A stretch of DNA of 59,576 nucleotides, taken from NCBI GenBank assembly GCA_052139855.1, contig JBKQVS010000178.1, positions 1-59,576 on the forward strand, written 5' to 3'. How positions within the stretch are numbered: the first letter of the stretch is position 1; the number at the start of each line of letters is the position of its first letter. The DNA comes from Desulfobaccales bacterium (GTDB lineage: Bacteria; Desulfobacterota; Desulfobaccia; Desulfobaccales; 0-14-0-80-60-11). The notes below the pieces were generated by a model that saw only the letters and a program-made list of their open reading frames with translations, was not told the DNA's origin and did no database searches. Position numbers and translations under genes: made by a program. Of this stretch, positions 1-59,576 are shown one piece after another.

Positions 1-175
1 CATGGGCGTGTTTGGACAGATTCACCGTGCCGTGGATCGCCGCCCGGCAGAATTCCAGGCCGGGGTCCTCCTCCCGCCAATGCTCAAACCATTCTCGGCC
101 CAGGTCCAGGCTCACGTCCTTGCCGGTCTCGGGAATAGTTTTGATGGAGATTTGCAGGGAATTTTTGGTCTTCAT
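1..175 (-). CDS. 5' part of a probable DUF177/YceD family protein (runs off the left edge)
   Basis: Own translation of the minus strand from ATG 175: MKTKNSLQISIKTIPETGKDVSLDLGREWFEHWREEDPGLEFCRAAIHGTVNLSKHAH, resembling the YceD N-terminus; not in the ORF track. Confidence 0.5.
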   Translation of the reverse strand, partial: MKTKNSLQISIKTIPETGKDVSLDLGREWFEHWREEDPGLEFCRAAIHGTVNLSKHAH

Positions 176-317
176 CTCAACATCGCGAGGGGCGGTCGAA
201 ATAAGGCTTGGCCACCAGCCGTAAATATTTTATTCTATAGAACTATATCAGGGTGTCAAGATATTAGCGGAAAAACCTGCCAGCAAAGAAGCAAGACCCG
301 CCACCAAATTATTTAAT

Positions 318-332
318 TGCAATTGATTTTCA
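318..332 (+). promoter_or_regulatory. Fur-box-like site upstream of feoB
   Basis: TGCAATTGATTTTCA differs at 2 positions from the deltaproteobacterial Fur consensus TGAAAATNATTTTCA; about 75 nt before the feoB ATG. Confidence 0.5.
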
Positions 333-405
333 GTAAGTATAAACTTCTTTGGTTCGTTTGAATTACTTGTTGCTAAGGAGACCCCTGATCCAGGACCAAC
401 CACCC

Positions 406-2328
406 ATGAAAATTGCCTTTATCGGCCAGCCCAATTGCGGCAAAAGCACCATTTTTAATTATTTTAGCGGATACAAGGCCGCGGTGTCCAATTTTCCCGG
501 CACCACGGTGAAATATACCGTCAGCCAGGTGGTGTTCGAAGGCGAAAAGATCACCTGCGTAGACCTGCCCGGGGTCTACTCCCTCACTTCCACCGACCAG
601 GCCGAGCTGAATTCCCGCAACTACCTGTTGACCGGGGAGGCCGACGTCATCGTCAACGTCATTGACGCCTCGCTCCTGGGGCGCAGCCTGGAACTCACCC
701 TGGAGCTGATGAGCCTGGAGCGCCCCCTGGTGGTGGCCCTGAACATGATGGACGAAGCCGCCCGCAAGGGTATTGTCATCGACGCCGCAAAGCTCTCAGA
801 ACTCCTGGGGGTGCCGGTGGTGACTTGTGTGGCCGCTGCCGGCCGGGGGTTGACCGAGTTATTGCAGACCGCCATTCAGGCCGGCCACCTCGGGGTGCAG
901 CCCGTCCAGATACTCTTCAGCGCCGACGTGGAACAGGAGATTGCCGAGCTCAGTAATCATCTGGATGAGAACCGGGCCTGTGAATTGGGCCTGCCGCACC
1001 GCTTCATGCTGGTCAAGCTCCTGGAGGACGACCCGTACCTGCTGGAGGAGGCGGGCAGACGCCACCCCGATTGCGTAGCGCTGGTGCGGCACCGCCAGAA
1101 GATTTTGGCGGAAAGCCACGGCCGGCCGCCGGAGACCGTCATCTCCTCCGAGCGCCACGCCCTGAGTGTAAATGTCTTCGAGCAGGTGGCCGTGGTCAGG
1201 CCCGCAGGCAAGCCCGACTGGCGCAAGCGCCTGGACCACATCGCCACCCACAAATTCTGGGGCTACGTGCTGCTGGTGTTGATCCTAAGCCTCTTTTTCC
1301 AGGGGGTCTTCCGGTTTGGCCAATCACTGGAGAATTATCTTACCTCCTACCTGGACCTGGCGGAAAAGGCGGGGCAGGCCTGGCTGGGAAGCCAGACCCT
1401 GACCTACACCCTCACCGACGGCCTGCTCATGGGCATCTTCGGCGGGGTGGCCATCGTCCTACCCTACCTGGTGCCGTTTCTCATCGGCCTGGCCATCCTG
1501 GAGGACAGCGGCTATCTGCCCCGGGTGGCCTTTTTGATGGACAATCTGATGCACCACCTGGGCCTGCACGGCAAATCAATCATCCCCTTCATCCTGGGCT
1601 ACGGCTGCAGCGTGCCCGCGGTGATGGCCACCCGCATCCTGGAGAGCCCCCGGGACCGGCTGGTGGTCTCCTTTCTGGCGGTGCTGGTGCCGTGCTCGGC
1701 CCGCTCGGTGATCATTTTCGCATTGGTGGCCTACGCCCTGGGACCTTACTGGGCTTTGGGGGTCTATTTCTTCAATCTGCTGGTCATCGCCCTGTTGGGC
1801 AAGGTCTCCACCTGGATCCTGCCCGAAGTCTCCCCGGGGCTGCTCATGGAGATCCCCGAGTACCGCTTCCCGACCTTGAAGAATGTGTCCCGCAAATCCT
1901 GGCACACCCTCAAGGAATTCATCGTGGTGGCCTGGCCCATCCTCATCGTGGGCAGCCTGGTCCTGAGCCTTCTTCAGTTCTATCATCTGGAGGTGTACGT
2001 CAACGATCTGTGCCGCCCCTTCACCGCGGTCCTGGGCCTGCCCGCGGCGCTGGGCACCACCCTGATCTTCGGGATCATGCGCAAAGAGCTGTCCCTGATC
2101 ATGCTAACCGAGGCCCTGGGCACCACCCAGATCACCACGGCGCTCACCCTGGCCCAACTTCTCACCTTCACCATCTTTGTGCTGTTCTATGTGCCCTGCG
2201 CCTCCACCATCGCCGCCATGAGCCGGGAACTGGGCTGGAAGGGCGCGGCCGCGGCCGCGGGCCTCTCCCTGGTCCTGGCCCTCATCCTGGGCCTCCTGAC
2301 CCGGGGCTTCGGCGCCCTGGTGTTCTGA
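406..2328 (+). CDS. feoB: Ferrous iron transporter B
   Basis: G1 GQPNCGKST, NFPGTTV, DLPG, NMMD, followed by gate/TM domains (GYGCSVPA, PCSAR, YVPC); ATG 406 preferred over the TTG at 349. Confidence 0.95.
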   Translation: MKIAFIGQPNCGKSTIFNYFSGYKAAVSNFPGTTVKYTVSQVVFEGEKITCVDLPGVYSLTSTDQAELNSRNYLLTGEADVIVNVIDASLLGRSLELTLELMSLERPLVVALNMMDEAARKGIVIDAAKLSELLGVPVVTCVAAAGRGLTELLQTAIQAGHLGVQPVQILFSADVEQEIAELSNHLDENRACELGLPHRFMLVKLLEDDPYLLEEAGRRHPDCVALVRHRQKILAESHGRPPETVISSERHALSVNVFEQVAVVRPAGKPDWRKRLDHIATHKFWGYVLLVLILSLFFQGVFRFGQSLENYLTSYLDLAEKAGQAWLGSQTLTYTLTDGLLMGIFGGVAIVLPYLVPFLIGLAILEDSGYLPRVAFLMDNLMHHLGLHGKSIIPFILGYGCSVPAVMATRILESPRDRLVVSFLAVLVPCSARSVIIFALVAYALGPYWALGVYFFNLLVIALLGKVSTWILPEVSPGLLMEIPEYRFPTLKNVSRKSWHTLKEFIVVAWPILIVGSLVLSLLQFYHLEVYVNDLCRPFTAVLGLPAALGTTLIFGIMRKELSLIMLTEALGTTQITTALTLAQLLTFTIFVLFYVPCASTIAAMSRELGWKGAAAAAGLSLVLALILGLLTRGFGALVF

Positions 2329-2339
2329 GAGATAATAGT

Positions 2340-2479
2340 TGAGGGGAGGACCGGGGGATTTTTCATAAGCCAATTCCCCCGCCCTCCCCTCAAACTCCCC
2401 TCCCAACCCCCTGTAAGGGATTGGGAGTGGGGGCTTGGGGGAGTGGGTAAGGGCCTCGGCCTCTATCCCCTTCCCCCAG
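2340..2479. repeat. Stack of three REP-like palindromes
   Basis: TGAGGGGAGG..CCTCCCCTCA (2340-2392, second copy 7491-7548); CTCCCCTCCCAA..TTGGGAGTGGGG (about 2395-2432); CTTGGGGGAG..TTCCCCCAG (2434-2479, similar copy from 59546). Confidence 0.7.
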
Positions 2480-2502
2480 CAAAATTGTTGACGAGGCTCC
2501 CT

Positions 2503-3594
2503 TTGTCGGACCGCTGGGCTCCCTTGCAGCATTTGTTAAGCGCTGGCGTCGGCCAGAGCGTCTTCACCGCGGCGGTGGCCCTGGTGGGGCTTAAAGGGGA
2601 ACTGCGGTGGGAGGGCGCGGCGGGCGTCTTGTCCCGGAACCCGGGCGCGGCGGCCGTAACCCTGGACACGGTCTTCGATCTGGCCTCCTTGACGAAACCC
2701 CTGGCCACGGCCCTGGCCCTGATGGTCCTGGCGGACCGGGGCAAGCTTAGGCTGACTACGCCCTTGGGAGAGGTTCTGCCGTCCGCATGGCTGCCGCCGG
2801 AGAAGCGTCCCCTGACCCTCACCAGTCTCCTCACCCACCGGGCCGGGCTGCCGGCCTGGCGGCCTTTCTACCAGGAGGTGATGGCGGCCCCGGCCCCCCC
2901 TACCCTGCTGGAACGCCTGGCCGCAACCACTCCCCTGGAAAACGCTCCGGACACGGCAACTCTTTACAGCGACCTGGGCTTCATGCTGCTCAAAGCAGTG
3001 GTGGAGCGGCTTAGCGACGAGAATCTGGATCGGTTCTGCCGGGAGTCGATCTACCGGCCCCTGGGGCTGACCACCCTGGGTTTCAACCCCCTGGGGCAGC
3101 CGGGGGGAAACCGTCTCTCGTTCGCCGCCACCGAGCCGGGTCTTATCCCGGGACGTGTTGGTGCGGGTGAAGTTCACGACGAAAACGCCTGGGCCGCGGG
3201 CGGGGTGGCGGGCCATGCCGGTCTCTTCGGCCCCGGCCGCGAGGTCTTTCGTCTGGTGGCTTGCCTCTGGCAGGCTCATGGTGGAGAAAGAATCGGGCCG
3301 CTCACCCCAGAGGCAGTCAAGCGCTGGTTGACGATTCCTCCCGGGGCGGACCGGGCCCTGGGGTTTGACACCCCCGGCCCGGACCCGGCCCAACGGGCCG
3401 CGGGGCGTTATTTTTCTCCCCGGAGTGTCGGGCACCTGGGATTCACCGGCACCTCTTTTTGGCTGGACCTGGACTCCGGTCAGATGGTAGTCTTACTGAC
3501 GAACCGGGTGCATCTGGGCCGGGACGACAAGGCGAAAATTCAGGCCTTCCGGCCGCGGTTTCACGAGGCGGCCTCCCGGGCTTTGGGTTATTAA
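2503..3594 (+). CDS. Serine hydrolase, beta-lactamase/AmiE-like fold
   Basis: SxxK (ASLTKP), LLTHRAGL, YSDLGF, VHDENA, HLGFTGT; start uncertain (TTG 2503 with GAGG upstream; ORF open from 2443). Confidence 0.85.
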   Translation: MSDRWAPLQHLLSAGVGQSVFTAAVALVGLKGELRWEGAAGVLSRNPGAAAVTLDTVFDLASLTKPLATALALMVLADRGKLRLTTPLGEVLPSAWLPPEKRPLTLTSLLTHRAGLPAWRPFYQEVMAAPAPPTLLERLAATTPLENAPDTATLYSDLGFMLLKAVVERLSDENLDRFCRESIYRPLGLTTLGFNPLGQPGGNRLSFAATEPGLIPGRVGAGEVHDENAWAAGGVAGHAGLFGPGREVFRLVACLWQAHGGERIGPLTPEAVKRWLTIPPGADRALGFDTPGPDPAQRAAGRYFSPRSVGHLGFTGTSFWLDLDSGQMVVLLTNRVHLGRDDKAKIQAFRPRFHEAASRALGY

Positions 3595-3628
3595 TCGGGT
3601 AATCCGGCAGACAAACTAAACCAGCATC

Positions 3629-3657
3629 GTATGGGCGGGTTTCAAACCCGCCCATAC
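3629..3657. repeat. GTAG-type REP palindrome
   Basis: GTATGGGCGGGTTT-C-AAACCCGCCCATAC, perfect 14-bp arms; degenerate relative at 31892-31916. Confidence 0.75.
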
Positions 3658-3662
3658 CACAA

Positions 3663-5114
3663 TTGACTGAAATGATGCGCGACAAACTCTCCAGCAATAC
3701 GTTACACATCCACCTCCTGGGCATTTGCGGCACCGGCATGGCGGCCCTGGCCGGCATCCTGAAGGAGCAGGGCCATCGGGTGACCGGCTCCGACGAGCAC
3801 GTCTATCCGCCCATGAGCACCTTGCTTGAGGGGTTAGGAATCCCCATTCAAAACGGTTATCGCCCGGAGAACCTGACGCCGGTGCCCGACCTGGTGGTGG
3901 TGGGAAACGTCATCCGCCGGGACAACCCTGAGGCCCAGGCGGTTTTGTCCCGGAACCTGCCCCGCCTCTCCCTGCCCGAGGCCTTGAACCGCTTTCTGGT
4001 GGGCGACCGGCAAAGCCTGGTGGTGGCCGGCACTCACGGCAAGACCACCACCACGGCGCTCATCAGTTGGCTCCTCTTTGCCCTGGGGCTGGACCCCGGG
4101 TTCATGGTGGGGGGCATCGCCAAAAATTTCGAGACCAATTACCGGGTGGGCGGCGGCCGCTACGTGGCCATGGAAGGGGATGAGTACGACACCGCGTTTT
4201 TCGACAAGCGCCCCAAGTTCGTCCACTTTAACCCCCGGGCGGCGGTGCTCACCTCCATTGAGTTCGACCACGCCGACATCTACCCGGACCTGGACGTCAT
4301 CATCCAGGCCTTCGAAACCTTCCTGGGCACCATCGCTTCCGGCGGCCGGGTCCTGGCCTGGGGGGACGCCCCCCTGGTGCGGGAGGTCTGCGGGCGGAGC
4401 CGCGCCGCGGTTTCTTTTTACGGCGTGGGCGGTGACGTGGCCTGGCAGGCGGCGGCCATCAGCCCGGTCTCCGGCGGCATGAACTTCACCGTCCTGAAGG
4501 AGGGCGCCCGGTGGGCGGATTTTTTTCTGCCCATGGTGGGGGAACACAACGTTTTGAACGCCCTAGCGGCGTTGGCGGTGCTGGCCGAAGTGGGGGCCGA
4601 GGCCCCGGCCTTACAAAAAGCCCTGCCCGGATTTAAAGGGGTCAAAAAACGCCAGGAAGTGGCCGGGGAATTTCAGGGGGTGCTGGTGGTGGAAGACTTT
4701 GCCCATCATCCCACCGCGGTGGCGGTGACATTGGCCGCGGTGCGCCGGGCCTATCCAACGCGGCGCCTGGTGGCGGCGTTTGAGCCCCGCACCAACACCT
4801 CCCGGCGCAAAATTTTTCAAAAGCCTTACGCCGAGGCGTTTCATGACGCTGACGTGATATTGGTGCGGGAACCCCCGGACCTGTGGAAAGTGGAGCCCGA
4901 GGAACAGTTTTCCTCCCGGGAACTGGTGTCCGACCTGACGGCCGCAGGCAAGGAAGCCCTCTATTTCCCCGATACCGAGGCGCTGCTTACGGGCCTACTC
5001 AACACCTTGCGCCCGGGCGACGTGGTTTTGGTGATGTCCAACGGGGACTTCGATCACCTGGTGCCCTGCCTCTGCGAAGCCTTGGGGGGGAAGAGCCGAC
5101 AAGCAACGGGGTAG
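3663..5114 (+). CDS. mpl: Murein peptide ligase (UDP-MurNAc:L-Ala-gamma-D-Glu-mDAP ligase)
   Basis: GICGTGMAALA, AGTHGKTTT, EGDEYDTAFFDKRPKF, EFDHADIY, DFAHHPTA, FEPRTNT, MSNGDF. Confidence 0.92.
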   Translation: MTEMMRDKLSSNTLHIHLLGICGTGMAALAGILKEQGHRVTGSDEHVYPPMSTLLEGLGIPIQNGYRPENLTPVPDLVVVGNVIRRDNPEAQAVLSRNLPRLSLPEALNRFLVGDRQSLVVAGTHGKTTTTALISWLLFALGLDPGFMVGGIAKNFETNYRVGGGRYVAMEGDEYDTAFFDKRPKFVHFNPRAAVLTSIEFDHADIYPDLDVIIQAFETFLGTIASGGRVLAWGDAPLVREVCGRSRAAVSFYGVGGDVAWQAAAISPVSGGMNFTVLKEGARWADFFLPMVGEHNVLNALAALAVLAEVGAEAPALQKALPGFKGVKKRQEVAGEFQGVLVVEDFAHHPTAVAVTLAAVRRAYPTRRLVAAFEPRTNTSRRKIFQKPYAEAFHDADVILVREPPDLWKVEPEEQFSSRELVSDLTAAGKEALYFPDTEALLTGLLNTLRPGDVVLVMSNGDFDHLVPCLCEALGGKSRQATG

Positions 5115-5358
5115 GGTTAATCGCCCTGCCCCGGGATTCAAGATCCTCGCCTGAGCGCGGAGAGCCCCGCTCTCATCCCGAAGCCCGTGCCAGTGAAAAA
5201 TCGCCCCGGGCCTAGTGGCGCCTGCCATCCATCGTGATTAGATTAATATAATAAATGAGACAAATCTGATCTCTGCCTGGGCAAAGCGGTTGATTGCCGG
5301 GAAACAATCTCATAGAAAGAGTAGACCTGTATCCAGGTTTGCGGGGAAGGAATAAACG

Positions 5359-5574
5359 ATGCTCACTGAGTCTGGCCAAAATATTGAAGAGGGCCCGGAA
5401 TCTGCCGAGGCCGTGAAGTTAATCACCGCGATCTTCCCACATCCCATCCACGGCAGGCTGGTAGAACGCCTGCTGCTGATGGTAACCCGTAATATCTCCC
5501 TGGAGGGGGTGCGTTACGGCTTGAGCTGGCGGGACGGCAGCCTGGCCTTCTACCGGCCGATCACGGCCCATTAA
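5359..5574 (+). CDS. Small hypothetical protein (71 aa)
   Basis: AAGGA SD 7 nt before ATG, possible TTGATT-N17-TAGAAA promoter upstream, intrinsic terminator downstream. Confidence 0.6.
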   Translation: MLTESGQNIEEGPESAEAVKLITAIFPHPIHGRLVERLLLMVTRNISLEGVRYGLSWRDGSLAFYRPITAH

Positions 5575-5592
5575 CCGCAGGGGCAATCCGAG

Positions 5593-5626
5593 GGGAGGGG
5601 GCGGCAAGCCGCACCCCTCCCTTTTT
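5593..5626 (+). terminator. Intrinsic terminator
   Basis: GGGAGGGG-GCGGC-AA-GCCGC-A-CCCCTCCC then TTTTT, between convergent genes. Confidence 0.75.
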
Positions 5627-5653
5627 CATTTGGGCCGCCTTAAACCGATTGCA

Positions 5654-6637
5654 TCACACCAGCCAGGGTTTAAACCGGTCTTTGGCCGGGGTAATGAGGT
5701 GGAACACCCGGTCAGGGCCGTCATGGCTGGCGATTACCGTCACCGGCGCGCCCTGAGGCGCATCACTGTAGGCCGCCGCCAACTCCGCCGCCATCTCCAG
5801 GTCGTCCCCGGCTGCAGCCCCGCACCCCAGGACCAGCGGGCCGGGGTAGTGATCTACCTGGAGCAGGAAATTCCCTGGAGCTCTCAGGGCCTCAATGGCC
5901 TCATTGTCCCGCTGGGTCCGGCCCACCACGGCCTTGGTCTTGCCGGGCAGGCGGAAGTGCCGGCCGTACTTGAGCAGTTCCAGGTCCTGCCGGGAGGCCT
6001 CCTGCACGTGCCGCAGCAGCTCCTTGAGCCGGGCCGCGTACCCCGGATCGGTCAGGAGACACCCCCCCGCCGGGGCGGGATACCGGGTGATGCCGTAAGC
6101 CTCGGCCAGGGCCATCTGGCGTTTGCGCCCCCGGCCGCTGAGGTTCAACAGCCGTTCTCGGTCCACCCAGCCCCGGACCTCCGGGATCGTCGACTTGAAG
6201 GATTTAGCGCTCAACGGCCGGAGAAGCAGGTCGGCGAACCCCGATTCCCGGGCGATGAGGTTCAAGGACCCCCGGTTCTGGCTCATGGGCCGCTGTCCCA
6301 GGACTTCCCCGGTGAAGAGAAAATCAAACCCCGCGGCCCGCATCAGGGCCCCGGCTTCCCGGAGCATCAGGATATGGCAGTCGATGCAGGGATTGTGGCC
6401 CCGGCCCCAGCCGTGGGGCGGAGCATAAATGAGGGGCAGATATTTGTCGGTGAAGTCCACCTCCCGGAGAGGCAGGCCCAGGTGGGCGGCCGATTCCCGG
6501 GCCCGGGCCGCCCCGAAAAACGGCGTCACGAAACAGACCAGGCTGACGTCGATGCCCTGGGCGCGCAGCGTGGCTGCGGCCAGCATGCTGTCCAGCCCTC
6601 CGGAAAAGAGCCCCAGGGCCCGAATGGTCTTGGTCAT
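5654..6637 (-). CDS. ThiI/MnmA-like PP-loop tRNA thiouridylase with C-terminal NFACT-R (DUF814)-like domain
   Basis: SGGLDS PP-loop, CIDCH, TGEVLGQRPMSQ, PAGGCLLTD, GRHFRL..VVGRTQRDN. Confidence 0.8.
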   Translation of the reverse strand: MTKTIRALGLFSGGLDSMLAAATLRAQGIDVSLVCFVTPFFGAARARESAAHLGLPLREVDFTDKYLPLIYAPPHGWGRGHNPCIDCHILMLREAGALMRAAGFDFLFTGEVLGQRPMSQNRGSLNLIARESGFADLLLRPLSAKSFKSTIPEVRGWVDRERLLNLSGRGRKRQMALAEAYGITRYPAPAGGCLLTDPGYAARLKELLRHVQEASRQDLELLKYGRHFRLPGKTKAVVGRTQRDNEAIEALRAPGNFLLQVDHYPGPLVLGCGAAAGDDLEMAAELAAAYSDAPQGAPVTVIASHDGPDRVFHLITPAKDRFKPWLV

Positions 6638-6719
6638 GGTCAGTTATGGCAAGGTGCGTTTTAGGCACCAAGAACGGCGCGTGAGACGCGCCCCAGGAAT
6701 TTTAGAGAGCTACTAGTGA

Positions 6720-7589
6720 TCAGGCGGTGCTGTCTATGCAGAGCTCCCCAAACCCCAGACCCTTGATGAAGGCCGAAAAGGAGCGGCGCACCATTGGGGC
6801 CAGGAAGGCCGGCCATTCTTCCGGCGCCAGTTCCAGGCGGACCCGGTCCCCCTGCACCCGAAGGCGCACCCGGGAAAAGCCCCGGCGCCTGAGCCAGGCC
6901 TCGCCCCGGCCCACCCGGGCCAGGTCCTCCCTGGTTAGTTCGGTGTCATAGGGGAAGCGGGTGGCCAGACAACTCTGGGCGGGCCGCGCAGCATCGAGGC
7001 CCAGGCCCCGGCTCAGGGTGCGGATGGCCGCCTTCCCCAGGCCTGCGGCCAGGAGGGGGCTTGCGACACCCAGTTCCCGGAGGGCCCGGTGCCCAGGACG
7101 GAAATCGGCCAGGTCGTCCAGGTTGGTGCCGTCCCACAAAACCGGGAGCCCCCGGGCGGCGGCAATCTCCCAGGCCCGGGTAATGATGGCCCGCTTGCAG
7201 GCATAGCACCGCTGCCGGCGGTTGTGCCGGAATTCCGGGAGGCTGAGGGGATCAATTTCCCGCACCACGTGGTGGACGCGGAAGCGCCGAGCCAGGGCCC
7301 AGGCCGCGGCCAACTCTCCCGGCACGGTGTGGGGTCCGGTAAAGGTGATGGCGGTCAACCCCGGTCCCAGGGTGTGCGCCGCGGCGGCCAACAGGAGACT
7401 GGAATCCAGCCCGCCGGAGAACAGCAGGGCCGCCAGCCGGTGGCGCCGGAGGTATTCCTCTAAGAGATTGATGACCTCATCTCCATGATATGAGGGGAGG
7501 ACCGGGGTTTTTCGTAAATTCGTAAAGGGGTCCCCCGCCCTCACCTCAGCTATCGTGGCCCGCGGTGCTGATCCAGGAAGTTTCGCCAT
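6720..7589 (-). CDS. larE: LarE-family ATP-dependent sulfur transferase (CxxC...C type)
   Basis: FSGGLDS, RCYACK, DGTNLDD..FRPG, SCLATRFPY, VRLR; true start uncertain (see findings). Confidence 0.85.
   Translation of the reverse strand: MAKLPGSAPRATIAEVRAGDPFTNLRKTPVLPSYHGDEVINLLEEYLRRHRLAALLFSGGLDSSLLLAAAAHTLGPGLTAITFTGPHTVPGELAAAWALARRFRVHHVVREIDPLSLPEFRHNRRQRCYACKRAIITRAWEIAAARGLPVLWDGTNLDDLADFRPGHRALRELGVASPLLAAGLGKAAIRTLSRGLGLDAARPAQSCLATRFPYDTELTREDLARVGRGEAWLRRRGFSRVRLRVQGDRVRLELAPEEWPAFLAPMVRRSFSAFIKGLGFGELCIDSTA
7491..7548. repeat. REP-like palindrome, copy of 2340-2392
   Basis: TGAGGGGAGGACCGGGG...CCCCCGCCCTCACCTCA. Confidence 0.7.
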
Positions 7590-8754
7590 TCAGGGGCAGC
7601 GGCTCCACCGGTTCCCCCAGGAGAAACCGGCCGGATTCGATCCACTGTTTCAGGTGCTGGGCGATCTCCCGAGCCCGCACCATGCTGGACAGGGGCACCG
7701 TGGGCACCTCTTTGCCGTCCAGGGAGAGGGTGCCGCTCTTTAGTTGGGCGTAGCTCACCTGCCCCAAGGTCTTACCGGTGCCGGCGGGATAATCGCCGCC
7801 GTAATCGACGATGGGAGCCAGGAGTTCGGCATCACTGATCCCGCAAAAGTGGGCTATTTCCTCATTCAACAGGGGGATGGGGATCCCCAAGCCCACCGCC
7901 AGGGAGCAGCCGTAGCCCAAAAAGCTCACCCCCACCAGATAGCGGGGGTCCATGTGCTTCATGTCCCCCACCACCATCAGGGTCCCGGCCGGTCCCAACG
8001 GTATCCCGTTTTCGGCCCGAGGTTTCTTGGGGTTGTGTTGGGTGCCGGGGAAGACCACGTAGCCCACCCCGCCTCCCAGGAAGATACGGGTGCCGATGCC
8101 GATGGTGCGGTAGTAGGGGTCATTGAACAGGGGGCTCAGTTCTCCCGCGGTGCAGAAATTGGCGTTGCCGGCCCGGGGCCGGAGCGGCCCCATATACGTG
8201 TAGATGGTCCGATTCGACAGGTTGACCGCCACGTTGTAATTCTGATAGCAGTTTCGGGGGTTGCACAGGATGGCATTCACCATCTGCTTCAGGGTGATTT
8301 CCCGCTCCAGGCGCTTGTTGGGGTAACAGTCGGTGCCGTAGGCCTCGGCCAACAGGTGAACCGCCTTGCCGGCCACCAAGTCCTGGATGACGTGGCCGCC
8401 ACCGTATTTGAACTCCCCCGGGTACACTTTGTTCAGAGGATCTTCCTCGCAGGGTTCGGTGGCGCCGACATAGACATCCACCGCCGCCAGGCCGGCATAA
8501 GCCGGCACATGATTGAGCCACACCCTGGACGCCTTGATGGGGGGCTTGGCATGGCCGAAATTAATGAAGGCCCCCGAAGAGCACATGGGCGAAAAGGTGC
8601 CGGTGGTTACCACGTCCACGGTCCGGGCTGCGGCCACCTCGCCTTTGCGGCGCACGATGTCGATAATCTCTTCGGCGGTGACCACCACCGCTTGGCCCTT
8701 CTTAATTTTCTCATTAATTTCCTGGTAGGTTTTGTTCACCTGATAGTTGGCCAT
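7546..8754 (-). CDS. DUF39 (COG1900) homocysteine biosynthesis protein, aspartate-semialdehyde sulfurtransferase type
   Basis: EINEKIKKGQAVVVTAEE, VDVVTTGTFSPMCSSG, CNPRNCYQNYNVAVN, TIYTYMG, GELSPL.NDPY. Confidence 0.88.
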   Translation of the reverse strand: MANYQVNKTYQEINEKIKKGQAVVVTAEEIIDIVRRKGEVAAARTVDVVTTGTFSPMCSSGAFINFGHAKPPIKASRVWLNHVPAYAGLAAVDVYVGATEPCEEDPLNKVYPGEFKYGGGHVIQDLVAGKAVHLLAEAYGTDCYPNKRLEREITLKQMVNAILCNPRNCYQNYNVAVNLSNRTIYTYMGPLRPRAGNANFCTAGELSPLFNDPYYRTIGIGTRIFLGGGVGYVVFPGTQHNPKKPRAENGIPLGPAGTLMVVGDMKHMDPRYLVGVSFLGYGCSLAVGLGIPIPLLNEEIAHFCGISDAELLAPIVDYGGDYPAGTGKTLGQVSYAQLKSGTLSLDGKEVPTVPLSSMVRAREIAQHLKQWIESGRFLLGEPVEPLPLNGETSWISTAGHDS

Positions 8755-9128
8755 AATTTACCCTTCTCCGGCGAGGCGATTTTCATCACGGGATATGGTT
8801 TCCCGGGTGCGCATGGGGCGTTTCTCGTCACCAGCCTGGTCTCTCGGTTCATCAGCATCGCTCCGCCGGGCAACGCCTTGCCCCACCTGACCCTGCCGGC
8901 GGGATCTGCTCCAGAGGGGATTAAGATGAGAATCTTTGGCAGAGGATTGAGCCGATAAAACTCTCATAAAAACTCCAGCCCCAAAATCACGGACAGCGAG
9001 CCATCTGGAGATATTTTATGAAAATCGTTAATTAACTACAACTTATAATAAGTTTTCGGCGCCCGGCGTGCAAGGTTGACTTGAGGGCATTTATCGGCAA
9101 ATATGGTTACATCCGTCTGGACGACCCC

Positions 9129-10019
9129 ATGCGAAATATCCTTTGCCCTCTCTGTGAGCATGATCATACCTGCCTGGTAACCCGGCGCCGGGAACGGGGC
9201 CTTACCTACACCACGGTGGAGTGCCGGGATTGCGGCCTCGTCTATCATAATCCGGTGATTGAGGACCAGGATCGTCTCGAGGCGGCCGTGAGTCACCGGC
9301 AGTGGCACACAGGTGATGCGGGTTTGCCGCGCCAACTCCGCAAGCTGGAGAAACGCTGGAACCTGCAGTGGCCCCTGATTCGGCCGGTCTTTCAGCCCGG
9401 GTATCGCGTCCTGGAGATCGGCTGCGGCCTGGGCCTGGTGGGCGCCAGGCTCAAAAGTCTGGGAGCCCGGGTGTGGGCGGTGGAGCCCGACCCGGAGCAG
9501 GCCGCCTATGCCCGAGATCACCACGGCCTGGAAGTTTTTACCGGCCGCTTCGAGGAGGCGGACTTCGCAGATGGACCCTTCGACTTGATCCTGGCCTCCC
9601 ACGTCATCGAGCATTTCCCCGAGCCCCTGGCCTTCCTGCGCCGGGCCCGGACCTACGCCCACCCGGAAACCCGGCTCTTCCTGGAAACCCCCAACGTCCT
9701 GGCCCCCAAGGTGAGCTTCCGGCGGATGTTTTCTCCGGCCCACAACTTCTACTTCGCCCCCCAGACCCTGGGCTGGCTGCTCACCAAAGCCGGCTGGCAG
9801 GAGGAAAAGCTGCGGGTGTGGCGCCGGGACGCCTTCCAGGTTCTGGCCCGCCCCGGCGTCCCCCAAGCGCCGGTGGTGGACCCCCGAGTGGCCGGGGAGG
9901 TGAGACGCGCCATCGCCCGGCACCAGTATATGTATTATCTGAAATTGCTGTTCATCTGGCGCAAAATGCCCTGGTGGCAAAAATATTGGATGTACCAGCC
10001 GCAGGAGTCCGGCCGGTAA
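9129..10019 (+). CDS. Class I SAM-dependent methyltransferase with N-terminal Cys pairs
   Basis: CPLC..CRDC, VLEIGCGLG motif I, FDLILASHVIEH, LETPN. Confidence 0.85.
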   Translation: MRNILCPLCEHDHTCLVTRRRERGLTYTTVECRDCGLVYHNPVIEDQDRLEAAVSHRQWHTGDAGLPRQLRKLEKRWNLQWPLIRPVFQPGYRVLEIGCGLGLVGARLKSLGARVWAVEPDPEQAAYARDHHGLEVFTGRFEEADFADGPFDLILASHVIEHFPEPLAFLRRARTYAHPETRLFLETPNVLAPKVSFRRMFSPAHNFYFAPQTLGWLLTKAGWQEEKLRVWRRDAFQVLARPGVPQAPVVDPRVAGEVRRAIARHQYMYYLKLLFIWRKMPWWQKYWMYQPQESGR

Positions 10020-10028
10020 ACCTTAGGC

Positions 10029-10331
10029 TCAGGTCTTCCGAACCAGCGGGATCACCTTGGCCTTGCCTTCGGGAGCGGGGGAGCCGGGCTGGGGCGGGGC
10101 TTTGGGAGGAATGAGCGTGAGTTGCACCGGCCGTCCCCCCATGGTGAACTCCTCTCCCTGGAGATGGGTCTCCTCCAGGATCCAGACCAGGGTTTGGGGG
10201 GGCAGGGCGAGCACAAGCAATTCCACTTGATACCACCCCCGCTTGACATCCGGGGTAATATCATTGACGCGGGCGTAAAACGCCGGCTTGCGGTCCAGGT
10301 GGACCAGCACCAAATCGTTGAGCGTAGCCAT
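10029..10331 (-). CDS. Hypothetical protein (about 100 aa)
   Basis: MATLNDLVLVHLDRKPAFYARVNDITPDVKRGWYQVELL..FTMGG; protein-like composition and host-like codon usage. Confidence 0.7.
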   Translation of the reverse strand: MATLNDLVLVHLDRKPAFYARVNDITPDVKRGWYQVELLVLALPPQTLVWILEETHLQGEEFTMGGRPVQLTLIPPKAPPQPGSPAPEGKAKVIPLVRKT

Positions 10332-10459
10332 GACTGTCTGATGGCGGATGGCCGGCAAGGATAATCATATCTGGGGGGACCGGCGGGACTACTCTACCAG
10401 ATCACCGCCAAAATGCAAGGGCGCGTCGTATCAACCGGAGTGGCTTAGAGGGAAACCGG

Positions 10460-10867
10460 ATGGCAGAAGTCCAATTCATCGATTTGAGCGACGAAATCAA
10501 GGCCGAGGCGCGGGGCACGAGTTTTTTCCCCTGGCAAAGGCGGCTGCAGGCGCCTGAGAACCTGGTTTCCACCTTCCATCTCGTTTCCATCAGCCCGGGC
10601 CAGAGCCGGGGCCACCACCTCCACCCCGGCCACGCGGAGTGGCTCTACCCCTTCCACGGCCGGGCCGTCTTAACCTGGGAAGCCAGCCCCGGCCAGGTCC
10701 GAGAACGGGTCATCACGGGCGACCGCACCCTGATCCACATCCCGCCGGGCCTGGCTCACGCGGTTACCAACCCCGGGCCGGCGATCCTCTATCTCCTGGC
10801 CTGGCGGGAGGTTACCGGCCCCGGCCCCACGGACCCCGAAACCATCCCCCACCCTCTGGGCGACTGA
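10460..10867 (+). CDS. Cupin domain protein
   Basis: RGHHLHPGHAEWL and IHIPPGLAHAVTN cupin motifs. Confidence 0.8.
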   Translation: MAEVQFIDLSDEIKAEARGTSFFPWQRRLQAPENLVSTFHLVSISPGQSRGHHLHPGHAEWLYPFHGRAVLTWEASPGQVRERVITGDRTLIHIPPGLAHAVTNPGPAILYLLAWREVTGPGPTDPETIPHPLGD

Positions 10868-10981
10868 GGCAGGACTACCGGGTAATGGGATATTTATCCA
10901 TTCACCCGCGGTTTATCACCCTCAGGCCAAAATTTCGGTTGGACATTACTTTCAGGGAAAATGGCATAGCAGGAAAAGGGA

Positions 10982-11035
10982 AAGCCACGAAGGCTCTTTT
11001 TCCCGTCTTCAGACCGGAATAGGCCTTCGTGGCTT
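10982..11035. terminator. Perfect 13-bp inverted repeat between convergent genes, probable terminator
   Basis: AAGCCACGAAGGC (10982-10994) ... GCCTTCGTGGCTT (11023-11035). Confidence 0.55.
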
Positions 11036-11062
11036 AATTATGGGCGGACCCGTGGTTTTCCG

Positions 11063-11224
11063 TTAATGACAGCACTTATGCTCGTGCTGATGGTGCCCCT
11101 CTCCATGGATGTGTTCGTGAGTGTGCGCTTCGGCCTCGTGCCGGTGTTCGTGTCCATCATGGCTGTGGGTACAAGCCTCGTGGCTATGCTCGTGCTCATG
11201 CTTGTCCTGGTTGTGGCAGCACAT
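11063..11224 (-). CDS. His/Cys-rich metal-binding peptide (53 aa), Hpn-like
   Basis: Own translation MCCHNQDKHEHEHSHEACTHSHDGHEHRHEAEAHTHEHIHGEGHHQHEHKCCH; AAGGAGG SD 9 nt before ATG; below the ORF-track size cutoff. Confidence 0.85.
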   Translation of the reverse strand: MCCHNQDKHEHEHSHEACTHSHDGHEHRHEAEAHTHEHIHGEGHHQHEHKCCH

Positions 11225-11259
11225 ACTGTAGTGCCTCCTTTTCTTAATCTCTTGTTTAA

Positions 11260-11288
11260 AACATAAGAACTCATCTCATTGCCGTCAA
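11260..11288 (-). promoter_or_regulatory. Sigma70-type promoter for the His-rich peptide gene
   Basis: TTGACG (11288-11283) - N17 - TATGTT (11265-11260). Confidence 0.55.
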
Positions 11289-11388
11289 GACTTGCAAACC
11301 GTAACCCGTCCCACTCGCGCTTTTCATTTGCCGTTCCTCTAGGTCCATCTCGGCTAACGCTCCGGCCATAGGCCCGGGTGGGCCAAGG

Positions 11389-12141
11389 TCAGGCCGGGTG
11401 GCACACGGGGCAGCCCTGCAGCCGGAGAGGCTTCTCCAGATTGCAGGAGGCCAAAAGCTCCTCGTCCGCCATGATCGCCTGAGTGGGGCCGTCCGCGGCG
11501 ATGCGCCCCTCCTTGAGCACCAGGGTGCGGGGGCAGAGGTCCAGGACCAGGTCCAGGTCGTGGGTGGCGATGATCAGAGAATGCTCGAAAGTCTTCAAGA
11601 GTTCGATGAGCTGGCGGCGGGTCTTGGGGTCGAGGTTGGAGCTGGGCTCATCCATGACCAGGATGGCCGGGGCCAGGGACAACACTGCGGCAATGGCCAC
11701 GGCGCGCTTTTCCCCGCCGGACAGATGGTAAGGCGGGCGGTCCTTCAGGTGGACGGCGCCCACGGCGGCCAGGGCCTGCATCACCTGCCGGTCCACCTCC
11801 TCCGGGGTCAGGCCCAGATTTAAGGGGCCAAAGGCCACGTCATCATAAACCAGGGGCATGAACAGCTGATCGTCAGGGTCCTGAAAGATCAGGCCCACGG
11901 TGCGCCGCACGTGCTTCAGGGTCTTTTTGGTCACGGGCAGGTCCCCGATGCGCACCCGCCCGGCTTCCGGCAGCAGGCAGCCGTTAAACTGGAGGAGGAG
12001 GGTGGATTTGCCGGCGCCGTTGGCACCCACCAGGGCCACCTTCTCTCCATGGGTAATCCTGAAGGAAACTCCCTTCAAAACCTGGTTGCCGTCCGGGTAG
12101 CTATAGTACAGGTCGTCGATTTCAATGATATGATGGCTCAT
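11389..12141 (-). CDS. cbiO: ECF Ni/Co transporter ATPase (NikO/CbiO)
   Basis: GANGAGKST, FQDPDDQLF, LSGGEKR, DEPSSNLDP, THDLD. Confidence 0.92.
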   Translation of the reverse strand: MSHHIIEIDDLYYSYPDGNQVLKGVSFRITHGEKVALVGANGAGKSTLLLQFNGCLLPEAGRVRIGDLPVTKKTLKHVRRTVGLIFQDPDDQLFMPLVYDDVAFGPLNLGLTPEEVDRQVMQALAAVGAVHLKDRPPYHLSGGEKRAVAIAAVLSLAPAILVMDEPSSNLDPKTRRQLIELLKTFEHSLIIATHDLDLVLDLCPRTLVLKEGRIAADGPTQAIMADEELLASCNLEKPLRLQGCPVCHPA

Positions 12142-12950
12142 TTGAGCAGCTCCATGACCCAGGCGCCTGACAATTGGGAGACATTATAGAGCCTGAGCAG
12201 TATGAAAAAACCGGACCAGCCCAGGAAAAAGCCCACATCCCGGCCATGGAGGTGCAGGGGCCGGAGCAGGCGGATTTCGCCGTCGAAGCCCCGGGAGAGC
12301 ATGGCCAGGTGCAGGCGCTGGGCCCGGTCCAGGGTGCGCAGGAGCAGGTGGCCGAGCATGGAGCTATAGGCCCCAAAGCCCTGGCCGCGGCCATCAAAGG
12401 TGCGCAAGGCCCGGGCCCGCACCATCCGGGCGGCTTCGCCCCCCAGCACGAACAGATAGCGGTAGAGGAAGAGGAGCTGAAGAGCGAAGGCCCGGGGCAG
12501 CCCCAGCCGCTCCAGCGCGGCGCACACCTGGTGAAAGCCGGTGACGGCCACCAGAATCAGGGCGGCGCTCACCGTCAGGACGAACCGGAGCATAATGGAG
12601 AAAAAGGAAACCCAACCGCCGGAAATGGCCAGGGGGCCGAGGTGCGCCATGACCTGCCGGTCCAGCAAGGGGTTGAAGATGCCGATGAAAAAGGCGAAAG
12701 GCGCGGCGATCAAGATTTTCTTCCCCAGGTACCCGACGGGCACATTGCCCAAGGCAATGAGGACCACCGGGTAGAGAATGAAGGGAATCAGGCTGCCGAC
12801 GGCGTACTTGGGGAAGGAGACCACGGCCACGATGAACACCATGGTGGTGAGGAGTTTCACCCGGGGGTCGAGCCGGTGGATGGGGGTGGCCTGGTAGGAC
12901 AGCGTCTCCAGATAGCCGATATTATAGAGAGAATTTTCGATGGTGCCCAT
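12138..12950 (-). CDS. cbiQ: ECF Ni/Co transporter T component (NikQ/CbiQ)
   Basis: HRLDPRVK, YRYLFVL..EA.RM.RAR..R, AMLSRGF. Confidence 0.92.
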   Translation of the reverse strand: MGTIENSLYNIGYLETLSYQATPIHRLDPRVKLLTTMVFIVAVVSFPKYAVGSLIPFILYPVVLIALGNVPVGYLGKKILIAAPFAFFIGIFNPLLDRQVMAHLGPLAISGGWVSFFSIMLRFVLTVSAALILVAVTGFHQVCAALERLGLPRAFALQLLFLYRYLFVLGGEAARMVRARALRTFDGRGQGFGAYSSMLGHLLLRTLDRAQRLHLAMLSRGFDGEIRLLRPLHLHGRDVGFFLGWSGFFILLRLYNVSQLSGAWVMELLK

Positions 12951-12974
12951 GGGTGCGCCTCAGAAAGCCCGGGG

Positions 12975-14012
12975 TCAGCCTTGGTGACCAGCATACTTTT
13001 TCAGGCCGAAGCCGATGGCCCCGACCAGGAGCAGGGTGATGGCGGCCCCCAGCACCCCCGCCAGGGATCTGCCGGGGTTGACGTCGGGCCAGCTCTCTGC
13101 TTTTTTGGCATTTCTTTCGCCTTCCGGCTTCCTGAAGTCATAGTCCGGCAGAAAGGCGAGCTTTTCCTGGAGGGAGGCCAGGACCCCGTGCGCCCCGGCC
13201 ATGGGGGCCTCAACCTCCTCCTTGCCGGTGACGCCCTGGATGGCCCACTCCAGCCCGTCCGGATGGGTGGAGGCAAACCAGGAGAGGAGGCCGCCGGTGA
13301 ACAGGGCCAGGGCCACCAGTCCGATGATGACCGGCTTGAAGGAGCGGGGCGGGCCCGACGCCGCGGCGGGGAGCGCCATCTCCAGGATTTCCGGCCGGGC
13401 CTTCCAGACGAAGGTCACCACCGCCGCGGTGATGAGGCCTTCCACCACGCCGATGGCCAGGTGGATCGGCAGCATCAAGAGCATAAACGTGACGAAAGGA
13501 AGTTCCGAAATGCCGGAAAAGAGGGTCTCAAGAACGACCGCGCAAGCGCCCATCACCACGCTTAGCATGGCAGCGGCCAGGGCTCCCTGCAGAATGCGGC
13601 CCCGGGTGGTGCGGTCTCCCACGATCTTCTGATAAATAAAGGGATAGGCTACGAAACAGGCAAAAAATCCCATATTGAAGATGTTGCATCCCAAGGCCAG
13701 CAAACCGCCGTCAGCAAAAAACAAGGCCTGCACCGTGATCACCGAGGCCAGGGTGAGAAAGGCGGCATAAGGTCCCAACAGGATGCTCAGAATGATGCCG
13801 CCCACCAGGTGGCCGCTGGAACCGGTGGCGGGGATGGTGAAGTTGATCATTTGGGCCGCGAACACGAAGGCCCCCAGGACTCCCATGAGGGGGAGCTTGC
13901 GGTCGTCCATTTCCTGTTTCAGTTTCCTGGCGCTGTAATAGGTGAGGCCCGCGGTGGCGGCCCACATGGTACCGCCCACTACCGGGGAAATTAAGGCGTC
14001 GGCCATGTGCAT
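12975..14012 (-). CDS. ECF Ni/Co S component fused to a PDGLE domain (NikMN type)
   Basis: Metal-binding N-terminus MHMADAL, FAAQMINF, TGSSGHL, GGLLALGCN; C-terminal ASTHPDGLEW..LPDY. Confidence 0.92.
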   Translation of the reverse strand: MHMADALISPVVGGTMWAATAGLTYYSARKLKQEMDDRKLPLMGVLGAFVFAAQMINFTIPATGSSGHLVGGIILSILLGPYAAFLTLASVITVQALFFADGGLLALGCNIFNMGFFACFVAYPFIYQKIVGDRTTRGRILQGALAAAMLSVVMGACAVVLETLFSGISELPFVTFMLLMLPIHLAIGVVEGLITAAVVTFVWKARPEILEMALPAAASGPPRSFKPVIIGLVALALFTGGLLSWFASTHPDGLEWAIQGVTGKEEVEAPMAGAHGVLASLQEKLAFLPDYDFRKPEGERNAKKAESWPDVNPGRSLAGVLGAAITLLLVGAIGFGLKKYAGHQG

Positions 14013-14075
14013 GACTCATCCTCCTGATCGTTTAAGAGCATGGTTACCTCCTGAATTTCTCCAAAATTTCTTGGC

Positions 14076-15089
14076 CTAAAAATTATGATATGCGGTAACC
14101 ATAGGCGTGACTTTACGACTGCCGGCTTTGCCCATCAGGTCGATGGCGGTGCCGGCGGAAACGGCCCATTTTTCCGTGATAATGTACTCGATCCCCGGGA
14201 GGAGTCCCAAAAGGGTGCTGGGGGATTGGAACCCCTGAGGAGAAGAAATATTGGTCCAGGTCCAGTTGCTGTACATTTCCAGCAGCAGAACCCATTTGGG
14301 ATTGATGGGATATTCCGCCGCCAGGTTGAAGGTTACAAATTCACGGGAGCGGACCGAACTAGGGTTCGAGGTATAAAGGTTAACCGGACTATTTAACCAA
14401 ATATTGCTATAGAATAGGAACGGTTTCAGCCATTTGTAGAGGTTGATGCCGGTGGTGAAGGTGAAGGCCCCGGTGCCGATGGCATCCTGACCCAGGAGCG
14501 CCGGATTGAGGTGGTGGGCGTGGCCGGTGGGAAAACCCACGCCTCCCACCCCCGTGACCGCGGGCGTGAATTCGGTTTCTTCCAGCAACAAGTACTTGGC
14601 CACCGCCGTAACATCTCCGATTCCGCCGTAACTGGCGGAACGTTCGCCATTGGGACCGGCAATACTCGCATCGAGGCTGTTGCAAAAGTTATTGATGAAG
14701 GGAGCGATGACATAGAGCTCCAGGTTTTTGGTAGGGCCATAGGTAAATTTGACCGGCATGAGAAAAGTGTAATAATTCCCCTTGGCACTCGTATAGCGCC
14801 AGTTATTAGAGAAAAGCGCTGGGGAAAAAGAAAAGGCCGAGAGGACCTGGAGACTGGCATGGTGCTCCTCAATGGGAAGGCAACTGTCGCTGATCAGGGG
14901 GCCGCACGTGGTGGGGGCTCCCTCTTTTTTTGCTGCTTTTTTCTCTTCCTCCGCTTGTTCCGGTCCTGGTTTCTCCATAATGGCGGCTGGGCCTTGGGCC
15001 GCGGCCGGCACCGCAGAACCAAATACCCACCCGTTGAAAAAAATCAGCAGCAGGAACATTGCTCCTTTCCTGCAATGAATCAATCCCAT
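14076..15089 (-). CDS. Outer-membrane beta-barrel of the COG4313/Phenol_MetA_deg ('transporter') type
   Basis: Signal peptide, GGIGD, GFPTG, alternating beta-strand pattern, C-terminal Phe; AAGGGAG SD before ATG 15089. Confidence 0.7.
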   Translation of the reverse strand: MGLIHCRKGAMFLLLIFFNGWVFGSAVPAAAQGPAAIMEKPGPEQAEEEKKAAKKEGAPTTCGPLISDSCLPIEEHHASLQVLSAFSFSPALFSNNWRYTSAKGNYYTFLMPVKFTYGPTKNLELYVIAPFINNFCNSLDASIAGPNGERSASYGGIGDVTAVAKYLLLEETEFTPAVTGVGGVGFPTGHAHHLNPALLGQDAIGTGAFTFTTGINLYKWLKPFLFYSNIWLNSPVNLYTSNPSSVRSREFVTFNLAAEYPINPKWVLLLEMYSNWTWTNISSPQGFQSPSTLLGLLPGIEYIITEKWAVSAGTAIDLMGKAGSRKVTPMVTAYHNF

Positions 15090-15221
15090 ATTTACTCCCT
15101 TGCTGAAATAACAAAAAAAACCACGAAAACCTGGCACCTGCTGGCACCCAAGCCTTCGTGGCTGTTTGGCTCAAATTGGTTATTTCTCTGCTATCCGGGG
15201 TTCATCCCCGAAGTCTCGCTC

Positions 15222-15250
15222 AATTTATGGCAAGTGGGAGAAAATGTCAA
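15222..15250 (-). promoter_or_regulatory. Sigma70-type promoter of the barrel-nikMNQO operon
   Basis: TTGACA (15250-15245) - N17 - TAAATT (15227-15222). Confidence 0.55.
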
Positions 15251-15284
15251 GCATTTTCCCGGGTGAATTCGACTCAGAAGAATC

Positions 15285-16151
15285 TTAGCTGGACAGATGA
15301 TATTCCCGGCGGCGCCAGGCTTTGAGGGCTTCCACCAGGTTGTAGGTGAGCCGGTCCTGGCAGGGCATGGACCCCAGGGTGATCTCGGGCTTGTTGAGGC
15401 CGTGGTAGTCGGAGCCGCCGGTGATCAGGAGGTCAAGCTCCCGGGCCAGCTTCAGATAGAGGGCTTGCTGCTCCGGGGTGTGCTCGGAGTAGAAGACCTC
15501 GAGGCCCGCCAACCCCTGGGCTTTCAGTTCCATAACCAGGTTTTTCAGGGCATAGGCCGTGCCCTGGTTCAGGGTGAAGGGGTGGGCCAGGACCGGGATG
15601 CCTTTGGCCTCCCGGATCATGGCCAGGGCCTGGTCCGGGGGAAAGCGAAATTTGCTGACGTAGGCGGGTTTGCGCCAACCCAGGTATTTGTCGAAGGCTT
15701 CCTGGAGGTCTGCGACGTAGCCCGCCTCCATCAGGGCCCGGGCGATGTGGGGCCGGCCCACCTGGCCGCCGCCGGAGATCTCCTCCACCCGGGCCATGGT
15801 GACGGTGATGCCCAAGGCGTTGAGCTTATTAATGATCTGGGGATTGCGGTCGAGGCGGGCCTGTTTGAGCACCGCCAGGCGCTGGTCCAGGAGGCCGTTG
15901 TGGTAATCGACGTAGAGGCCCAGGATGTGCATGGTGCCGCCGGGAAACTGGGCGCTGATCTCCACCCCGGGAATGACCTCGAGCCCGTGGGTCTGGCCCG
16001 CGGCCACGGCCTCGGGCAGGCCATCCACGGTGTCGTGATCGGTGAGGGCCATGGCCGTGAGGCCGCCCTCCTTGGCAAAGCGCACCACCTCCGCCGGTGG
16101 ATAAGAGCCGTCGGAGGCGCTGGAGTGGACGTGGAGGTCTATAAGTTTCAT
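15285..16151 (-). CDS. PHP domain phosphoesterase (TrpH/YciV-like)
   Basis: DLHVHSSASDG, ALTDHDT, GVEIS, HILG, LAHP, GGSDYHG. Confidence 0.92.
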   Translation of the reverse strand: MKLIDLHVHSSASDGSYPPAEVVRFAKEGGLTAMALTDHDTVDGLPEAVAAGQTHGLEVIPGVEISAQFPGGTMHILGLYVDYHNGLLDQRLAVLKQARLDRNPQIINKLNALGITVTMARVEEISGGGQVGRPHIARALMEAGYVADLQEAFDKYLGWRKPAYVSKFRFPPDQALAMIREAKGIPVLAHPFTLNQGTAYALKNLVMELKAQGLAGLEVFYSEHTPEQQALYLKLARELDLLITGGSDYHGLNKPEITLGSMPCQDRLTYNLVEALKAWRRREYHLSS

Positions 16152-16264
16152 ATTATTGGATTATTTTTTCCCGTTTATTCGCCGGTGAGGGCGCCGGCGC
16201 CACATTTTCTCTCTGTCAGACGCATCGCCCTTAACGGCGTCACTGAAAGCTGACCGATCTATGA

Positions 16265-16978
16265 CTACCTGATCAATTCCACCATCTCCCGTACGGCTCG
16301 CTCGATGCCGACTAGTATAGCCCGGGCCATGATGGAATGGCCGATGGAGAACTCGGCAAACTCCTCCCGGCCCTTGAACGGCTTGATATTCCGGTAGTTG
16401 AGGCCGTGGCCGCATTTGACCTTCAAGCCGATGCTCCGGGCGTGGCGGGCGGCGTTGAGCAGTTCCTGAAAGAGCCGGGTGGCTTCGGCCCGGGTGATGG
16501 CGTCGGCGTAGGTGCCGGTGTGGAGTTCGACCCACTCGGCCCCCACGTCCTTGGCCGCGTCGATCTGGGCGGTCACCGGGTCCACGAAGAGGCTGACCCT
16601 GAGGCCCACTTCCTTGAGGTCCTGGACGAAATTCTTGAGAAAGGTCTGGTTCCCCGCCACTTCCAGGCCCCCCTCGGTGGTGAGTTCCTGGCGTTTTTCC
16701 GGCACCAGGGTCACCAGGTCGGGTTTGACCTCCCGGGCGATGGTGAGCATCTCCGGGGTGGCGGCCATCTCGAGGTTGAGGCGGGTCTTGACGGTCTGGC
16801 GCAGCAGCTCAAGGTCCCGGTCCTGGATGTGGCGCCGGTCTTCCCTGAGGTGGACGATGATACCGTCGGCCCCGGCCAGCTCGGCCAGGGCTGCGGCGGT
16901 CACCGGGTCCGGTTCGTTGGTGAGGCGGGCCTGTCGCAGGGTGGCCACATGGTCAATGTTTACTTCGAGTCGCGGCAC
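16265..16978 (-). CDS. pdxJ: Pyridoxine 5'-phosphate synthase
   Basis: [51 protein letters not shown]; GTG start with GGAG SD. Confidence 0.95.
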
Positions 16979-17058
16979 GCGGGGTTCTCCTTCCAATGCA
17001 AAATGAAAATGATTCTTATGACGTTTGCCAACAATTTCTTCTGACGGGCGGTTTTTAA

Positions 17059-17091
17059 ATCCCCCTAAATCCCCCTTTTTCAAAGGGGGAC
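17059..17091. repeat. REP-like element ATCCCCCTAAATCCCCCTTTTTCAAAGGGGGAC
   Basis: TCCCCCTTT-TTC-AAAGGGGGA palindrome preceded by a partial direct copy of its left arm. Confidence 0.55.
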
Positions 17092-17162
17092 CTTATCGGC
17101 TCAATCCATGATGACTACGACGTTAAATAATGGTTTTCGGTTGCCCAACTTTCTGTATTGTT

Positions 17163-17234
17163 TGTCATTCTGAGCGCAGCGAAGAATTTCATGGTTATGG
17201 GATGTTGAGTCCCTTCGCTACGCTCAGGATTACA
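17163..17234. repeat. REP element of the TGTCATTCTGAGCG..CGCTCAG(A/G)AT(G/T)ACA family
   Basis: Long imperfect inverted repeat; second copy at 39549-39620. Confidence 0.75.
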
Positions 17235-17321
17235 AAAAAACAAATTTCCAGCCATCTCGGCTGGGGGAGAACCAGGCGAAATTTATTCATCCCCCCCTCT
17301 TGCAGATGGGGAAAGGGGATT

Positions 17322-17795
17322 TTACTGCTCAGGGGGTGTCGGTTCCAAGTCCCAGGAGCGCCCGGGATAGAGGACCGCCATCAGCTCCCAGGTCCTGGCG
17401 GTCATGCGGGCTTCGGCGGCGGGGTCGCCGTGGTCGTGGCCCAACAGGTGTAATATACCGTGAATCAGAAAAAAATCGAGGAGTTCCTGCCAGGGCCAGC
17501 CAAATTCCCGGGCCTGGCGGCGGGTGGTCTCGAGGGAGATCACCACCTCGCCCAGGAGCGGCGGGGGTCCGCCGGCGTGGGGGGCGTCGTCCAGGGGAAA
17601 GGCGATAACGTTGGTGGGGCCGCGCCGCCCAAAGGTTTCCCGGTTGAGGCGGGCCATGGCCCGGTCGCCCATCAGGATAAGGCTCAGTTCTTCCTCAGAT
17701 AATCCCAAGGCGCTTAAGATCTTCGCGGCTTTTTTCCTGAGTTTCTCCTGACTGAGGACCGTTTTTCTTTGGCGGTTGTTTATCAATATCCTCAT
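17322..17795 (-). CDS. ybeY: rRNA maturation endoribonuclease YbeY
   Basis: LNRETFG..GPTNVIAF, LGEVVIS, HGILHLLGHDH. Confidence 0.93.
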   Translation of the reverse strand: MRILINNRQRKTVLSQEKLRKKAAKILSALGLSEEELSLILMGDRAMARLNRETFGRRGPTNVIAFPLDDAPHAGGPPPLLGEVVISLETTRRQAREFGWPWQELLDFFLIHGILHLLGHDHGDPAAEARMTARTWELMAVLYPGRSWDLEPTPPEQ

Positions 17796-20142
17796 GGGAC
17801 TTCTTCTTATCGACGGCCTGGGGGTATTGGATGCGTTGGTGAAAGATGCCGCTCAAGATCTTGTTAAAGCTTCTGGCGATGTGGTGCAGGTCCTTCAGGG
17901 TGAGTTCACATTCATCCAGTTGGCCATCGGCGAAGACGTTATTGATGATCTTCTGGACCATGCCCTGGATACGGGCCGGGGTGGGGTCGGTCAGGCTCCG
18001 GGAGGCCGCCTCGACCTGGTCCGCCAGGAGCACCAGTCCGGCTTCCTTGGTCTGGGGGCGGGGGCCCGGGTAGCGGTAATCCTCCATCTTGACCTGGTTG
18101 GGTTTGGCCGCCTGGGTCTTGGCCTTGTGGAAAAAATAGTGGATGAGGTTGGTGCCGTGGTGCTGGTGGATGATATCGGCGATGTTCTCCCCCAACCGGT
18201 GTTTCCGGGCCAGGTCCACCCCGTCCTTGACATGGGAGATGAGGATCAGGCTGCTCATGGACGGGGCCAGTTTCTCGTGCTTGTTTTCTTCGCCCATGAG
18301 GTTTTCCACGAAATAGGCCGGCTTCTTGATTTTGCCGATGTCGTGGTAAAAGGCGGCGGCCTTGGCCAGCATGGGATTGGCTCCGATGGTCTCGGCGGCG
18401 GCTTCCACCATCTGGCCCACCACCATGGAGTGATGATAGGTGCCCGGGGCAATAAGCATCAGTTCTCTGAGCACGGGCTGATCCAGGTTCAAAAGTTCCA
18501 GCAGGCGGATATTGGAGGAATAGCTGAACGACGATTCCATGATGGGGGTCAGCCCCAGGGCCAGGATGCCGGTGAGCACGCCGCCTCCCAGGGCGAAAGC
18601 CTCGGCGATGAGCAGGTCGTTGCCGGTGAAAGGAAACTCCAACAATTTGAAGGTGAACACGAGGACCATATTGGCCAGGCCGATGCACAGGCCGGTGTGA
18701 ATCAAGGCGTTGCGGCGACGGCAGGTTTTCACGCCCCAGACCCCCATCAGACCCGCAATGACAAAGTAGATGAACAGGGGAAAGGGTTTATCCACCACCA
18801 GGGCTGTGAAGGTGGCGCCGAGACAGGCCACCCCCACCCCGGTCTCGAGACCCAGAAACATGGCGGCCAAGATGGCGGCTAATCCCTGGGGCAGGACATA
18901 TACCAGGTTGTGACCCACCAGGGGGAGGTTCCGGGAGACGTTGTCCCCCAACACCAGGAGCCCTTTGTTGATCACGGTGCTGGCCAGGAGCAGGGCCGCC
19001 ACGAACATCAGGTCCAGCAAGCGGTTGGAAAAGCGCCGCAGGGCGATGCGGGCCAGTTGATAGGAGACCCCCAGGAGCACGGCGAGGCAGAGGAAGAGCC
19101 CCAGGAAGATGAGCACCCCCCGGCTGCGGGGGTAGATCTTGGTCTGGGCCTGCAATTTTACCAGGTGCAGGGGGGTGATGCGCTCGCCTTCCCGCACCAG
19201 CATCTCGCCCCGCTTTACCTTGAAGTAGACGGGCTTTAATTCGTGCAGGCGGACCTGTTGGCGCTCATGGGTTTCGGCCCAGTTGGGGGAGACGTTGGGC
19301 ATCAGCAGGAGCTGGGTAAAATCGCACACCAGCCACCGGTCGGCGGGAGATACCTCCAAGGCCACATCCCGGCAATAGCCCGCGGCGGATTTCCGGCCCT
19401 CATCCATCTCAATGAACGAGAAGGGCGGACGCTCCACCGTTTCCTGGCGGGAGGGCAGGCGCCGCAGGAGAATCTCCCGGGGCTCCGGTTTAAGGATGGC
19501 GTTGCTGCTGATCACCCCTTGCCGAAAAAACTGTGCCAGCACCTGGCTGACCATGGCTTCCAGGTAGGGCGAAAATTCGGCTTTGGCCAGGAGATGAAAG
19601 GTGGGCTTGGGGGAGGTGACCCCCAGGATGCGGTCGAATTCGGGCTTGTGGTCCAGCAAGACTTTATAGGGCACCGTGGGCTTGGCGTTGGCCGGGGCAG
19701 CGGCCCCGGCCCGACCGGCGCGAGGCGGCACCGCGGCTTCCTGGGAGATGCGCCGCATGTAGTCCATAGATTTCTGAAGCCGCTGCTGCACCTCCTCCCC
19801 CAACTGCTCCTGCAAATCAAACACCGGGGGCACCTGGGTCATCAGCTCTTGCTGCTTCTTGGCCGTGGTCTCCACGTCCTCCACCAGGAATTCGCCGATG
19901 GCCTTGACGTTCTCAAGGGCCACATCCCCCACCCGGTAGTTGTGCTGCGGCTCCGAGATTCGGGGCGCCAAAATAAGGGCCAGCAACAGGCTCACGGCAA
20001 GGAGCAACGCTACTCTGGCGCCCGTGTCCTGCCCGGGGGATAGGACGAGTTTCCGGGATAAGGATTTGGGCAATTTGGCGCGCAGGCTGCGCCCCATGCC
20101 AAAGATACGGCTGATGCTTTTGGGCACGTCTTTTTCAGTCAT
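17695..20142 (-). CDS. 7TM-HD phosphohydrolase (PgpH-like, putative c-di-AMP phosphodiesterase)
   Basis: Large periplasmic region, TM bundle, APGTYHHS, YHDIGK, HHGT, YPGPRPQTKEAGLVLLAD; phoH-HD-ybeY synteny. Confidence 0.88.
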   Translation of the reverse strand: MTEKDVPKSISRIFGMGRSLRAKLPKSLSRKLVLSPGQDTGARVALLLAVSLLLALILAPRISEPQHNYRVGDVALENVKAIGEFLVEDVETTAKKQQELMTQVPPVFDLQEQLGEEVQQRLQKSMDYMRRISQEAAVPPRAGRAGAAAPANAKPTVPYKVLLDHKPEFDRILGVTSPKPTFHLLAKAEFSPYLEAMVSQVLAQFFRQGVISSNAILKPEPREILLRRLPSRQETVERPPFSFIEMDEGRKSAAGYCRDVALEVSPADRWLVCDFTQLLLMPNVSPNWAETHERQQVRLHELKPVYFKVKRGEMLVREGERITPLHLVKLQAQTKIYPRSRGVLIFLGLFLCLAVLLGVSYQLARIALRRFSNRLLDLMFVAALLLASTVINKGLLVLGDNVSRNLPLVGHNLVYVLPQGLAAILAAMFLGLETGVGVACLGATFTALVVDKPFPLFIYFVIAGLMGVWGVKTCRRRNALIHTGLCIGLANMVLVFTFKLLEFPFTGNDLLIAEAFALGGGVLTGILALGLTPIMESSFSYSSNIRLLELLNLDQPVLRELMLIAPGTYHHSMVVGQMVEAAAETIGANPMLAKAAAFYHDIGKIKKPAYFVENLMGEENKHEKLAPSMSSLILISHVKDGVDLARKHRLGENIADIIHQHHGTNLIHYFFHKAKTQAAKPNQVKMEDYRYPGPRPQTKEAGLVLLADQVEAASRSLTDPTPARIQGMVQKIINNVFADGQLDECELTLKDLHHIARSFNKILSGIFHQRIQYPQAVDKKKSHEDIDKQPPKKNGPQSGETQEKSREDLKRLGII

Positions 20143-20191
20143 AAGGGTGCTCCGAGGTTCCGGGCGTCTCGCCCCTCCCGTGAAATCAGGC

Positions 20192-21178
20192 TCAGGCGGG
20201 AGTTGGTTCCGCCTCATGGCCGGACCGGCGATTCCGGCGGCTCTCATAGGCCCGGATGATGTCCTGCACCAGGGGATGGCGCACCACGTCCCGCTCGGTG
20301 AAGTGGACGAAGGCGATCCCTTCCACCCCGGTGAGCAGGTCCCGGGCTTCCACCAACCCGGACCGCGCCCCGGGGGCCAAGTCGATCTGGGTCACATCCC
20401 CGGTGATCACCGCCTTGGAGCCAAACCCCAGGCGGGTCAGGAACATCATCATCTGCTCGGACGTGGTATTCTGGGCCTCGTCCAGGATGACCATGGAGTC
20501 GTTCAGGGTCCGGCCCCGCATAAAGGCCAGGGGCGCCACTTCGATGATGCCGCGCTGCACCAGGCGGGTGGCCTTTTCAAAATCCATCATATCATGAAGG
20601 GCATCATAGAGAGGCCGCAAATAGGGGTTCACCTTCTCGGCCAGGTCCCCGGGCAGGAAGCCCAGCTTTTCTCCGGCCTCCACCGCGGGCCGGGCCAGCA
20701 CGATGCGGATGCAGTCGTTGTTCATCAGGGCGGCCACCGCCATGGCCATGGCCAGGTAGGTTTTGCCGGTGCCGGCGGGGCCGATGCCGAAGACGATGTC
20801 ATGGGCCCGGATGGCTTCGATGTAGCGCTTCTGGTTGAGGCTTTTGGGGGAGATGCGCCGCTTCATGGCGGAGATGTAGACCGTGTCCAGGAAGATATCC
20901 TTGACCGAGGCGCTCTCTTTGTCCTGGAGAATCTTGATGGTGTACTGCACATCCTGGGCCAGGACCGGATAGCCTGATTGGAGGAGGCCGTAGAGTTCCT
21001 GGAGCACCCGCTTGGCCAGGCGCACTTCGGCCTCGGGCCCCTCGAGGGTCACGCGGTGGCCGCGCACGTGGTGCTTCACCCCCAGACTGCGGCTGACGAT
21101 GGCCAAGTGCTTGCCGTGCTCGCCGTAGAGAGCCTGGGCCAGGGAATTGTCCTCAAAGGTGAGTTGGTCGGTGGCCAT
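20192..21178 (-). CDS. phoH: PhoH-like ATPase
   Basis: [47 protein letters not shown]. Confidence 0.95.
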
Positions 21179-21203
21179 GAGGTGAGATTTCGCCGGGAGA
21201 GAT

Positions 21204-21641
21204 TTATCCGTTGGTCGGCCTGGTTCCTATAACCTGCCCCTGGATGCGGCGCTGCCGGGGCCGGTTGTCGAAGTCCAGCAAGACGATTTGTTGCCAAGTG
21301 CCCAGGAGCGGGCGTCCACCGGCGATGGGGATACTGAGTGAGGGCTTGAGAAAGGCGGCACGCACGTGGGCGTAGCCGTTGCCGTCGCCCCAACGGCGGT
21401 CGTGTTCATAGGACCTATCCTGCGGGAAAAGGCGGTGGATGGCCTCCCGCAGATCGTTGACCACGCCGGACTCAAACTCGATGGTGCTCAAAGCCGCGGT
21501 GGAACCGGGGATGAACAGGGTGAGGAGGCCTTCCGCCACCCCGGTTTGCTCAACTTCAGCCGCCACCGCGGCGGTGAGGTCCAGGATGTCGGTTGCGGCC
21601 GTGGTCTTAACCTCAAGGGTAAAGGTTTCTAGGGAAAACAT
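21204..21641 (-). CDS. YjbQ/UPF0047 family protein
   Basis: [14 protein letters not shown]...[21 protein letters not shown]. Confidence 0.88.
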
Positions 21642-21855
21642 AATAAATGTTAATATTACCAAATTCCAGGGCTATCTACAACTGATAACCACTCTTCGAA
21701 ACTTTCTCTCATTTTCTTTAGCCGGGCCGGATGAGGGCCATCAAGCCCGTCTGCCGCGGGCGGCTCATTAAGGCTTGACTAAGGGCCGGGAATAATCTAA
21801 AAAATGTAAGTTTACGGACCTATTCAGCAGCACCCTATATTCAGGCTGACACTCC

Positions 21856-23340
21856 ATGGCACAATCCGATACCATCCGCAACCAGCGCCTGCAGAAGCTG
21901 ACAGAGCTGAGGGAACAGGGCGTCGAGCCCTATGCCAACGGTTTCGTCCCCACCCACACCATCGCCCAGGTTTTGGGGGAGTTCGGAGCCCTGGCCGGGC
22001 CCGAGTTGGAGGGGCTGAACCGGACCTTCCGTCTGGCCGGCCGCCTGATGCTGCTACGCGAGTTCGGCAAGGCCACCTTCTGCCACTTCCAGGACAGCAC
22101 CAGCCGCGTACAGGCTTACGTCCAGAAACAGGTTATCGGCCCGGAGGCCTTCGCCCGATTCAAGCGCCTGGACCTGGGCGACATCGTGGGGTTTACCGGG
22201 ACGCTGTTCCGCACCAAGACCGGGGAGCTCACCCTGGCGGTGTCCGACTTCGTGCTCCTCACAAAGAGCCTCCTGCCCCTGCCGGAAAAGTACCACGGCC
22301 TCACGGACGTGGAGACCCGCTACCGCCAGCGCTATCTGGACCTGATGGTCAACCCCCAGGTGCGGGAAGTTTTTGTCAGGCGGGCGGCGATCGTCAGTTT
22401 GATGCGGCAGTTTTTTGAGGCCCGGGGCTTCCTGGAGGTGGAGACCCCCATGATGCAGCCCATTCCCGGGGGCGCCACGGCCCGGCCCTTCGTCACCCAC
22501 CACCAGGCCCTGGACATGACCCTGTACCTGAGGATCGCCCCGGAACTTTATCTGAAGCGTCTGGTGATCGGCGGCTTCGACCGGGTTTTCGAGATCAACC
22601 GCAATTTCAGGAACGAAGGGCTCTCCATCCAGCACAATCCCGAATTCACCATGTTGGAGTTCTACCAGGCCTACGCCACCCATGAGGACCTGATGGTCCT
22701 GACCGAGGCTCTTATCTGCCACGTGGCCCGTGAGCTCCTGGGCACTCTGCGGCTGACCTACCAGGGCGCCGAGATCGACCTGACCCCGCCCTGGCGCCGC
22801 CTGGACCTGAGGGAGTCCCTGACGTCGATTGGCGGCATCCCCACTGAGGTGGTCCGGGACCGCCAAGCCCTGGTGGAGTTGGCCCTGAAAGAGGAGGTCA
22901 GCCTGCGTCCCGGCGAAGGCTACGGCCGGGCCCTGACGAAACTCTTCGACCTCAAGGTGGAGGCCCGTCTCCAGCAGCCCACCTTCATCACCGGATACCC
23001 TCTGGAGACCTCGCCCCTGTCCCGGAAAAGCGAGAGCGACCCGGAGGTGGTGGACCGGTTTGAACTGTTCATCGCCGGCCGGGAGATAGCCAATGGCTTC
23101 TCGGAGCTCAACGACCCGGTGGACCAGCGGCAGCGGTTTGAGGCCCAACTGGCGGCCCACGCGGCCGGCGATGAAGAGATGCCGCACGCCCTGGACGAGG
23201 ACTTCGTCACCGCCCTGGAGCAGGGCATGCCGCCCACCGCGGGGGAGGGCATCGGCATCGACCGCCTGGTGATGCTCCTCACGGATTCCCCCTCGATCCG
23301 GGACGTCATCCTGTTTCCGCTCCTCAGGCCGGAGAGGTAA
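21856..23340 (+). CDS. lysS: Lysyl-tRNA synthetase class II
   Basis: YRQRYLDL, GGATARPF, YLRIAPELYLK, FRNEG..HNPEFT, GIGIDRL. Confidence 0.97.
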   Translation: MAQSDTIRNQRLQKLTELREQGVEPYANGFVPTHTIAQVLGEFGALAGPELEGLNRTFRLAGRLMLLREFGKATFCHFQDSTSRVQAYVQKQVIGPEAFARFKRLDLGDIVGFTGTLFRTKTGELTLAVSDFVLLTKSLLPLPEKYHGLTDVETRYRQRYLDLMVNPQVREVFVRRAAIVSLMRQFFEARGFLEVETPMMQPIPGGATARPFVTHHQALDMTLYLRIAPELYLKRLVIGGFDRVFEINRNFRNEGLSIQHNPEFTMLEFYQAYATHEDLMVLTEALICHVARELLGTLRLTYQGAEIDLTPPWRRLDLRESLTSIGGIPTEVVRDRQALVELALKEEVSLRPGEGYGRALTKLFDLKVEARLQQPTFITGYPLETSPLSRKSESDPEVVDRFELFIAGREIANGFSELNDPVDQRQRFEAQLAAHAAGDEEMPHALDEDFVTALEQGMPPTAGEGIGIDRLVMLLTDSPSIRDVILFPLLRPER

Positions 23341-23345
23341 GCGCC

Positions 23346-24581
23346 TTGAGTTTCTTCGAATCATTCGTGGCCCTGCGGCTGCTCAAGGGGGTGAAGCGCC
23401 AGAAAGGTTTTCTGCCGCTCTCCACGTTTATCTCCGTGGCCGGGGTGATGGTGGGGGTCATGGCCCTTATCGTGGTCATCGGGGTGATGACCGGCTTCGA
23501 CCTGGACCTGAAGAAGAAAATCCTCAGCGTCAACGCCCACATCATCGTGCTCAAGCACGGCTCCAGCCTCACGGACGCGCCGCAGGTGGCGGATAAAATC
23601 CGGAAACTCCCCGGGGTGGTTTCGGTTGATCCCTTCATCTATACTCAGGTGATGTACTCCGCTCCGGGAAACGTCTCCGGGGGGGTCATCCGGGGCCTGG
23701 ATCTGGAAACCATCCGGCGGGGAGGCCCCCACGCCCTGAGCGTGGTGACCGGCAAGTTCGCCGACCTGGCGGCGGGCGCCCCGGGGGACCCCCCCCGGAT
23801 CGCCATCGGCAATGAGCTGGCTAAAAACCTCAACCTGGCGGTGGGTGACTACCTAAACATCATCTCCCCGTTGGGCACCCTGACACCCATGGGGAGGTTG
23901 CCCCGGATGAAGGCCTTTCGGGTCACCGCGGTCTTTCACTCCGGCATGTACGAGTTCGACAATTCCCTGGTCTATACCAGCATCCCGGCCCTCCAGGAAT
24001 TTCTGGGTCTGGGGCAGCGGGTCACCGGCCTGGAGGCGGAAATCAAGGATATCTACGGGGCGGCGGAGCTGGCGGAGGTCATCCAGAAAGACCTGGGCCC
24101 GCCCTTTTACACCAAGAACTGGATGGAGATGAACCGCAGCCTGTTTGCGGCCCTGAAGCTTGAGAAGATCGCCATGTTCATCATCCTCACCCTGATCATC
24201 CTGGTGGCGGCCTTCGGCATCGCCTCCACCCTGTTCATGATGGTCATGAAAAAGACCCGGGACATCGCCATTCTCAAGTCCATGGGGGCCACGCGCCAGA
24301 GCATCATGCAGATTTTCATCATCAACGGCCTGGTCATCGGGGGCCTGGGCACCATGGGCGGCCTGGGGCTGGGCCTGGTGCTCTGTGCCATCCTGAAACA
24401 GTACCAGTTCATCAAGCTGCCCCAGGATGTTTATTATATTTCCACCCTGCCGGTGACGGTCCAATTGCTCGATGTGCTGGCCATCATCGGCGCCACCATG
24501 GCCATCAGCTTTATCGCCACCCTCTATCCTGCCTGGCAGGCGGCGCGTCTGGACCCGGTGGAGGCGATTCGATATGAGTAA
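23346..24581 (+). CDS. lolE: Lipoprotein-releasing ABC permease LolC/E
   Basis: SVAGVMVGVMALIVV, FHSGMYEFD, DIAILKSMGA, YPAWQAARLDPVEAIRYE. Confidence 0.92.
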   Translation: MSFFESFVALRLLKGVKRQKGFLPLSTFISVAGVMVGVMALIVVIGVMTGFDLDLKKKILSVNAHIIVLKHGSSLTDAPQVADKIRKLPGVVSVDPFIYTQVMYSAPGNVSGGVIRGLDLETIRRGGPHALSVVTGKFADLAAGAPGDPPRIAIGNELAKNLNLAVGDYLNIISPLGTLTPMGRLPRMKAFRVTAVFHSGMYEFDNSLVYTSIPALQEFLGLGQRVTGLEAEIKDIYGAAELAEVIQKDLGPPFYTKNWMEMNRSLFAALKLEKIAMFIILTLIILVAAFGIASTLFMMVMKKTRDIAILKSMGATRQSIMQIFIINGLVIGGLGTMGGLGLGLVLCAILKQYQFIKLPQDVYYISTLPVTVQLLDVLAIIGATMAISFIATLYPAWQAARLDPVEAIRYE

Positions 24582-24728
24582 GGTTTTCGGTTTCAGATTC
24601 CGGGTTCTGGGTCAGAAGAGGCAGCCCCGAGGACATTAACAGGTTGAGCTCAGGAAGGGTCGAAATCTGAGAAGATGAAGGGCCGTCATAAAAAGCGCGC
24701 CACACCAAAAACCTAAAACCCAAAACCT
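24582..24728. repeat. Inverted pair of degenerate heptamer tandem arrays
   Basis: GGTTTTC-GGTTTCA-GATTCCG-GGTTCTG (24582-24611) facing ACCAAAA-ACCTAAA-ACCCAAA-ACCT (24704-24728). Confidence 0.55.
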
Positions 24729-24780
24729 ACATTGACGCTCCCTGGGGAAAGTGATAAGGTGGCTTACCGCTAGGAAAGCA

Positions 24781-25491
24781 ATGAAAGAATACGCAACCTC
24801 CCAGACTCCGGTAAAGATTGAGCTCAGAGGGCTGGTCAAAACCTTCAGGCACAACGGCATCCAGGTGGAGGTACTCACCGGGGTGGACCTGGACATCCGC
24901 CAGGGAGAGACTTTGGCGGTGGTGGGGGCGTCGGGGGTGGGGAAATCCACCCTGCTGCACATTCTGGGGACCCTGGAGCGGCCCAGCACCGGGAAAGTGC
25001 AATGGGAGGGCAAAGACGTCTTCGCCCTGGATGACCGGTCTCTGGCCGCGTTTCGCAATCGCAAGGTGGGGTTTGTGTTTCAATTCCACCATTTGCTGGC
25101 CGAATTCAACGCCCTGGAAAATGTGATGATGCCGGCTCTCATCGCCCGTCTCCCCCAACCGGTGGCCCGGGAGCAAGCCGAGGCGATTCTGGTCCGGGTG
25201 GGGCTTAAAGAGCGCTTGACCCACCGCGTCTCCACCCTGTCCGGCGGCGAGCAGCAGCGGGTGGCGGTGGCCCGAGCCCTGGTGCTGGAACCGGAGGTGC
25301 TCCTGGCGGATGAACCCACCGGCAACCTGGATCCCAAGAGCGGGGCCCGGGTGCAGGAACTTATCCTGGAACTGAACCGCGAACGGGGCCTCACCTCGGT
25401 CATCGTCACCCACAACCTGGAGATGGCCCGGATCCTGGACCGACAGATTACCCTGCTGGATGGCAAGGCAGTAATTTTACAGGGAGAATAA
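24781..25491 (+). CDS. lolD: Lipoprotein-releasing ABC ATPase
   Basis: GASGVGKST, FVFQFHHLLAEFNALENV, LSGGEQQR, DEPTGNLD. Confidence 0.92.
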   Translation: MKEYATSQTPVKIELRGLVKTFRHNGIQVEVLTGVDLDIRQGETLAVVGASGVGKSTLLHILGTLERPSTGKVQWEGKDVFALDDRSLAAFRNRKVGFVFQFHHLLAEFNALENVMMPALIARLPQPVAREQAEAILVRVGLKERLTHRVSTLSGGEQQRVAVARALVLEPEVLLADEPTGNLDPKSGARVQELILELNRERGLTSVIVTHNLEMARILDRQITLLDGKAVILQGE

Positions 25492-25492
25492 G

Positions 25493-28150
25493 GTGGTACA
25501 ACGCCTCATAGCATCATTTCTCCTGGTGTGGCTGGCGGTGGCGGCAGGCGGGCCGGCCCTAGCTCAGGAGCAACTGGTTTTTAAGAAAGTTGTGGTTTTT
25601 CCTTTTTCCGTCACCAGCAAGGAACCTCTAAATCTTCTGGGGGAAAAGGTCAGCCAGGAAATCAATGAGCGCTTGAAAGCCGACGGTTTCACCCCGGTTT
25701 CCCAAGAAGACCTGCATAAGGAGCTCTCCCAGCTAAAAGAACCCATGAATGACGAGCAGGCCCAGGCAATCGGCCGCAAACTGGGAGCCGATATGGCCAT
25801 CTGGGGCACCTTGCTCAAGGTGGGAGACCTCCTGTCCCTGGAAGGCCACGTCCTGGATCTCAGCGGCCGGAAAGGAGCCACCACCCTGAAACTCCAGGGG
25901 ACGGGACTCCACGCCTTATCCGGCCTCAGTCGTCAGATGGCCCAGGAATTGAGCCTGAAGGTTTTGGGCAAAGAACGGGTGGCCCATATCGTGATCAAGG
26001 GCAACCGCCGCATTGAGAAGGATGCCATCCTGGGAGTCATGCAGACCCGGGAAGGGGAAATCCTGTCGCCGGCCCACTTGCGGGAGGACTTGAAAGCCAT
26101 CTATAAGATGGCCTATTTCACCGACGTCCGGATGGATGTCAGCGACACCCCGGAAGGGCGAGTCCTGACCGTCCTGGTGAAGGAGAAACCCGCGATCCGC
26201 GAGATCCTGACGAAAGGCAACCAAAAATTAAAGAAGGACAAAATCCTGGAGGTCATGAACCTCAAACCCTTCTCCGTGGCCTCGGAAGGGGCGATTAAGG
26301 AAGATATCAATAAGGTGCAGCAGGCGTATCGGGAAAAGGGATATTATGAGGCCAAAATCTCCTATGAATTGGTGCCGATAAGCGAACACGAAGTCGACTT
26401 GGTGCTCAATGTCAATGAAGGCGGCAAAATGGCCATCAAGGACATTGAGTTCGAGGGCAACAAGGCTTTCAGCTCCAAGGAACTCCGGAAAGTGATGGAA
26501 ACCAAGGAGCGGGGCTTTTTTGCCCCCGTAGCCTGGATTACCGGTGCGGGCAAGCTGAACCGGGACGTCCTGGAACGGGACCTGGAAAAAGTTGCGGCGT
26601 TTTATTACAACCATGGCTATATCAAGGCCAAGGTGGGAGAACCTAAGGTCGACATCAAGGGGGATTGGATTTATATCACCATTCCCGTGCAGGAAGGCCC
26701 CGAATATCACGTGGCCAAGATTGATATGACAGGAGACCTCCTGGAGGACAAGGACAAGCTCATAGGAATGATCAAGACTCCCAAGGAGAAGGTCTACAGC
26801 CGGGAGGTCTTGCAGGAGGATCTGACCAAACTGGCCGATTTCTACGCCGACCAAGGCTATGCCAATACCGACATTGTGCCCCTCGTCAAGGAGGATAACG
26901 AAAAGATGTTAGTGGATGTCACCTTTGACATCCATAAAGGGCAAAAGATCTACTTCGAACGCATCGACATCGCCGGCAATGTCAAGACCCGGGACAAGGT
27001 GATTCGCCGGGAACTCCGGGTCTATGAGCAGGATCTTTTCTCGGCCACCAACCTCAAAGAGAGCATCAAGAATCTGAGGCGCCTGGAATATTTTGAAGAT
27101 GTGAACTTCGCCACCACCCCAGGGAGCTCCCCCGACCACATGAACTTGAAAATCACCGTCAAGGAACGCCCCACCGGCACCTTCGGCCTCGGTGCGGGTT
27201 ACAGCACCCAGGACCGCCTGGTAGGGATGGTGGAGGTCAGCCAGAACAACCTCTTCGGGCGGGGCCAACAAGTCAAGGTATCGGCGATGATCGGCTCTAT
27301 TTCCCACCGGATCCGGGCTACCTTTGTGGAGCCCTACCTTTTCGACCGGCCCCTCAGTCTTGGCATCGACGGCTTTAACTGGGAGAGGCAATACAGCGAG
27401 TACACCCGGGTGAGCAAGGGCGGAATGTTTCGCCTGAGCCACCCCCTGATCTGGCAGTACACCCGCCTCTTCTGGATGTATCGCTTTGAGAACGTCAACC
27501 TCAACAACCTGGCACCCGGCGCCTCTCAGGTGTTGGTGCAGGCTTCCCAGATTCATAACACCAGCGCCACCTCCTTCGTAATCCGGCGGGATTCCCGGGA
27601 CTCCCTGTTCGCCGCCACCAAGGGTTCGGACAACAGCGTCTCGGTGGAAATGGCCGGCCTGGGAGGCGATACGGCCTTTGTGCGCTATATCGCGGAGAGC
27701 GGTTGGTATTTCCCCCTCAAATGGGATATCGTCTGGGTGGAGCATGCCCGGGCCGGCGGGATGAACAAGCTGCATTGGGGGCAGATGCCGGCTTACGAGC
27801 TGTTCTACCTGGGCGGTATCGACACCATCCGGGGGTTTAAATATGCCGAAATCAGCCCCCGGGACCCACTCACCAATGACCGCATCGGTGGACCCCGATT
27901 CCTGCAATTAAACAATGAGATCAGGTTCCCGCTCTATAGGAAACTGGGCCTTACGGGGACCCTCTTCTTCGATGCCGGCAACGTCTATGGCCCCGACTAT
28001 GTCGGGCCGTTTCTGCGCACCAGCGCTGGCTTCGGCGTCCGCTGGTTCTCCCCCATGGGCCCCCTCCGGGTGGAATGGGGTTATAATCTTTCGAAACACC
28101 CCTGGGAACGGACCAGCGCCTGGGAATTCACCATGGGCGGGTCATTCTAA
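25493..28150 (+). CDS. bamA: Outer-membrane assembly factor BamA with an extra N-terminal alpha/beta domain
   Basis: POTRA repeats (GNRRIE, GNVKTRDKVIRRE), barrel with IRGF motif, C-terminal ..GGSF. Confidence 0.95.
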   Translation: MVQRLIASFLLVWLAVAAGGPALAQEQLVFKKVVVFPFSVTSKEPLNLLGEKVSQEINERLKADGFTPVSQEDLHKELSQLKEPMNDEQAQAIGRKLGADMAIWGTLLKVGDLLSLEGHVLDLSGRKGATTLKLQGTGLHALSGLSRQMAQELSLKVLGKERVAHIVIKGNRRIEKDAILGVMQTREGEILSPAHLREDLKAIYKMAYFTDVRMDVSDTPEGRVLTVLVKEKPAIREILTKGNQKLKKDKILEVMNLKPFSVASEGAIKEDINKVQQAYREKGYYEAKISYELVPISEHEVDLVLNVNEGGKMAIKDIEFEGNKAFSSKELRKVMETKERGFFAPVAWITGAGKLNRDVLERDLEKVAAFYYNHGYIKAKVGEPKVDIKGDWIYITIPVQEGPEYHVAKIDMTGDLLEDKDKLIGMIKTPKEKVYSREVLQEDLTKLADFYADQGYANTDIVPLVKEDNEKMLVDVTFDIHKGQKIYFERIDIAGNVKTRDKVIRRELRVYEQDLFSATNLKESIKNLRRLEYFEDVNFATTPGSSPDHMNLKITVKERPTGTFGLGAGYSTQDRLVGMVEVSQNNLFGRGQQVKVSAMIGSISHRIRATFVEPYLFDRPLSLGIDGFNWERQYSEYTRVSKGGMFRLSHPLIWQYTRLFWMYRFENVNLNNLAPGASQVLVQASQIHNTSATSFVIRRDSRDSLFAATKGSDNSVSVEMAGLGGDTAFVRYIAESGWYFPLKWDIVWVEHARAGGMNKLHWGQMPAYELFYLGGIDTIRGFKYAEISPRDPLTNDRIGGPRFLQLNNEIRFPLYRKLGLTGTLFFDAGNVYGPDYVGPFLRTSAGFGVRWFSPMGPLRVEWGYNLSKHPWERTSAWEFTMGGSF

Positions 28151-28240
28151 CCTTAGGGGGCCAAGAGAAAATTTTCCGGGCGAGGGATAACCGGCCGGGG
28201 AAGTCAAGTTTTTTTATATCGATCAACTCAGGAGGATTGC

Positions 28241-28753
28241 ATGTCTAAAGTAGCTGTAGGTCTCTTATTAGCCGCGGCTTTGGTTCTGACGCCGATGTGG
28301 GCGGCGGCCGCCGAATTCAAAGTCGGGATTGTGGACGGCATGGATGTGGTCTCCAAATCCGCGGATGGGAAACGGGTCCAGGACAGCATCAAACGTAAAT
28401 CCGAGGAACTGGGCAAGCCTTTCGCCCAGCGGCGGCAGGAACTGGGCAAGCAAGTCGAAGATTTCCAGAAGCAGGCAGGCGTGATGAAAGAAGATGCCCG
28501 CAAGACCAAGGCGGCAGAGCTGGAAAAGAAGATGCAGGACTTGCAAAAGCAGGGCTCAGACGCTGAAAAGCAACTGCAGCAGTTCCAGGAACAGCAACTG
28601 GCGCCATTGTTCCAGAAACTGGAGAGCGCCGTCAAGGGCGTGGCCCAGCAGGAGAAGCTGGATATGGTCCTGGACAAGCGGAATGCCGGGCTCCTCTACA
28701 TGGACCCCAAACTGGATATCACCGACAAGGTGCGCGGCAAGTTCGGCGGTTAA
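28241..28753 (+). CDS. skp: OmpH/Skp chaperone
   Basis: Signal peptide, KVGIVD, coiled-coil, LDITDKV. Confidence 0.9.
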   Translation: MSKVAVGLLLAAALVLTPMWAAAAEFKVGIVDGMDVVSKSADGKRVQDSIKRKSEELGKPFAQRRQELGKQVEDFQKQAGVMKEDARKTKAAELEKKMQDLQKQGSDAEKQLQQFQEQQLAPLFQKLESAVKGVAQQEKLDMVLDKRNAGLLYMDPKLDITDKVRGKFGG

Positions 28754-28760
28754 AGGCTGC

Positions 28761-29804
28761 ATGACACACACCCTGGGCGAGCTGGCGACCCTTCTGGGAG
28801 GCGAACTCCGAGGGCCTGCCGATCTTTCCATTGAGGGCATTGCCCCCATAGATCAAGCCACGCCTGGGGAAATCACCTTCATCACCCAGTCGCGGTTCGC
28901 CCGGCTGGTGGATCAGAGCCGCGCCGGCGCCTTTATCGTATCCCAGGAATACGCCGGGCTGGCGCGGCCCCTGATCATCGTGCCCCACCCCTATCTGGCC
29001 TATGCCCGGGTGGCGGCCCTCTTTGCCTGCCCCGTGCGCCGCTGGCCCGGTATCAGCGACCTGGCCTATCTGGGCCCGGAAGTGGCGCTGGGCCGGGAGA
29101 TCTCCATTGCCCCCCTGGTTTTTATCGGCACCGGCGTCCATCTGGGCGACCGGGTGACAATCATGCCCGGCTGCGTCATCAGCGATGAGGTCCGGATCGG
29201 CGCCGACACCCTGATTTATCCCAACGTCACCATCCTGGAGCGGTGCACGGTGGGAGAGCGGTGCATCATTCACAGCGGCACGGTGATCGGCTCCGACGGC
29301 TTCGGGTTCGTCCCTCAAGAGGCGGGCCACGTGAAGATCCCCCAGCTGGGGACGGTGGTTATCGAAGACGACGTGGAGATCGGCGCCAATTGCGCCATCG
29401 ACCGGGGAGCCCTGGGAGCCACCCGGGTGGGCCGGGGCGTCAAGATGGACAACCTGGTACACCTGGCCCATAATGTGGAAGTGGGAGAATATTCCTTCCT
29501 GGTGGCCCAGGTAGGAGTGTCCGGCTCCACCAAAGTGGGCAAAGGGGTGACCCTGGCGGGGCAGGTGGGGCTGGTCGGCCATATCGAACTGGGAGACGGC
29601 GTTCAGGTGGGCGCCAAATCCGGCGTGAACCGTTCCGTCCCCGCGGGCCAGACGGTGTCCGGCTACCCGGCGCGGCCGCACCGGGAATGGCTCCAGATCA
29701 TGGGCCATCTCCCCAAACTCCCTGACCTCTATCAAAGACTGAAACGACTGGAGCACACCGTGAATGAACTCTCCGCCAGACTGAAGCAGGAGCCGGAACC
29801 ATGA
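28761..29804 (+). CDS. lpxD: UDP-3-O-acylglucosamine N-acyltransferase
   Basis: Hexapeptide repeats, [27 protein letters not shown]. Confidence 0.95.
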
Positions 29805-30256
29805 CCCCGCCACAGACCCTGAGTCTGGAAGAAATTCAGAAAATCCTCCCCCACCGTTATCCCTTTCTCCTGGTGGACCGCATCACCAGTTTGGAGAAGG
29901 GTAAGAGTGTGGTGGGGTTGAAAAATGTCAGCATTAACGAGCCCTTTTTCCAGGGGCATTTCCCCGGCCGCGCCATCATGCCCGGGGTCCTCATCGCCGA
30001 GGCCATGGCCCAGGTGGGGGGCATCCTGGCCCTCTTATCCATCCCGGAAAACCTGGGCAACCCCTCCCTTTTCCTCTTGGGCATAGATAAGATGCGTTTC
30101 CGCCAGCCGGTGGTCCCGGGAGATCAACTGCGCATCGAAGTGAAATCCGTGCGTGGTGGCAAGAAATTCTGGAAAATGAAGGCCCAGGCCTTTGTCGACC
30201 AGACCCTGGTGGCCGAAGGAGAGCTCATGGCCGCGGTGGGTCAAGGGGAGGAATGA
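29801..30256 (+). CDS. fabZ: 3-hydroxyacyl-ACP dehydratase
   Basis: [29 protein letters not shown]. Confidence 0.96.
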
Positions 30257-31068
30257 GGATGGTCCAAATCCACCCCACCGCCCTGGTGGATAAAAGCGTC
30301 GAAATGGGTGATGGCGTAAGTGTGGGGCCTTACAGTATCATCCAGGGCCGGGTCGTGATCGGCCACGACACCCACATCGGCTCCCACGTGGTGATTAAGG
30401 ACTTCACCACCATCGGCAACAAGTGCGAGATTTTCCAGTTCGCGGTCATCGGCGAAGTACCCCAGGACTTGAAATTCCAGGGCGAGGAAACCCAACTGAT
30501 CATCGGCGACGGCAACATCATCCGGGAGTTTGCCACCCTCCACCGGGGCACCGCCGGCGGCGGCGGCGCCACCCGCATCGGCCACGGCAACCTGTTCATG
30601 GCCTATACCCACGTAGCCCACGACTGCCAGGTGGGCAACGGCGTCATCATGTCCAACGCCGCCACCCTGGGCGGTCACATCACCTTGGAAGACTATGCCA
30701 TTTTGGGAGGCCTCTCCGCGGTGCACCAGTTTTGCCATGTAGGCTGCCACGCCTTTGTGGGCGGGTGTTCGGCGGTGCATCGGGACGTCCCGCCGTACGC
30801 CATGGCCGTGGGTAACCGGGCCAAGCTGGTGGGGCTCAACCTGGTGGGCCTGAAACGGCATGGCTTTACGGACTCCTCCCTCCAGCCCTTGAAACGGGCC
30901 TACGAGCTTTTGTTCCTCTCGGAAATGAACCAGAAAGAGGCCATTACCAGGATCAACAACGAACTGCCCTTGACTCCCGAGGTCCAGCACCTCCTGACGT
31001 TTCTGGAGACTTCGGAACGGGGCCTGCTTCCAGCGGATGTCCGAGAACATCGGCTTAATCGCGGGTAA
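30253..31068 (+). CDS. lpxA: UDP-GlcNAc acyltransferase
   Basis: IHPTA, PQDLKF, IREF.T.HRGT, HVAHDC, VHQF. Confidence 0.96.
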
Positions 31069-31843
31069 GGGCCAGTTCCCTCTCCTGTTCGCCCAGGCGG
31101 CCCGGCAGCAGGGGACTGCGGTCATCGCGGTGGCCCACCGGGGGGAGACTGACCCGGCCCTGGCCTCCCTGGTGGCCGAACTCCATTGGATTCACGTGGG
31201 CCAACTGGGCAAAATCATCCGCATCTTCAAGGCCGCGGGGGTCCGGCAGGCGGTTATGGCCGGCGGGATCAGCCGGGGCCGCCTGTTCCGGGAGTTTCGC
31301 CCCGACTGGCGGGCCCTCAGCGTCATCCGCCGGGCCGGCGCCGGTCAGGACGACCGCCTTCTAAGGGCCGTAGCCGCCGAGATGGAGGCCGAAGGCATCA
31401 CCATCGCCCCCTCCACCCTCTTTATGGACGACCTCCTGGCCGCCCCCGGACCCCTCAGCCGCCGCCCTCCCAGTCCCGAGGAGCTGTCCGACATCAATCT
31501 GGGAGTGCAGGCGGCCAGGGAGCTGGGGCGTCTGGACATCGGCCAGTGCGCGGTGGTGCGGCGTCAGGTGGTGGTGGCCCTGGAGACCATCGAAGGTACC
31601 GATGCGACCATCCACCGGGGCGGGACTCTGGCAGGTCCGGGCGCCGTGGTGGTCAAGGTGAGCAAGCCCGGCCAGGACCTCCGGTTTGACGTGCCGGCGG
31701 TGGGCCTTACCACCATTGCCACTATGCGGGAGGTTAAGGCTGGGGTGCTGGCGGTGGAGGCCGGCATGACCCTGATCTTCGACCGCCCGGAGATGCTTAA
31801 GATTGCGGACCAGGCCGGGATTGCGGTCTGGGGTATCTCCTAG
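31037..31843 (+). CDS. lpxI: UDP-2,3-diacylglucosamine hydrolase LpxI (DUF1009)
   Basis: [42 protein letters not shown]. Confidence 0.92.
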   Translation: MSENIGLIAGKGQFPLLFAQAARQQGTAVIAVAHRGETDPALASLVAELHWIHVGQLGKIIRIFKAAGVRQAVMAGGISRGRLFREFRPDWRALSVIRRAGAGQDDRLLRAVAAEMEAEGITIAPSTLFMDDLLAAPGPLSRRPPSPEELSDINLGVQAARELGRLDIGQCAVVRRQVVVALETIEGTDATIHRGGTLAGPGAVVVKVSKPGQDLRFDVPAVGLTTIATMREVKAGVLAVEAGMTLIFDRPEMLKIADQAGIAVWGIS

Positions 31844-32022
31844 GACCGCTTTCCTCCTTAAATACATCAAAGTTAACATAAGTAACAACCAGTAGGGGCG
31901 GTACGCAAACCGCGCCGACAAAGCCACCGGATCATTTTAAGCCTCACTGCAAGCCCTCACCGGGCAAAATTGCGCTATAATCCGACACAAGGTGAATTGC
32001 CAATCTTAAAGGAGAAAGGTAC

Positions 32023-32703
32023 ATGACGCCTCATCATGGGGAGATTCTGTTCAGATTGCTCTTAGCCGCAATCCTCGGGGCTATGGTGGGATTCGAGCGG
32101 GAGGTGCACGGGCGGCCGGCCGGCATCAGGACCTATCTCATCTTGTGCCTCGGTTCGGCCTTGATCATGGTCCTGTCGGAATATCTCTCTTTCGGCATGG
32201 TGGATAAACTGCCGGCTGATTCCCTGCGGGTCGATCCCGGACGGATTGCGGCCCAGGCCGTCACCGGTATCGGTTTTTTAGGGGCCGGGGTGATCCTCAG
32301 GTATAAAGATACCATCAGGGGCCTGACCACGGCCGCCTGCGTCTGGGTGGTGTGCGCCATCGGGTTGGCCATTGGCGCAGGGTTTTATCTCTACGGCTCT
32401 GCGGTGGCGGGCCTGACGATCCTCTCGTTAGTGGGCATCAAGTTCTTTGAGCGGCGATTAAAAAAGGACTGGTACCAGGAAATGACCATCGTCTCCCAGG
32501 ATCTGGCCGGCCAGTTCAGCCATATCCAGGAAATTATCACCAAACATGCCTTTGAGGTGATCAATTTCGGTTTAAGCAAGGATCTAGACAAAAAGGAGGT
32601 AACCGCGAACTTTCTCCTGCGGATTCGGACGGCCCGGCCTGAGCGCCAGATGCTGCAAGAGGTTTTCGAACTTGCCGGGGTCAAACGGGTGGATTTGATC
32701 TGA
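32023..32703 (+). CDS. MgtC/SapB family membrane protein
   Basis: GFERE..GRPAGIRT, DPGRIAAQ..TGIGFLGAG, GLTTAA. Confidence 0.92.
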   Translation: MTPHHGEILFRLLLAAILGAMVGFEREVHGRPAGIRTYLILCLGSALIMVLSEYLSFGMVDKLPADSLRVDPGRIAAQAVTGIGFLGAGVILRYKDTIRGLTTAACVWVVCAIGLAIGAGFYLYGSAVAGLTILSLVGIKFFERRLKKDWYQEMTIVSQDLAGQFSHIQEIITKHAFEVINFGLSKDLDKKEVTANFLLRIRTARPERQMLQEVFELAGVKRVDLI

Positions 32704-33086
32704 TGCCGGGTTGAGAGCTCGGCACAAGCCTCCCTGGCAAGGTTCATTGCGCAAAGTTTGGCGCGGGGCGCTCGCCGGCGGCCCTCAGGACCTGAGAAAT
32801 CCTGACCCTGAGCCAAGAATTTATCACGCCGGAAAGTCTCGAGATGCAACTATGATGAATATATCCGGAGGTTCTTCATCTTGGAATTTTTCCCCGGGCC
32901 AAAAAAGAAAGATCTCGGCGCTCAAGGGGATTTCAACTTTGAGTTTTCTGTAAAAAATCAGGGAAATCTTCCCCAAAATTCAGGGTCGGCCCGATGGCGC
33001 CGGGGCGCGCCCTGATATATGAAAAAGAAGTAGGAAGGTAGTCGAATTCACCTTTACCCCTGCATCGGCTCAATGAGAGGTTAATT

Positions 33087-33281
33087 ATGCCGATCTACGA
33101 ATACCAATGTGTGGATTGTGGAAGCCAAGATCAGCGGGTGGCCGGACTTGATGATCACACGTCCCTGTGCACCCAGTGCGGGGGCTTGATGCTGCGCCTG
33201 GATGAGGATGTCTTCCAACCATACTTTGAGGGGATGGCTGAAGCGGCCTGGGCTGAGAGCAAGGCCAAAGCCTCCCTTTAA
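33087..33281 (+). CDS. FmdB-family zinc-ribbon protein
   Basis: MPIYEYQCVDCG...CTQCGG; GAGG SD. Confidence 0.85.
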   Translation: MPIYEYQCVDCGSQDQRVAGLDDHTSLCTQCGGLMLRLDEDVFQPYFEGMAEAAWAESKAKASL

Positions 33282-33304
33282 TGCGGTAGTAACGTACGGG
33301 TGGG

Positions 33305-33340
33305 AAAAAGCCCCGGGGGAAGGGGCTTTTTTTATTTTTT
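33305..33340 (+). terminator. Intrinsic terminator
   Basis: AAAAAGCCCC-GGGGGAA-GGGGCTTTTTTT. Confidence 0.8.
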
Positions 33341-33580
33341 TCTCTGGTCTCGATTTGCTCCCATAAACCGATTTTTTTCAGCTACCTGGCCACCATAGTC
33401 ATAAAATAGTTTGGGGGACTTCTCTGGCCGACTTTATCCCCATGGCGCCCACCGGACTGCAATGATGTAACTTGCCAAAACCGGAACTTATCAAAAAGGT
33501 CGGGAAATTAGAGCTATGACCGGCATAATGAACTGCGTTTTTTGGGGGGAATATGCTGGAGTTTAGCGGGGGAGGAAGCC

Positions 33581-33871
33581 TCAATCTTGGGGGGGCGCCG
33601 GTGGGGGAGTTTCGCGGTATTCCTGGATGAGGCGGGCGGGAAACTCGTGGGTGAGGCGGATCGTTAGCCGCTGATGCAGTTCCGAGGCTTCGTCCGGGGT
33701 GGAAGTCTCAAGCGCCAGATCCGGTTGGTTCCAGCGCCGGGGCAGATAGAAGAAATTGGCCTCAAAGACGGCGGTCTCAAAGAGATTCCCGTCCTTGCGG
33801 ATGGTAGACACCACGAATCGCCGCCGGGTGGGCCGGTTTTTTACTTTATTGAATAAGCCTTTTTCTGCCAT
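33581..33871 (-). CDS. Hypothetical protein (96 aa)
   Basis: Protein-like ORF 27 nt downstream of the carboxypeptidase gene, same strand. Confidence 0.65.
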   Translation of the reverse strand: MAEKGLFNKVKNRPTRRRFVVSTIRKDGNLFETAVFEANFFYLPRRWNQPDLALETSTPDEASELHQRLTIRLTHEFPARLIQEYRETPPPAPPQD

Positions 33872-33898
33872 GGGGTCGGAAACCTTTGCATCACGGGA

Positions 33899-34891
33899 CT
33901 ATTCCGGGATGCAGGTGGATTTTTGCTTGGCAGCCGATTTTTTCTTAGCCGGGGCCGACGCGGCGGAGCCTAGGACCACTTTGGCCCGCCGCTTGCGGCT
34001 GGATTTGGCGACCCGGGTCTTGCCGTTACCGCCCTTGGCAAAATAGAGTTTCTCCTCCGCCGGGGGCAGCTTGGCGATGGGGGTCCCGGCCAGTTCGAAG
34101 CCTTTTTCAATCAGCGGCCGCAGATCGGCCCACTTCTTGGTACTTCCCATCATGGCGATGATGATCTCCTGGTCGCCATTTTTAAACTCCCCCACGTAGG
34201 TGTGTTTGGCGGCCCGGGTGTAGCCGGTTTTGCCAGCCACCGCCAGGGGCGTGGTGAAGAGGAAGCGGTTGTGATTCCTTAGTTCCCGGTCGCCCTGGAT
34301 GGTGAAATATTTGGTGGACATAATCTTGGCCAGTTCCGGGTTGTTCATGGCGCGCCGAAACATCAGGGCCAGGTCCTGGGCGGTGGAATACTGATCCTCG
34401 GCCGGCAGGCCGTTGGCAGTGGCGCAGGTGGTGCGGTAAGCGCCCCACTGCCGCACTTCCTGGGTGAGCTGATGCGCAAAGGCCGGCTCGCTGCCGCTCA
34501 CCTTTTCCGCCAGGGCCCGGGCGGCGTCGTTGGCTGAGTTCAGCAGGAGGGCGTAGAGCAACTCCTGCACCGTGTAAGTCTCTCCCGGTTTGATGCCGAT
34601 TTTGGAGGCCGGCGCCGACGCGGCGTAAGGGCTGACGCTCACTTTGTCGTCCATCTTCAGGTGCTCGACCACCACCAGGGCGGTCATGACTTTGAGGGTG
34701 CTGGCCGGAGGCAAAAAGACCTGGGGGTTGAGGGAGAGCAAAATCTTGCCGGTTTTGGCATCCATAATGACAAATGAGCGGGCGGAGACTTCAAAGCCTT
34801 CCTCATCCTGACCTGCGGCAAATCCTGCTGCCACGGCCAAAATTACCAGGACCATAAAAAGTGAAAAGCCACATTTGACGCGAAAATTCAT
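33899..34891 (-). CDS. D-alanyl-D-alanine carboxypeptidase (peptidase S11)
   Basis: PASTLK (SxxK), SAN (SxN), NGL, KTG; basic C-terminal tail. Confidence 0.92.
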   Translation of the reverse strand: MNFRVKCGFSLFMVLVILAVAAGFAAGQDEEGFEVSARSFVIMDAKTGKILLSLNPQVFLPPASTLKVMTALVVVEHLKMDDKVSVSPYAASAPASKIGIKPGETYTVQELLYALLLNSANDAARALAEKVSGSEPAFAHQLTQEVRQWGAYRTTCATANGLPAEDQYSTAQDLALMFRRAMNNPELAKIMSTKYFTIQGDRELRNHNRFLFTTPLAVAGKTGYTRAAKHTYVGEFKNGDQEIIIAMMGSTKKWADLRPLIEKGFELAGTPIAKLPPAEEKLYFAKGGNGKTRVAKSSRKRRAKVVLGSAASAPAKKKSAAKQKSTCIPE

Positions 34892-35076
34892 GTCTTTCCT
34901 TATCTGCGCTCATGATTTTCAGACCCGACGGCCTCGGTAGCATATGCAGCCATATACTATAAAATAATTCCTTGCTTGGCAATTCAGAATAGCCGGGCGG
35001 GGACAGGAAAACCACCAGCAGAGTGAATTAACGAAGATGGTGTCGGGATGCCGCTTCCGGCGGGCGGGCGTTCAGA

Positions 35077-35121
35077 GGGCGCGTCTCACGCGCCAGGCTG
35101 GGGACGTAAGACGCTCCCTAC
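35077..35121. repeat. Paired GTAG-type REP
   Basis: GGGCGCGTCTCACGCGCC + GGGACGTAAGACGCTCCCTAC; relatives at 6676-6694 and 39628-39676. Confidence 0.7.
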
Positions 35122-35154
35122 AGAGGGAAATTACCTGGTGGGCGCAGCCTGGTA

Positions 35155-35493
35155 TTAGCCGGCCTTCTCCAATTGTTTCAAGTAGTCCGGCGGGGAGTAA
35201 TAACCGGGAAAGCGGTGCAGTTCTTTGCCATCGGCTCCGAAGACCAGGGTGGTGGGCGCCCCAGTGACGTTGAATTTCTTGACGATGTCCATGTGGCTGC
35301 GCCCGTCCAGGCGCACCGGGATAAACTTGGCATTTACCGCCTGAATAACTCCCGCATCGATATGGGTCTCGGTATGCAGGTGCGTGCAATGGGGGCACCC
35401 GTCCATATACAGTTCCAGCAAGACGCGGCGGTTTTCTTTTTTGGCCTCTTCCAGGGCCGAATCCCAGCTGTCGCGCCAGTTTATTTCTCCCAT
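35155..35493 (-). CDS. Thioredoxin-fold protein
   Basis: CPHC, PT cis-Pro motif, AAAGGAG SD. Confidence 0.85.
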   Translation of the reverse strand: MGEINWRDSWDSALEEAKKENRRVLLELYMDGCPHCTHLHTETHIDAGVIQAVNAKFIPVRLDGRSHMDIVKKFNVTGAPTTLVFGADGKELHRFPGYYSPPDYLKQLEKAG

Positions 35494-35767
35494 TATGCCA
35501 CTCCTTTCCCTCAGGGGATTTAACCGGATCTCCAGGTCGGCAATTGCCGGGCTCGAACTGCGGCGGATCTTTCAGTCCCCGCCGCCCGCATGACTTCTTA
35601 TTTAAGATAAGATGCGTCTCACCAAAGGCAAGGACTAAAGGCAAGGTTTGGCTATCTGGTGTCTTTTTTCCGGGGAGATGGTATGATGGTTGAGCCTGGC
35701 CGGGCGGTGTACGGCATGCCCTTGAGCGGCTCACGCCGGGGTTTGAACCCGCGCGACCTGCAACCTG

Positions 35768-36910
35768 ATGAGTGCCATGGTTTATCTGGTTATTCTCCTT
35801 CTGACGGCAGCCTGGTTCTACCAGTTCCTGGCCCTCATCTGCCTGGGGCGATTCTTCCGCCCCTCCGCCGAGGCTCCGCCGGTGGCGACCGGCCCCGGCA
35901 TCACCGTGTTCAAGCCCCTCAAGGGTCTGGAACCCCTCTCCCGGGAGTGCCTGACGAGCTTTCTGACTCAGGACTACCACCCCTACCAGGTGCTCTTTGG
36001 GGTGCGGGAGCCCGAAAACCCGGTGCTGGAACTCCTCCGGGAATTACGGCGGGTCCATCCCCGGTGCGATCTGGAAGTGGTCATCTGTCCGGAAGATCTG
36101 GGCCTCAACCCTAAGGTCAGCACCCTGCGCCAGCTTATGCCCCGGGCCCGGTATGACCTCCTGGTGATCGCCGACGGGGATGTGTCGGTGGGCCCCGATT
36201 ACCTGGCCCAGGTGGCCGCGGCCTTCCGGCAGCCAGGGGTGGGCCTGGTGAGCTGCCCTTACCGGGCCGGGTCCAGCCGCACTATGGGCTCCTTGTTAGA
36301 AGCCCTGACGATCGCCGGGGATTTTATCCCGTCGGTGGCCGTGGCCAACTATGTGGAGGGCATTCGCTTCGCCCTGGGGGCCACCATGGCCCTGACCCGG
36401 CAGGCCCTGGCCGCCATCGGCGGCCTGGCGCCTTTGGCCGATTTTTTGGCGGACGACTACCAGTTGGGCTTTCGGGTCACCGCTACGGGGCTCCGGGTCA
36501 AAATTCTCCCCTACGTGGTTTCGACCAACAATCCGGAGCTGAGTTTCAAGGATTACCTGGCCCACCAGCTCCGCTGGGCCCGCACCTACCGGGTCTGCCG
36601 CCCAGCGGGTTATCTGGCTTACGGCATCACCCACGCCCTGGTGTACAGCCTGATTATCCTGGTGGCCGCGGGCCTGGCCCCCTGGGCCTGGTGGCTGGGG
36701 GCGGCCACGTTGGCCCTCCGGGGGGCCCTGGCCGGGTTCTCGGAGCGCCGCTGCCTTAAGGGGGATCTGCCCCTGTGGGCCTTTGCCCTCCTGCCCGTGA
36801 AAGATCTGCTGGCCTTCGGCCTGTGGCTCGGGAGTTTCCTGGGGGACCGGGTTGCCTGGGGAGGGCGCTCGTTCCGGGTGACCCCGGAGGGTAAGCTGGC
36901 GCCCCAGTAA
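35768..36910 (+). CDS. hpnI: HpnI-like hopanoid/ceramide glycosyltransferase
   Basis: KPLKGLE, QDY, NPKV, ADGD, LADDY, HQLRWART. Confidence 0.85.
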   Translation: MSAMVYLVILLLTAAWFYQFLALICLGRFFRPSAEAPPVATGPGITVFKPLKGLEPLSRECLTSFLTQDYHPYQVLFGVREPENPVLELLRELRRVHPRCDLEVVICPEDLGLNPKVSTLRQLMPRARYDLLVIADGDVSVGPDYLAQVAAAFRQPGVGLVSCPYRAGSSRTMGSLLEALTIAGDFIPSVAVANYVEGIRFALGATMALTRQALAAIGGLAPLADFLADDYQLGFRVTATGLRVKILPYVVSTNNPELSFKDYLAHQLRWARTYRVCRPAGYLAYGITHALVYSLIILVAAGLAPWAWWLGAATLALRGALAGFSERRCLKGDLPLWAFALLPVKDLLAFGLWLGSFLGDRVAWGGRSFRVTPEGKLAPQ

Positions 36911-37017
36911 TTGAATCCTATGGAAGACGAGGGAGGCGCGGAGCGCACATCGTCCCCGCATCCAGGACGCCCCCCTAACATTTGACTTTCGCGCCGGTCT
37001 CGGTTAAGGAATGATCC

Positions 37018-37770
37018 ATGGACAGCAAAGTTCTGGAGCAGTTGCTGGAGGAGGTCCGGGCCGGGCGGGTGCCGGTGAGCGCGGCGGTGGAGCGCCTCCG
37101 GACCCTGCCGTTCGAAGACCTGGGGTTCGCCCGGGTGGACCATCACCGCCAGCTCCGCCAAGGTTTTCCCGAGGTGGTGTTCGCCGGGGGCAAAAGCCTG
37201 GAGCAGGTCCGGGGCATCCTCACGTCGCTGAGCGCCCGGGCCGACCACGTCCTGGTGACCCGCCTGGCCCCGGAAGCGGCAGCGGCGCTACAGCTTGACT
37301 TTCCCAACGCCCGCTATCACCCCGCGTCCCAGGCGTTGACCCTCAGCCGGGGCGAAGTCCCCGAACGGGGCCGGGGTCTGATCCTGGTGATTTCGGCCGG
37401 AACCTCGGATATTCCCGTGGCCGAAGAAGCCCTGGTCACCGCCCAAATCATGGGCCACCGGGCTGAAGCTCTTTATGACGTGGGGGTGGCCGGCCTGCAC
37501 CGTCTCCTGGCCCACCAGAAACTGCTGGTCCAGGCCACCTGCTTCATTGTGGTGGCGGGTATGGAAGGGGCACTGCCCAGCGTGGTGGCGGGATTGGTGG
37601 ACCGACCGGTGATCGCGGTGCCCACCAGCGTGGGCTACGGCGCTTCTTTCGGCGGCCTGGCGGCGCTGTTGGCCATGCTCAACTCCTGTGCCACCGGCCT
37701 AGCGGTGGTCAACATCGACAACGGTTTCGGGGCCGGGTACCTGGCGGCCCTGATGAACCGCAAAGATTGA
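37018..37770 (+). CDS. larB: Nickel pincer cofactor biosynthesis protein LarB
   Basis: DHHRQLRQGFPEVV, SAGTSDIPVAEEA, DVGVAGLHRL, AGMEGALPSV, NIDNGFGA. Confidence 0.95.
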   Translation: MDSKVLEQLLEEVRAGRVPVSAAVERLRTLPFEDLGFARVDHHRQLRQGFPEVVFAGGKSLEQVRGILTSLSARADHVLVTRLAPEAAAALQLDFPNARYHPASQALTLSRGEVPERGRGLILVISAGTSDIPVAEEALVTAQIMGHRAEALYDVGVAGLHRLLAHQKLLVQATCFIVVAGMEGALPSVVAGLVDRPVIAVPTSVGYGASFGGLAALLAMLNSCATGLAVVNIDNGFGAGYLAALMNRKD

Positions 37771-37852
37771 TTTTAGGCGCTCGTCCTGGCTACCTGGGGC
37801 GTGGTCAGGGTGGGCGCATAATCCCGGATAAAAGCATAAGGAGAACCAGCGA

Positions 37853-38584
37853 ATGTTACAGGTTCTGGTGGCAGTCACCTTAGGGCTCAGCCTCATGCTA
37901 TCAGGCTGCGCGGCGATGAAGGCGGCCCCATCCCAGGGCGCGGGCTTTGTGCCCGTGGAGCAGATGGCCCCGCGGGCAGACCTCCCTTTCCAGAAGGTCT
38001 GGTTCAAGAAAGACGTGGATTTCACGCGTTATAAGAGCATATATATCCCGCCGGTGCACACCGATCATCTCCTGGAGTCCAACTGGTGGCAGCAGAACTT
38101 CCGCCAGGGCCAGATGCGGGATGACTTGGCCACCATGGCGCACTATATGCAGCAGGAATTCAAAACCGCGTTCCGCAATGATCCTAACCACCGTTATCAG
38201 GTGGTGGATGGCCCGGAGAAAGATTGCCTGACCCTTGAACTGGCGCTGACGGAGCTGGTTCCCAGCAACGTGGCGCTCAGCGTGTTGGAATATGCCCCCT
38301 ATGGCGGCGGCACCGCGGTGAGGGTTATGGAAAGGGCTACGGGCGCGGAGAGCACGGTGGCCTTCGAGGCCAGGATGAAGGATTCGAGCAGCGGCGAAAC
38401 CCTGGCCATGTTTGCCGACCGGGAAGTGAAAAAAATCAGGATCGTTGATTTCAAGGCCTTCACCTGGTATGCCCACGGCAAGGACATCATCAAGGAGTGG
38501 GGCGAACAGTTCGTGAAGCTTGCGAATAAGCAGCCAGGAGAGGTCATCGAGGGTTCCAGCCCCTTCACCCTGATGCCCTGGTGA
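37853..38584 (+). CDS. Lipoprotein, DUF3313-like
   Basis: Lipobox LSGC, soluble alpha/beta body, AAGGAG SD. Confidence 0.65.
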   Translation: MLQVLVAVTLGLSLMLSGCAAMKAAPSQGAGFVPVEQMAPRADLPFQKVWFKKDVDFTRYKSIYIPPVHTDHLLESNWWQQNFRQGQMRDDLATMAHYMQQEFKTAFRNDPNHRYQVVDGPEKDCLTLELALTELVPSNVALSVLEYAPYGGGTAVRVMERATGAESTVAFEARMKDSSSGETLAMFADREVKKIRIVDFKAFTWYAHGKDIIKEWGEQFVKLANKQPGEVIEGSSPFTLMPW

Positions 38585-38681
38585 AGCAAGGAGGCGGCGG
38601 GCCAAACCTCGTGCGGCGGCCCAGGCTGCCGGGTTGACCGCGGTTTGGCAAAAATCTCTGACCTGGGAGGCCTCGGTTACC

Positions 38682-39494
38682 ATGGCTGAAGATCCACCGG
38701 AAACGCTGTCTCTCTACCAGGAGGTTAACCAGGAAAGCCTGTCTCCGGACAGCAGCTTCAGGTTCCATTGCCATGTCGATTTGCCCTGCTTCAACCAGTG
38801 TTGCCATACCCCCACCATCATCCTGAGCCCCTATGACCTTCTGCGCCTCAAACAGGCTCTGGGGATCACTTCCGGGCAATTGCTGGAGCGTTACACCCGG
38901 CAGGAGATTGAACCGAGTTCGCATCTGCCCCTGGTCTGCATCGATACCCACCGGTCTGCGGAGGGCGGCTGCCCGTTCCTGGGGGCGCAGGGCTGCACGG
39001 TTTATCCTCATCGGCCAGCGGCCTGCCGCCTCTTTCCCCTCACCATGGGCAGCCGGCTCACTCCGGACGGGGTCGAGGACCATTACTTCTGCCGCCGGTT
39101 GGATTATTGCCAGGGATTCGATGGCGAGATGGAGTTTACGGTGGCAGCCTGGATGGCCCACCAGGGATTTTCCGAGTATGACCAGGGGCGCCGGCCCTGG
39201 ATCGAAATCCTGCTGAAAGCCGGGGTAGCGGAGCCGCTGGTGGTGGACGCCCAGATACAAGACCTTTTTGCCTCCCTGGCTTACGACCTGGACAGATTTC
39301 GCCGCCTGGTGGTTGATCCCGTCTTCCTTGAGGCTTACGGGCTTGAAGCCGGGGCCTTAGAGGACCTCAAGACAGACGACTTGGCCCTCCTCAACTTCAG
39401 TTACCGCTTGCTGCCCACCATCCTGACCGCGGAGGGGGCTCAAAAGCTGACCGCGGTGATCCGCCGGTCCAGCAGATTTTTCGAGACGGATTAA
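38682..39494 (+). CDS. YkgJ-family cysteine-cluster protein
   Basis: CFNQCC, CPFL...GCTVYPHRPAACRLFP. Confidence 0.85.
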   Translation: MAEDPPETLSLYQEVNQESLSPDSSFRFHCHVDLPCFNQCCHTPTIILSPYDLLRLKQALGITSGQLLERYTRQEIEPSSHLPLVCIDTHRSAEGGCPFLGAQGCTVYPHRPAACRLFPLTMGSRLTPDGVEDHYFCRRLDYCQGFDGEMEFTVAAWMAHQGFSEYDQGRRPWIEILLKAGVAEPLVVDAQIQDLFASLAYDLDRFRRLVVDPVFLEAYGLEAGALEDLKTDDLALLNFSYRLLPTILTAEGAQKLTAVIRRSSRFFETD

Positions 39495-39548
39495 ACCAGG
39501 GCATCAGGAATCCCTCAACCCATAAGGGAATTTCCAAACCTTATATTC

Positions 39549-39676
39549 TGTTATCCTGGACGAAGTGAAGAATCTCAACCCATTGAAAATGCGAGATTCT
39601 CCGCTACGCTCAGAATGACAATCAATGGTAGGGCGCGTTCCACGCGCCACTTGCTGGTGCGTAAGACGCACCCTAC
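39549..39676. repeat. Composite REP (TGTCATTCTGAG family plus GTAG family)
   Basis: 39549-39620 copy of 17163-17234; 39628-39676 GTAGGGCGCGTT..GGTGCGTAAGACGCACCCTAC; between convergent genes. Confidence 0.75.
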
Positions 39677-39707
39677 ATTTTTGCTTTGCGGTGGGAAGGG
39701 GGGAAAG

Positions 39708-40352
39708 TTAGGCCGGGGCCACGCCGTTGACACCGCCGTTGATCAGGCGCACCACGGCCATGTCGGGGAAATAGTCGATGACGTTGAGGCAGCCGTAGTT
39801 CTGGTCCAGGCGGAAGAGGTGGTCCAGGGGCAGCCCCAGGGCCTCGCTGAGGATGAGCCGGTTGACCCCGGCGTGGGCCACGATGAGGAAGGCTTCCTGA
39901 TGGTGTTGGGCGATGAGGTCATTGAGGCGGGGCAGGACCCGGGAACTGACGTCCAGGAGGCTTTCGCCGCCGGGAATGCGGAAGGTGGACAAGTCCCGAA
40001 AGCGGGCCTCGAGTTCGGCGGGGTAGCGTTCGGCGATTTCGGTGAAGCTGAGGCCTTCCCAGGCTCCGAAGTGGACCTCCCGGAACTCCGGGACGGCTTG
40101 GGGGGCAAGGTTACGGCCCCGGCTGATGATCTCGGCGCCGGTCAAGGCCCGGGTCAGGTCCGAGGCATAGATGCCGGCCAGGGGCACATTCGCAAGCCGG
40201 GCCGCCAAATCCTCCAGTTGGCGCACCCCGTCAGGAGAGAGGCCGATGTCGTTGTTGCCGTGATAGAGGTGGGTATGGCCGTCGGCCACCTGGCCGTGGC
40301 GCACCAGGTAGAGGCGGGTGGGGATCAGGGAACCCTTGGCGGCAGCGGCCAT
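39708..40352 (-). CDS. Histidine phosphatase (CobC/GpmB-like)
   Basis: LVRHG, SDLTRA, EVHFGAWEG, GGES, VAHAG. Confidence 0.88.
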   Translation of the reverse strand: MAAAAKGSLIPTRLYLVRHGQVADGHTHLYHGNNDIGLSPDGVRQLEDLAARLANVPLAGIYASDLTRALTGAEIISRGRNLAPQAVPEFREVHFGAWEGLSFTEIAERYPAELEARFRDLSTFRIPGGESLLDVSSRVLPRLNDLIAQHHQEAFLIVAHAGVNRLILSEALGLPLDHLFRLDQNYGCLNVIDYFPDMAVVRLINGGVNGVAPA

Positions 40353-40366
40353 GGAACTCACGCGCC

Positions 40367-41584
40367 TCAAGCCTCCAGGATGGCGTTGTTGGGGACCACG
40401 ACGATGCCGTCTGCGGTGAGGTGGAAGCGGGCGGCGTCCCATTGGGGGTCGTAGCCGATGGAAAAGCCGGCCGGCACCCGGACCTTATCTTCGATAATGG
40501 CCCGGCGGACCTTGGCCCGGGGGCCGATGGCCACCCCGTCCCAGAGGATGGCGTCTTCCACCACGGCGTCGGCTCCCACCCTGACCCCGGGGGAGAGAAT
40601 GGAGCGGGCCACGGTGCCTTCGATTATGCAGCCCGAGGCGATGAGGGAATCCTCCACGGTCACGGGTTTGCCGCCAGTAATGAATTTGCTGGGGGGCAGG
40701 AGCTGGGGCCGGGAGCGCATGGGCCACTCGGGATCGAACAGGTCGAAGGTGGGGGCAGCGCCCAGAAGATCCTGGTGGGCCTTGAAGTAGGCGTCCAACA
40801 GGCCGATATCCCGCCAGTAACGGGGGACGCCGCTGGCCGGGTCCTGGAAATTATAGGCGAAGACCTTTTTGCGGCCCACCATCTGGGGGATGATGTCGGC
40901 GCCGAAATCGTGCTTGCTGGTCTTTTTCTTGGCGTCTTTGATGACCTCCTCCACCAGGACGCTGGCGTTGAAGATATAGACCCCCATGGACACCAGGGAG
41001 AAGTCGGGGTTATCGGGCAGGCCCGGGGGATCTTTGGGCTTTTCCAGGAAATTCTCTACCTCGCCGGCGCCGTTCACCTTGAGGATGCCGAAGGAGCTGC
41101 CCTCGACCCGGGGAACCATGACCGCGGCCACGGTGAGATCGGCCCCCCGGCGCAGGTGAAAATCCAGCATCTCCCGGTAGTTCATCTTGTAGACGTGATC
41201 GCCGGAGAGGATCAAGACGTGCTTGGGGCGCTCGGCCTCCAGGAGGTTGAGGTTCTGGAAGATGGAGTCGGCGGTGCCCCGGTACCAGCGGCTCACCATG
41301 ATCTGCTGGGGCGGCATGGAGTAGATGAACTCGTCCAGGTCCGGGTGCATGATGTCCCAGGCCTGGCGCAGGTGCTGGTCCAAGGAAAAACTGCCGTACT
41401 GGGAGAGGACGTAGATGCGGCGGATACCCGAATTGAGGCAGTTGGACAGGGTGAAGTCGATGATGCGGTAGAGGCTGCCGAAGGTGATGACCGGTTTGGC
41501 CTTGTCCCGGGTGAGGGGGAAGAGGCGCTCGCCCTTGCCGCCGGCCATGATGATGGTGGTGAGGTTTTTCAGCGAGTCTATCAT
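40367..41584 (-). CDS. glgC: Glucose-1-phosphate adenylyltransferase
   Basis: AGGKGERL.PLT..AKP, YRGTADS, LSGDHVYKMNY, FLEKP, SMGVY, YWRDIG. Confidence 0.95.
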   Translation of the reverse strand: MIDSLKNLTTIIMAGGKGERLFPLTRDKAKPVITFGSLYRIIDFTLSNCLNSGIRRIYVLSQYGSFSLDQHLRQAWDIMHPDLDEFIYSMPPQQIMVSRWYRGTADSIFQNLNLLEAERPKHVLILSGDHVYKMNYREMLDFHLRRGADLTVAAVMVPRVEGSSFGILKVNGAGEVENFLEKPKDPPGLPDNPDFSLVSMGVYIFNASVLVEEVIKDAKKKTSKHDFGADIIPQMVGRKKVFAYNFQDPASGVPRYWRDIGLLDAYFKAHQDLLGAAPTFDLFDPEWPMRSRPQLLPPSKFITGGKPVTVEDSLIASGCIIEGTVARSILSPGVRVGADAVVEDAILWDGVAIGPRAKVRRAIIEDKVRVPAGFSIGYDPQWDAARFHLTADGIVVVPNNAILEA

Positions 41585-41937
41585 CGATTGATCAACTCTT
41601 TGACCTTGGCTTTGAGTTCGGTGAGATCGGAAGACTTGACGACATAGGCGTCGGCGGCCCAGCTCATGAAGCTTTCCTGATACTGGGTGTAGGCGGTGTT
41701 CAGGATCACCGGCAGGCTTTCTTTGAGCCCGAGGATGCGGGGCAGGGCCTCCAGGCCGTCCATGCCGGGCATGCGGATGTCCAAAATGACCAGGTCCAGG
41801 GGTTCGGATTCCACCATCTTCAGGGCATCACGGGCGTTGGTGGCGATCAATACTTTATAGCCCTCGTCTTCCAACTCCTCTTGCAAAAGAGTCCGGATCG
41901 ACTCGTCGTCATCCACCACCAGGATCGTCTTCATCAA
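41581..41937 (-). CDS. Single-domain response regulator
   Basis: LVVDDD, LDIRMPGMDG, TA, VVKS. Confidence 0.92.
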   Translation of the reverse strand: MMKTILVVDDDESIRTLLQEELEDEGYKVLIATNARDALKMVESEPLDLVILDIRMPGMDGLEALPRILGLKESLPVILNTAYTQYQESFMSWAADAYVVKSSDLTELKAKVKELINR

Positions 41938-42025
41938 CGCCTCTCTGCACGCGCACTTTGCTTTTTATAGTAAGTCTTCTTGGGGCCGGGGGCAACGGCG
42001 AGGCCGAAAATTCCCGGCGTACCGC

Positions 42026-42658
42026 TCAGGACCCCTCGGGCGGCTGCCAGTAGGCCTCCCCCAGGAAGAGGGGCAACTCGGCCACGCAGATGGGGCCCAC
42101 CCGGATATCCCAGCCGGTGTAGGCAGCCAGTTCCTCTTTGAGGGGAGCGACGACCCCGGGGATTATGAGCTGCCGGCGGCCGAGCTTGTCGGCCAGGCGG
42201 TGAGCCTCAAGCCCCTGGTCCAGACGCTGGGGGGTGAAGCTGCGGTAGACCATGGACATGTCCACCGTGTCCCCTCGGGTGTCCACCAGGAGCAGAAAAA
42301 AGGGGCTGACGGTCAGGGCCAGGAGCCCGGTGACCACCGCCAGGGTAAATTCGCTGTTGCCGGTGACCAGCAGGGGCGAGTCGGGCCCGGGCTCGTTGAT
42401 CTCGAAGAGATCCGGCGGCACCGGCCGGGGCAGCTCCAGAGACTGGACCACGGGCAGGACTTCCAGGGCGCGGACCGCCAAGGACAGGGCCTGGCGCCGG
42501 GCGGGGGAAAGAGTTAGGCAGTCCTCGGGCGTCAGGCTGCCGTCCTTAAGGCGGGCCGCCACCCGGGCGCAATCGGGGGCCCCCAGGTCCCGGCATTCCG
42601 CCGGGGTCAGGTAGGGGGCAATTTCGATTCGGTCCACATAGAGATTCGCTTTCAGCAT
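42026..42658 (-). CDS. Small protein with degenerate Fe-S domain plus CFeSP (AcsC/CdhE)-type corrinoid-binding domain
   Basis: SPLLVTGN, LLVDTRG, LIIPG, GWDIRVGP as in the AcsC C-terminal domain; N-terminal ECRDLGAPDC...EDC; GGGAG SD. Confidence 0.75.
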   Translation of the reverse strand: MLKANLYVDRIEIAPYLTPAECRDLGAPDCARVAARLKDGSLTPEDCLTLSPARRQALSLAVRALEVLPVVQSLELPRPVPPDLFEINEPGPDSPLLVTGNSEFTLAVVTGLLALTVSPFFLLLVDTRGDTVDMSMVYRSFTPQRLDQGLEAHRLADKLGRRQLIIPGVVAPLKEELAAYTGWDIRVGPICVAELPLFLGEAYWQPPEGS

Positions 42659-43019
42659 GGTGACTCCCGCCTGGATCAGCCTTCATCTAACCTAACAAGA
42701 ATAGCGTCCCCGGTCAACGCCTTAGGGGGGCGCAGCCGGAGAAAAACCGGCCGAGCCCGGGTTGGCCCCGGCCAGGCGATGCGGCTGGAGAGGTTGGGCC
42801 GGTTGCGAACGGAGCAGAATCCGTTCACCGGGGGCTTGGTAAACTTGTAGCGGGAGGAAATTATCTCGACCCAAAATTATGCTATCATGCCTCTCACCAG
42901 AAGGTGGGCCCTGGAGGCAGACGTCGTTCTGAGATGTCTCCGGGCGGAAAGAGCTCATAAAAACTTGTTCTCCCAAATCAGCCAGGTCTGACGGGTAATT
43001 TCGGATTGAGCGGATAACA

Positions 43020-43289
43020 ATGCTTAACAATATCTTCTTTACTCTGGTGTTTTTTGTTTTAGATCATTTCCTCATATTGTTAGTTTTGAGCTTAATAAGT
43101 TTGATAGCAATAAAGTATTTTTACAAAGTCTGGCATGATATCTTGCGGGCACCGAATATGAGATATCTGTCCCTCATCATCTCAATATTATTAGTAGTTT
43201 TGCTCATGCTGTTTATTGTAAGTGTCATGTATATTATGACGATCATCATTATATATTTGCCTGAATTACGCAAGTTAATGGGTAAATAG
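43020..43289 (+). CDS. AT-rich small membrane protein (89 aa)
   Basis: Uninterrupted ORF in a roughly 30% GC patch, two long hydrophobic stretches; no clear SD. Confidence 0.45.
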   Translation: MLNNIFFTLVFFVLDHFLILLVLSLISLIAIKYFYKVWHDILRAPNMRYLSLIISILLVVLLMLFIVSVMYIMTIIIIYLPELRKLMGK

Positions 43290-43538
43290 GGGGAGAATTG
43301 AATTGTTTTTTTAATGGCTTTTTGGGGGCGGAGAGGGACTAAGCCGACAATTTCTTTAGGGTTCTGATTAACGAATTACTTGATACTCACGCCTTTTTCG
43401 TGCCAGGCAGGATTATTTTCCCCGCAACCTCGGGGCGGTTACCCGGGGTTGGGACCCCGATTAGGCCGTGGAATTCTGTAACAGACGCCTCTTGCCCCGG
43501 ATGGCACCCGGGGACTTTGGCGGGCGCGCCGAAATCGC

Positions 43539-43567
43539 TTGATTTTCTCAGTAACTTGGGGTATAAA
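43539..43567 (+). promoter_or_regulatory. Sigma70-type promoter upstream of hisC-cmk-rpsA
   Basis: TTGATT - N17 - TATAAA. Confidence 0.6.
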
Positions 43568-43812
43568 AGTAATGTTAATTCACAAATCGGATAAATTCAG
43601 ACACCAAAGGAGTTGGGCCCAAGAGTAACCGGTGTAAATCAAAGCTGAAATAGGGTAAAGGAGACAAACCCGCCGGAGACCCAGGCAGTCGCGGCGAGGG
43701 AGTCTGGCCTGAAATTTCCATCAACCTAGCCTCTGCTTTCGCAGTCCTCTTTTCTCTTTTTCCCTTTACCCAAGCCTCCCCGGGATCCGGAAACACTTGG
43801 TAATCACTTTAT

Positions 43813-44928
43813 ATGGCAGCCAGCGTCCCTTTTACCACTCTCGTCTTGCCCCACCTCACCCAACTCACGCCCTATCAGGCCGGCAAACCTCTGGAAGAAC
43901 TGGAACGAGAACTGGGACTCAGCGATGCCATCAAGCTGGCATCCAATGAAAATCCCCTGGGGCCATCTCCCCTGGCCCTGGCCGCCATCCGGGACGGCCT
44001 GGGGAGCCTGCACCGCTACCCCGACAGCCACGCCTATTACCTCAAGGAAGATCTGGCCCGGCATCACGGTTTATCGCCTGCGCAGTTAATCCTGGGCAAC
44101 GGCTCCGATGAAGTCCTGGACCTGCTGGTGCGGGCCCTGGTGCCGCCGGGGGGCGAGGTGCTGAGCACCACCCACACCTTTTTGATGTACGGCCTTCTGA
44201 CGCATGCGGTGGGCGGGGTGTTCCGCCCGGTGCCGTTAAAAGAGATGCGGGTGGACCTTAAGGCCATGGCCCAGGCGGTCACGCCCCAAACCCGGCTGAT
44301 CATCCTGTGCAACCCCAACAATCCCACCGGCACCGCGTTGGTCCGCCAGGAATGGGAAGACTTTCTGGCGGCGGTGACCGCCACCGCCACCGTGGTCCTG
44401 GATGAGGCTTATATTGACTTTGCCGATGACCCCCGGGTGCCGTCCTGCCTGGAATATCTGGCGGAAGACCGCCCCCTGGTGGGGTTGCGCACCTTTTCCA
44501 AGGTCTATGGGCTGGCGGGCCTGCGCATGGGCTACGGCTTCGGCCCCAGCGAACTGATGGACTACCTCAACCGGCTGCGGATGCCGTTCAACGTCAACCG
44601 CCTGGCCCAGGTGGCGGCCCGGGCGGCGCTCAACGATACCGACTTTCTGGCTCGAACCCGGGATTTGGTGCTGGCCGGCAAAGACCTGCTCTACCGGGAA
44701 CTGGGGCGCCTGGGCCTGACGTTTGTGCCCAGCCAGGCCAATTTCGTGCTCATCCGGGTTCCCCGGCCGGGAAAAGAAGTCTATGAGGCCATGCTGCGGT
44801 TAGGGGTCATCATCCGGGCCATGGACGCCTACGGTTTTCCCGATTATATCCGGGTCAATATGGGACTGCCGGAGGAAAACCGGCGGTTCCTGGAAGCTTT
44901 AGAAAAGGTACTGAGGTCGGGCACCTGA
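43813..44928 (+). CDS. hisC: Histidinol-phosphate aminotransferase
   Basis: KLASNENP, GNGSDE, CNPNNPTG, DEAY, RTFSKVYGLAGLR.GY. Confidence 0.93.
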   Translation: MAASVPFTTLVLPHLTQLTPYQAGKPLEELERELGLSDAIKLASNENPLGPSPLALAAIRDGLGSLHRYPDSHAYYLKEDLARHHGLSPAQLILGNGSDEVLDLLVRALVPPGGEVLSTTHTFLMYGLLTHAVGGVFRPVPLKEMRVDLKAMAQAVTPQTRLIILCNPNNPTGTALVRQEWEDFLAAVTATATVVLDEAYIDFADDPRVPSCLEYLAEDRPLVGLRTFSKVYGLAGLRMGYGFGPSELMDYLNRLRMPFNVNRLAQVAARAALNDTDFLARTRDLVLAGKDLLYRELGRLGLTFVPSQANFVLIRVPRPGKEVYEAMLRLGVIIRAMDAYGFPDYIRVNMGLPEENRRFLEALEKVLRSGT

Positions 44929-47460
44929 GTGGGCCCCCGGGGAATCATCACCATAGACGGTCCGGCCGGGGCCGGTAAAAGCACGGTGGGCCGCCTCTTG
45001 GCCCAATCCCTGGGTTACCTTTACCTGGACAGCGGCGCCCTGTATCGGGCCGTGGCCTGGCAGGCACTGCAACTGGGCCTGGACCTGGACCGCGACTCGA
45101 CCCTGGAAGATTTTCTGGCGGACTTTGCCCCGGAGGTGACTGCCGATTGCCGGGGATTTCACCTGGTGATCGACGGCGCCGAGGTGGGCGAGGAACTCAG
45201 GTCGCCGATGGTGACCCGGGAGTCCTCCCGGCTGGCGGCGCTGCCCCTGGTGCGCCGGTGGGTTAAAGACCGGCTGCGGCACCTGGCTAAAGACGGCGGA
45301 GTGGTGGCCGAAGGCCGGGACCAGGGCACCGCGGTCTTTCCCGGGGCCACCCATAAATTCTATCTCTCGGCGGCCCTGGCCACCCGGGCGGAGCGCCGGC
45401 GCCGGGAGTGGCGGGGGGAGGGCGAACCGCCCTCTCTGGTTAATACGATGGCGGATATCGCCGCCCGGGACCTCAGGGACGAAACCCGGGATGAAGCGCC
45501 GTTGTGCGTCCCTGCGGACGCGGGCGTCATCGACACCACCGATTTGAGCATTGAAGCAGTGTTACAGCAGTGCCTGGCCAGGATCAGGGGTATTGACCCG
45601 GCCGGTTGGAACCTAAACCCAGTAAACTTGTCTAAGGGGGCTCACATGGACGGTATGGAAAAAAATGAACTGACCAACCACACCCAGCCGGAAGAATTGG
45701 AAGAAGACCGGCCGCAGACCATAGAGGTCGCAGCTTCGGAGCCAGCGTCCCCATCTACGGCGGAACCCGCCGCGGAGATGCAGGATATGGAGTCCATGAG
45801 CGAACTCTACGAAGAGAGCTTGAGGCGAGTCCAGGAAGGGGAAGTCGTCAAAGGCCGCATCGTGTCCATCACCAAGGATTACGTCATGGTGGACATCGGC
45901 TACAAGTCCGAAGGCCAGATCCCCATCCACGAATTCACCACCCCCGAGGGGGAAGTCACCGCGAAGGTGGGGGAGGATGTGGAAGCCCTGATGGAGAGCC
46001 GGGAAGATGAAGAAGGCGCGCTGATGCTCTCCAAGAATAAAGCCTCCAAGATCAAGGTGTGGGAAGAGGTCGGTTCGGCCTACAACGACGATGGGGAAGT
46101 GGAGGGCACCATCGTGGCCAAGGTCAAGGGGGGCCTCTCCGTGGACCTGGGAGGCATTATCGCTTTCCTGCCCGGCTCCCAGGTTGACCTGTCGCCCATG
46201 CGCCATACCGACCATCTGATTGGCCAGCGTTATGCTTTCAAGGTCTTGAAATTCAACCGCAAACGGCGCAACGTGGTCCTGTCCCGGCGAGCATTGCTGG
46301 AGAAGGAGAGAAACGAAGCCAAAACCACCCTCCTGTCCTCTCTGGAAGAGGGCAAGATTGTGGAAGGGGTGGTCAAAAATATCACCGACTACGGTATCTT
46401 CGTGGACCTGGGCGGTTTGGACGGGCTGCTGCACATCACCGACCTCTCTTATGGCCGGGTGCGCCATCCGGCCGACCTCTTTAAGGTAGGGGATGTCATT
46501 ACGGTCAAGGTCCTGAGTTTCGATCTGGAAAAAGAGCGCATCTCTTTGGGGCTGAAACAACTCACTCCGGATCCCTGGAGCGTGGTGGATGAGAAATTCC
46601 CCCTGGGCAACCGGGTGACCGGCAACGTAGTCAGCCTCACGGATTACGGCGCGTTTGTGGAACTGGAGCCGGGAGTGGAAGGGCTGATCCACATCTCGGA
46701 GATGTCCTGGACCCGGAAGGTGCGCCATCCTTCCCAGGTGCTGAGCGTGGGCGACGTGGTGGAAGCCACCGTCCTGGAGGTGGAGCCCCAACGGAAACGC
46801 ATCTCCCTGAGCCTGAAACAGGTGGAGCCCAATCCCTGGGAAGTCATCGGGGAAAAATACCCGGTAGGCTCGGTAATAGAAGGCAAAATCAAGAACATCA
46901 CCGACTTCGGCATCTTCATCGGCATCGATGAAGGCATCGACGGCCTGGTGCACATCTCGGACATTTCCTGGACTAAGCGTTTCAAGCACCCCTCGGAGTT
47001 ATTCAAGAAGGGCCAGGTGATCCAGGCCAAGGTCCTCTACATCGACAAAGACAATGAGCGCTTCTCCCTGAGTATCAAGGATCTGGCCGACAACCCCTGG
47101 CAGAGCATCGACGATCGTTTCCCCATGGGTTCCATAGTCTCCGGCCCCATCACGAACATCACCGACTTCGGCCTCTTCGTCGAGGTGGAGGAAGGCATCG
47201 AGGGCCTCATCCACATCTCAGAGCAGAGCCGGGATAAGCAGAAAATGGCGGCCCTCAAGGTGGGGGACGTGATCCGGGCCAAGGTGATCCACGCCTCGCC
47301 CACGGAACGCCGCATCGGCTTGAGCATCCGGAAACTGGAGACCGACGAGGAGCAGTCCCACTACCGGGATTACCTCCACTCCCGCACCGAAGCCACCTCC
47401 AATCTGGGGGATATCCTCCGGGAGACCCTGGAAGAAAAGCAGGGCAAGGACAACGGCTAA
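44929..47460 (+). CDS. cmk-rpsA: In-frame cytidylate kinase - ribosomal protein S1 ORF (internal S1 start at 45646)
   Basis: IDGPAGAGKST, DSGALYRAVA, EGRDQGT; then repeated S1 domains (DYGIFVDLGG, EGLIHISE); no stop between the two; AAGGGGG SD before ATG 45646. Confidence 0.9.
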   Translation: MGPRGIITIDGPAGAGKSTVGRLLAQSLGYLYLDSGALYRAVAWQALQLGLDLDRDSTLEDFLADFAPEVTADCRGFHLVIDGAEVGEELRSPMVTRESSRLAALPLVRRWVKDRLRHLAKDGGVVAEGRDQGTAVFPGATHKFYLSAALATRAERRRREWRGEGEPPSLVNTMADIAARDLRDETRDEAPLCVPADAGVIDTTDLSIEAVLQQCLARIRGIDPAGWNLNPVNLSKGAHMDGMEKNELTNHTQPEELEEDRPQTIEVAASEPASPSTAEPAAEMQDMESMSELYEESLRRVQEGEVVKGRIVSITKDYVMVDIGYKSEGQIPIHEFTTPEGEVTAKVGEDVEALMESREDEEGALMLSKNKASKIKVWEEVGSAYNDDGEVEGTIVAKVKGGLSVDLGGIIAFLPGSQVDLSPMRHTDHLIGQRYAFKVLKFNRKRRNVVLSRRALLEKERNEAKTTLLSSLEEGKIVEGVVKNITDYGIFVDLGGLDGLLHITDLSYGRVRHPADLFKVGDVITVKVLSFDLEKERISLGLKQLTPDPWSVVDEKFPLGNRVTGNVVSLTDYGAFVELEPGVEGLIHISEMSWTRKVRHPSQVLSVGDVVEATVLEVEPQRKRISLSLKQVEPNPWEVIGEKYPVGSVIEGKIKNITDFGIFIGIDEGIDGLVHISDISWTKRFKHPSELFKKGQVIQAKVLYIDKDNERFSLSIKDLADNPWQSIDDRFPMGSIVSGPITNITDFGLFVEVEEGIEGLIHISEQSRDKQKMAALKVGDVIRAKVIHASPTERRIGLSIRKLETDEEQSHYRDYLHSRTEATSNLGDILRETLEEKQGKDNG

Positions 47461-47466
47461 GACACC

Positions 47467-48354
47467 ATGAAATCGCACCCGCTGTGCACCGGTTGCCTGA
47501 TCACCTTCCTGGCGGTCCTCTTTTTCCTGGGACTCTCCGGGGTAATTTTGGCGCTCCTGGGGAAGGGGACTCTCTTCAGCGCCCGGGAACGGGTAGGGGT
47601 GGTGGAGATCAAGGGTTTGCTCACCGACTCCCGCACCGTTATCAAGCAACTGGACCGCTACCGGGACGACGACAGCATCAAGGCCATCGTGCTTCGGATC
47701 AACTCTCCGGGCGGCGCCGTGGGGCCCGCCCAGGAGATCCTCCGGGAGGTGGAAAAGGTCAGGGCTAAGAAAAAGATCGTGGCCTCCCTGGGGACCGTGG
47801 CCGCGTCCGGGGGCTACTACATCGCCTCGGGGGCCAACCTGATCATGGCCAACCGGGGCACCGCCACCGGCAGTATCGGGGTGATCATTCAGTTCACCAA
47901 CATGGAGGGCCTGGCCAAGAAAGTAGGGCTGGACTTTTTCAACCTGAAGGCCGGGCGCTACAAGGACGTGGGCTCGCCCTTCCGTCCCATGACCCCGGAA
48001 GATAAGGCCTATCTCCAGGGTCTCCTGGACAACATCTACCAGCAGTTTTTAAGCGACGTGGCCCGCAACCGCAAGATTCCCCTGGCCAAGATGAAAACCC
48101 TGGCGGAAGGCCGGATCTACTCCGGCGAGGAAGCCAAAGAGGTGGGCCTGGTGGACGCGTTCGGCAACCTCCCCGACGCCATCGAGCGCGCCGGCCGTCT
48201 GGGCGGCATCAAGGGCAAGGTGAAGGCCGTCTACCCGGAGAAGGAAGGTTTCTCGTTGCTGCGCCTGATCCTGGGCCAGGAAGCCGAAGAGTCCCTGACC
48301 CAACTGTCGCTCCCCTACCCCGAACCGGCGTTTCTGCCCCCGTGGTTCAGATGA
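47467..48354 (+). CDS. sppA: Signal peptide peptidase SppA (36K type)
   Basis: INSPGG, AASGGYY, TGSIGV, GRIYSG. Confidence 0.93.
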   Translation: MKSHPLCTGCLITFLAVLFFLGLSGVILALLGKGTLFSARERVGVVEIKGLLTDSRTVIKQLDRYRDDDSIKAIVLRINSPGGAVGPAQEILREVEKVRAKKKIVASLGTVAASGGYYIASGANLIMANRGTATGSIGVIIQFTNMEGLAKKVGLDFFNLKAGRYKDVGSPFRPMTPEDKAYLQGLLDNIYQQFLSDVARNRKIPLAKMKTLAEGRIYSGEEAKEVGLVDAFGNLPDAIERAGRLGGIKGKVKAVYPEKEGFSLLRLILGQEAEESLTQLSLPYPEPAFLPPWFR

Positions 48355-48463
48355 GCCGCGGCGGCAGCGCCGCGCCTCTGAGCACGAGACGTTCTGAAGA
48401 TAGCGGCTCGTCTGACTAACCGGCTTTCCTCCAGGACTCGATGCAGTCCCCTACCCTCCCCCC

Positions 48464-49993
48464 TCAAGGTCGCGTAGCAGAACACATTTTTTCAATGGCA
48501 GCCTTGATTTGGCAGGCTCTCCAGCCGAAATCGGTCAAGCAGGTAACGCCTGCCTTCATTAAGGCCGCGTCATAAGGGTCGCGCAACAGGTCGACCACCA
48601 GCTCTTTGGCGGCAGGCTGGATGGCATCCAGAAGTTTTTGATTGGCGGGATAGAGATGCGCGTCAAAGCAGAAGAAGATGGTCAGGTCAGAATTTTTGGC
48701 CAGGTTCACGGCCTGTTGGATTTCTGCAGCCGCGGGCTCGATGGCGACAATCTGGATCGCGGGGTTAAGACCGAATTTCCTAAACTCATTGCGGACGAAC
48801 TCCTGTTCAGGCAAGACTGCCTTTTCAATCATGATCTTAGCATCGAGAGCTGAAAATCGCGGAAAGATAACCCCGAGGCTCTTTTCGCCGCGGGTGAGGG
48901 GCAGTAATTTTCTCTCATCCTGGAGAATCCGGACCGAGGCGCGGCAGATGTTGGCCGCCAGGCCGGGGCCTTCCGGTTCGGCGTGGGGTTCTCCTCCGGC
49001 AAATCTTTGTTCCCGCTTTAATTTTAATCTCCTGATCCGTGCGGCGCTCTCCTCCAGTTCGTTAAGTGGCAGTTGCTTGCGTCTGTAGGCCTCGAGAAGT
49101 TTGTAGTAAACTTCTTTCTGGGCGTTCAGGTCATGACAAACCAGGAGAAGGTCATGTCCCGCCTGCGCCGTTAAAATCCCCGCTTCGCCGATGGGGCAGA
49201 TGGCTTTAATCGCGCCCATTTCCAGATCATCGCTGGCTATGACCCCCGTGAAGTTGAGCTCACGCCGCAGGTAATCGTAAATAATTCTCCGGGAAAAGGT
49301 GGCGATCTTGCGGGGATCAGGATCGAGTTGGGGATAGTAGGGATGAGAAGACATCACCAGGTCAACGCCGGTTTCGATGGCCTTCACGAAAGGCTTAAGA
49401 TGCACCGCTTCCATCTCTTGCCAGGTAGAGCCGATGACCGGCAGTCCCAGATGGGCATCGACGGGGGCATGACCCTTGCCAGGAAAATGTTTGGCGCAGG
49501 CTGAGAGTCCGCCCTGCTGCATGCCGGCAATCCGCGCCGCGCCCATTTCCGCCACCAAGCGCCAGTCTTTGCCATAAGCACGTATGCCGATATTGGGACT
49601 GTAGGCCTCGGTCAAGACATCGAGTACCGGACCCAGATTCACATCCAGCCCCAGTCTTCTCAGTTCTTGCGCCTCGATCCCGCCCTGCCGCCTGGCATAG
49701 TCGATGGTTCCGGCCGTGCCCACCGCCAGATTGTCCGGGAACACGGTAATGCCGTCCCGGAACATGATGACCCGCCCGCCTTCATGGTCCGCGGTCACCA
49801 GCAGTTTGCGGCCCAGGGCCTCTTCCAGATCGGCAATCAGTTTTTTCAGCTGCGGGGGCGAGTCAAAATTGATCCGATAGAGAATCAGCCCGCCGGCATG
49901 CAACTCCTTAAAATGACGGACAATCTCAGGAGTGATCCTGGTTCCGGGAATACCGATGACCAGGCGTTCGCCCACAAGTTCGCCTAATTTCAT
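48464..49993 (-). CDS. nagZ: GH3 beta-N-acetylhexosaminidase
   Basis: DHEGGRV, KHFPGKG..DAH, SDDLEM, AGHDLLL; C-terminal domain ending in DPYD. Confidence 0.88.
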   Translation of the reverse strand: MKLGELVGERLVIGIPGTRITPEIVRHFKELHAGGLILYRINFDSPPQLKKLIADLEEALGRKLLVTADHEGGRVIMFRDGITVFPDNLAVGTAGTIDYARRQGGIEAQELRRLGLDVNLGPVLDVLTEAYSPNIGIRAYGKDWRLVAEMGAARIAGMQQGGLSACAKHFPGKGHAPVDAHLGLPVIGSTWQEMEAVHLKPFVKAIETGVDLVMSSHPYYPQLDPDPRKIATFSRRIIYDYLRRELNFTGVIASDDLEMGAIKAICPIGEAGILTAQAGHDLLLVCHDLNAQKEVYYKLLEAYRRKQLPLNELEESAARIRRLKLKREQRFAGGEPHAEPEGPGLAANICRASVRILQDERKLLPLTRGEKSLGVIFPRFSALDAKIMIEKAVLPEQEFVRNEFRKFGLNPAIQIVAIEPAAAEIQQAVNLAKNSDLTIFFCFDAHLYPANQKLLDAIQPAAKELVVDLLRDPYDAALMKAGVTCLTDFGWRACQIKAAIEKMCSATRP

Positions 49994-50048
49994 AGTGAGA
50001 TCATTTTAACCATGCAAATAATTTATTGATACGATAGTTTGGTGCTTT

Positions 50049-51572
50049 ATGGAAATCCAAACCCTTTTTTCAAGCGGCACCAGTCTGACCTGGCAGGATT
50101 ACACGGTCCTGTCAGCGCTTCTCGCTTTGCTGGTTTTTGTCGGCTTTTACTCCGGCAGAGAAGAAAAATCCACGAATGACTTTTTCCTGGGGGGGAGAAA
50201 AATCCCGTGGTGGGCGGCCGGTCTGGCGTTTGTCGCGGCTGAAATCAGCGCCCTTACCCTGATTGCGGTGCCGGCTATCGCGTATATGGAAAACTGGGAA
50301 TATGCCCAGTTTTTTATCGGCGATTTCCTGGCCCGGGTCGCCATCGCCTTTCTGTTTATCCCGGCTTTTTACCACTATAACTGCACCTCTATTTATGAAT
50401 TTTTAAAATATCGCTTCGGGCCGGAAACCCAAATCGCCGGCTCGATCCTGTTTTTCATCACGCGTCTGTTGGCTTCCGGCGTCCGGCTGATGGTAGCCTG
50501 TTTGGCGGTGAGCATTTTAGTCGGTTGGCCGATCCTGCCGACCATTGTGCTGTTTTCGGTCATCTGTATTCTCTATGTCGCCTGGGGCGGGATCAAGGCA
50601 ATCGTTTGGACCAATGTGATTCAAGGCCTGACGTACATACTTGCGGGAACGGTGGCCATCGGTTTCCTGCTGACGCACATTGACGGAGGCGCGGCGGCGG
50701 TGGTGGCGATTGCCGGCCACGCCGGCAAACTGAAAATCTTCAACTGGGGACCGGGGCTGTCGCCATCCGGATCGGGAGCATTCCTGCAGAGCCTGTTCAC
50801 GGATCCCAATCTCTTTGTGCTGGCGACTTTGAACGGGTTTTTTGGCTCGATGGCGGCATTCGGGACGGATCAGGAATCCATGCAGAGACTTCTGACCGTG
50901 GAAACGAGGCGAGGAAGTCAAAAAACCATGCTTCTGACCCCCATCGGCAGTTTTCTGATGATGATGATTTTCCTCACGGTTGGCGCGTGCCTCTATACCT
51001 TCTATGCCCAGCATCCCGGGATGGCGCTGCCGGCAAAATTGGACAAAATTTTCCCGCATTTTATCGAACAGGCGATGCCCCCGTTCATGCGGGGGCTGAT
51101 GCTGGCGGCGCTGGTGATGGCGAGCTTTGACACGCCTTTAGGTTCCCTGACTTCGTCATTTGTCACGGATATCTATCGCCCGGTACTGCATAAGTCGGGA
51201 ACTGAACGCCACTATCTGTTCATTTCCCGGGTATGTGTGGTGGTTTTTGGGATTATCTTGGGGTTCATCGCCTACTTTTTCAGCCATTTTGAAAAATTCC
51301 TCTGGCTGGCCTTTAAAATCGGCGGGGTCACCTACGGATCTCTCCTGGGAGTTTTTCTCCTGGGGCTGTTGACCGCAAGGCGCTGCAACCGGGTCAATGT
51401 CGTCGCCATGATTCTATCCGCCCTGGGAATGCTGGTTCTATTGATTCTTTCCGAGACGCGCCTCTTGCCGCTGGGATGGACCTGGCTGCTGTTGATCGGC
51501 ACCTTTTTGACTTTTACCACCGGTTGGATTTTCGGGAAAAAAGCCGAGGGAGCCGCGGAAAACTCCCCATAG
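50049..51572 (+). CDS. Sodium:solute symporter family protein
   Basis: DFFLGGRKIPWW, SIYEFL..RFG, GGIKAIVWT, GTDQ..MQR, SSFVTD. Confidence 0.9.
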   Translation: MEIQTLFSSGTSLTWQDYTVLSALLALLVFVGFYSGREEKSTNDFFLGGRKIPWWAAGLAFVAAEISALTLIAVPAIAYMENWEYAQFFIGDFLARVAIAFLFIPAFYHYNCTSIYEFLKYRFGPETQIAGSILFFITRLLASGVRLMVACLAVSILVGWPILPTIVLFSVICILYVAWGGIKAIVWTNVIQGLTYILAGTVAIGFLLTHIDGGAAAVVAIAGHAGKLKIFNWGPGLSPSGSGAFLQSLFTDPNLFVLATLNGFFGSMAAFGTDQESMQRLLTVETRRGSQKTMLLTPIGSFLMMMIFLTVGACLYTFYAQHPGMALPAKLDKIFPHFIEQAMPPFMRGLMLAALVMASFDTPLGSLTSSFVTDIYRPVLHKSGTERHYLFISRVCVVVFGIILGFIAYFFSHFEKFLWLAFKIGGVTYGSLLGVFLLGLLTARRCNRVNVVAMILSALGMLVLLILSETRLLPLGWTWLLLIGTFLTFTTGWIFGKKAEGAAENSP

Positions 51573-51799
51573 GTGCAGAATGATAGGTCGGCTCATAAGC
51601 ACAGCTACCGCTTTGCAGCTGCAATAGGGATAGTGTCAAAATGACTTATAACAGAAAACTCTCCACAGGACCTTGAAAGGAAAATAGCGCATACCTGCCA
51701 GATATGCGCGCCTCAAGAGGATTTGACAGGTTGCCGCTCTACAGATCAGATTGGCCGGTGACGCGATCTGAGGGGCAACATCAGGCGGGGAGGAAGGCT

Positions 51800-52501
51800 T
51801 TATTCTTTATATCTGAGCCGGTAGCCCACGCCGGGTTCGGTGCTGAGATAGACGGGGCGAGCCGGGTCGGTTTCCAATTTATGGCGCAGATGGTGAATAT
51901 AATTCCGCAAATAATGCGCCTGTTCATCGCTGCCGTGGCCCCAGACTTCCTTCAGGAGTTGCCCTTGGGTAATGACTCTGCCGCTGTGGCGCACCAGCAC
52001 GGACAATAATTTGAACTCGATGGGAGTAAGATGGATCTCTTGGCCGGCCAGCCAAACCATTCGGCTGGCCAGGTCAACCCGGAGGTCGCCAGTTTGGAAA
52101 ATCGGCCCCTCTTTGCCGATGCGGGATTGGCTGACATGGCGTATGGCGACGCGCATCCGGGCGGAAAGTTCTTCAACGCTGAAGGGTTTAGCCAGATAAT
52201 CATCGGCGCCGGCATCCAGGCCGTCCACTTTCTCCTTGTCCTTGCCCCGGGCCGAGATCACAATGATGGGGGTGTGGGACCACTCGCGGAGGCGCTGGAT
52301 CACTTCCAGGCCGTCGATATCGGGCAGCCCCAAATCCAAGAGGATAATATCGGGATTATGGGAGGCCGCCATGGTAATCGCCTGGGCTCCGGTGGTGGCC
52401 TCCAGCAGCTTAAAACCCTGGGCTTCCAGGGCGGCTTTGAGGAACCGGCGAATAGGCGCCTCATCTTCGACTACGAGCACAATCCAATCGGAATCGGCCA
52501 C
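51800..52501 (-). CDS. kdpE: KdpE response regulator
   Basis: LDLGLPDIDG, ALDAGADDY-like motif, HLTPIEF, LLKEVWG..QAHYLR, TEPGVGYR. Confidence 0.88.
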   Translation of the reverse strand: MADSDWIVLVVEDEAPIRRFLKAALEAQGFKLLEATTGAQAITMAASHNPDIILLDLGLPDIDGLEVIQRLREWSHTPIIVISARGKDKEKVDGLDAGADDYLAKPFSVEELSARMRVAIRHVSQSRIGKEGPIFQTGDLRVDLASRMVWLAGQEIHLTPIEFKLLSVLVRHSGRVITQGQLLKEVWGHGSDEQAHYLRNYIHHLRHKLETDPARPVYLSTEPGVGYRLRYKE

Positions 52502-52549
52502 TGCTTTGCTTCCCTCAACCCCAAAAAAATCATTGGGACTGAAAAGTGA

Positions 52550-54511
52550 TTACTCGTCCTGAACCTGTAACGGCAGAGTGAAGCGTACGGCTGCGCCGCC
52601 GCCGGGACGGTTTACCGCCCACATCCGCCCCCCGTGGGCTGCCACGATGGCTCGACAGATGGACAGCCCTAAACCGTAACCTTTCTGGCCAAAGTTTTTG
52701 GTGCCCCGATCAAACATCTCAAAAATCTTTTCCAGATTGTCCGGGGGAAATCCAGGGCCACGGTCGCCCACCTCCACTTCAATCTCCTGGTCGTTCCGGA
52801 CGGCCGTAATGGCCAAGGGAGAGCCCGGAGGCGTATACTTCAGCGAATTTTCCAACAAATTAATGAAGATGTGCTCTGCCAAGGCCGAATCCAGCGGCAC
52901 CATGGGGAGGTCAGCCGGCAGCGAAGTCTCGATGGGCCGGTCGGCCAGCTTTTTCTCCAGGCGGTTTAAGGCGGCCCCGACCACTTCTTCCAGCGGTTGC
53001 AACTCCTTGCGGAGCTTGAGGGAGCCGGACTCCAGCATGGCGATATCCAGGAGGTTGTTGACCAAGCGGCTCAGCCGGTCAGCCTCATCATAGATGTTGG
53101 TCAGCATCTCCTGGGCCTGCCGGGTATCCAGCCGGCTCTGCAAATCCAACAGGCTGCTGGCGGACCCCATGATGGCCGCTAAAGGCGTTTGAAAATCATG
53201 GGTGACCGAGCCCAACAAGGAGGCGCGCAAACATTCGGTTTCTGCGGCCACCTGGGCTTCCAAGGCGGTCTTTTGCAGGCGCTCCACTCCCAGGGCCAGG
53301 GCGACTTGCTTGGCGAGAGATTCAAGAAAGCGGAGGCGCAATTGCTCCGGTAACAGCCACTGTTCAGATTCAGGATCCCGGGGCCGCAGGGCCAGGACCC
53401 CTAAAGTAGCGTTGGCCCCTGGCAGAGGCACATAGAGAATGGGGGAGTCCGGCATGCTTTGAGTCCCCCACCCGGCCATATGTCCGGTCTGGTATGCCCC
53501 TTGGGCCACCCCCAGTTCTTTGAGGAAATCCTTGTGAAAGACGGAAGAAAGATCACCCGCAACCACCTGCAACTTGCCCTTTTCGTCCGGCAGCAGCGCT
53601 ACTGCCTGGCACTGAAAAATCTCCGAGATGTTTTGCACCGCGACCTGCAAAATTTTCTCAACGCCCCGGGTGCTGGCGAGCTGCTGGCTGAGGGCGTGCA
53701 TGGCCGCGGTCTGGCGCTCCTGTAAACGGGCGGCCTCGGCTTGTCGCTTGATCAGGGTGGCCAGATGGCTGATTACCACCGCGGTCAGGAACATCACCCC
53801 AAAGGTCACGAGGTATTTGGCTTCATCTACCGTGAAGGACCAGCGGGGAGGGACAAAGCAGAAATCAAAGGCCAGCACGCTGAGAAGAGAATTAAGGATA
53901 GCCGGCCCCCGGCCGCAATGAATGGCGGTAGCCATCACTCCCAGCAAATACATCATAATGAGATTGGGGAGGTCGAAGTAAGGATACATCAAAAACGCCA
54001 AGCCGGTGGCCAGGATAAGGTAGATGAAGGCCATTTCATATCCGGGCAAGCGCATGAGTCTCGGTTGCAGCAGGACCGGTGCCTCTATCGTTTCTCCCGG
54101 CTCTCCGCTGATGACATAAACATCGATCTCACCGCTCAGGCGGGTCAATTCATTGAGCGGACTCCCGGAGAGGATATCTCTCCAACGGGAGCGAGTCGGC
54201 TTGCCGGCCACAATCTTATGGATTTGCCGCTGGCGGGCGAAGTTGACAATCTCTGCGGCGATGCGACGGCCTCTCAAGGTGACGGTTTCGGCGCCTAATT
54301 GCTCGGCCAGGCGCAGATTATAGACGGCGCGGTGACGCTCGGCCTCGGGCAACCGCAGCATCTTGGGGTTCTCGACGTATACGGCAAACCATTCAGCCTG
54401 TAAACCAGCGGCCATCCTCTTTGCGGCCCTGATCAGATCGGCGCAGGCCGGGCTGGGTCCGACGCATACCAGGAGCCTTTCTTTCAGAGGCGTTACCTTG
54501 TCGGTCATCAC
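52550..54511 (-). CDS. kdpD: KdpD-type sensor kinase lacking the N-terminal KdpD domain (USP-TM-GAF-HisKA-HATPase)
   Basis: Begins at USP (ERLLVCVGPSP), AFDFCFVPP..F TM signature, HDFQTPL, NLLENS, G.GLGLSIC; GGGGAG SD. Confidence 0.85.
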   Translation of the reverse strand: MMTDKVTPLKERLLVCVGPSPACADLIRAAKRMAAGLQAEWFAVYVENPKMLRLPEAERHRAVYNLRLAEQLGAETVTLRGRRIAAEIVNFARQRQIHKIVAGKPTRSRWRDILSGSPLNELTRLSGEIDVYVISGEPGETIEAPVLLQPRLMRLPGYEMAFIYLILATGLAFLMYPYFDLPNLIMMYLLGVMATAIHCGRGPAILNSLLSVLAFDFCFVPPRWSFTVDEAKYLVTFGVMFLTAVVISHLATLIKRQAEAARLQERQTAAMHALSQQLASTRGVEKILQVAVQNISEIFQCQAVALLPDEKGKLQVVAGDLSSVFHKDFLKELGVAQGAYQTGHMAGWGTQSMPDSPILYVPLPGANATLGVLALRPRDPESEQWLLPEQLRLRFLESLAKQVALALGVERLQKTALEAQVAAETECLRASLLGSVTHDFQTPLAAIMGSASSLLDLQSRLDTRQAQEMLTNIYDEADRLSRLVNNLLDIAMLESGSLKLRKELQPLEEVVGAALNRLEKKLADRPIETSLPADLPMVPLDSALAEHIFINLLENSLKYTPPGSPLAITAVRNDQEIEVEVGDRGPGFPPDNLEKIFEMFDRGTKNFGQKGYGLGLSICRAIVAAHGGRMWAVNRPGGGAAVRFTLPLQVQDE

Positions 54512-54567
54512 AAAACTCCCCGGGTCTGAGTCTGATTAATCCTGCATCATCAGTGTAGATCATAAGT

Positions 54568-54616
54568 TGTCAAAGGTTTGTAAAATTCCTGCCCCTGAGC
54601 GTAAAAATTTCGTAAA
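54568..54616 (-). promoter_or_regulatory. KdpE/OmpR-type tandem boxes
   Basis: TTTACG-N5-TTTACG (54616-54600) and TTTACA-N5-TTGACA (54584-54568), 11-bp period; E. coli KdpE site is TTTATA-N5-TTTACA. Confidence 0.55.
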
Positions 54617-54998
54617 AACCGGATGACCTTTATTAGCCCGGCCGGCGCCTGGTTATCAACTTGTCATAATAATAGCATTGACCAGATCTGTAATTCTTAT
54701 GGTTAAACATCAGCTTTTATCAGGCGATGACAGCATCAGCCGTAGCCTTGACAAACTCATTGAGCCATCCATGCCGACATTATTGGTTCAGGAGGATTTC
54801 TGGCGGGCCTAGCGGTTTACTGAGATAAGGATGAACCAGCGGAGCATGGATAGATCTCGCGGGGATCAATCAGAATAATTGGTAGGTGAGATGGTTAGCC
54901 TCGCGGCAGCCCAGACCCGGCCGGCATTGGCCTCATAGTCCGCACTTCCGGGTTAAAGCCGATCTCGATGTAATCGTTGGTAAGGATCGTCGCCTGGT

Positions 54999-55604
54999 TC
55001 ATGCAAAGGCACTCACGTCCCCCTTGCCTTCCCGGATGACCTCAGGCACGTCGTCGATCATGGCGATGACGCTGGAGGGCTCCGGCAAGACGATGCCGCC
55101 GTCGATGACCAGGGCCAGGTCCTTGAACTTGAGTTCGATCTCGTAGGGGTCGCTCTCCACCGGTTCATCCGGAAGAGCCGCGGTGGTGGTAATGATGGGG
55201 TGGCCCAGCAAGCCCACCAGCCCCAGGGCGATGGGGTGGTCCGGCACCCGGATGCCCACGGTGCGCCGCCTGGTCTGGAGGATTTTGGGCACCTGGCGGG
55301 AGGCCTCCAGCACAAAGGTGTAGGGCCCGGGCAAGAGCCGCTTCATGGCCTTGTAAGCGTAGTTGCCCACCAGGGCGTATTCGCTGATGTTCTTCAAATC
55401 CCGGCAGATGAAGCTGAAAGGCTTGTTCAGGGGCCGGCGCTTGATCTGGTAAATCCGGTTAATGCCCTTGAGGTTATAGAGGTCGCAGCCCACCGCGTAA
55501 CAGGTATCGGTGGGATAGGCGATGAGACCGCCCCCGGTGAGCACCTCCACGGCCTTGCGCAGCAGGCGCTCCTGGGGATTGTCGGGGTTTATCTTGATGA
55601 TCAT
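54999..55604 (-). CDS. tsaC: Threonylcarbamoyl-AMP synthase (Sua5/YrdC family)
   Basis: AYPTDT.Y, IKRRP..KP, LPGPYT, TVGIRVPD, REGKG. Confidence 0.9.
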   Translation of the reverse strand: MIIKINPDNPQERLLRKAVEVLTGGGLIAYPTDTCYAVGCDLYNLKGINRIYQIKRRPLNKPFSFICRDLKNISEYALVGNYAYKAMKRLLPGPYTFVLEASRQVPKILQTRRRTVGIRVPDHPIALGLVGLLGHPIITTTAALPDEPVESDPYEIELKFKDLALVIDGGIVLPEPSSVIAMIDDVPEVIREGKGDVSAFA

Positions 55605-55772
55605 GCCTGCCTTCTCTCAGATGGGCGCTGCAGCAGGGGGGACCGGCGTGTCCGCTCTCCTTGCGGGCCGACACGCTTGCCAGCCTCCACATAACCATGA
55701 AGGCCCCAGGACTCCCGGGGTGCACGGCGTATCTCCCCCCGGTGGTCCTGGGGCCCTGTGGGCGTCAGGTCC

Positions 55773-57233
55773 TCAGTTGCGCGGCTTTTTGCCTTTGGCG
55801 GCCTTGCCTCCGGCCTTGGTGGTTTTTTTCTTGCCCGCCGCCGGTTTCGATTCGCCGCTGGCGGCGGCCGCAGCCGGGGCCCCGACCTGGGCCCAGATCC
55901 CTCCCACCTGGTCCTTGAGCCAGTGGGGATCCCACCATTCCAGGGGATCCACAAATTCGCCCTGGAGGTTGATGGCGAAATGGAGGTGGTCACCTGCCGC
56001 CAAGCCCGTGGTGCCAGTGTGTCCCAGGACCGCGCCTTTTTCCAGTTTGTCTCCCACCTTCACGCCAATCTGGCTCAGGTGGCTGTAGCTGGAAAAGACT
56101 CCCAGGCCGTGGTCCAGGATCACCGTTTGGCCGTAAATTCCCAGGGGTTCGGCGTAGACCACCACGCCGTTGTTGCCGGCGTACACCGGGCTATTCACCA
56201 GGGAGGCCAGGTCTTCACCCAGGTGGGTCTGCTGATCCACGGCTTTGCCCTGGTACAGGTAGGTGCGCCGGTCCCCGAAGCGGGCCATGGGCTTCCCGAA
56301 AAACCGCTTAAAAGCCCCGGACCACAAGGGTGTGGGGCTGGTTTGAGAAGAAATTTTACGGAATAGCTCGTGATTCTGGTCCCTTACCTTCCGGTTGACG
56401 TCCAGGAAGGAGCCCAGGAGGTCGTTGGGGTTGGCCACCGGGAAGCTTCCCGCCACCTTGCGCAGAAACCCATCGGGGAGGTTGAGGCTGTCGTGGCGCC
56501 ACGGCCGCGGCTTGGCATGCAAAGCCACCGCCTGCTTGATTTCGTTGCCCAGGGACGGCCGGGCCACCAGTTCCACCCGGAAGGCAGCCGGACCTTCCTG
56601 GGGCACCGGGAACAACACCACGTATTCCCCCTTGGTCCCCTTGGGGTTGGGAAAACCCTGATAGAACCGGTTCCCCACCAGGACCCCGGACTCCTTGACC
56701 TCTTTGTTGAGGCGGTAGCAGATGGTGCCGGTGCCCCCGGCATGGAGCAGGTGGCTGGCCGCCTGAAACTCCAGCTTGGCGGGCACCAGGTCGATGACCA
56801 CCTCCTGGCTGAGGGTCGCCATGCGGCCCTGGAAAAGGTTCCGCCAGGACCGGTCCCGGGCCTCGACGGTCAGGGTGGCCTTGCCCTCTTTGAACCCCAG
56901 GGCCTGGGGCTCCAGGGTCACCGGGATCTCCACTTGCTCACCCGGGCCCCCTCCCGGCGGAAAGGGGCGCGTTAGCACCACCTTACTCCGGTCCCCCTGG
57001 GAAAAGGTGACCTTGACCTCTCTTAAACCGCTGGTCAGGTCTCCTGCGTCAATGGTCAGGACGGTTTTAGCGCCCACCACTTCCACCGGGGTTTTCAGGG
57101 TCACCGTGGGGTCGTCAAAGTCCAGGCGCCCCGCGGCCAGCCAGATCAGGACGGCGACGAGAACCAGGCCCGCCGCGCCCCAGAAAACGTACCCGAGTTT
57201 ACGTCCCCAATGCGGTTTCAACATCTTGCCCAT
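55773..57233 (-). CDS. M23 family metallopeptidase, membrane-anchored
   Basis: HLGED (HxxxD), YSHLS, TGLA.GDHLH (HxH). Confidence 0.9.
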
Positions 57234-57316
57234 GGGTGTATAGTACCAGGTATAGGCCCGGGGAGCAAGGAAAGCCGGGGCCTGACAAGATTTCTCCATA
57301 CGAACGGAGATGGCCC

Positions 57317-59542
57317 ATGGCTTCGACTGAAGAAATCAGCCTCTCGGTGGGGGGCATGACCTGCGCCGCCTGCGTGGCCCGGGTGGAACGAGCCCTGGCG
57401 GCCACCCCCGGGGTGGATCTGGCCACAGTTAATCTGGCCACCCGCCAGGCCAAGGTAAAATTTAATCCGCGCCTCACCAACCCCGGGGCCCTCAGCCGGG
57501 TGGTTACGGACGCAGGTTACCAGGTGGAAGGGACGTCCAGGGGGCAGGGGGCCCCCCGGTCGCCTGCAGCGGAGATCAAAGAATTTCGCCGGCGCTTCCT
57601 GCTGGCCCTGGTCCTGAGCCTGCCGGTGTGGCTCCTGATGATTCCCCCGGTTGCGAATGCGGTGGGGGTCACCCACCGCACCATGGCCTTCATCCTGCTC
57701 GTCTTTGCCACCCCGGTGATGTTCTACTCCGGGGCCTCATTCTTTTCCGGGGCCGCAAGCGCGGCGCGCCACGGGTCCACCAACATGGACACCCTGGTGG
57801 CCCTGGGCACCTCCGCGGCCTACTTCTACTCGGCCTGGGTCACTTTCTTTCCGGATGCCGTGGCCGCCGCCGGTCATGAGCCCGCGGTTTACTACGACAC
57901 CGCGGTGATGATTATCACCTTCATCCTCCTGGGCCGCTGGCTGGAAGCCCGCACCCGGGGCCGGGCCTCGGAGGCGCTGCGCCGCCTCTTCGCCCTGGCC
58001 CCGCCCACCGCCCGGGTGCGCCGGGGGGAGACGGAGCAGGAAATACCCCTGGCGGAGGTCGCGGCGGGCGACCTGGTGGTGGTGCGGCCCGGGGAAAAGA
58101 TCCCGGTGGACGGCGTCGTGGTCGAGGGGAACAGCAGCGTAGACGAATCCATGCTCACCGGCGAGAGCATGCCGGTACCCAAGGAATCAGGGGCCGAGGT
58201 CTGGGGGGCTACCCTGAATCAGCGCGGCTTTCTGGTCTTTAAAGCCACCCGGGTGGGGCAGGACATGGTGCTCTCCCAGATCATCCGCCTGGTGGATGAG
58301 GCCCAGACCGGGAAGGCCCCCATCGAGCACCTGGTGGATAGGGTAGCGGCCGTCTTCGTGCCGGCGGTTATGGGTCTGGCCGCAATTACCTTCCTGACCT
58401 GGTACTTCTGGGGGCCGGCGCCGACTTTCAGCCGGGCGGTCATCAGCATGGTGGCGGTGCTGATCATCGCCTGCCCCTGCGCCATGGGCCTGGCCACCCC
58501 CACCGCGGTGATGGTGGGATCGGGCCGGGGCGCCGAGCTGGGCATCCTCCTGAGGGGCGGCGAACCCCTGGAGCGGGCCTATCGCTTGACCACCGTGATC
58601 TTCGACAAGACCGGCACCCTCACCCGGGGCACCCCCCAGGTGACGGATGTCCATACCTGGGAGCATTGGAGCGCGGAGGCGGTCCTGGCCCATGCCGCGG
58701 CCCTGGAGGAGAAATCGGAGCACCCTCTGGCCGAGGCCATCACCCACGCCGCTAAAACCCAAAATTTGCCTCTGCCCGGGGTGGACGACTTCCAGGCCGT
58801 GCCGGGGATGGGGGTGGAGGCCAGGATCGACGGCCAGGAAGTGCTCTTGGGAAACCTGGCCTTCCTGGCCCGACAAGGCGTCGCCTCGGAGAACCTCACC
58901 CAGCACCAGGACCAGTTGTCTCGGGAGGGCAAGACCGCCATTTTTCTGGCCGTGGGACACAAACCCGTGGGGGTGATCGCCGCGGCCGACACCCTGAAGC
59001 CCAAGGCCGCCCAGACCGTGGCCGCCTTGAAGGCCATGGGCCTGAAAATCCTGCTCCTGAGCGGCGACAATCACCTGACCGCGGCGGCAGTGGCCAAAAG
59101 CATCGGCATCGAAGAGGTGCTGGCGGAAGTGCTGCCCGGCGACAAGGCCAAAAAGGTGGCGAATCTCCAGGCCGCGGGGGGGGTAGTGGCCATGGTGGGG
59201 GACGGCATCAACGACGCCCCGGCCCTGGCGCAGGCCGACGTGGGCATCGCCCTGGGCACCGGCGCGGACGTGGCCCTGGAGGCCGCGGACTTAACCCTCA
59301 TCCGGGACGACCTGGACCTGATCCCGGCGGCCATCCAACTCTCCCGACAGATGATGCGCATCATCCGCCAAAACCTGTTCTGGGCCTTCTGCTATAATAT
59401 CGTGGCCATCCCCGTGGCCGCCGGGGCCTTTTACCCCCTGTGGGGCTGGACCCTCAGCCCGGCCCTGGCCGCCCTCGCCATGGCCATGAGCTCAGTGAGC
59501 GTGGTTACTAATAGCCTCCGCCTGCGGCGGTTTAAAGCGTGA
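57317..59542 (+). CDS. copA: P1B-type copper ATPase
   Basis: [34 protein letters not shown] and MAMSS. Confidence 0.95.
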
Positions 59543-59545
59543 GGT

Positions 59546-59576
59546 CTTGGGGGAGGGGGCTAAGGGCCGCAGGCCC
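59546..59576. repeat. REP-like element, truncated by the window edge
   Basis: CTTGGGGGAGGGGGCTAAGGGCC.. similar to 2434-2479. Confidence 0.55.

Follow-up and report, generated by a model that had tools for sequence, protein, structure and literature searches.

Gene content and signals at the locus

The window, i.e., the whole stretch of 59,576 nt of contig JBKQVS010000178.1 that was analysed, belongs to a member of the Desulfobaccales known only as a metagenome-assembled genome (MAG). Its minus strand carries an open reading frame (ORF) of 53 codons (MCCHNQDKHEHEHSHEACTHSHDGHEHRHEAEAHTHEHIHGEGHHQHEHKCCH plus stop) at 11063..11224, with the ATG at 11224 and a TAA at 11065..11063. Translation of 11224..11063 (−) gave a peptide of 53 amino acids with 19 His, 5 Cys, 9 Glu, and 2 Asp, which starts with MCCH, ends with KCCH, and has a Cys-Cys pair at each end; this agreed exactly with the preliminary description, in which a 53-residue product with 19 His, 5 Cys, an MCCH start, and a CCH end had been put forward. 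The 19 His, 5 Cys, and 11 Asp/Glu follow a fixed pattern of four HxHxH-type strands with DG or GxG turns between them. The longest His run is HH (positions 44–45), the His being otherwise arranged in alternating HxH fashion. Neither a signal sequence nor a hydrophobic segment is present in the peptide. His accounts for 2.8% of residues in the six-frame translation of the genome, and at this frequency 19 or more His among 53 residues have a binomial probability of 1.4 × 10−16. Among the 45,320 genomic open frames that span 40 aa or more, only two reached 19 His per 50 residues, namely the peptide ORF and a paralogue on another contig (C9:21899-22192).

A Shine-Dalgarno sequence, AAGGAGG, was read from the sequence at 11234..11240 (−), 9 nt 5′ of the ATG. 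A promoter scan located a −35 element TTGACG (11288..11283) and a −10 element TATGTT (11265..11260) separated by a 17-nt spacer (11260..11288, −), with 0.2 promoter-like sites expected in shuffles. With its near-consensus promoter, strong ribosome site, and structured terminator, the gene is an autonomous unit of approximately 290 nt, which read-through from nikO can also reach.

Directly upstream and on the same strand, Pfam and NCBIfam searches assigned the genes of an ECF-type importer (11389..14012, −): a fused CbiM+PDGLE gene (nikMN-like; 14012..12975), CbiQ (12950..12138), and the CbiO ATPase (12141..11389). The first gene of this operon encodes an outer-membrane barrel (OMP) of the Phenol_MetA_deg family (14076..15137, −; Pfam), the true start of which is likely an ATG near 15089 with its own AAGGGAG site. 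The position directly after a Ni/Co transporter, as proposed earlier, was therefore recovered, and it is kept within the genus of the window, where the genes run PHP-[OMP]-CbiM/PDGLE-CbiQ-CbiO-peptide and meet a convergent cupin gene.

Conservation and coding status

A six-frame search found a full-length homologue in 35 of 41 related genomes, with identities of 66–85%, and the frame of these homologues was usually open for just 53–55 codons. Scans of genomes and metagenomes together yielded at least 97 distinct loci, mostly of exactly 53 codons; among the metagenomic copies, 48 were intact, each of exactly 53 residues. In an alignment of 32 sequences, 18 columns were invariant (15 His together with M1, G24, and E37), and C2, C3, D7, K8, C51, and C52 were near-invariant. 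The Cys-Cys pairs at residues 2–3 and 51–52 were conserved to at least 90%.

The substitution pattern was that of a coding sequence under purifying selection. Among 52 unique orthologues of 162 nt, variable sites numbered 24, 23, and 52 at the first, second, and third codon positions, such that every third position varied, and CAT and CAC were used about equally. In the His frame, pS was 0.82 and pN 0.15, giving a pN/pS of 0.18. The two antisense frames that stay open gave values of 1.56 and 1.38. That the locus holds no gene at all, the ORF being due to chance or the shadow of a 66-codon hydrophobic ORF on the plus strand, might be argued from the antisense frame 11066..11266 (+), which is open in all homologues. 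However, it is open only because CAY and GAR codons read as RTG and YTC on the opposite strand; its pN/pS is 1.56 vs. 0.18 for the His frame, and it is the minus strand to which the conserved promoter, ribosome site, and terminator belong. We consider this explanation practically excluded, and the 66-codon antisense hydrophobic ORF was ruled out as the gene by its substitution pattern.

Both expression signals, which had been noted in the preliminary description, are kept in the homologues. A TTGACA-~17-TAtAAT pair occupied the corresponding position in almost every one of more than 50 homologous loci, with any neighbours, and AAAGGAGGTGA-like ribosome sites lay at the same distance. Conservation across contexts was limited to the −35, the −10, and the ribosome site, and the spacer and the AT-rich 5′UTR were variable. 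No metal-responsive operator could be recognised in the peptide promoter across the aligned homologous loci. Four metatranscriptomes, from peat, ice, an estuary, and a fourth source that is unspecified, yielded contigs that spanned the ORF and the 3′ element; these contigs derive from relatives only, are short and unstranded, and may reflect DNA carry-over. Given at least 97 distinct loci and a pN/pS of 0.18 in the His frame, the earlier suggestion of a real, hidden gene proved well founded, and the ORF is almost certainly a genuine protein-coding gene.

Absence from annotation and distribution among organisms

Exact look-up of the window peptide, eight homologues, and both shadow ORFs in a collection of ~15 billion proteins found none of them. 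A phmmer search against 1.84 billion cluster representatives returned six matches: four truncated pieces, the tails of which diverge from the peptide family and look frameshifted, one fusion to an HMA domain (P0004), and one sequence at a contig end (P0001). A word-indexed protein search with the peptide gave a single truncated match. No family in Pfam or NCBIfam matched it at E ≤ 0.01, and a sequence search of the PDB produced just two chance matches with E ~6. Annotation pipelines had been expected to miss this gene, and such was the case: it was absent from the collection of 15 billion proteins, and the cluster representatives hold mainly fragments. Proteome-based surveys cannot see the peptide family, since the gene catalogues tested contain only pieces of it. 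By their size, its tryptic fragments HEHEHSHEACTHSHDGHEHR and HEAEAHTHEHIHGEGHHQHEHK would suit metaproteome searching.

The named records among the matches listed were without exception MAGs, which carried the labels Desulfobaccales, Desulfobacca, Desulfobaccia, Syntrophobacterales, or unclassified Deltaproteobacteria. When the phylum was sampled evenly, the peptide was present in 17 of 401 genomes, which belonged to the order of the window and to one other genus. Among the matches listed, the family thus appears to be confined mainly to Desulfobaccales.

Genomic context

Outside the genus of the window, the arrangement varied. In other genera, the peptide gene follows, or is divergent from, a second, paralogous CbiM-CbiQ-CbiO-OMP cluster, often with a paralogue lacking the terminal Cys pairs just before it. 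In another family, it precedes genes for a TonB-dependent receptor (TBDR), DUF4198, and ExbB, and one metagenomic contig carries ExbB-ExbD and DUF4198 together with the peptide. At other loci, it converges on a CbiK-like gene or adjoins TonB or CooT genes, and one genome retains PHP-peptide-cupin with the importer gone. Across the 58 loci flanked by 4 kb of sequence or more, a neighbour of the metal-uptake type was found within 6 kb in 46; ECF components occurred at 32 loci, the barrel at 22, CbiK-like genes at 18, TonB-system genes at 8, CooT at 5, and DUF3842 at 4. The CbiK-like neighbours bear the name of a cobalt-chelatase family. The preliminary description had held that a lack of positional homologues would speak against its reading; with 46 of 58 loci beside metal-uptake genes, this objection does not apply. 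With at least four independent arrangements of the peptide with uptake genes, the link between the peptide and metal uptake is strong. One paralogue (P0004) is fused at its C-terminus to a CopZ-type HMA metallochaperone domain, which supports a role in metal handling; the genomic context of this fusion was uninformative.

The frequent proximity to the outer-membrane barrel, the TBDR, TonB/ExbBD, and periplasmic capture proteins would also be expected if the peptide were exported as a ribosomally made nickelophore and re-imported via the neighbouring outer-membrane and TonB systems. This is very improbable. The peptide lacks both a signal peptide and a leader, its varied neighbourhoods include no conserved exporter, protease, or modifying enzyme, and NikM of ECF importers takes bare metal ions rather than peptides.

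Structured 3′ element of the peptide gene

Behind the stop codon lies a long hairpin, AAGCCACGAAGGC...GCCTTCGTGGCTT (11035..10981, −), which is part of a larger element on the same strand. Segment A (GGAAAACCACG, consensus GGAAAGCCACG; 11051..11061) begins 1–3 nt past the stop. Segment B (AAGCCACGAAGGCC; 11022..11035) contains the invariant box GCCACGAAGGC at 11033..11023. Both can pair with segment C (GCCTTCGTGGCTTTCCC plus a U-tract; 10974..10994), which forms the 3′ arm common to the two helices and the end of the transcript. The B:C helix encloses an inner hairpin, CCGGTC-TGAA-GACGGG (11002..11017). The homologues share this fixed plan of A, ~18 nt, B, an inner UGAA-loop hairpin, C (GCGTTCGTGGCTTTCC), and the U-tract. 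In 34 sequences, 98.5% of the cells of the B:C helix were paired and these were mostly invariant; the A:C helix was 97.9% paired, with 3 pairs changed on both sides, and the inner hairpin showed compensatory changes at 5 of its 6 pairs. A downstream hairpin had been described before and is indeed present, but it is not a plain terminator: it comprises two mutually exclusive helices and the box that also occurs in the leaders described below. Paralogues without Cys pairs have plain terminators. Of 48 metagenomic homologues, 47 had the box no more than 60 nt from the stop. A scan of positions 9000–16000 with Rfam 15, on both strands and at E ≤ 1, gave no match, nor any cobalamin riboswitch.

The minimum-free-energy fold of a consensus-like copy was A:C; when its first 16 nt were masked, as they would be by a terminating ribosome, the predicted fold was B:C. 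This shift, and the position of segment A 1–3 nt past the stop, inside the footprint of the terminating ribosome, would suit a leader-type regulatory ORF, in which translation through the many His codons sets the downstream fold and the peptide is a by-product; in one family, moreover, the unit lies upstream of the TBDR operon. Such a role is very improbable in view of the conserved non-His residues (M1, C2, C3, D7, K8, G24, E37, C51, and C52), the conserved length of 53, and the pN/pS of 0.18. The next gene is convergent in most loci, which leaves nothing downstream to regulate; the His codons alternate with others and form no run, and one paralogue is fused to an HMA domain.

A family of leader RNAs of a proposed nickel regulon

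The operon of the barrel and importer genes (OMP-nikMNQO) is headed by a leader RNA (15113..15215, −) with a promoter TTGACA-N17-TAAATT at ~15250..15222 (−). The leader consists of a hairpin P1 (CGGGG-ATGAA-CCCCG), a linker, and, within 15113..15215 (−), a terminator CAGCCACGAAGGC...TTCGTGG-T8 that contains the same box as the 3′UTR of the peptide gene; it scored 79.4 bits with a covariance model. Only four AAGCCACGAAGGC-type sequences were found at relevant places in this genome: in the 3′UTR after the peptide gene, in the leader of the barrel gene (15215..15113), before DUF3842-cooT (C9:14426-14525), and before a second importer (C9:15649-15756).

Twenty-four leaders from different loci shared a common plan of a 6-bp hairpin with an NNGAA pentaloop, in which G-A-A was invariant, a linker of ~45 nt, and an intrinsic terminator with an invariant GCCAYGAAGGC in its 5′ arm. 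Compensatory changes were seen in 10 of 21 predicted pairs of the leaders, among them C-G to U-A eight times in the box stem. The covariance model of the leaders (R1) found 37 full-length copies in the fetched loci, with scores of 44–88 bits. Each of 39 sampled genomes of the order had 1–7 copies, and two outgroups had none. The NikR_C domain showed the reverse distribution, occurring in 0 of the 39 order genomes, this one included, and in one outgroup. Near the nik genes, no NikR box (GTGTTAC-N13/14-GTAACAC) was found; control by NikR was rejected on these two grounds. As read from its invariant columns, the leader box may also fold as GCC-AYGAA-GGC with a P1-like loop, in competition with the terminator.

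The peptide 3′UTRs matched the terminator half of R1 with 22–37 bits. In the window, the match covered 10982-11035 with 24.4 bits and was confined to that half (model positions 52–99). The peptide 3′UTR has no upstream P1; it has instead the inner UGAA-loop hairpin and the extra segment A, and the box in segment B could fold locally as GCC-ACGAA-GGC. Because the box of the 3′UTR is that of the NikR-independent leader attenuators, the peptide gene is a putative member of the nickel regulon. An RNA-based nickel regulon, tied to the peptide family by this box, would stand in for NikR across the order. The peptide is dispensable, given that it is missing from one genus of the order and from one complete genome on a single contig, both of which have the leader RNA.

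Two further roles of the unit in regulation were weighed. The peptide might sense nickel or serve the RNA attenuator as a co-factor, e.g., a nickel-loaded form that modulates a reader of the GAA-loop hairpins. The regulon box in the 3′UTR of its own gene (47 of 48 metagenomic copies) would fit such a role, and in an order without NikR a nickel sensor is still missing. Against this, genomes of the order without the peptide still have 2–7 leaders, and 24 strong ligands are far above the needs of a sensor, so that we regard a sensor as doubtful in the extreme, if slightly less so than the by-product reading above. Somewhat less unlikely, although still speculative, is a dual-function RNA, in which the ORF supplies a nickel-binding microprotein and the 3′UTR a riboregulatory module of the NikR-independent nickel regulon. 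Segment C would then pair with either A, which the ribosome would cover at termination, or B, and exposure of the box and of the inner GAA-loop hairpin would depend on translation. The exposed box and hairpin would mimic the P1-plus-box of the importer leaders and could thereby bind and titrate the factor that reads them. If this were true, synthesis of the store protein would be coupled to the amount of nickel imported.

Proposed function and identity of the metal

In sulfidic environments, sulfide removes free nickel, and nickel supply limits the CO dehydrogenase (CODH)/acetyl-CoA synthase and hydrogenases of such anaerobes. To our knowledge, how these bacteria hold and route nickel after import has been little studied except in Helicobacter and a handful of model organisms. 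We propose, with a probability of roughly 0.65, that the peptide is a 53-residue cytoplasmic, multi-site Ni(II) buffer or donor, missed by annotation, found almost exclusively in Desulfobaccales, and part of a NikR-independent regulon. From composition, conservation, and context we infer metal binding, nickel as the metal, the role as buffer or donor, the removal of Met1, and the fold.

Each chain would bind several Ni(II), roughly 4–6 by ligand count, because it has 24 His/Cys and Hpn of Helicobacter binds 5 Ni with 32 such residues. Located just inside the importers, the peptide would act as a buffer and short-term store that keeps free nickel low during uptake, and would pass nickel on to the maturation proteins of CO dehydrogenases and [NiFe] hydrogenases (CooT/CooC and HypA/B). 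The peptide and most paralogues start with Met-Cys, and under the usual rule for methionine aminopeptidase (MetAP), removal of Met1 is expected before Cys. The chain would then start with Cys-Cys-His, and its free amine and the His at position 3 could form an ATCUN-like square-planar Ni/Cu site flanked by thiolates. This His (His4 of the unprocessed chain, and at the ATCUN position only if Met1 is removed) was present in 28 of the 32 aligned members. The alternating HxH pattern with DG/GxG turns suggests strands with the His on one face. AlphaFold2, run with the 32-sequence alignment, predicted a beta-meander with strands at 8–15, 18–22, 25–29, and 32–39, at a mean pLDDT of 60.5 and with termini below 50; this predicted meander fits the alternating pattern and may be taken as a hint. 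The terminal CCH motifs might, as put forward in the preliminary description, close a metal-bridged loop.

The neighbours alone do not fix the metal, since ECF importers of the Cbi/Nik type transport either Co or Ni. A protein of this kind could serve cobalt, zinc, or divalent metals generally, as a His-type bacterial metallothionein. Several observations fit such a function: the importer families are common to Co and Ni (PMC2667541), CbiK-like genes adjoin the peptide at 18 of 58 loci, DUF4198 neighbours occur, the only characterised DUF4198 protein capturing zinc (PMC12663993), and His/Cys/Glu ligands take Zn, Co, and Cu as well as Ni. However, CbiN is the cobalt-specific and NikN the nickel-specific partner (PMC2667541), and the S component of the importer is CbiM fused to a PDGLE domain, the same CbiM-PDGLE-like fusion as in the nik(MN) genes of Geobacter (PMC545781), which fits the nik(MN) type rather than CbiN. 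In addition, a cobalamin riboswitch was not found in the locus, and the RNA box also heads the DUF3842-CooT operon, CooT being the nickel chaperone of CODH (PMC6006190). This operon is the strongest pointer to nickel; its CooT is the true CooT of the genome (C9:~15108-15296; PF10133, 84.7 bits). Possible users of nickel in the genome include one CODH gene above the curated cut-off, two partial ones at contig ends, and three [NiFe] hydrogenase loci. A metal other than nickel is therefore unlikely, although it is the alternative that we take most seriously.

A nickel buffer or donor of this type would represent a new family of probable nickel-binding proteins that are compact and highly ordered. 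At its size, the peptide can be synthesised, so that its metal chemistry, its folding, and its use as a metal-binding tag are directly accessible.

Comparison with known systems

ANTAR-type dual-hairpin targets and other small-hairpin attenuators likewise have two small, similarly looped hairpins, and one of the two shares sequence with the 5′ arm of an intrinsic terminator; in the present leaders, these two are P1 and the box when read as GCC-AYGAA-GGC. ANTAR-type targets have hexaloops marked by A and G, whereas the leaders have NNGAA pentaloops and a linker of ~45 nt. The element of the peptide gene further differs from all of these in that it forms the 3′ end and not a leader, and it has no Rfam match.

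Among proteins, Hpn and Hpn-2 of gastric Helicobacter are closest in kind. Like the peptide, they have ~50–70 residues, more than one third of which are His, and Cys-Cys pairs, and they are cytoplasmic products of stand-alone genes within a nickel economy that feeds Ni enzymes. The hpn gene is regulated by NikR, which is absent in the order of the peptide. Hpn has His runs and a fast-evolving, low-complexity sequence, whereas the peptide has alternating HxH, fixed turns, a fixed length, and 18 invariant columns; it also differs in host clade, habitat, and the conserved structured 3′UTR. Neither phmmer against the 1.84 billion representatives nor the word-based search retrieved any Hpn-like protein. 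Of the Hpn-likeness first suggested, the functional resemblance thus stands and common descent does not, as no sequence search links the two and the peptide has neither His runs nor a NikR. Hpn binds 5 Ni per monomer, and CC motifs occur in every Hpn (PMC4671568).

Two nickel proteins of the CODH system offer further parallels: CooJ binds 4 Ni by a 16-His domain, and CooT, a small beta protein, binds Ni via Cys2 (PMC6006190). The peptide resembles CooT in its Met-Cys start, and in this genome cooT is preceded by the same leader RNA. Although Cys2 is present, the peptide has no match to PF10133, and unlike CooJ it has no extra N-terminal domain; in contrast to both, it consists wholly of metal ligands.

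Bacterial metallothioneins (SmtA/BmtA, MymT) are likewise small cytoplasmic metal buffers of ~50–56 residues, but they form Cys-dominated Zn/Cu(I) clusters, whereas the peptide has 19 His vs. 5 Cys and matches no family profile. The ferredoxin-like fold of CopZ-type HMA domains, with its MxCxxC motif, is absent from the peptide and present only in the P0004 fusion of the paralogue. The His stretches of HypB and UreE hold nickel for the maturation of hydrogenase or urease. In the C-terminal tail of E. coli SlyD, alternating H-D/E-H with CC pairs likewise holds nickel for enzyme maturation (PMC11198818). In SlyD, HypB, and UreE, these are appendages of folded enzymes or chaperones, whereas the peptide is a free-standing product of 53 residues. 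By analogy, the peptide would work like Hpn/Hpn-2, CooJ, and the tails of SlyD and HypB while being a member of none of these families. What sets it apart from Hpn, CooJ, and the SlyD/HypB tails is that it is highly ordered in sequence, fixed in length, free-standing, and encoded together with a conserved, structured 3′UTR.

Leader RNA and the outer-membrane barrel gene

The OMP-nikMNQO operon, which encodes an outer-membrane barrel and an ECF-type importer directly upstream of the gene for the His/Cys-rich peptide, is preceded by a structured leader RNA (window 15113-15215, minus strand) with its promoter at about 15250-15222. An ATGAA-loop hairpin is followed by a linker and then by a terminator with CAGCCACGAAGGC and T8, and this leader had no Rfam counterpart. 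Copies of the leader were present in all sampled genomes of the order, and NikR was found in none of these leader-bearing genomes. Two further leaders were located on contig C9 of the same genome (G000). The second copy lies 5' of genes for DUF3842 (C9:14686-15105) and CooT (about C9:15108-15296), leader and genes together spanning C9:14426-15296. The third stands 5' of a second CbiM-CbiQ-CbiO-OMP cluster (C9:15649-22211 with its leader; locus L043).

The nickel operon opens with the gene for a Phenol_MetA_deg-family outer-membrane barrel (window 14076-15137, minus strand), which possibly serves as a nickel entry pore; barrel homologues accompanied the peptide gene at 22 of 58 loci. The annotated GTG start of the barrel gene is probably wrong, since an ATG near 15089, directly past the U-tract of the leader, has its own ribosome site.

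Neighbourhood of the peptide gene

Throughout the genus and family, the peptide gene was syntenic with an ORF of 109 residues (window 10029-10358, minus strand), for which no family match was found, and with a small cupin (window 10460-10867, plus strand). In one genome of the genus (locus L030, G015:C2) the order is PHP-peptide-cupin and the entire importer operon is absent; the peptide gene is therefore retained there without its usual neighbour. At loci L074-L077, from another family of the phylum, a TonB-dependent receptor/DUF4198/ExbB operon lies downstream of the peptide unit. A second terminator bearing the box, the conserved sequence of the peptide gene's 3' element, follows that element by about 45 nt at these loci, thus placing tandem terminators ahead of the receptor gene.

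Paralogues of the peptide

The last gene of the second importer cluster (L043), at the very end of its contig, encodes a tandem-doubled paralogue of 103 residues (G000 C9:21899-22192) without terminal Cys pairs. A 17-codon remnant with its own ribosome site, MCKKDQHEHEHTHEGKA, was placed between DUF4198 and the gene for the peptide with paired cysteines (CC-type) on a metagenomic contig (L001 2606-2659; also L002), and it looks like a truncated paralogue. A paralogous subfamily of 51-53 aa, MCKKDKHEHEH...HKESK (loci L012, L022 and L034; protein P0004), has neither the Cys pairs nor the RNA box, and its gene often lies immediately 5' of the CC-type gene. In one member of this subfamily the peptide is joined to an HMA domain of the CopZ type, which carries the motif GMTCEHC.

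Follow-up and report, generated by a model that had tools for sequence, protein, structure and literature searches.

A candidate nickel acquisition operon joining an outer-membrane barrel to an ECF importer in a Desulfobaccales bacterium

The passage of nickel and cobalt through the outer membrane is still poorly understood, TonB-dependent receptors or unspecific porins being the accepted routes (PMC11247825). The locus described here, in which a barrel gene stands in front of an ECF-type importer of the inner membrane, raises the question of whether entry can also occur independently of TonB, and its barrel is a concrete, clonable candidate for that role. The locus lies in a window of 59,576 nucleotides (the whole stretch of DNA that was analysed). 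The host belongs to the Desulfobaccales, a relative of sulfate reducers, and came from soil. Anaerobes that lack NikR depend on nickel enzymes of the CODH, hydrogenase and Lar types, which are relevant to carbon cycling in soils and peat; LarE and LarB were both present in the window, as had been stated.

The operon reads on the minus strand in the order promoter, terminator-bearing leader, 337-aa barrel, cbiM-PDGLE (nikMN), cbiQ, cbiO and 53-aa peptide, and every element of the original prediction (barrel, nikMN, Q, O and peptide, all on one strand) was found in its place. The features are as follows.

15222..15250, minus strand: main promoter, sigma-70-like, TTGACA-17-TAAATT, 10 of 12 consensus matches
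15109..15219, minus strand: conserved 5′ leader RNA (model R1), fold −46.4 kcal/mol, z −3.5
14076..15089, minus strand: predicted outer-membrane 12-stranded barrel, 337 aa, with signal peptide (PF13557, AlphaFold2 model, Foldseek)
12975..14012, minus strand: ECF S-component fusion CbiM+PDGLE (NikMN type), PF01891 207.8 bits, PF13190 100.6 bits
12138..12950, minus strand: ECF T component CbiQ/NikQ, PF02361 105.6 bits, TIGR02454 135.1 bits (above cut-off)
11389..12141, minus strand: ECF ATPase CbiO/NikO, PF00005, TIGR01166 215.7 bits (above cut-off)
11260..11288, minus strand: possible second promoter before the peptide gene, TTGACG-17-TATGTT, 9 of 12, by consensus match only
11063..11224, minus strand: 53-aa His/Cys-rich peptide, predicted cytoplasmic, MCCH...HEHEH...GHH.H.H.KCCH, with an AAGGAGG Shine-Dalgarno sequence
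10984..11033, no strand assigned: palindromic terminator 3′ of the peptide gene, arms GCCACGAAGGC / GCCTTCGTGGC, inner hairpin CCGGUC-UGAA-GACCGG

The claim of a single promoter held in part. The main promoter was present (15250..15222), and orthologous leaders keep the same arrangement of TTGACA and −10 element; a second promoter-like site (11288..11260) sits within the 164-nt gap 5′ of the peptide gene, so that the peptide may be transcribed from a promoter of its own and "one promoter" is uncertain. A leader of ~125 nt with a strong terminator hairpin and U8, absent from the earlier description, separates the main promoter from the barrel. Sequencing runs matching the operon sequence were DNA metagenomes only.

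On balance, the operon probably serves the acquisition of nickel (possibly nickel/cobalt) along the whole path from outside to cytoplasm. The 12-stranded barrel of COG4313/FapF fold would admit the metal, as an ion or a small complex, to the periplasm without TonB; NikMN (CbiM-PDGLE), NikQ and NikO would form a group-I ECF importer moving it through the inner membrane; the His/Cys-rich peptide would capture the metal on its arrival in the cytoplasm and so act as buffer or hand-off point; and the leader RNA with its intrinsic terminator would set expression by attenuation. The parts are known ones, and the proposed new function of their combination is well supported by context.

The start of the barrel gene was placed at the ATG at 15089, backed by the N-termini of orthologs; the signal peptide ends AAAQ-G and the C-terminal residue is F. 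The protein scored 29.7 bits against PF13557 (cut-off 22, E 8.3e-07), and its paralog at the C9 locus 28.7 bits. The AlphaFold2 model displayed 12 strands (pLDDT 77.8), and Foldseek searches with this predicted structure returned FapF (5o65, E 2.7e-12) and Pput2725 (4rl8_A, E 3.4e-11, TM 0.74). With a PF13557 score above cut-off and 12 predicted strands matching the fold of Pput2725, the barrel is, as modelled, a distant PF13557/COG4313 member, the type named in the original prediction. A profile of the barrel subfamily searched against PDB sequences did not retrieve 4RL8 and gave a chance lipase match only; the link to 4RL8 is thus one of fold and Pfam HMM only.

Co-conservation of the barrel with cbiM/nikM, the lack of which had been set beforehand as refuting the idea, was observed in all five orthologous places read, each with the barrel followed by cbiM-PDGLE (three orthologs, 68–79% identity), and at 20 of 48 CbiM loci. 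In these 20 loci, found in 17 of 36 genomes among 41 relatives surveyed, the barrel adjoins ECF genes within 6 kb, far more often than the ~0.4 of the 48 expected by chance at this distance. Two gene orders were seen, the second in another family within Desulfobaccales. Neighbours were surveyed with a tblastn panel over the loci, most neighbouring ORFs being unannotated. Altogether 85 barrels were located in 82 loci, 25 of them beside Ni/Co ECF genes; the recognised neighbours were cation and metal uptake genes, and no aromatic or lipid catabolism genes were noticed among the neighbours that carry annotation. Each of the three full-length barrels in this genome has a nickel context: the operon in the window, the C9 locus (DUF3842, CooT, CbiM, CbiQ, CbiO, DUF4198, barrel, a second DUF4198 and a His-rich protein; CooT-NikM-NikK) and the C70 locus (barrel, CooC, CooS). 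The genome has two CooS genes. At loci L044 and L060 the leader stands ahead of CooT, barrel, CbiM, CbiQ and CbiO, and L044 also has the peptide.

This linkage bears on whether the barrel has an import role at all. The best fold match is FapF, an amyloid secretion pore, and the barrel might instead export solutes, have a structural role in the envelope or act as a FapF-like protein-secretion pore, its position being mere synteny. We regard this as very improbable: the linkage survives gene-order changes and extends over two families, two deep barrel clades and a shared regulatory RNA, genes for secretion substrates are absent nearby, and the N-terminal coiled-coil and plug domain of the FapF type were not observed in the barrel.

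Of the sequence motifs previously put forward, EEHH, GHAHH and an N-terminal C-x7-C, all three were confirmed (E74-E75-H76-H77, G189-H-A-H-H193 and C62-x7-C70). Their use as evidence of a metal pore did not survive a clade-by-clade motif survey, and His clusters were rejected as proof. H190, which lies in TGHxxxLNP, is kept in nearly all members, the Amt-GlnK- and Kdp-adjacent paralogs included; the C-x7-C pair is also present in Amt/Kdp-adjacent paralogs and is not metal-specific; and EEHH, restricted to Ni/CODH-linked barrels, is variable, the nearest orthologs from Ni loci having ETGH or ETGK instead. The histidine argument is therefore weak.

Barrel paralogs adjoin Amt-GlnK (17), Kdp (6) and Feo (7), and 15 lie next to CODH genes; since the closest same-genus paralogs include Amt- and Kdp-adjacent ones, the pore may serve cations in general. 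The barrel would then pass small cations or small solutes without metal selectivity, with copies placed beside uptake systems and linkage reflecting co-expression. In one genome the barrels beside Amt and beside Kdp (L071 and L072) are identical, and the motifs TGHxxxLNP and GPxxxD are common to all clades. We nevertheless consider such a pore somewhat unlikely. A 24-member clade confined to Amt or Kdp loci (including one member without a recognised neighbour) separates from the metal-linked clades in the tree (SH-aLRT 95), context labels are clustered on the tree to a degree equalled by 0 of 200 shuffles, EEHH is confined to the Ni/CODH-linked members, and the Amt/Kdp copies lie outside the leader regulon described below. 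Lack of selectivity and a part in nickel acquisition overlap and are partly compatible.

Comparison with the TonB-dependent nickel receptors (FrpB4, FecA3, NikH and others), which have 22 strands and a plug and draw their energy from TonB, places the barrel at the same pathway step, as a putative outer-membrane nickel entry, but with 12 strands and without a Plug domain; no TonB box was identifiable in it either. A single Plug domain was found in this genome, 10 of 18 congeners have none, and the one TonB-dependent receptor here follows a cobalamin riboswitch. The predicted TonB-independence is thus in keeping with a lineage poor in such receptors. Where TonB receptors are nearly missing from a lineage, a small barrel family thus shows genetic linkage to nickel importers, and the recurrence of the linkage in many relatives points to a nickel route across the outer membrane without TonB-dependent receptors.

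One mark of COG4313 channels is an N-terminal segment that folds into the lumen and occludes it. In the present barrel, residues 57–77 precede the first strand and show conservation (GPxxxD, PIE). The barrel resembles the COG4313/PF13557 channels (Pput2725, PDB 4RL8; TcpY; SphA) in its Pfam match and fold, but the identity is only 14–16%, and its subfamily has motifs of its own, GPxxxD...PIE and TGHxxxLNP. The subfamily occurs in a cation-uptake context (Ni/Co, Fe, NH4+, K+), in contrast to the aromatic and lipid catabolism of COG4313, and the hydrophobic uptake in a catabolic setting by which COG4313 is recognised was not reflected in the recognised neighbours at the 82 loci. The fold would thereby extend, putatively, from hydrophobic solutes to cations.

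Hydrophobic substrates are the ones associated with the characterised COG4313 members; Pput2725, inside which detergent is bound, conducts ions poorly (PMC4493636). Through a hydrophobic or amphipathic route of this kind, the barrel could admit an organic nickel complex, such as a metallophore or a Ni-amino-acid chelate, and the leader-regulated TonB receptors, FecCD and Peripla_BP_2 proteins of other lineages usually carry chelates. This appears quite unlikely, given that a non-exhaustive look at the loci examined showed no metallophore synthesis genes, that the Kdp- and Amt-adjacent paralogs favour small ions, and that NikM-type ECF S components reportedly take the bare ion via their N-terminal Met-His (TtNikM2 structure).

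The importer genes downstream of the barrel comprise an S component with an N-terminal Met-His (MHMADAL) together with N, Q and O in one operon, and the cbiO start and cbiQ stop overlap by 4 nt. Group-I ECF NikMNQO/CbiMNQO transporters are reportedly treated in Rodionov et al. 2006, J Bacteriol 188:317. As in the group-I systems (Rodionov et al. 2004, PMC545781), CbiM/NikM begins with Met-His, N (PDGLE) is fused to it, and CbiQ and a single CbiO follow; unlike the known systems, the present one has an outer-membrane barrel in front and a His-rich peptide behind. In described systems the extra parts are NikK/NikL or TonB receptors, and a COG4313-type barrel is not listed. A further difference is a new leader RNA in place of NikR, absent from the genome, and of a cobalamin riboswitch, absent from the window.

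The leader consists of hairpin P1 (15195..15211, CGGGG-AUGAA-CCCCG), an A-rich linker and, at the 3′ end, a terminator hairpin (15116..15162, 5′ arm GCCACGAAGGC) followed by U8. An alignment of 29 sequences showed compensatory changes in P1 and the stem base (8 of 19 pairs), with GCCAYGAAGGC pairing with CRTGGC as C-G, U-A or U-G. The element is conserved and covarying, lies between promoter and first gene and ends in an intrinsic terminator, as would befit an attenuating leader. On inspection of the sequence, its 5′ arm GCC-ACGAA-GGC could form a mini-hairpin whose loop is the same as that of P1. A DNA operator, GCCACGAA...TTCGTGGC, was considered and dropped, as its spacing is variable and the compensatory changes preserve RNA pairing.

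Model R1 scored 91.9 bits at the operon and had only 3 matching sites in the 3.3-Mb genome, all restricted to two Ni loci. It heads 38 metal-context loci and 0 of 23 Amt/Kdp loci. In other families of the phylum, R1 precedes TonB receptors, SBP_bac_5, FecCD, Peripla_BP_2 and DUF4198 genes, as well as CooT and a CbiM with the N-terminus MHIPDGYL (NikM). The nickel link of the operon is thus borne out by a leader shared with other nickel-uptake genes (TonB receptors, NikA-like, NikM, CooT), and the barrel appears to take here the regulon slot held elsewhere by TonB receptors. Rfam searches, at gathering and at permissive E-value thresholds, gave no family match anywhere in the operon; by Rfam the leader is neither a NiCo (czcD) nor a cobalamin riboswitch. 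It resembles both in being a cis-acting leader with an expression platform ahead of metal-related transport genes and differs in consisting of just two hairpins whose loops are A(U/C)GAA; moreover, R1 heads uptake genes, in contrast to the efflux genes of the NiCo (czcD) riboswitch.

Nickel is favoured over cobalt as the likely metal, because cobalamin riboswitches govern other genes in the same genomes, where they head CbiK with an 85-aa gene, and the sole TonB receptor. Five occur elsewhere in this genome, and Rfam detected none in the window. Metal assignment commonly uses a NikR site for nickel or a cobalamin riboswitch for cobalt, and the operon has neither; the genome contains no NikR_C domain, which makes the usual nickel marker unusable, so that the assignment rests on the CooT, CODH and leader context.

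The same parts could import Co(II) for corrinoid synthesis, with the peptide as a cobalt buffer. The CbiM, CbiQ and CbiO models carry cobalt names, and in relatives, at L038, L040, L085 and L098, the unit leader-barrel-cbiMNQO comes immediately after a periplasmic CbiK that has a cobalamin riboswitch. L061 has two distinct ECF systems, one headed by R1 and the other by a cobalamin riboswitch, which precedes CbiM-CbiQ-CbiO-barrel-CbiK; for part of the barrel family, therefore, cobalt is a real alternative. For the present operon it is unlikely: the window has no cobalamin riboswitch although the genome has five elsewhere, R1 is the companion of CooT, NikA-like SBP_bac_5 and MHIPDG-type NikM, the peptide at L061 belongs to the R1/CooT system and not to the riboswitch system, and in this genome the two remaining barrels lie next to CooT and CooC-CooS.

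A broader proposal, which we make only tentatively, is that a subfamily of 12-stranded COG4313-fold barrels provides dedicated TonB-independent cation channels of the outer membrane in Desulfobaccales and neighbours, with separate clades for Ni/Co, Fe(II) and NH4+/K+ and a hitherto undescribed nickel-responsive leader governing the nickel branch. If so, the Ni/Co clade would serve ECF importers, CooT and CODH, the Fe(II) clade Feo, and the NH4+/K+ clade Amt and Kdp. The leader would work either as a riboswitch of two hairpins or as an attenuator recognised by a small protein that binds metal, for example CooT, and elsewhere in Thermodesulfobacteriota the same RNA would control NikA/NikM systems as well as TonB receptors. 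It could serve as a nickel-regulon marker in anaerobes without NikR.

The 53-aa peptide contains 19 His (36%) and 5 Cys and has no signal peptide. Searches of Pfam and NCBIfam gave no family for it, and a homolog search returned one match, the family being mostly uncalled in databases; orthologs were accordingly identified by scanning the loci. Twelve were found (53–55 aa, frame and motifs kept), all at Ni/Co ECF loci, which upholds the predicted tie of the peptide to the importer and exposes an unannotated His-rich family. Hpn and Hpn-2 of Helicobacter pylori are small His-rich nickel-binding proteins (PMC4671568). The present peptide resembles them in being small, putatively cytoplasmic and about one-third histidine, with Cys pairs and a link to nickel handling; it differs in its regular HEHEH / H-x-H pattern, in having CC at either end and in being encoded inside an uptake locus, the Hpn genes lying apart. 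With no match to a Pfam or NCBIfam family, it is treated here as a probable analogue of Hpn-like peptides and not as a member. The palindromic terminator 3′ of the peptide gene was likewise found 3′ of the peptide gene at ten other loci (L038, L039, L040, L044, L061, L084, L091, L093, L098 and L106).

All parts of the predicted metal-uptake operon were found in the order proposed, on the minus strand at 11063..15250 of the window. They are listed here from the promoter onwards, followed by other genes of the window.

15250..15222, minus strand, promoter-like site (TTGACA-17-TAAATT) upstream of the leader
between this site and the barrel gene, minus strand, leader of ~125 nt with a terminator hairpin followed by U8
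14076..15089, minus strand, secreted outer-membrane barrel, 337 aa
12975..14012, minus strand, CbiM+PDGLE fusion
12138..12950, minus strand, CbiQ
11389..12141, minus strand, CbiO
11063..11224, minus strand, peptide of 53 aa, after a 164-nt gap from CbiO
10460-10867, plus strand, cupin gene
10029-10358, minus strand, gene for a 109-aa protein (MATLNDLVLVHLD...) assigned to no Pfam family
6720-7589, minus strand, LarE (TIGR00268, 222.6 bits)
37018-37770, plus strand, LarB (NF033503, 292.1 bits)

The original prediction had placed the genes under one promoter; a promoter-like site does head the operon, but another was found ahead of the peptide gene. LarB and LarE were both confirmed in the window, 30 kb apart. 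The genes for the 109-aa protein and the cupin keep synteny with the nickel operon in five related loci (L033, L034, L039, L040, and L103).

The gene arrangement is real and the linkage is conserved; the function of the operon, its metal and its regulation are what we infer. Three orthologs of the barrel (68–79% identity), found at five places in independent assemblies, all lay directly upstream of a CbiM+PDGLE gene. Among 48 CbiM loci from 41 related genomes, 20 had a barrel within 6 kb, with approximately 0.4 expected by chance. Two gene orders were observed, the window type with the barrel first and another in which cbiM-(nikL-like)-cbiQ-cbiO-(DUF4198) is followed by the barrel. No genomic sign of common function is stronger than linkage that outlasts rearrangement. 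The co-conservation of barrel and cbiM on which the prediction depended was upheld. By the names given to homologs, the organism belongs to Desulfobaccales. The 3.3-Mb genome had three full-length barrels, all in nickel settings: the window operon, a locus on contig C9 (DUF3842, CooT, CbiM, two NikL-like proteins, CbiQ, CbiO, DUF4198, barrel, a second DUF4198, and a duplicated His-rich protein), and a locus on contig C70 (barrel, then CooC and CooS).

Comparison with Pfam gave a match to PF13557 barely over the cut-off. The AlphaFold2 model, built on 64 homologs, displayed 12 strands with a mean pLDDT of 77.8, and its top fold matches were FapF and the COG4313 channel Pput2725 (4rl8, TM 0.74, E 3.4e-11). 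A sequence profile of the barrel subfamily reached no barrel in the PDB, indicating that the protein belongs to a distant branch of the fold. Judged by strand order in the model, the EEHH motif would lie ahead of strand 1, in the segment that serves as the lumen plug of Pput2725 (PMC4493636), and GHAHH in the long loop that joins strands 5 and 6. A conserved gene for a 156-aa lipoprotein-like product (signal ending LVGC; assigned to no Pfam family) was observed directly 3′ of clade-B barrels, at 8813-9283 of locus L073 and in approximately 20 clade-B loci; the product could be a partner of the clade-B channel. A clade-B barrel (L089) is also carried by the cultivable relative Desulfobacca acetoxidans.

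Scanning of species-representative genomes for the barrel family yielded 80 loci, every one of them from Desulfobaccales, Syntrophobacterales or a neighbouring group. The contexts of 85 barrels, assigned with a tblastn panel and Pfam checks, were Ni/Co ECF (25), Amt-GlnK (17), CODH (CooC/CooS; 15), Feo (7), KdpABC (6), and periplasmic CbiK only (3), with no recognised neighbour for 12. In the maximum-likelihood tree, one of two deep clades was metal-linked throughout; the second comprised Ni/CODH subclades, with the window barrel among them, and a subclade of 24 members (SH-aLRT 95) holding only Amt or Kdp loci, save one without a recognised neighbour. The clustering of context labels on the tree was equalled in none of 200 shuffles. 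With this split and clustering by context, the family looks like a group of outer-membrane channels related to cations, in which paralogs have specialised. Of the paralogs in L046-L080, 17 lay directly 3′ of Amt-GlnK pairs and 6 adjoined KdpABC (e.g., L046 7001-7972, L055 7001-7993, L071, and L072), and one genome carried identical copies at its Amt and Kdp loci. Such neighbours suggest that these paralogs may be channels by which NH4+ and K+ cross the outer membrane.

The barrel motifs named in the original prediction exist (C62-x7-C70, EEHH at 74-77, and GHAHH at 189-193), but the argument for a metal barrel drawn from them fails. TGHxxxLNP, which contains H190, occurs in nearly all family members including the Amt/Kdp paralogs, where the C-x7-C pair is likewise present, and the EEHH position is variable, being ETGH or ETGK in the closest orthologs from nickel loci. 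EEHH/DEHH was limited to Ni/CODH-linked members, in 8 phylogenetically clustered cases versus 0 of 24 in the Amt/Kdp subclade. The acidic residues E124, E259, E271, E301, and D317 of the barrel are invariant.

Orthologous operons retain the promoter and, in the leader, a first hairpin (P1) whose loop reads A(U/C)GAA, a linker rich in A, and the terminator, the 5′ arm of which is GCCACGAAGGC. The terminator hairpin had a folding energy of -46.4 kcal/mol (z -3.5), and both helices were backed by compensatory changes. The covariance model of the leader, R1, found only three sites in this genome, at 15109-15219 (minus strand) of the window and at 4423-4529 and 5646-5759 of the C9 nickel locus (L036); further sites are in loci L123-L151. 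Among 82 loci, R1 matched 38 of metal context and 0 of the 23 Amt/Kdp loci. In a phylum-wide sample of 301 genomes, R1 was present in 43 and the barrel subfamily in only 16; there R1 preceded genes for TonB-dependent receptors, NikA-like SBP_bac_5, FecCD permeases, Peripla_BP_2, DUF4198, NikM (MHIPDGYL N-terminus), DUF3842, CooT, and FmdE-like and TrmO_N-like proteins. The leader had no match in Rfam, and a literature search found no description of the element; it is a candidate for a new nickel-linked riboregulator. The 5′ terminator arm can fold a mini-hairpin, GCC-ACGAA-GGC, with a loop identical to that of P1. This repetition suggests a factor that would bind both loops and block termination. 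DUF3842 and a CooT homolog are the first genes 3′ of the leader in the C9 locus (L036 4687-5287) and in several relatives; CooT has an RNA-binding-like fold, and the two together are a candidate for a partner that acts on the leader in trans. The operon itself is rated as a new functional variant assembled from known kinds of parts, and the wider and more novel reading is that of a cation-channel barrel family and a new leader RNA linked to nickel.

Since R1 heads TonB receptors elsewhere and the barrel operon here, the barrel appears to occupy their regulon slot in this lineage. Such receptors are scarce in the lineage, with one in this genome and none in 10 of 18 congeners. Upstream of the sole receptor (Plug domain; C9:2354-3499), presumably a corrinoid receptor of the BtuB type, lie a cobalamin riboswitch and a paralog of the 85-aa protein described below. 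Comparative studies of nickel uptake, both recent and older, ascribe outer-membrane entry to TonB receptors or porins and describe NikK and NikL as additional parts of Nik ECF systems. Judged by title and abstract, none of 17 papers that mention COG4313 and of 16 listed for PF13557 connects the family with metals.

With both R1 and the peptide present in the window operon, nickel is favoured over cobalt as its probable metal. CooT is found in R1 operons, e.g., L044 and L060 (R1, then CooT, barrel, CbiM, CbiQ, and CbiO), CooC-CooS adjoin barrels, the regulon includes NikA- and NikM-type genes, and LarE and LarB lie within the window. In favour of cobalt, relatives often have, just upstream, a periplasmic CbiK controlled by a cobalamin riboswitch, and in L061 such a riboswitch heads CbiM-CbiQ-CbiO-barrel-CbiK. 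On the opposite strand of L061, R1 precedes CooT-CbiM-CbiQ-CbiO-peptide, and the two elements in a single locus argue for two distinct signals. NikR was absent from this genome. A cobalamin riboswitch also stands upstream of genes for a CbiK/CbiX chelatase homolog with a signal peptide and for a conserved Cys/His-containing protein of 85 aa assigned to no Pfam family (C70:12326-13820 in this genome; L038 5015-6456; L040, L085, L086, L090, L093, L098, and L104), a pair that often adjoins barrel loci.

The peptide gene claimed for the operon exists. Its product has 19 His and 5 Cys, and scanning of 82 loci gave 12 orthologs of 53–55 aa with the pattern MCC[HQN]..HEHEH..GHH.H.H.CC[HQK], all in Ni/Co ECF loci, at varying positions and on either strand. 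A database search with the peptide returned a single match. These patterned orthologs indicate that the gene is real, conserved and largely unannotated. The peptide lacks a signal peptide and, with Hpn taken as an analogue, not a homolog, is read as a putative buffer or hand-off peptide for metal in the cytoplasm. Another His-rich peptide, of a second type (MCKK...HEHEH...KESK, 51 aa), was observed as a tandem duplicate in the C9 locus (L036 11900-12193, at the contig end) and adjoining an MCCH-type peptide in L091 (9419-9574).
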